Source: Seison nebaliae
Taxonomy: Eukaryota
Direction: 5' to 3'
DNA: 20,000 bases
Assembly (NCBI GenBank): GCA_023231475.1
Contig: JALJEE010001605.1
Coordinates: forward strand, 109,841-129,840
Part shown: piece after piece, positions 1 to 20,000 of the stretch
Layout: each line of letters starts with the position of its first letter
Numbering within the stretch: the stretch's first letter is position 1
Notes under the pieces: generated by a model
The model's input: the letters and a program-made list of their open reading frames with translations, nothing else
Database searches by the model: none
What the model was told of the DNA's origin: nothing
Made by a program: the position numbers and the translations under genes

Positions 1-9
1 AAATTGAAA

Positions 10-37
10 AGAGAGAGACAGAGAGAGAGAGAGAGAG
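10..37. repeat. (GA)n microsatellite, one interruption
   Basis: agagagagacagagagagagagagagag read directly. Confidence 0.9.
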
Positions 38-759
38 GGAGTAAATCATTGTGAGTTATGAAACAATCGATTCTTCCACATATATATTTCGTCTTTAAAA
101 AAGAAATTTTCATTTGGTTAGAGATAGGAATTATGAGGAGAAAGTCAAATGAGAATTCTTTCTTATTCAAATTCATTTCTAAAGGCAAAACAAATTATTT
201 GCCGGTTACCAATAAATTTGTATATGTGCATTTGCGTCCGATTCTATTCAATACCAATTCAACAACTATGAATACTACAATTAAAATAAGTTAAATAATT
301 TACTATGATCACTGAAGCAAGAGGGAACGTTTTCATTCTCTATAACTTCTGTTCCAAATACATACACATCCCTAATAACACCACTCAATGGGGAACACTA
401 TCGGTAGGAGTAGAACTATTAGACATATCGAAAAATTAAGGAATAACTCCTATCCAATCAAATCAGTGAGAGAATCAACAAATATATGCGGATTCAGCCT
501 TTAGCATTTCACGAATTTAAGTTTAAATGAAGAATTGAGAGAAAACAATAGAAAAAGAAATTTGATGAGATCATTGATTCTTAATACTTTCGTCTTTTTC
601 CTTTTTATTATTCTTAACAATTTTCATATTTCCTTCCTACTTGTCATAAGTCTTTCATTTTCTGTTAATCCAACATGAGTTTGGAGAAGTAGCAATAGAT
701 GTGGAGGAAATATTAAAGCGGAAATCTCTCGGAAACAATGACTGGTACTTTTAGGGGTT

Positions 760-786
760 TGGCAGAAGTATGGCAGAAGTATGGCA
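760..786. repeat. Short tandem duplication, 11-bp unit TGGCAGAAGTA x ~2.5
   Basis: tggcagaagta tggcagaagta tggca read directly. Confidence 0.85.
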
Positions 787-2437
787 AATATTTAAATGTA
801 AACTAATCACGATTAACGGATTTGACATAACGAACAAGATGGAGGAATGGTAAAGAAAAGCAAAGGAGAATTGAAAAATAAGAAGAAGATTAATTAATGT
901 AGATGAACAGGAAGGGATCTAATAAAGAGGAAATATTGCTCTCGGCTTTCCAATCATTTCTTTATCTTCCAATTCTCCAATTTTTTCCAGAATTCTCCCC
1001 TAATCGGAATGAGTATACGTGAGGACGAAATGGATGGAAAGGTGTTATTTTAATGAGAATAAATCTCTTCTAGGCATGCTATTATAAGAAAGGTGTCATA
1101 AATTAGCCATTGATATTTAGAGAAATGTCAATGTACGATAATAATGATCGTCTAATCATTTTCTACTTGAGCATTATCTCCCAGCCAAATTCATTATGAA
1201 TCCTTAATCAACTAACTAATAAATAGTTGAATTATGATAATAGAAATTTATTAGAAAACACCCAACAACCCAATAAAGACACCAATATAAATTTCTAAAT
1301 AATATTTTCATATTTCTTTATTCGAACTATGTCGTTTTTGGGAGATAAAAAAAAATTCTTGGAATTATTAATTCAAACTTGTAACATCTATAAAATATTC
1401 GTCAAATGGTAAGAAAAGTTTAGTGGAAGATGGAATAAGGATTCTATTAAACTGAACTGAAGCATTAACTTCCATATAAACAATCGATTCATTCTAATTT
1501 ATTAATTCCATAAATTCATCTGAATGTTAACTTTTTCACCATCAACTACCAAATGTGATTTGAGGAAAGCATAAACATTAGCCGATCTTCAATGGTATCT
1601 ACAGATTTCTGAAAGGATTATTCCATTTTCTTCATGAATCCATTGTCATCGAACGATTCTCTACTATTAAATCAGATTTAAAAATTTATCGAACATAATT
1701 ATAGATGTTGAACGAAGCGTTTAATTAATCTCAATGACAACTATAAAACATTTGAAGAATGGAAAATTATATAAAAAACATTTTTCGGCATCCTATCATT
1801 TTCCGGAATAATTCAGGTGTGAAATGAAGTGACTCCCGAACACAACAAATTTTCACATCTTCCCAACACACTACAATTAAATTCATTCAAAGACATTTCA
1901 TATCTTGAAGTCGGATAGTCTACGATCGAACAATTGTGAAGCTTTCAGTATTTTTAAGTTGATAGAACTTGAAAAATTTTTTATTTACAATTCTTCCTCA
2001 AACAATAATAGGTGAAAGAAATTGATCTTATATTAATTTTGTTATAATATCACGATTGAGAACGTGAATTATTTAAGAAATCTCATAAGTTTATTTTCTT
2101 TTACTATTGGAACTCTCTAAACACAGGAGGAAGGTCCCGATTATAAAATCCAAATCGATTGATCAAAAATAAAGAAAACAAAAGTCAATTAAGTCTCACC
2201 CATTCCTCCAACATATCACCCGTCCATTGTCTGTGTTTGTAGAAAATAAATAAAATTCTCCTTCTTTTTGATGTGAGGGCAATCGATAATTTCCATTTTA
2301 TTTTAACAATCACATAACATTAAATTTTTTGGTTAAGAAAAGACAAATTAATTTATTATTGTTTTTGTCCAACATAGAAAATTGCCGAAAAATAAAATTC
2401 AGAAAACATTTATTAGAATTTACGAAGAATTTTGATC

Positions 2438-3179
2438 CTACTCGGTACATCTCTAGACAAAGGAATTGTTTAAATATAATGAAAAAATTTTTTAAAAATC
2501 TAACTAAAATTGCAGTGACCATATCACCACTCTCTTCTGTGAGGAATTTGCATGCCTTCTTCTTCGACACCTTTCCTTCCTCCATCACCATCTTCAATTC
2601 TTGTGCTGTGAACATTGGTTTGTCGTCTTTCATTGGAATTTCAATATCATCATCACTATCAACATCCGAATCATCATTATCTTTCTTTCCATCATCTTTC
2701 ATGTCACCTGAATTTCCTTTTGGTTCGCTCATCATTTTTGTTGCTTTCGCTAAATCTTCTCTCATATAACGATTAGCGTCTAATTTGGATGTGGCATCTT
2801 CAATTTTCGCTTCACCAAAAACAATATATGAATCCATATTTGGTACTTTGTACACTTCAGCGTTTTTGATAGCGAACGCCGTTGCACCTGGTTTTCGAAT
2901 AGTCACACAATTGTATTGGGGCAATTGTTGTGTCAAGAATTTAGCGAGTGTCTTTTTATGTTTCTTTTCACTTTTGTGCTTCTTTCGATTGCCACTCTTC
3001 TTCGAACGACCAGATTTCTGTTCCACATTCTCCTAAAATTTGAAAATTTTCATAAAAATCTTTTTATAAAATTTCAATGAAACTTTTGTATTTTCTACTT
3101 CGGACAATTTGGCTTCAAGATCTTCCAATTTGCCCGCGATCTCTTCCACATTATCCAAGCTTTCTTCTCCTTTTGCCAT
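2438..3179 (-). CDS. NACA: Nascent polypeptide-associated complex subunit alpha-like (divergent), ~212 aa, 3 exons
   Basis: Exons 3179-3084, 3032-2505, 2452-2438; introns 51 and 52 nt, GTT..TAG. NAC domain motifs VTIRK and VYKVP..DSYIVFGEAKIED. An acidic linker is followed by a C-terminal UBA-like domain (ELKMVMEEGKVSKKKACKFLTEESGDMVTAILRCTE*). Confidence 0.9.
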
Positions 3180-3365
3180 CTTATTTTGAGAGAAAGATAC
3201 AAATAGATTGAAACAAAATATTTAATTGATAAATAATGCAATTTTTATTAACAACAACGAGGTTAGATTGAAAATAATTTGAATAAATTTATCCAAAAAA
3301 AATTATAGAGATTAATTAAAATTTTTGAAATTCAAATTTTAAGCTTTGTAAATAGTGACATTATT

Positions 3366-3803
3366 ATGAGTCATAAAATTACACCAAGAATCATTTATTC
3401 AACAGCTTGTTCAATTTTACGTTATACGAGAAGGAATGACTTAATTCTTCAACCACTTAAATATTCGATTGGACATGAACAATTTAAGAGATTCTCATCG
3501 TCTTCTCATAATTTGCCAGTTGGAAATTGGATAAATTCACAAACTCCTTCAGAATATGAAAGGAAATTAATGATTCATTTCACGTGTAAAGTATGCAATG
3601 AGAGAAATAAGAAAACATTTTCGAAGCATTCTTACGAGAAAGGTGTTGTCATCATTCGATGTGAAGGATGTTCAAATTTACATTTAATTGCTGACAATTT
3701 ACAGTGGTTCTCCGACATCGATCAAAATTCGAACAATATTGAAAAGATTTTGGAGAAGAAGGGTGAATCAGTTGAAAGAAAAGATTCGTTTGAAATTGTT
3801 TAA
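3366..3803 (+). CDS. DNLZ: DNL-type zinc finger protein (Zim17/Tim15/Hep1, mtHsp70 escort), 145 aa, single exon
   Basis: zf-DNL signature FTCKVC..R....FSK.SYEKGVVIIRCEGC.NLHLIADNL.WF. The basic Arg/Ser-rich N-terminus is compatible with a mitochondrial presequence. Confidence 0.95.
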   Translation: MSHKITPRIIYSTACSILRYTRRNDLILQPLKYSIGHEQFKRFSSSSHNLPVGNWINSQTPSEYERKLMIHFTCKVCNERNKKTFSKHSYEKGVVIIRCEGCSNLHLIADNLQWFSDIDQNSNNIEKILEKKGESVERKDSFEIV

Positions 3804-4328
3804 TAAAATTTAAGTTCCAAAAAAAAAAGAAATATATTGAACATTTGTATGTTTTAATTGGAGGAAAGAAATGTATGTGAACAATTCGAATGAACGGGAT
3901 GATTCGTCGATTCTATCATCTAAAAAAATTTGTTTTTAATAAATTTTTTCATTTTCATAAACAGTTGGAGAAGAAGGAATGGTGATATGTGTGGATAGAT
4001 GAATGGATGAAGAAAAAGATATATTGAAGAGAATAAATAATAATAATAAATGTTGCTGTTTAAAGCTAAAATTAAACTGAAAATACTATCAGAAGAGAGA
4101 TTACCACTAATTAATTTAAAATGTCGTTAAACTCTTTAAAAGACAACAAGTGAATAATAATAATAGTCACATAAATTTGGAGATATGGTGATAATCTGAT
4201 GTTTTTTCCTTTCCAAAACAACATATCCCAAATGAAATGACATGTTAGAAAGAAATAAATGTGAATTGTAAACTGAAAATGAAATGAAATTCCAACAATC
4301 TTGAAATTAGAAATAAAGGAAGATTTGT

Positions 4329-6619
4329 TCAATCATTTTTAGTCATACGAATTTCGTTCGCTTCCTCATCCGATTGAGTTCCCATTAATGTGTCGATTAC
4401 TCTGGAAATTCATTGTATAATCGTGAAAAAAAAAGAATAATAATAATAATAACTTTTCAACATTGGGCACGGAACTAGATTGATTGTTTTTCGTTTTACT
4501 ATTGGAATTCTTCTTCTCTGGAATATTCTTATCCATCCATTCTAATTCTTTCTAGAAGTTTAATGGAATGGAAATTTTCATGAAAATTTGAAAAATACGA
4601 ACATCCACTCGACTTTCTTCAAAATTGTCGTCTGCTGATTTATCTCGTTCTTTGTTAATTAATCGTTGTTTGACATTATCAGAATCTAAAAGAAATGAGA
4701 ATTAAATATAAATTGAAAAATAAAACCATAAATTACATGATCCAATTGAATATCTTCCTCTTGATCGTCATCGAGTAATGGTGAGAAAGCATATCTGATG
4801 AAATGAAGATGGAATTGGAACGAAATAGAAGAATGAAACCTTTGATTATTTTTCGACGGTCTCCAAAGAATAATAATGACGAGAAGCATCAAAGAAAATA
4901 ATATTTGCCAAATAGCAGTATCCATCCACATATTCTTCCACGCCATCATACATGCCGTAAAATGATGATTAAATAATGATAATATCATAAAAACAATTGA
5001 AGCTTCCAATATGTTAAATTAGAAATTAATAATTTAAATTATATTCAATTTAATTAACCCAATACACAACATATTAATGTGAATGTAAAATGACGATACA
5101 AATTCAATTTGACGATGTTATTCCGTTCTCTTAAAACCTTAATTGTATGATGTAATGTGGTGAAAATCCAATAACATAAAAATGCATCAGCTCCCGCTAA
5201 AATTAGAATATATTAAAGAAAAAAAATTAATTGACATAATAATTGGAGGAAAGGAAGAACCTAAAGGAATTTGTGAAATTGCTGCTCGTTTCGGATCATT
5301 GGCGAAAACTTTGAAGAAAGCATCGAATAATGAGAGAATGAAATATCCAATTCCACATAACAAGACATTTCTCATTAATTCACCTAATCTCGGTCTAGTC
5401 AATCATATCAATTTGTTCATTTTAGAAAAAGAGATAAATGAATAAACTTCACAATACCATAACCGAAAGCCACTATGAGAATTAAAATACGTGCCAAACT
5501 CCTCTTACCTGCTGAAACGATTTCAGCAGCCAATGCAATTTTTATATCTCTTTTTCCTGTTTTATCCACTTGTTCATATTCAGCTAAATACATGGCCTTT
5601 TCAATCATTCCTATGAGAATGACGAATCCAATCCAAAATTGAATTCTCAACAATTGTCTCCAATATCTCGCTAAATAAAATAGCCAGATAATGGCGAATA
5701 TTGCTGGGAAAATGAATATCATAAAATTTTCATATAAGTCTAATATGAACTGTAAACGCAACAGAGTAGCGAATAGAAGGGAATGAAAATTTTGTTTGAT
5801 GCTGATAAATATCTATTTGTTCTGGGATTCTTTATTTCAATTCGAATATCAATCGGATGATCTTTCCAATCGGATGGTTTTGGTCCATATAATTCGAAAG
5901 TGAATGCATATTCACTCGTCTCACAAACATCTATCAATAACTGCTTTTTCGCATGAACGGATAATATATCGGACTTAATAAATAATTTTGAATAAAATGA
6001 AGAGAAATTTAAAAAGAGAAGGTTGATAAACTTCATTTTTCACTGCTCGAACATTACGAGATTTAGTTAAATTAGATTTGTTGATTTCCGTTCTTTGACA
6101 TGTCCTCTCCATCACTTCAGGTTGATCATAATCACAATTAAAAGTGACTGGTAGAAACAGAATCATGTTTGATGAGGATTCCTTCTTCTTTGTAATAAAA
6201 GAAATTTCAATTGGAAATATTGAAAATAAATAATTTTTTAGAAAGATATTTAACTGGAATTGAAACACTTCGAGAAATATCATTTTGACATTGGATCATT
6301 TCCAAATAATATTTTACTGTAAATTTTAAATTACTCGATCGACAATCGACTAGAGAGAAATTGAAAATGAAGACCAAATAGAAATTATGAGAAATGTAAC
6401 GATCTAATAGGACTCGATCACCAGCAGTAATCGAATGCACGAACTGTTTATTAGTATTCTATCATAGAATTATATAAATGAATTGTAATCAAGTTAAAAG
6501 AAAACGTTTATAATATCTTTAATTTCGAAGTATCCTTGTTCGGGTAACAGACAAGTTGATTGATGGAAAACGAAGACACATAAGAGAACTGCGACATATT
6601 GAGAGAAGAATTTGTTCAT
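4329..6619 (-). CDS. TMEM87: TMEM87-family (GOST / lung seven-TM receptor family) Golgi membrane protein, ~552 aa, 13 exons
   Basis: Exons 6619-6506, 6458-6401, 6349-6255, 6187-6032, 5973-5751, 5703-5448, 5394-5261, 5196-5059, 5002-4840, 4794-4727, 4685-4603, 4551-4454, 4401-4329 join into one open frame (1659 nt). Signal peptide, then family motifs WRQLLRIQFWI, GMIEKA, KRSLARILILIVAFGYGIVKPRLG, NIVKLNLYRHFT, LWRPSKNNQRYAFSPLLDD and ELEWMDKNIP. The acceptors of introns 1 and 3 have in-frame alternatives. Confidence 0.92.
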
Positions 6620-6861
6620 TTCACTTCCACTTGTTCCTCACCAAAATTTTCAACTTATGTGAATATGTAGCAGTTGATTGAAAATAACTGACGATGTGTT
6701 AATAAATCGACCAAATAAATAACACGTCTCATTTAATTAATTTCATTAAGCTTATCATTTAAATCAATTATCTAATTATTATCTCATCATTTTCACTTTC
6801 TACGACTCAGATGAGAAACACAACAATTATTTAATCTTATTAAATTATTTTCATTGTTCAT

Positions 6862-6869
6862 TGACGTCA
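6862..6869. promoter_or_regulatory. Perfect CRE palindrome TGACGTCA about 240 bp upstream of the TMEM87 start codon
   Basis: Exact 8-bp match in the TMEM87 upstream region. Function is untested and the match could be chance. Confidence 0.25.
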
Positions 6870-7184
6870 GATAGTGATGATACCAATACCTAATACCTAA
6901 CACAGATGAAACTTTGTCAACTTATCAAACTTCAAATGGATTACTTTCTGAATGATAAATTATTCTAATCAATTTAATTTAAAAAAATTTAAACTATTAA
7001 AAATTAGCTTGGATAAGAATGGAGAAGTTGAAAATACTTGATTTTACTTGATTAATTATTGGTTTTATTATAAGAACTTCTTTCAAAAAAAAAACATATG
7101 GAGACAACAATTTAATGTCGATTTATATTTATCGGGATAACAAGAGGAAAAGATTTATTTCATTAAAATTTAATGAAATAATTT

Positions 7185-7580
7185 TTAGATATGTGATGGA
7201 TACAACATAACACGAATACGATGTCCCATGGCGTTTGGTGGAAGATTGTGAGAGAATTTTGCTCGCACGCTACCACTATTCCCGTGAACTCTTGTCACTT
7301 TTCCCCAAATAGCACGAACTTTCTTTTGTTTTCCATTTTGGGAGGATTGCGATCTGAGAAATTAGAAATAAAATTTGAATAAGAATTTAAAGAAGGAGAC
7401 GAACCCTTTGGATTTATAGACGAAGACACATCGTTTACCTAAATAAAAGTGAGCGTCTTTCTGGTCATACACACCGTCCAACTTCAACAGAGCTGTGTTT
7501 TCGTGTTGATTTCTCAATCCACGTTTATATCCAGTGAATACACCTTTGACGTAAAGTCTGGTAAATTTATCGTTGGACAT
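7185..7580 (-). CDS. RPL35A: 60S ribosomal protein L35a (eL33), 114 aa, 2 exons
   Basis: Exons 7580-7405 and 7353-7185; 51-nt intron GTTCGT..CAG. Sequence [30 protein letters not shown]...[43 protein letters not shown]. Confidence 0.98.
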
Positions 7581-7881
7581 GATATTTTTGGGAAGAAAAT
7601 AATTATTCTAAAAAATCGAAAAAATCCGTTCAAATGAGAGTTTGATGAATTTGAGAATAAGATACAAAAATCGTGAAAATTACATTATTTAAATAAATTA
7701 TTTCTATACATCACTGTTGTTGTTGGTGAACTTAAAATTTAAATATTCCGAAACTTTTTCAAATTTTCTCATAAAACTTTCTCTCATTTCAAACGAGAAT
7801 TGTCATCTCATTTCAATTTGTATTGATTATTTTAAAATTAAAAATTGTTCAGTCATTCAGTCAACATTGTTGTATAAGACG

Positions 7882-9245
7882 ATGGAAAATGTGCATATAG
7901 TTTGTGCGAAACGTAGCGCAGTAGGTTCATATTATGGATCATTATCCAAATTACCCGCAACTATTATTGGTTCTCAGGTTGTAATTGAAATGAAGGAAGA
8001 ACTGGAATTATCAAATAATGATATATCTGAATTTATTATAGGACAATGTCTTGTCGCTGGTCAAGGTTTGATGTTTTATGGAAATTTTAAATAATTTTTA
8101 GATAATAATTAATTAAATTTTTTAATTTAGGACAAAATCCTGCGAGACAAACAGCACTTCTTTCTGGATTTTCTCATTCGACTAATGCATTCACCATCAA
8201 TATGGTATGTGGTTCTGGATTAAAATCAATCGTTATGGCATTTAATGAAATTCGATTAAATGATGATGGTGGGAAGATCATCATTGCTGGTGGACAAGAG
8301 AATATGAGTTTTACTCCTCATTTAGTTTTCGCGAGAAATCCTCTCAAATTCGGAAATGGAGAACTGATCGATTCAATGAAATTTGACGGTTTAACTGATG
8401 CATTCCATAAAGTGGCGATGGGAGAAACGGCAGAACAGATTGTCGACAAATACAAAATAACGAGAGAAGCGCAAGACATTTTTGCATACAATTCTCATAT
8501 GAAATATTTTGAGAATGGTCAAAATGGATTTAAAGAAGAAATTACTCCAATAAAGTTGATTGATATGAAAAAATTAGAAAAATTTCAACAAGACAATTTA
8601 TTCTCCTCATTATCAATCGTTCCATTTCTAAAAGATGACAATACATCGAAATTGTTTAGTGAGGATGAAGGTCCAAGAAAAGATACTTCGATAGAAAAAT
8701 TGAGAAAATTGAGACCATATTTCCGTCCGAAATCTGGAACAGTCACACCTGGATCATCATCAACTATTAATGATGGTGCTGCTTTCTTATGTTTGACATC
8801 GGAAAATGAAATGAAAAAACGGAATTGGAAGTCATTAGGACGAATCGTGACGTTTGGACAAAGTGGTTGTAATCCAATCATTATGGGCATTGCTCCAGTT
8901 GAAGCGATAAAGAAATGTTTGAAGAAAGCCAATTGGAAATTGAGTGAAGTTGACATATTTGAATTGAATGAAGCATTCGCAGCACAATCATTAGCTGTCA
9001 TTAAAGAATTGGATATTGAATTAAAGAAGGAGAATGATAATTGTTCAGGCGATTGTTCCATTGCTCAAAAAGTTAATATTTGTGGTGGTGCTATTGCAAT
9101 TGGACATCCGATCGGCGCATCGGGAGCTCGCGTTCTAGTCACTTTAATTCATTTAATGAAACGAAAAAATTTAAAGAAAGGAATTGCTGCCTTATGTATT
9201 GGTGGTGGACAAGCTATAGCAGTAGCAATCGAAAATTGTCTGTGA
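7882..9245 (+). CDS. ACAT2: Acetyl-CoA acetyltransferase (thiolase II, probably cytosolic), ~432 aa, 2 exons
   Basis: Exons 7882-8065 and 8131-9245; 65-nt intron GTTTGA..TAG. Motifs GQGQNPARQ, INMVCGSGL (nucleophile Cys), NDGAA, NEAFA, GHPIGASG and LCIGGG. No N-terminal presequence. Confidence 0.93.
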
Positions 9246-9478
9246 TTTCTTCTCATTTTTTCTTCCTATTTATCATATTTATTATTATTAGTTCGTATAT
9301 TTATTATTAGTTTATTTCGAAAAATTTTTAATTGTCGAAACTATTCATTTTACTTCAAATAAAGAGAAAGAAATTAGAAAAATTTTGTTTATGTTGAATG
9401 AAACATGATAAGAAAAAAAATTAATGAAATATTTTAATATCTCGAAACGGAATTAAAACAAATTGACAATTGGACGAC

Positions 9479-9484
9479 TATAAA
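9479..9484 (+). promoter_or_regulatory. Candidate TATA box (TATAAA) of insulin-like gene 1
   Basis: gacTATAAAttg lies about 55 nt upstream of the ATG at 9540. The AT-rich background weakens the call. Confidence 0.3.
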
Positions 9485-9539
9485 TTGAAAGAGAAAAAGA
9501 GATTATGCAGAAAAAATTGAAAATTATTTTTTTTAAATT

Positions 9540-9931
9540 ATGAAATTCTTGATTTTATTAGTTTCCATTTTATTAGTTTGGTGCACCGTCTCCTCAACTA
9601 GTTTGGATAATCCACTACGTCAAATTGAACACCAATCGGCAAAGAAAATATATCGAGCTATGAAGTGTTTAAGGAAGTCATGTAAAGGTCAATCCGTCCA
9701 ATGTTTCATATGTGGCGAAGCGTTTTATAAAGTTTTAGATATATTTGGGAAAAGTTAAAAATTTCTTTCCTTTTTGTAGAAATGACACTTAACTATCTTA
9801 TTATAGAGAAAGTAACTTGTAAGTCAACGGGAAAGAAAGATATTGACTGGTCTTCAGTTAGAGAGCCGAAAACGGATTATTGTTGTCATCATGGATGTAC
9901 GATGAAAGATATTATCAATTTTCTTAATTGA
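9540..9931 (+). CDS. Atypical insulin-like peptide precursor 1, 112 aa, 2 exons
   Basis: Exons 9540-9753 and 9807-9931; phase-1 intron of 53 nt, GTTAAA..TAG. Signal peptide MKFLILLVSILLVWCTVSS, B-chain-like ICGEAFYKVLDIF, A-chain-like TDYCCHHGCTMKDIINFLN*. Confidence 0.82.
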
Positions 9932-10163
9932 GATTAGTTCTAAAAGAAGGGACGGTTAACCGGAAAGAAATCGTTTATTTATAACATTCAAAATTTTCTT
10001 TTTTCGTTTTTTACAATTAAAAATAAAATAATCAATAAAAACCAAATTACGGAATGAATCATAAAAAAATTAGTTTTGAATAAACAAAATAATTTTAAAA
10101 AAAAATACGAAGAATTTCTCATTAAATTATTACCATCATTCTCCAATTCTAAACGATTTCTTT

Positions 10164-10671
10164 TCATTTATGACCATGAGGAAACTTCTCATTTAAATAC
10201 ATCAGTTGCTCCAATGAACATCCACGTTGACAACAAGTTTCCGGTAGTAAAAATTCTTCCTTCCAATCAGCTAAATGATTTCGACGACATTTTTTCGCTA
10301 AAATTTTTTAAAAGAGTTTCAGTTTTAGTTTAATGGAAAGATGAAGAATAGTAACGGTATTTGACGGAATATAAATCTTCGAGAATTAAATATAAAACTT
10401 CGCCACACAAATTACAAGTGGATAGATCAAAGCAAGATCGTTTCAAACATTTTTTTTGTCGTTCGACTCTTAATCTTGTGGACACGCCATGATGGAATGA
10501 GAAACGTCTTGATCGATGTAATGTTAAATTCTCAAACGATAGTCCATTATTAATTTCCTTCAATTGTTTTTGACGTGGTTGATATTTGGTTTGTGCTTGG
10601 AAATGTGTTGTACGTAATGATACGAATGGTATCAGAATTGTTAGAACGACTATTGAGATAGAAAAGTTCAT
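10164..10671 (-). CDS. Atypical insulin-like peptide precursor 2, 149 aa, 2 exons
   Basis: Exons 10671-10356 and 10297-10164; phase-1 intron of 58 nt, GTTACT..TAG. Hydrophobic N-terminus, propeptide ending in furin-type RSRR, B-like LCGEVLYLILEDLY, A-like PETCCQRGCSLEQLMYLN. Confidence 0.85.
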
Positions 10672-11442
10672 TTGACTCAAAATGAATGTTGAATGTTCAA
10701 ATAATTCTAATGTGGTTGTTGAAGATTAATTGAACAGATCTGATGAGTATTTTATGGAGAGACAAGATATGGAAATTTGATATTAGAATATGGATGAAAT
10801 GAATTATATTTATATTGTCATTCGAGATGTGGTGGCAGCGAAGGAAATGACTAATTGAGTGGATATTTAGGTCAATGTTTTCTTTCCAGTTATAAGTAGG
10901 AAAAATGAAAATGAAGAAGAAAGAAAGTTTGTTGAGTTTCGAGAGGTGATAAACGGGAAAATAATCGTGTTCTTTTTCTCAATGGATACAAATGAAATAA
11001 TTCGTTCTCTTTTTCGCTCATCCATCAACTCTCAAGCAACAATAGAGAAATAGTTATCAACAACAAACCACCACGTAGTGATGTCGTTAACAAAAAGAAA
11101 TTAAAATAGATGATGACAAATAACGACTGGACGAGGAAACGATCAACCGGAAATTTATCGACATTTAAGAAAGATGAAGCCGGAAAAATAGAGGAGAAAT
11201 AGAGAAAAGAATAACAAAAGATGCTAATGAAATAGGAAACGATAGCCAAATGTTTTTATCATATGGTTTCCATTATCGTTCAATATTTATGTTGTCTAAA
11301 TATTATTTTTGTATTTCTTTCTTCTTCTTTTATTTATTTATCATTATTCTTCTTCTTCTATCTCATTATTCTCGGATCATTATTAGATGCGGATCATTTT
11401 CCTTAATATATTTGTTCCTCTCATTGTGAGTTGTTTGTCTAG

Positions 11443-12774
11443 TTAATCTTCTTTCAGCCATGAATGTCTTCTCAACTCGGATACTGACCACCGTTTTTCT
11501 GCTTCCTTAATTAAACAACATCGAACGAAATCCTCACAATTCGACAATTCTTTTTCTATTTTTTCGTTCGGTGATTTTCTAAAAAATGAATTTAACTTCC
11601 TTCGATAAATATTTCGTTCAACTGTATTCGATCTAATAAGAGAAGTATTTTGGAATAATTCGTATTCAGGATTTGTCGTTAGAATTTGTTGGTATAATCG
11701 ATCTTTCCAATTCCTCTCATACGTACCGATCGTGTACGGCAGTCGATCAGTTAACATCAAGTAAGTCATGATACCGACACACCAAACATCAGTAGCCGGT
11801 GTCATCATTTGTTCATTGATCACTTCCGGTGAACAATAAGCAGGCGTGCATAAACGTGAATATTGGCGATTGACTTTATAGGCAGGTCCAGCAAATCCGA
11901 AATCTATTAATTTCACTTCTATTTCATTATCGGGAGATAATGGCGATTTTACAAATAACAAATTTTCTAATTTAATATCCAAATGAACTAGACGTTTCTT
12001 ATGTAGATAATCCAAAGCGTCCAACGTCTACCAGAAGAACACGTGGAACTTTAAAATAAGAAATTATTATAAACTTGTCGTAACACTTTCTTAATATTCT
12101 CTATACCTAACAAATAATCTCCAACGGTGCCTCCATTCAAATATTCCATAATCATCATGGCACCATAAGTTGGAGAATAAAGAGATTCGACTATTTGAAT
12201 GATATTTGGATGACGAAGATGTTTAGTTATCTTTTCTTCTTGTCGTGCATCTTGATGAAATCGTTTCCCAAGAACTTTTGCTGCAAATAATTTATTTGTT
12301 CGTTTATTACTCACCTATTAATTTACCAAATTTAAATTAAATTTTTTATCTTTAATATTTAAGTTTCTCTCAAAATGTTAAATAAATTTTCTTAAAACTT
12401 TAACATATTAAAAAAGGAAATAGAAAAATTTCTTTTTTTAAATTTAATTAAAAATTTTAGTACTAAACTAAATATACAGTTCCATTGCCCCCTGTAGCGA
12501 TTTCATCCAAAATTTTATATTTGCTTAAAAATTCATCATTATCTCCTTCATTATCACCGAGAGTTGGATAAGATGGTTTCAAATAAATTTCACGTCGATC
12601 TAATTTATTGGACTTTTTTTCAGATAAAAAATTTTTCGTTTCAAATTTCAACTCTTCTGTTAGAGCGTTGTGGAGAGAAGAACGAATTTTATTGAAATTA
12701 GACAAAACATAAAAAGTTTTATTTAAAAAGGTATTATGGAAATTAAAGGGAACTAAATTACTAAATGAGGACAT
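11443..12774 (-). CDS. Ser/Thr protein kinase, CAMK group (MLCK/DAPK-like), ~376 aa, 3 exons
   Basis: Exons 12774-12469, 12314-12075, 12027-11443; introns 154 and 47 nt. Motifs IATGGNGTVY, FAAK, QEEKI..HLRHPNII, MEYLNGG, VHLDIKLENLL, VKLIDFG, TPAYCSPE and TDVWCVG. Confidence 0.9.
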
Positions 12775-12962
12775 GATCAATCATAAATATACAATTAAAA
12801 TTAAAGGAAAAAACAAAAAAAAAAGTCAACAGAAATATGGATCAAGTTAAATTTCAATTCATCTCAATTTTGATCAATGCTTCACATTTGAAGCATAATA
12901 TTTTTAAATTATAATTGATAATAAATTAAAATAAAAATTATTTGAAATCCAATTATAATCTG

Positions 12963-12976
12963 GTCGCCATGTCAAT
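12963..12976. promoter_or_regulatory. Candidate RFX X-box (GTCGCCATGTCAAT) upstream of CFAP45
   Basis: The left half matches the X-box pattern GTNRCC-AT; the right half has 2 mismatches to GGCAAC. It is a GC-rich motif in an AT-rich spacer, 50 nt before a ciliary gene. Confidence 0.4.
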
Positions 12977-13026
12977 AAAAACAATTTGTGATCAAAACAT
13001 TCTGGGTTCTTGTTATCAAACTGGAC

Positions 13027-15031
13027 ATGGAGTTGCAACAACGTAACATCGTCAGATCGACAAGTACGTCAAGTAAACTTAATCCGAAGAGGAATGGCGC
13101 GATGAGTCGATATCGTTGTATTAGTAAAACATCGAATTGTGACGAGTCGTTGTTTGGGAAACCAAAACGATTGATCGATGCTGAGAATATGCGACAGAAA
13201 CAAGCCAGTCAGAAATTGCCTGACATTACAAGAACAATAGAAACGACTCATAGACCAAGACAACAGGTTTCGTCAGCAGCTCCGTTTGCATTACATGAAG
13301 ATGAATTGCAACGATCTCAAACGTTATCACCTGAAAGGAAATATGTGACTCATATTACTAAAAACTTAATCAGAAATATTTTGTTAACAATTTTCTTATT
13401 ATTTGAAGAGTTCTTATTGACTTAATGAATTTTCAGAATACCTGAAGATCCAAGTGAACAGACGGCAGTTATCGATTCACAAGCATTGAATCGTCTAACT
13501 AATCTCTCAAAAATGAACACAGCGGAAATGAATAAAATGAAGTTGCGAGAATCCCAACAATATACTAGTGAATTGCAGGAAGAATTATTAAAGCGACGAC
13601 AACAATTGCAAGAATTAGACATTGAAAGGAATAAACAAATGAAAGAATTTAACTTCGATGATAATGCAGAAATTTTGAAGAAAGCTGATGAATTGAGAGA
13701 GAATGATGATGAAGAAATCAGACAGTTGAACGAAGTTCATCAACATTAATTTTGAAGTAAAGTCATTGAATTTCTTTTAGTTGATTTTGAATGCAAAAAT
13801 TCAGGCAATACGCGACGCTCAAATAGCCGAAAAGCAGGAAATCGAACTGGAATTGAAAAACGAAGGAAGACGAATGGATTCGATTATGGAGAAGAATCGT
13901 CTCCAACAAATTTCGATGCATGAACAATTGGAAGAGTTGAAAAAACGACAAGCTCGAGTTAAAATTTTTTGGTAAGTTCTCAAAGAAAATTAGTTGGAAC
14001 TATTTAGGAAGGAGCTAGTGAAATTATGAAACAAATTGGAATGAATGAACAAGAGAGATTGATTAAAGAAGAAATTAAGGAACAAGAGAATCAATTAATG
14101 AGGAAACATTTGGAGAAATTGCGAGAAGAAGATTTCAAAGATATGGAACAGAAAAAATTGAAGCAAAAAGGAATTGCCGTTAGTTTCGAAATTATGAATT
14201 GTATGAGAATTATCAAATTCAATTTTATCATAGAGTGATTTAAAGAAAGTTAATGCTGAAATTGAGAAAGTGAAAGAGAAGAAGGCTGAATTAGATCGAA
14301 TAGAAGATATGAAAGGTTTATTTCATTTTAGACTTTATAAATTAATTGATATTTTAGTAATGCAATATTTGAATGAAAGAGCTGAAAAGGAAGCAGCTAA
14401 AGAACAAGAAATGTTAGAGAAAAAATTAGAAAAGGAAAAAGAAATAGCGAAACTTCGTGCTCAACAAGAACGTGCTAAAGATGTTCAAGCTGAGCGAGAT
14501 GCATTGCGGGCTAAAAGAGATCAAGAGGAACGTGAACGTGAATGGCGGAGACAAGAGAAGATCGACGCAATTAAACGAAAGGAGAAAAATGAACAATTGA
14601 GATTAACAAGAGAGTGGCAAATAAAGAAGAAGCAAGAAAATGTGGTTGACGAAATTCGAAGAAATGAATTTGAATTTAAGAAAACTCTCGCTAATCAAAT
14701 AGAATCAGAAATCAAATTGAAAAAAGAAGAAGATGAAAATAGGAAGAAAAACTTAAAATATCGAAATGATCTCGCCTCCCAAATACGTCAAAATGAAGAA
14801 GTTTATTAATTGTTTTAAATACAGTTTCTATATTTTCTTTTAAAATCTTTCATATTCTAGTCATTTATCAATTCAAAGAAGTCATATTTTGAAGAAGGTA
14901 GTAAATTGAATGAAGAAACAAGAATGAGGAAGATGAGAATTGAAGCTATTAAAAAGAAGAAATTGGATGAATTGAGAAAAAGTGGAATTCCTGCGAAGTA
15001 CTGCAATGAAATTGAGAGGAAGATTATGTAG
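13027..15031 (+). CDS. CFAP45: Cilia- and flagella-associated protein 45 (CCDC19), ~565 aa, 7 exons
   Basis: Exons 13027-13382, 13437-13734, 13781-13957, 14008-14178, 14234-14315, 14358-14800, 14861-15031 (1698 nt open). Recognisable motifs: RYR...S.CDESLFG, LIPEDPS, ILNAKIQAIRDAQIAEK, EKEKEIAKLRAQQERAKDVQAERDALRAKR and KKKLDELRKSGIPAKYCNEIERK. Confidence 0.93.
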
Positions 15032-15454
15032 AAGTGTTTGGTATCAGAAATTCTATTTCACCAAATTCACCGTCAACTTTAATTAAAAAATACTTTGGAT
15101 AAATTAATATTTATATTTTGTCGATGGAATAAAATTAAGTTAATCGTTACCATAATAAATATTAATAAGTTTATCATCTTACGATTAGATTGCAGGTTAC
15201 CCGTTATGTAGAAGTACGATAATACAAAGTTCCATAAAATGGCCGAACATTTGAAATGAATTGGTCGAGAATTGGACCAGTAAATTAATCATCTATAATA
15301 ATAAATTAAGGTCACGTAGAGGTATCAGATTAACATAAAGTAGTCATGAGAACAAGAGATGGTCGGAAATTTGGAAGAATGTTCTTCTCTTTTCAGGCAT
15401 TCCATTATTTCGACCGACTGAACAATTAATCAGAAAGAAAATCATTTAAATGAC

Positions 15455-16772
15455 ATGAAATTTTTATCATTACTTTTCTTTCTACTTATCGGTGTACAAC
15501 TCGAAACTAATTTTGACCATGAAAAGCTAAAATATACATCTAAGCAGAATTCCAAGAAAACTGTAAGGGAGAAACCTAGATGGATGAAGAAACGTATTTT
15601 GGTTAATATTTAATCGATATACATATTATATGGGATAACTTAATTTTTTTCATCAGATTAGTGGCGGAGCAGGATTTATTGGATCTCATTTAACCGACTA
15701 TTTAATGCTTGCTGGTCATGATGTGATAGTTGTAGATAATCTGTTTACTGGATCATTAGACAATGTTGCACATTGGATATCGCATCCAAATTTCCATTTC
15801 GTTAATCATGATATATCCGAACCATTCTACCGAGAAGTCGATGAAATTTATCATCTAGCATCACCTGCATCTCCTCCTCATTACCAATGGAATCCTATAA
15901 AAACTTTAAAAGCTAATACTTTAGGAACATTTCATCTCTTAGGAGTCGCTAAGAGAAATCGTGCAAGATTTTTATTAGCATCCACCAGTGAAGTGTACGG
16001 AGATCCATTGGAGCATCCGCAAACAGAAGATTATTGGGGGAATGTAAATCCAATTGGGTCACGCTCGTGCTATGATGAAGGGAAAAGGAGTGCCGAAGCA
16101 ATAGCTTATGCATATAACCATCAAGAGAATGTGGATGTTAGAGTTGCCAGAATCTTTAATACATATGGACCACGAATGCATATGAATGATGGACGAGTCG
16201 TATCTAATTTCATAGTTCAATCATTGAAAAATAAAAATATAACGGTTCATTCATCTTCCTACTTCCATTCAAAACGTTTAATTATAATTACCGTTAGATT
16301 TATGGCGATGGAAGTTTTACTAGATCTTTCCAATTCGTAACTGATCTGGTAAAAGGCTTGGTCTTATTAATGGAATCGAATTATACACAACCCGTTAATT
16401 TAGGTAATCCGAACGAACGAACTATATTGGACTTGGCGAAAAGAATCAAAAATTTAATACGTTAGAAAATTTAAGTTCATATTTTTTGTCTTCAACTAAC
16501 TACAATTAACAATAGCTAAATCGAAGAGTAAAATTTCTTTCGAATCTCATATCGCTGATGATCCTCAAAAAAGAAGGCCTGATATTTCGTTAGCAAAAAA
16601 AGTTTTGAACTGGTTCCCAACAATTCATTTGGACCAAGGACTTCAGGAGACCATTAAATATTTCAAAAAACAATTGAAACAACAACAGAAAACATCAACA
16701 ATTACGACGAATATTGGTGATAATTCAGATGATAAGAAACAAAATGTTTTATGGATATCTACTTTATCCTAA
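15455..16772 (+). CDS. UXS1: UDP-glucuronic acid decarboxylase 1 (UDP-xylose synthase), ~384 aa, 4 exons
   Basis: Exons 15455-15601, 15657-16244, 16298-16460, 16516-16772. N-terminal hydrophobic anchor, KRILISGGAGFIGSHL, IYHLASPASP, ASTSEVYGDP, RSCYDEGKR, RIFNTYGPRMHMNDGRVVSNF and DDPQKRRPDI. Confidence 0.97.
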
Positions 16773-17096
16773 GCAGTATAAATATTATTATTTGATCCTC
16801 TTCCATACTATGCATTCCAACTTAGTTTCCAATAATTATTTTAATGTTAAATATAATTCATTACTTCGACTTTTTAAACAGTATTTTCTTTTTTATTGGT
16901 ACTTACGTAGTATTTGAAGTTAAAATATAATACAGTAAATAATGTATTGTTGAAGTATTTTAGCGTTATGTGAGATTTCCCATTAATTATCGCTTTTGAT
17001 ATAGAACCATAATAGATCAGATAAAGTCATCGTATGGCTAAACGAAGCCATGTCGAAGGAGTCAGTTAAAGTAATCCTAGTATATAATACATACTA

Positions 17097-17354
17097 TCAT
17101 TCGTTATAACAAATGAGATCTCTATACCAAACCAATTTGATGATCACTACAGCAATGATCCAGATGATCTTGTTCCAATGAAAAATACGAAATGTAATTG
17201 CAAAAAAATTGGCAATCAGAAGAGAAAGAAAACCTCGTTCGAGAGTTAAATCTACCGACTCTGATAAAGCACTGATTACAAACATTCCTAAGATCCCGAT
17301 GTTTTCTGGAATTGAAATTTGGTCAGGATATTTCAAAAACATTTTAACCATCAT
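17097..17354 (-). CDS. Hypothetical small membrane protein (uncertain)
   Basis: 85-aa ATG-initiated ORF with 2-3 hydrophobic stretches. A 56-nt GTTTGG..TAG intron (17132-17077) is possible and would end the protein KLDYFN*. No family recognised. Confidence 0.25.
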   Translation of the reverse strand: MMVKMFLKYPDQISIPENIGILGMFVISALSESVDLTLERGFLSLLIANFFAITFRIFHWNKIIWIIAVVIIKLVWYRDLICYNE

Positions 17355-17490
17355 TTTATTTTTTATAAAGTATTATATTATAACACCGTTACGGGTTTTG
17401 TTTTTTAAATAATATTATACAAAATTAAGAATCATCTCGTTTTTACCTGATTTAGTTTTGAAACACCAAACTAAAAATTGAATAGTCTTT

Positions 17491-18342
17491 TTATGGGGAA
17501 TTGTCGACAAGTAACTCGAAAGACATATTATTCTTAAGTTCATGTATCATTAATATTGAAAATTGATTGACTTCCCGGTTACGGAATGAAGTCAAAATAG
17601 AAGATGAAAAGTATTTTACATTTATTGCGGAATAAGATCCACAACTAACCCAATCTTTTTGTACAGCTATATTAGGAGTACGGATTGTCCACTTTTCAAT
17701 ATTATTTTCTATAAGTTGTTCGTTATTTTCACCTAATGCTGTTGCTGCTTCGACAAGAAACTGTCCTATAACTTTTGCACTTATATGGTATGTTATAATT
17801 TCTTTCCTAATAGAATCAAATAAAATGATGTAGCCATTCTTCAAATCAACCAAAAAACTAGCATAATGAGGTCTCATCGCCCAATCAATATGAAGTCCGA
17901 AGAAAATTATAAATCTTTTTCTAAAATAAATTCTATAGTGGTTTGGTTTTTGTCGCATTTCTTTTATTAAATCATCTTTAGTTCCCTCATAATCATAAGG
18001 AATATCATTCGGAGTATTACTTGATAAACTAAAATTAATTGAACGGAACATTAGATAATTTAGGTATAACATTTCTGTGATACTCATCGTAAAAGCTTCT
18101 GCGATTTCATACTCAAAAGTAGAAAAAGTGATGTTGGATTTAGTTTCATAGAGTTTTGCAAGGGGATCGAACAATTCTGCCGGTTCCCTCAACCCTTTTT
18201 CCGCAACCAAATTTGAATAATATTCCTTCCAATCCGGTGGTAGAATTGTTGGAAAACATAAATTAAATTCTGGATACTCTTCATCCTCTATATGAATTCG
18301 ATTCGTTAGCTGATCTTTCGATATTCGAATAATAACCTGCAT
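17491..18342 (-). CDS. Ulp1/SENP-like clan CE (C48) cysteine protease, 283 aa
   Basis: Catalytic motifs occur in C48 order: PHYASFLVDLKNGYIILFDSI (His, Asp) and AVQKDWVSCGSY (oxyanion Gln, Cys). The ORF is uninterrupted, although a 45-nt GTTACT..TAG intron (17515-17471) near the end could give an alternative C-terminus. Confidence 0.75.
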   Translation of the reverse strand: MQVIIRISKDQLTNRIHIEDEEYPEFNLCFPTILPPDWKEYYSNLVAEKGLREPAELFDPLAKLYETKSNITFSTFEYEIAEAFTMSITEMLYLNYLMFRSINFSLSSNTPNDIPYDYEGTKDDLIKEMRQKPNHYRIYFRKRFIIFFGLHIDWAMRPHYASFLVDLKNGYIILFDSIRKEIITYHISAKVIGQFLVEAATALGENNEQLIENNIEKWTIRTPNIAVQKDWVSCGSYSAINVKYFSSSILTSFRNREVNQFSILMIHELKNNMSFELLVDNSP

Positions 18343-18666
18343 TCTCCTTATTCTTCCTTATACCTATTATCTTATTGATAATTAATCTGTCATGTACAAG
18401 TTAACCTTTTATTATTAAATTAATCCTGTTTGAAATTGAAAAAAAAATTTTTTGAATAATCACTTTAATGAAATTAATAGTAACTCCACAGGGTCAATTT
18501 GTCTCGAAACTTTCTTGTAACAAACAATTATTCCTAAAATAATTGATATACTAAAAAGTCTTATTATTAGCATAATCAGTACTAAATGAACAAAGGAAAA
18601 CAAAATAAAAACGAACTTTTTTGGAAAACAGTTCACTTCAAGTGGTCTTATAACTTTGATCAAAAA

Positions 18667-20000
18667 TTATTTTATATATTATTATTTATTAGTTAAAACT
18701 CCCGTAGGGATAAACATGACAAAAGAGAAGCTGTCATCCTCTGTGTCAATAAAAATGCGTAATTGATCGACGGAATCGCGGTTGATAGGTAGAGTGGAGG
18801 TGGAATCGTATGTGGAGATGAAATTTTTAAAACCAGTTAGAGAAATGTTTGGAGATAACCCATAGTATCTGACAGTGTATGTAAAAACGGAATGGGTGTG
18901 AAAAAGATGGATAACGGAAGGACGACTAGAGAGTGATTCGGAATTGTTAAATTTATCAGAGTGAAAAAATACGACGACATAGAAGAATTGGAAGTGGTAG
19001 GATATTCACAGTGGCGAAAAGAAGTGAGCGGTTACATCTATGAAAACAGCGGATCATTCTCCTAATGAGCCGATTATAAGCACGGTCCAATGACAGCAAA
19101 GACCTATGAGAGCATAGAAAGATAGTCTCCAAAGAATACAAAGGTAGCACTAGGCTCCTAAAAAGTGAAAGACGGATCTTTAACGGGACGAATTTGGATT
19201 TAGGAGAGAAGGAGAAAAAAGCCCTACAGAATTTGTTTCGGGTAAGATCGAGAGCGGATGAGGAAAAAGACCGCATATCGATCAGTGAGTCAAGGAAGAT
19301 AGTAGAAGTAGCGACAGGAATGTTAGAGAACGAACGGTTACCGGTTGAGAGCAGCCAGCATTTCGATTCGTTTATAGTAATCCCTCTTTCAGCAAGAAGA
19401 CGAGATGTACGTAAATAGGATTTCTTCAAATCACGAAGAGAACGATGTATAATCACGAAATCGTCAGCGTATGCCATAAAATGCGGAAAGAAGAAATCAC
19501 CAATGACGATTCTATTACTTTCGTTGAGTTCGCGGAGGATGCCGTCGATAGCCAAACCAAATAACCATGGACTAAGGATCGTACCTTGACGGACTCCTGA
19601 ATTAATCTGGAAATGAGTACTGGAGCAGTCACGGTGAACAACGCACCCAGTGGAATTACAGGAGAGATGAGCGAGAAATTTGAGGATGGGATATGGAACT
19701 AGTTGACGCACAAGGTAATCAAAAGCATAAGAAACGTTAACGGAATCGAATGCCTTTGTAGCATCAAGGAAGAGAAGATGTAAGGATAGTTTCATTTCCT
19801 TGGCAATAATTATAGCCGAACGGAGAATGAGAAGGAGAGGATAGGTGCCACGACATGACGATCGATAGGCGAATTAGTAGGATGACTAAAAGAGTACATT
19901 CCGATATCGGATCAAAATGAGGTTCTCGAATACTTTCAGTAGGAACGAAGAAATGCAGATCGGTCTGTATGAATTTAACGAGGTTTGATCGATATTCGGT
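18667..20000 (-). mobile_element. Non-LTR retrotransposon (LINE), 3' part, decayed; continues beyond the window
   Basis: RT motifs SYRPI, FLDATKAFDSV, GVRQGTILSPWLF, MAYADD and GITINESKC. GC content is higher than the flanks. The element ends in AATAAA-TAA-TAA-TATATAAAATAAT immediately at the ORF2 stop. Confidence 0.9.
18682..20000 (-). pseudogene. Disrupted ORF2 reverse transcriptase
   Basis: In-frame TAG (19888-19886) and TAA (19876-19874) fall in LF*SSY*FAYR. A probable +1 frameshift in the T6 run at 18969-18964 is followed by a 92-codon open frame to TAA at 18684-18682. Confidence 0.8.

Follow-up and report, generated by a model that had tools for sequence, protein, structure and literature searches.

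How are introns recognized in a stretch of DNA where every reconstructed one begins with GTT? This question is raised by 20,000 nt of DNA (referred to here as the window) from Seison nebaliae, a minute relative of rotifers found living on crustaceans. Animal introns usually begin with GTA or GTG, and few animal splicing signals are as stable as the purine at donor position +3. In the window, GTT forms the first three letters of 29/29 reconstructed introns, which lie on both strands in nine to ten genes and are known from DNA; removing them yields nine open reading frames. An initial sequence-only reading had listed these donors and claimed a +3T in all of them. All 29 hexamers are present in the sequence, the count was reproduced, and the evidence supports a donor consensus that has shifted to +3T. 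Its description of a non-canonical splice-site code holds for this shift but is overstated, as the termini are ordinary GT-AG in 29/29 introns (acceptors TAG in 20, CAG in 6, and AAG in 3). The splicing machinery of Seison likely reads intron starts in a changed way.

Gene Models and Support for the Introns

The NCBI proteins P0001 (TMEM87) and P0009 (CFAP45) were mapped exactly onto the window by spliced alignment, with one parse each and 12 and 6 introns respectively, and the NCBI model P0279 (NAC-domain protein) contributes 2 further introns. All 20 introns following from these models start with GTT. Homology support that is blind to the donor sequence covers 20 of the 29 introns. When donors were scored blindly against non-Seison proteins, a GTT donor came out on top in 21/21 introns, and in 17 of these it either led by at least 6 bits or had no competitor.

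On the minus strand, the NAC-domain gene (CDS 3179-2438) has two introns placed by its NCBI model, 3033..3083 (51 nt, GTTTCA..TAG) and 2453..2504 (52 nt, GTTAGA..TAG). The introns of TMEM87 (minus strand, CDS 6619-4329) all follow from its NCBI model, and donor-blind homology additionally supports introns 5 to 10, namely 5704..5750 (47 nt, GTTCAT), 5395..5447 (53 nt, GTTTAT), 5197..5260 (64 nt, GTTCTT), 5003..5058 (56 nt, GTTAAT), 4795..4839 (45 nt, GTTTCA), and 4686..4726 (41 nt, GTTTTA). Intron 1 (6459..6505, 47 nt, GTTTTC) has no in-frame non-GTT option, and for intron 3 (6188..6254, 67 nt, GTTAAA) the best alternative is also GTT, the sole non-GTT option scoring 8.1 bits lower. The homology margin is weak for four TMEM87 donors: it amounts to 2.8 bits for intron 2 (6350..6400, 51 nt, GTTACA), 3.2 bits for intron 4 (5974..6031, 58 nt, GTTTAT), and 2.2 bits over a GTATTT at 4598, the choice of one out of the two outgroup proteins, for intron 11 (4552..4602, 51 nt, GTTCGT); intron 12 (4402..4453, 52 nt, GTTATT) is placed by the NCBI model alone, as homology does not decide. 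In CFAP45 (plus strand, CDS 13027-15031), the NCBI model and donor-blind homology both support all six introns, 13383..13436 (54 nt, GTTAAC), 13735..13780 (46 nt, GTTCAT), 13958..14007 (50 nt, GTTAAA), 14179..14233 (55 nt, GTTAGT), 14316..14357 (42 nt, GTTTAT), and 14801..14860 (60 nt, GTTTAT).

Donor-blind homology also supports the three introns of UXS1 (plus strand, CDS 15455-16772), at 15602..15656 (55 nt, GTTAAT), 16245..16297 (53 nt, GTTCAT), and 16461..16515 (55 nt, GTTAGA). The RPL35A intron (minus strand, CDS 7580-7185; 7354..7404, 51 nt, phase 2, GTTCGT) was placed by its join against PDB eL33 7oya, in which chain residue 55 is the last one covered by exon 1 and residues 56-58 are filled across the join, free of gaps. 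The thiolase intron (plus strand, CDS 7882-9245; 8066..8130, 65 nt, phase 1, GTTTGA) gives a gap-free join at residue 61 of PDB 4o99. In the kinase gene (minus strand, CDS 12774-11443), intron 1 (12315..12468, 154 nt, GTTTAG) is supported by the reading frame and by the glycine-loop motif, and across intron 2 (12028..12074, 47 nt, GTTTAT) positions 107 to 108 of the Pkinase profile continue gap-free. Two genes encode Cys-rich putative secreted peptides, for which the earlier label "insulin-like" found no support in Pfam. The intron of gene 1 (plus strand, CDS 9540-9931; 9754..9806, GTTAAA) is placed by the reading frame alone, with an acceptor at either 9806 (53 nt) or 9779 (26 nt) and a GTT donor in the frame-keeping options examined by eye. 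That of gene 2 (minus strand, CDS 10671-10164; 10298..10355, 58 nt, GTTACT) is placed by the reading frame, and a diverged low-depth contig aligns to it as far as donor position +6.

Donor Sequence Pattern

Given an intron-interior T content of 0.477, a +3T in 29/29 donors has a chance probability of 4.8e-10, or 3.7e-7 for the 20/20 of the NCBI-model set. GTT is also the commonest class among non-donor GTs on the sense strand, where it reaches 140/409, compared with 29/29 in donors (Fisher 2e-13). Chance as the source of the pattern is excluded. The +3 purine of ordinary metazoan GTRAG donors is found in 0/29, as is the +3A that minor (U12-type) donors carry together with a long minor consensus.

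Beyond +3, the sole departures from background are a leaning to purines at +5 and an avoidance of T at -1. The +5 position is a purine in 21/29 donors (p 0.001; A in 15 and G in 6), and T is depleted there (4/29, p 2e-4); the earlier count of +5G in only 6/29 was thus correct, but the position is not free. At -1, T is depleted (2/29, p 0.007) and A is most frequent (13/29), while G, previously reported as low, occurs in 9/29 as stated and is not above the exon G content (p 0.16). The absence of G at +4 was likewise reproduced (0/29) but is not significant (p 0.17), because the introns hold only 6% G. Among the remaining positions, T occurs at +4 in 11/29; purines at +4 (12/29) and T at +6 (16/29) are at background, and G at +6 occurs once in 29. 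Neither GTTRAG (0/29) nor an exact GTTTGT is found. The introns have a median length of 53 nt, 28/29 falling within 41-67 nt, and a YTRAY branch-point motif precedes the 3' end in 13/29, with no enrichment over shuffles (14.8 +/- 2.7).

A canonical G/GTAAGT (13971..13977, plus strand, GT at 13972) lies unused inside CFAP45 intron 3. It is a good match to ordinary U1 and U6 and, paired with the AG at 14017-14018, could delimit a 47-nt intron in frame, but against non-Seison homologs the GTT donor outscores it by 10.8 bits, and the NCBI model skips it. In total, 11 canonical-like GT motifs occur on the sense strand, all unused; exonic canonical-like decoys occur in ordinary animals too.

Comparison with Rotifers and Other Animals

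In bdelloid-like rotifer loci, GTT donors are found in 4/25 introns (one genome, L018) and in 2/15. A purine occupies +3 in 13/15 rotifer-like and 35/38 other animal donors, compared with 0/29 in Seison. Among the sampled rotifer and other animal loci, the +3T is specific to the Seison lineage, in agreement with the lineage-level shift first proposed; the rotifer sample includes one monogonont-like locus (L033, 2 introns, both GTA) and no acanthocephalan loci. The low frequency of +5G differs from other animals (6/29 vs. 25/38, p 4e-4), but since bdelloid-like L018 has 10/25 (p 0.15), it is partly common to bdelloid-like rotifers and not unique to Seison.

Three of the six CFAP45 introns match rotifer introns in column and phase, one of them also matching a distant animal locus. 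Intron 1 shares column and phase with a bdelloid-like GTAAAT intron, the position of intron 2 is common to L018 (GTTGAG) and L061 (GTGGGC), and that of intron 4 is common to six rotifer-like loci, whose donors are all GTA or GTG. Two further introns lie 1-2 nt away from such positions, and three introns have no exact counterpart. Since three of six introns stand at rotifer positions, two of them with GTA/GTG donors there, they appear to be old introns converted in place. The rotifer CFAP45 alignment had no match when searched against the genome contigs, and our literature search found no report of such a donor shift in an animal.

These results bear on two alternative explanations. That the bias is local or a selection effect, i.e., an annotation trained on itself or a reader's choice among AT-rich GTs, we consider quite improbable. 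The introns are known from DNA (sequencing runs X1 and X2 are DNA because they cover introns without joints, X6 and X7 yielded no contig, and all five runs matching the window behave as DNA), the NCBI models may be predictions, GTT is abundant among non-donor GTs, the four TMEM87 margins are weak, and the donor-blind aligner produced one spurious non-GTT intron in each of its five CFAP45/TMEM87 runs, in poorly aligned N-termini. Nevertheless, the blind ranking of GTT is unanimous, this aligner yields mainly GTA/GTG donors when applied to rotifer and other loci, and nine genes on both strands are concordant. It is more improbable still, to the point of being barely credible, that the introns all stem from recent copying of a single intron-generating element that carries a GTT end. 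Their uniform start and narrow lengths would fit such an element, as would the three CFAP45 introns without exact counterpart, but introner-type repeats are disfavored by the shared CFAP45 positions and by the lack of long intron-intron matches, only A/T-rich matches of 11-19 nt being found.

Possible Readers of the +3 Position

The initial reading had proposed a changed U1 5' end or U6 box, or an altered specificity of U1C/LUC7/PRP8. The explanation that we favor, with a probability of roughly 0.45, is that the U1 snRNA 5' end has changed to carry an A opposite +3, and would thereby accept GUU donors but not GUA/GUG. Swapping a base pair would be expected to leave such an all-or-none preference at a single position, and the low score of the canonical donor inside CFAP45 intron 3 fits as well. 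This single change raises the mean pairing with U1 from 5.14 to 6.14, a rise by construction. Entamoeba, the published lineage with +3U, has a U1 with ACAAAC for ACUUAC, while its U6 keeps ACAGA (10.1101/2022.06.08.495308). The same preprint also counts against a U1 change: it reports an ordinary U1 in the majority of lineages whose donors are atypical, although those cases concern +4.

Alternatively, U1 may be ordinary or of little weight, and +3U enforced only when the donor is handed over to U6, through an altered ACAGA box (G opposite +3, perhaps C opposite +5) or through altered PRP8, SNRNP27K, U1C, or LUC7. We regard this as possible but doubtful. One study places +3 opposite U6 G44 and argues that commitment takes place at U5/U6 rather than U1 (PMC11732430), and in Fritillaria donor recognition is reported to have changed via U2AF paralogues and snRNA methylation, the core components being preserved (PMC13326754). 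The excess of A over G at +5 is also not favored by ordinary U6 pairing. Set against this are the ACAGA box retained in Entamoeba despite +3U and the acceptance of +3A by unchanged U6 elsewhere, which would leave the missing GTA unexplained. A further explanation, which seems unlikely, is that the default pairing of an ordinary U1 is displaced by one base, or bulges out +2/+3, and thereby joins +3U to U1 A7. The frequent -1 A and +5 purine fit this, and the mean pairing rises from 5.14 in register to 5.38 when shifted and 5.6 when bulged; true donors also outscore the 140 decoy GTTs, but do so under every pairing model. Shifted-register GUU donors, reportedly described by Roca and Krainer in 2009, are said to often follow an exon not ending in G and to keep the displaced RAG(U), hence a +6G. 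Seison donors likewise begin with GUU, but this signature is missing (the single +6G, no GTTRAG, +4 purine at background), and the absence of GTA/GTG donors would be left unexplained.

The Rfam scan of the window gave no match to a U1 gene or any other model. With a U1 bait (L009), one contig was recovered from each of runs X1, X2, X4, and X5; the alignment spans the bait 5' end over 62 letters, 11 of them different. The depth of this contig (5.4 and 12.6, vs. 14 and about 28 for window contigs) and its GC-rich flank suggest that it belongs to another organism in the sample. If it is Seison's, the Seison U1 may be ordinary. Searched with a U1 pattern, viral contigs gave 0 loci and genome contigs gave 15, of which 5 are U1 by Rfam. 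A looser pattern, which had 88 matches in viral contigs, revealed no new U1-bearing contig among the genome-contig loci checked.

If U1 has changed, the conversion may have proceeded as follows. The ancestral lineage would already have been weak at +5G, as bdelloid-like loci are, such that pairing rested on few positions. U1 position 6 would then have changed from U to A, perhaps via a period with two U1 variants, pulling existing donors to GUU; at the later U6 step, +3U would be tolerated because it can wobble-pair with the unchanged G44. The little remaining donor information may suffice for introns of about 50 nt that are AU-rich and recognized by intron definition. An additional C-to-U change at U1 position 4 would explain A/G at +5, a fit made post hoc. 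Extrapolating from one 14-kb region, the GTT bias would be genome-wide.

Relation to Known Systems and Implications

Entamoeba resembles Seison as a major-spliceosome lineage with a nearly fixed +3U whose U6 G44 can accept U, but it is intron-poor with a strict hexamer, 87.9-89.5% GUUUGU (Roy and Bowser, 10.1101/2022.06.08.495308). Seison is an animal with 29 introns in 10 genes here and a free +4, and does not follow the +4U/+5G/+6U hexamer. Fritillaria borealis is likewise an animal lineage with rewired splice-site recognition, but 95% of its introns are described as escaping GT-AG (PMC13326754), whereas Seison keeps GT-AG and alters +3. In the +4U donor lineages (METTL16/SNRNP27K), a single donor position also moves lineage-wide along with the spliceosome, although the shift is at +4 (PMC10581693, PMC11732430), which in Seison is at background.

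At a little under even odds, Seison would be the first animal with its whole intron set converted in place to obligatory GUU through a change in a core snRNA, at either U1 position 6 or the U6 ACAGA box. The textbook G/GUAAGU would then no longer be a working donor, and the conversion would have taken place in a genome that is rich in introns and whose other signals are weak. Most published cases of donor transformation come from microbes that have few introns and a strict consensus. With about three introns per gene and old introns switched to +3U, this animal poses the problem of how a reader and its thousands of sites can change in concert, and it offers a case in which reading of +3 by U1 can be told apart from reading by U6. 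Software for gene finding or spliced alignment that was trained on GTRAG will place donors wrongly in Seison nebaliae.

Intron reconstruction and gene content

Removal of the 29 introns, all with GT-AG termini and 41–67 nt long except for one of 154 nt (median 53 nt), results in nine open frames. Twenty of these introns follow from NCBI models of Seison nebaliae (12 in TMEM87, six in CFAP45, and two in the NAC-domain gene): the exons, used as queries, match SNEBB_005070, SNEBB_005076, and SNEBB_005068 respectively, proteins identical to the window residue for residue after intron removal. A spliced search allowing GT/GC-AG and AT-AC ends gave one parse each for TMEM87 and CFAP45. As the models may themselves be predictions, the donors were retested without them. 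In a donor-blind scoring of 21 introns (TMEM87, CFAP45, and UXS1), which compared all in-frame GT/GC-AG alternatives up to 45 nt away using profiles from non-Seison proteins, the best option was a GTT donor in 21/21 and the very donor of the sequence-only reading in 19. For 17, the GTT donor was at least 6 bits above each non-GTT option or no such option was present; TMEM87 introns 2, 4, 11, and 12 were left undecided. The joins of the RPL35A and thiolase introns are gap-free against PDB chains, and on the Pkinase profile the exons flanking kinase intron 2 likewise meet without a gap. In total, 20 introns have homology support (profiles, PDB chains, or Pkinase), while kinase intron 1 and both Cys-rich gene introns are based on frame and motif only.

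A second test used a spliced aligner carrying no donor model, with outgroup proteins as queries. It recovered all six CFAP45 introns with each of three proteins, TMEM87 introns 5–10 with both proteins, and three UXS1 introns across two proteins. Each CFAP45 or TMEM87 run also yielded one spurious non-GTT intron, always in the divergent N-terminus, and one run chose GTATTT for TMEM87 intron 11. The five sequencing runs matching the window behave as DNA.

Gaps in the locus numbers fit one gene (DNLZ) plus five (RPL35A, thiolase, two Cys-rich peptides, and kinase), the same as in the window, and by this numbering no gene seems to have been overlooked between the NAC-domain and CFAP45 loci. The DNL zinc-finger gene (DNLZ; 3366–3803, plus strand) is intronless and forms a head-to-head pair with its NAC-domain neighbor. 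The Cys-rich genes (9540–9931, plus; 10671–10164, minus) form a tail-to-tail pair with a hydrophobic N-terminus, which we take to resemble the insulin-like pattern. Queried against Pfam as exon pieces they gave no insulin match, and they lack the last A-chain and the second B-chain cysteine and carry additional upstream cysteines. Further along, an open frame at 18357–17494 (minus), with putative 5' exons beyond the frame, has a weak Ulp1/C48 protease match (E 5e-5), and a reverse-transcriptase frame at 19873–18959 (minus; RVT_1, E 2e-20), in GC-richer DNA, is probably a non-LTR retrotransposon. A possible start of a small unannotated gene at 17035–17250 (plus), outside the 29-intron count, has a candidate GTCAGT donor.

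Donor composition

The claim that all introns start with GTT was borne out in 29/29, far more than chance would give, whether set against a T content of 0.477 in intron interiors (p = 4.8e-10) or against GTT in 140/409 non-donor sense-strand GT (p = 2e-13). By arithmetic from this window, the genome-wide +3T share would exceed about 90% at 95% confidence, if introns are independent. The donor consensus is GTT-H-R, with a purine at +5 in 21/29 (p = 0.001); +4 (A12, T11, C6, G0) and +6 are at background. The sequence-only reading had stressed that +4 is never G and that -1 is G in only 9/29; both counts hold, but zero G at +4 matches background (p = 0.17) and G at -1 is unenriched relative to exons, T being scarce there (p = 0.007). 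No branch-point motif enrichment was found among the 29 introns.

Inside CFAP45 intron 3, G/GTAAGT lies 14 nt downstream of the GTT donor and, with an AG 11 nt beyond the intron, would give an in-frame 47-nt intron. Homologues place the GTT donor 10.8 bits ahead, and the NCBI model takes it. This single site, at the DNA level, gives the clearest hint that the ordinary consensus has no preference here. Strong ordinary donor motifs also lie unused in coding exons at 5508 (minus), 8205 (plus), and 12314 (minus), the last being the AG/GTGAGT that starts kinase exon 2.

Comparison with relatives and intron age

A rotifer CFAP45 alignment used as query retrieved 54 metagenome loci, with taxa assigned from best hits and no acanthocephalans among them. 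The aligner without donor model was run on 27, excluding intronless transcript-like loci and near-duplicates; L017, a copy of the bdelloid-like L018, was dropped. Eight rotifer-like loci had 21 introns, 15 well flanked, with A12, T2, and G1 at +3 (T3 across all 21); other-animal loci had 47, 38 well flanked, with A24, G11, and T3. Fixation of +3T is seen in Seison and not in the rotifer-like (2/15) or other animal (3/38) loci. Because CFAP45 sets repeat orthologous positions, we added 18 L018 junctions from further genes, picking the longest open option by eye; Pfam continuity supports the kinesin and alpha-galactosidase exons. GTT starts 4/25 L018 introns (18 plus seven from CFAP45) versus 29/29 in Seison (Fisher p = 2e-11), whereas +5G occurs in 10/25 versus 6/29 (p = 0.15). 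Rotifers thus partly share the weak +5G, which may extend more widely among them, but they do not share the fixed +3T. Frequent donors in L018 are GTAAAT or GTAATA.

Rotifer introns occupy the same alignment column, in the same phase, as three of the six CFAP45 introns of Seison; the donors there are GTAAAT at one position, GTTGAG at another (where a distant animal has GTGGGC), and GTA/GTG in six loci at the third. Given these matches, the introns are old and were converted in place. No long sequence is shared among them. CFAP45 introns 13958–14007 and 14316–14357 are 2 nt and 1 nt off bdelloid-like/other-animal intron positions (same column, different phase), offsets that may represent intron sliding connected with the donor change.

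In two sequencing runs, X1 and X2, the main contigs show zero differences from window positions 2300–17000. Both also contain low-depth contigs, 85–88% alike, suggesting that each sample includes a second lineage or a relative; PMC8351084 describes two lineages within S. nebaliae. One such contig is alignable through position +6 of the donor at 10355. Another begins with the acceptor AG at 14859. Together they hint, weakly, that intron boundaries are conserved in a relative.

Possible mechanism

Animal U1 snRNA genes occur on short contigs of five bacterial assemblies (L001, L002, L004, L009, and L012), which are eukaryotic contamination; the invertebrate-like L009 served as bait. One contig per run aligned to bait positions 297–358 with 11 letters differing, and its loose end has U1 stem-loop II letters. 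With 0.39–0.45 of the window's depth (X1, X2) and a GC-rich flank, this contig may come from a different organism present in the sample.

Donor +3 lies opposite U1 position 6, and a U-to-A mutation there is the reading we favor, at a probability of roughly 0.45, since a base-pair swap would suit both a rule that is absolute at one position and the rejection of a canonical donor. Entamoeba, which like Seison has +3U donors, has an altered U1 with the U6 ACAGA retained, according to a preprint (Roy and Bowser, 10.1101/2022.06.08.495308), and this precedent also favors a U1 change; the same preprint reports an ordinary U1 in most atypical-donor lineages, which argues against it. The main rival, in which U6 or proteins select +3U at their own stage, is a doubtful but serious candidate; PMC11732430 places donor +3 opposite G44 in U6. 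Ordinary U1 pairing in a shifted register is quite improbable, as its +4R/+6G signature is missing. U1-pair counts fail to separate these models.

Full-text searches of the openly accessible literature showed GTT donors described neither for Seison nor for another animal. In the Seison genome paper, the main text has "splic" once and "snRNA" never, and two supplements matched none of six terms tried. Lineage-wide donor transformation is already a known phenomenon, and Seison is apparently the first animal case, with a molecular cause that is easily testable.

Follow-up and report, generated by a model that had tools for sequence, protein, structure and literature searches.

Two candidate insulin-superfamily peptides of the rotifer Seison nebaliae with a shared eight-cysteine framework and no apparent B19-A20 pair

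Can a peptide of the insulin superfamily be maintained by selection without the disulfide that nucleates its fold? The B19-A20 disulfide forms before the others in insulin and IGF-I, in which it constitutes the folding nucleus, and it is critical for folding and exit from the ER (as described in the cited part of PMC8514764). The question is raised by two genes, here called ILP1 and ILP2, of Seison nebaliae, a tiny marine seisonid rotifer. These are located in a 20,000-nt stretch of contig JALJEE010001605.1 (positions 109,841 to 129,840, hereafter the window), a compact, AT-rich piece of animal genome with short introns and housekeeping genes, where they are convergent two-exon neighbours, flanked by genes for thiolase and for a protein kinase (Table 1).

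Table 1. Features of the ILP1 and ILP2 locus in window coordinates.
Feature	Position	Strand	Remarks
TATAAA	9479..9484	+	61 nt 5' of the ILP1 start; weak, one of 19 such hexamers on the + strand of the window
ILP1 exon 1	9540..9753	+	hydrophobic signal-type N-terminus (~residues 1-20), pro-segment, three extra Cys, B7-type CG, B helix
ILP1 B19-equivalent codon	9747..9749	+	Gly (GGG), not Cys
ILP1 intron	9754-9806	+	53 nt, GTT..TAG, phase 1, within the B21-equivalent codon; NCBI model splices likewise
ILP1 exon 2	9807..9931	+	connecting segment with one Cys and DW, A part with CC-x3-C, stop
ILP1 A20-equivalent codon	9923..9925	+	Leu (CTT), not Cys
ILP2 exon 2	10164..10297	-	connecting segment with one Cys between KK and RR, DW, A part with CC-x3-C, short C-terminal tail, stop
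ILP2 A20-equivalent codon	10191..10193	-	Asn (AAT), not Cys; no change among the differences listed for the second lineage
ILP2 intron	10355-10298	-	58 nt, GTT..TAG, phase 1, within the B24-equivalent codon
ILP2 exon 1	10356..10671	-	signal-type N-terminus, long pro-segment, three extra Cys, B7-type CG, B helix
ILP2 B19-equivalent codon	10369..10371	-	Tyr (TAT), one base from a Cys codon; outside the readable second-lineage zone
ILP2 furin-type site RSRR	10504..10515	-	residues 53-56; both outer Arg codons synonymously changed in the second lineage
TATAAA	10809..10814	-	~140 nt 5' of the ILP2 start; weak, one of 16 such hexamers on the - strand of the window

Housekeeping genes are densely packed between positions 2310 and 16772 (encoding a NAC domain, a DNL zinc finger, a GOST 7TM protein, RPL35Ae, thiolase, a protein kinase, a TPH-domain ciliary protein and an NAD-dependent epimerase). 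Beyond them, the minus strand carries an intron-poor 288-codon ORF with an Ulp1-type C48 peptidase domain (17491-18357, E 4.7e-5), which adjoins a reverse transcriptase ORF (18956-19873, minus strand, RVT_1 E 2e-20) with GC raised to 0.42, probably belonging to a LINE-like retroelement. Rfam searches of the window gave no matches.

ILP1 is read from the plus strand (ATG at 9540, stop codon at 9929-9931, 112 aa) and ILP2 from the minus strand (ATG at 10671, stop codon at 10166-10164, 149 aa). The splicing of both genes is a prediction, common to our own enumeration of splice forms and to the NCBI models. The protein SNEBB_005074 (annotated as hypothetical) is identical, letter for letter, to spliced ILP2, while SNEBB_005073 (hypothetical, 72 aa) equals the final 72 residues of spliced ILP1, its model beginning at the internal Met41 and leaving out the signal peptide and pro-segment (window positions 9540-9659, in frame). 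An earlier reading made from the DNA letters (hereafter the sequence-only reading) described both peptides as they are found here, except that ILP2 runs six residues past the end that it quoted. Each gene contains one coding intron only, in phase 1 and just past the B helix; the GTT donors look weak, yet they are locally usual (of 9 crude intron candidates taken from other parts of the window, 7 are 47-66 nt long and start with GTT rather than GTA). Both N-termini are of signal type by hydropathy alone, with the strongest 11-residue window at residue 3 in ILP1 (3.49) and residue 7 in ILP2 (3.11). The two stop codons are separated by 232 nt (9932-10163), and AATAAA hexamers at 10022, 10034 and 10079 (plus strand) and at 9974 (minus strand) suggest overlapping 3' UTRs.

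Eight cysteines are present in each peptide. Four of them are equivalents of the canonical B7, A6, A7 and A11, and the other four, common to both peptides, are extra: three precede B7 and one is placed in the connecting segment. This framework had been described in the sequence-only reading, and the spliced proteins bear it out in full, with spacings between successive cysteines of 4, 6, 2, 17, 20, 0 and 3 residues in ILP1 and 4, 5, 2, 19, 17, 0 and 3 in ILP2. It is unlikely to be a chance pattern: the six frames of the window contain two occurrences of C-x4-C-x5/6-C-x2-CG (one per gene) and three of CC-x3-C, two of which are those of ILP1 and ILP2. The B19 equivalent (twelve residues past B7) and the A20 equivalent (nine past A11) are Gly and Leu in ILP1 and Tyr and Asn in ILP2, exactly as had been read. 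In both peptides, the B-chain spacing C-x11-C, part of the canonical insulin signature (PMC8698791), and the insulin family signature CC-3X-C-8X-C (PMC12702675) are absent.

Splicing does not return a cysteine near A20 in any of the 868 and 551 single-intron forms enumerated for the two genes, nor in any of 60 ILP2 forms with a second intron (ILP1 has no donor there). Two splice forms were scored as restoring B19 and were rejected, as the B helix was deleted in them and the cysteine was taken from the A part. A register in which the cysteine of the CGE motif is B19 was also rejected: the preceding 11 residues are not helix-like, the corresponding spacing differs between the genes (11 and 10), and the hydrophobic B9-B19 pattern lies downstream of this cysteine. 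These sequence comparisons support the view that both Seison peptides lack the two cysteines of B19-A20. In both genes the connecting-segment (fifth) cysteine is encoded by exon 2 and, therefore, arose in the connecting segment rather than being a shifted B19 of the B exon. The even number of cysteines in a secreted peptide would imply four bridges.

Origin of both peptides within the insulin superfamily, which had already been proposed in the sequence-only reading, is very likely, given the position of the phase-1 intron, the profile of the A parts and the hydrophobic residues at B6, B11, B15, A13 and A16. Insulin genes have been described as being, without exception, characterised by a phase-1 intron between B and A (PMC8286064). 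The profile of the two A parts (with query boundaries picked once the motif had been seen) gave 34 PDB matches at E<=10, all of which were insulin, relaxin or INSL chains (best E 0.0028), and its alignment is ungapped over A4-A21, with a profile Leu opposite Cys A20. Searched singly, the A parts had insulin/relaxin-family chains as 4 of 4 (ILP2) and 4 of 5 (ILP1) of their PDB matches, ILP1 being most like INSL3/relaxin A chains, and the third, chance CC-x3-C frame of the window, used as a control, gave no PDB match. Among the conserved positions listed in PMC12796670, those kept are B6 (L/I), B8 (G), B11 (L/F), B15 (L), A13 (L/M), A16 (L/I) and A19 (L/F). The B7 Cys-Gly is followed, in both peptides, by a predicted helix with hydrophobic B11, B12, B15 and B18, and CC-x3-C by the residue pattern of the A12-A21 helix.

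The ESM Atlas placed ILP2 (residues 66-149) nearest to a cluster of insulin, IGF and relaxin proteins, 46% of which carry PF00049 (score 0.88, with 191 of 256 features shared), and the fifth-nearest cluster was a mainly rotifer insulin cluster (0.85, 113 members, 53% with PF00049); at scores below 0.9 these ILP2 matches are a lead only. All 10 of the best family-bearing matches of ILP2 fall in one clan, as do those of a third of shuffled proteins. No insulin cluster was found among the 30 Atlas matches of ILP1. A hit to the Pfam Insulin family, to which the sequence-only reading had looked as a check, did not appear: Pfam (including PF00049 and Ins_beta) and NCBIfam returned no family at E<=10 for either protein. 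As the six-cysteine family signature is missing, the two peptides are classed as derived variants and not as canonical members.

Searches with other parts were less specific. The profile of the B parts matched 13 PDB chains, one of them an insulin B chain (E 0.5) and the others zinc-finger, zinc-ribbon or ATOX1-type CxxC proteins. With the whole-domain profile, fibrinogen came top and 5 of 7 matches were insulin-family chains, all at E>0.2, and the whole proteins retrieved weak unrelated or INSL3 matches only. In homologue searches, the single accepted match was in each case the query itself (1 of 5 candidates for ILP2 exon 1, 1 of 1 for ILP1 exon 1), and a three-row profile search recovered, among 53 candidates, the two Seison proteins themselves. 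Among 1.84 billion representatives ILP2 retrieved itself alone; since even its paralogue ILP1 escaped this search, distant relatives would go unnoticed in it. A metagenome scan left 1 of 51 pattern matches, which was rejected as chance: it covered 12 residues in a frame shadowing a bacterial ORF, the product of which reads like SmpB.

It is on these data that an unrelated, lineage-specific Cys-rich secreted or metal-binding peptide (CxxC and helix, CC-x3-C), resembling insulin by convergence, has to be considered. The 12 of 13 B-part matches that are not insulin, mostly CxxC metal binders, point that way, as do the absence of any Pfam match, the lack of an insulin cluster for ILP1 in the Atlas and the want of a homologue outside the species among the representatives searched. 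Cysteines of secreted proteins are, however, normally oxidised, which speaks against metal thiolates. Moreover, four independent insulin traits occur in the right order (signal-type N-terminus, CG with an amphipathic helix, phase-1 intron and the ungapped A4-A21 alignment), and the chance CC-x3-C frame drew a blank. We consider convergence improbable, and an insulin-derived origin is retained in what follows.

Both ILPs are real genes. Alignment of their mature parts scores 94, whereas shuffles that keep the cysteines in place average 32.8 and 0 of 5000 reached 94; BLASTP finds 33% identity over 72 residues (E 2e-8). Full-depth contigs of five sequencing runs match the window without differences, and may be the window's own source. 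In 4 of the 5 runs (2 samples, 2 studies) there are also low-depth, diverged contigs of ILP2. S. nebaliae has been reported as two distinct lineages (PMC8351084), and we infer that the diverged contigs derive from the second of them. The longest shows 45 differences, 27 of which are listed, those near piece ends being left out; the 27 fall in 25 codons, 23 of them changed synonymously, and 23 of the 27 are at third positions. In a neutral simulation over 189 positions, the average was 17.2 amino-acid changes and none of 20000 runs had fewer than 9, against 2 observed, both of which bring the A loop of ILP2 closer to that of ILP1. Within the readable second-lineage zone, 7 of 8 ILP2 cysteines and the non-Cys A20 are all kept; the connecting cysteine and the B19 codon lie outside it, and the intron is in the stretch where the second-lineage contig ceases to align. 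ILP2 is under strong purifying selection. No diverged second-lineage copy of ILP1 was seen among the contigs of the five runs, and the reality of this gene rests on its intact structure, paralogy and gene model.

Low-depth contigs of the same runs are about 85% alike to the window at 7524-7625, 9092-9236, 10068-10104, 10155-10548 and 12452-12538, spanning RPL35Ae, thiolase, an intergenic stretch, ILP2 and the kinase gene; the 37-nt intergenic piece (10068-10104) is kept in such contigs of three runs. An AT-rich stretch of 42 nt 5' of ILP1, beside the TATA box (9482-9523), matches another full-depth contig with 6 differences, which may reflect chance or a common promoter element.

These results also bear on the idea that the two genes are decaying, or are an assembly or strain artefact, and that B19-A20 was lost as folding was no longer needed. 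Many genes have been lost in Seison (PMC8351084), and the B19 codon of ILP2 is a single base away from one for cysteine. Yet both paralogues, only 33% identical, have lost both partners and share four new cysteines, five runs agree with the window in their full-depth contigs, and selection acts on ILP2, with A20 unchanged in the second lineage. Decay is largely refuted for ILP2, and for the pair we regard it as highly improbable.

Structure models were of low quality. AlphaFold, with the two sequences as input, gave mean pLDDT values of 45.1 and 43.6, too poor to read fold or pairing, and both weak models have helices over the B9-B19 and A12-A20 equivalents. Foldseek searches with these low-quality models found no match at E<=0.001; the C. 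elegans insulin-like structure 2kji ranked 5 of 10 for ILP1 (E 7.4), and ILP2 gave no rows. None of the 10 ILP1 matches reached Z>=2 on re-alignment with the poor model, wide fold searches with such models yielded no insulin match and no Z above 3.1, and a complex prediction for the B and A parts of ILP2 scored 0.02. At this model quality, such fold comparisons carry no information for or against an insulin fold.

Taken together, the data lead us to favour, with some reserve, a reading in which the Seison ILPs are putatively secreted, likely single-chain derivatives of the insulin superfamily, probably stabilised by the A6-A11 and A7-B7 bridges and two new ones, and most likely acting as hormones on the animal's own insulin-type receptor. 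After removal of the signal peptide, the pro-segment would be cleaved, to judge from motifs, at the furin-type RSRR in ILP2 and at KK or a single Arg in ILP1. The mature product may then be an IGF-sized single chain, in which the linker, if kept, would hold the A part in place even though B19-A20 is missing. The distance from B7 to A6 is 38 and 39 residues in the two ILPs, and 40 and 42 in two arthropod IGF sequences (counted by hand from PMC7357564 supplement 2). A single chain appears probable from the sequences, as this distance is short and as the two halves of a cut peptide would, with canonical pairing, be joined by a single interchain bridge. However, dibasic sites flank the connecting cysteine (KK/RR in ILP2, KKK/KK in ILP1), so two-chain processing is possible.

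As for the two new bridges, their proposed role in compensating for B19-A20, put forward in the sequence-only reading, is plausible. One of them would close an N-terminal loop, while the second would be a clasp that links one of the pre-B7 cysteines with that of the connecting segment and so pins the returning strand to the B helix. In insulin, the chain reverses direction once it has left the B helix and comes back to where the helix begins; in Seison, a course of this kind would place the connecting cysteine close to those before B7 and favours the clasp. Leu A20 in ILP1, Tyr B19 in ILP2 and the common Trp may fill the vacated core. We put this combination of loop, clasp and core filling forward tentatively, as slightly short of an even chance.

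Another pairing has been considered in which the peptides are insulin-derived and the bridges rewired, the connecting or pre-B7 cysteines pairing with those of the A part to give at least two B-A links, with perhaps two chains or a distorted fold. An insulin fold would put the pre-B7 cysteine of the CxxC near the A6-A11 loop, and the dibasic KK/RR and KKK/KK sites beside the connecting cysteine would suit this arrangement. An extra interchain bridge is, furthermore, found in molluscan-type insulins (PMC12343078). Against it, neither paralogue departs from the canonical form in its CC-x3-C spacing or in the CG after B7, the linker is of IGF-like length, and disulfides near dibasic sites can block cleavage (PMC8286064). 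Rewiring thus seems rather unlikely, though less so than convergence, and loop and clasp remain our preferred arrangement.

The receptor would be an insulin-type receptor tyrosine kinase and not an LGR-type GPCR; on the sequences, the kinase is mildly favoured, whereas an LGR is unlikely but retains a real share, since the A part of ILP1 is most like that of INSL3/relaxin and would suit a GPCR ligand as well. The A1-A3 stretch contains proline and not Gly-Ile-Val, and B24 is Thr or Pro. In vertebrates, receptor site 1 is contacted by Gly-Ile-Val A1-A3 and Phe B24 (PMC12796670); with these lost, the vertebrate site 1 surface is not kept and any receptor must have co-diverged.

The peptides might instead be insulin-derived but used outside the body, at the crustacean host (Nebalia), towards mates, or in adhesive or egg secretions. 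Leptostracans are the hosts of seisonids, some of which may take haemolymph as food (PMC8351084), insulin-like peptides are turned on other species by cone snails and fish viruses (PMC12343078, PMC12796670), and extra bridges and a net positive charge (+2 and +7) suit an exposed peptide. With the conserved receptor surface lost, however, the peptides are unlikely to act on an insulin receptor of the host, and strong purifying selection on ILP2, together with low copy number, would be expected of a hormone rather than of an effector aimed at a host. External use is, in our estimate, a little less probable even than convergence, and an internal hormone is preferred.

Loss of B19-A20 is not described in the cited portions of the ILP literature compared (cnidarian, nematode, molluscan, ambulacrarian, arthropod and schistosome), and neither the Seison ILPs nor this cysteine frame were found in the open full-text literature; the published rotifer ILP sequences bear directly on how new the frame is. 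The word insulin is absent from the text and two supplements of the Seison genome paper and from the text of an acanthocephalan transcriptome paper (PMC12690905), as are rotifer names from the supplement of PMC12796670. We suggest, with slightly less than even confidence, that the pair represents a selected natural insulin fold without its folding-nucleus disulfide, in which a B-domain clasp and an N-terminal loop replace B19-A20, and an undescribed class that may reach other seisonids and acanthocephalans. The material for proposing a distinct class consists of two paralogues from a single species and a partial second-lineage copy of ILP2.

Known variants add bridges or drop the A-chain intrachain bridge, and a natural, selected pair without B19-A20 differs from them. 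With its putative insulin fold, it would offer a direct test of whether the insulin fold can nucleate in another way, and a design lead for single-chain analogues. For insulin structural biologists this would be surprising, within a narrow known range (two paralogues, one species) and with a fold that is putative. Neuropeptide surveys that rely on motifs and Pfam overlook hormones of this sort in reduced, host-associated animals.

With canonical insulin, IGF and relaxin, and especially with the short-linker IGFs (arthropod aIGF/DILP6), the Seison ILPs share the signal-B-C-A order, the phase-1 intron, CG at B7-B8, hydrophobic B11, B15 and A16, CC-x3-C and a short B7-A6 distance. They differ in having no Cys at B19 and A20, four extra cysteines, no Gly-Ile-Val at A1-A3, an N-terminal pro-segment and no D/E extension. 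All 5 ILP rows in the first part of PMC7357564 supplement 2, a paper that also covers aIGFs and a seven-cysteine decapod relaxin, keep the B19- and A20-type cysteines, and six conserved cysteines are given for schistosome ILPs (PMC5391603). Rotifer ILPs, from the same phylum, have been reported (bioRxiv 10.1101/2024.07.20.604414; seven Rotaria rows in PMC11863921 supplement 1), and the Seison peptides, which have no PF00049 match, were compared with them only through the Atlas cluster.

Gonadulin/DILP8, defined by six typical cysteines, gonad expression and its role as LGR3 ligand, resembles the Seison ILPs in being too divergent for routine searches; gonadulins keep the six cysteines, one of them being seen with a long C region (PMC7357564), whereas the Seison peptides lack the full set. 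Among the described variants, some are without the A-chain intrachain bridge and some have an extra interchain one (PMC8698791, PMC12702675). The nematode alpha, beta and gamma types and Strongyloides type delta share with the Seison pair altered disulfide sets, furin-type sites and high divergence, and many are single-chain (PMC12702675, PMC3493385, PMC8698791). In nematode ILPs, however, the bridge described as dispensable, which the alpha type lacks, is the intrachain one of the A chain (A6-A11), the equivalents of which both Seison ILPs keep, and type delta has ten cysteines (PMC3493385) against eight in Seison.

The cnidarian peptide IlO1_i1 of Oulactis also has an extra pair of cysteines N-terminal of B7, with a predicted intrachain B bridge (PMC8698791), but it keeps C-x11-C and the last A-chain cysteine, whereas in Seison there are three pre-B7 cysteines and a connecting one and no B19-A20. 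Eight cysteines and four predicted bridges are likewise found in the MIP-type insulins of molluscs, in MIP-like ones of cone snails and in ambulacrarian octinsulins and multinsulins (PMC12343078, PMC8286064; the last two groups also in PMC11521371), some MIP-like conoinsulins having odd cysteine counts (PMC12343078). The multinsulin and dilp7 genes carry an extra phase-2 intron, which the Seison genes do not have, and dilp7 orthologues and multinsulins have, in addition, a conserved F domain (PMC8286064). In the MIP-type peptides, octinsulins and multinsulins, the extra pair is placed on top of the usual three bridges, whereas the eight cysteines of the Seison peptides include only four canonical ones and the core pair is the one that is missing.
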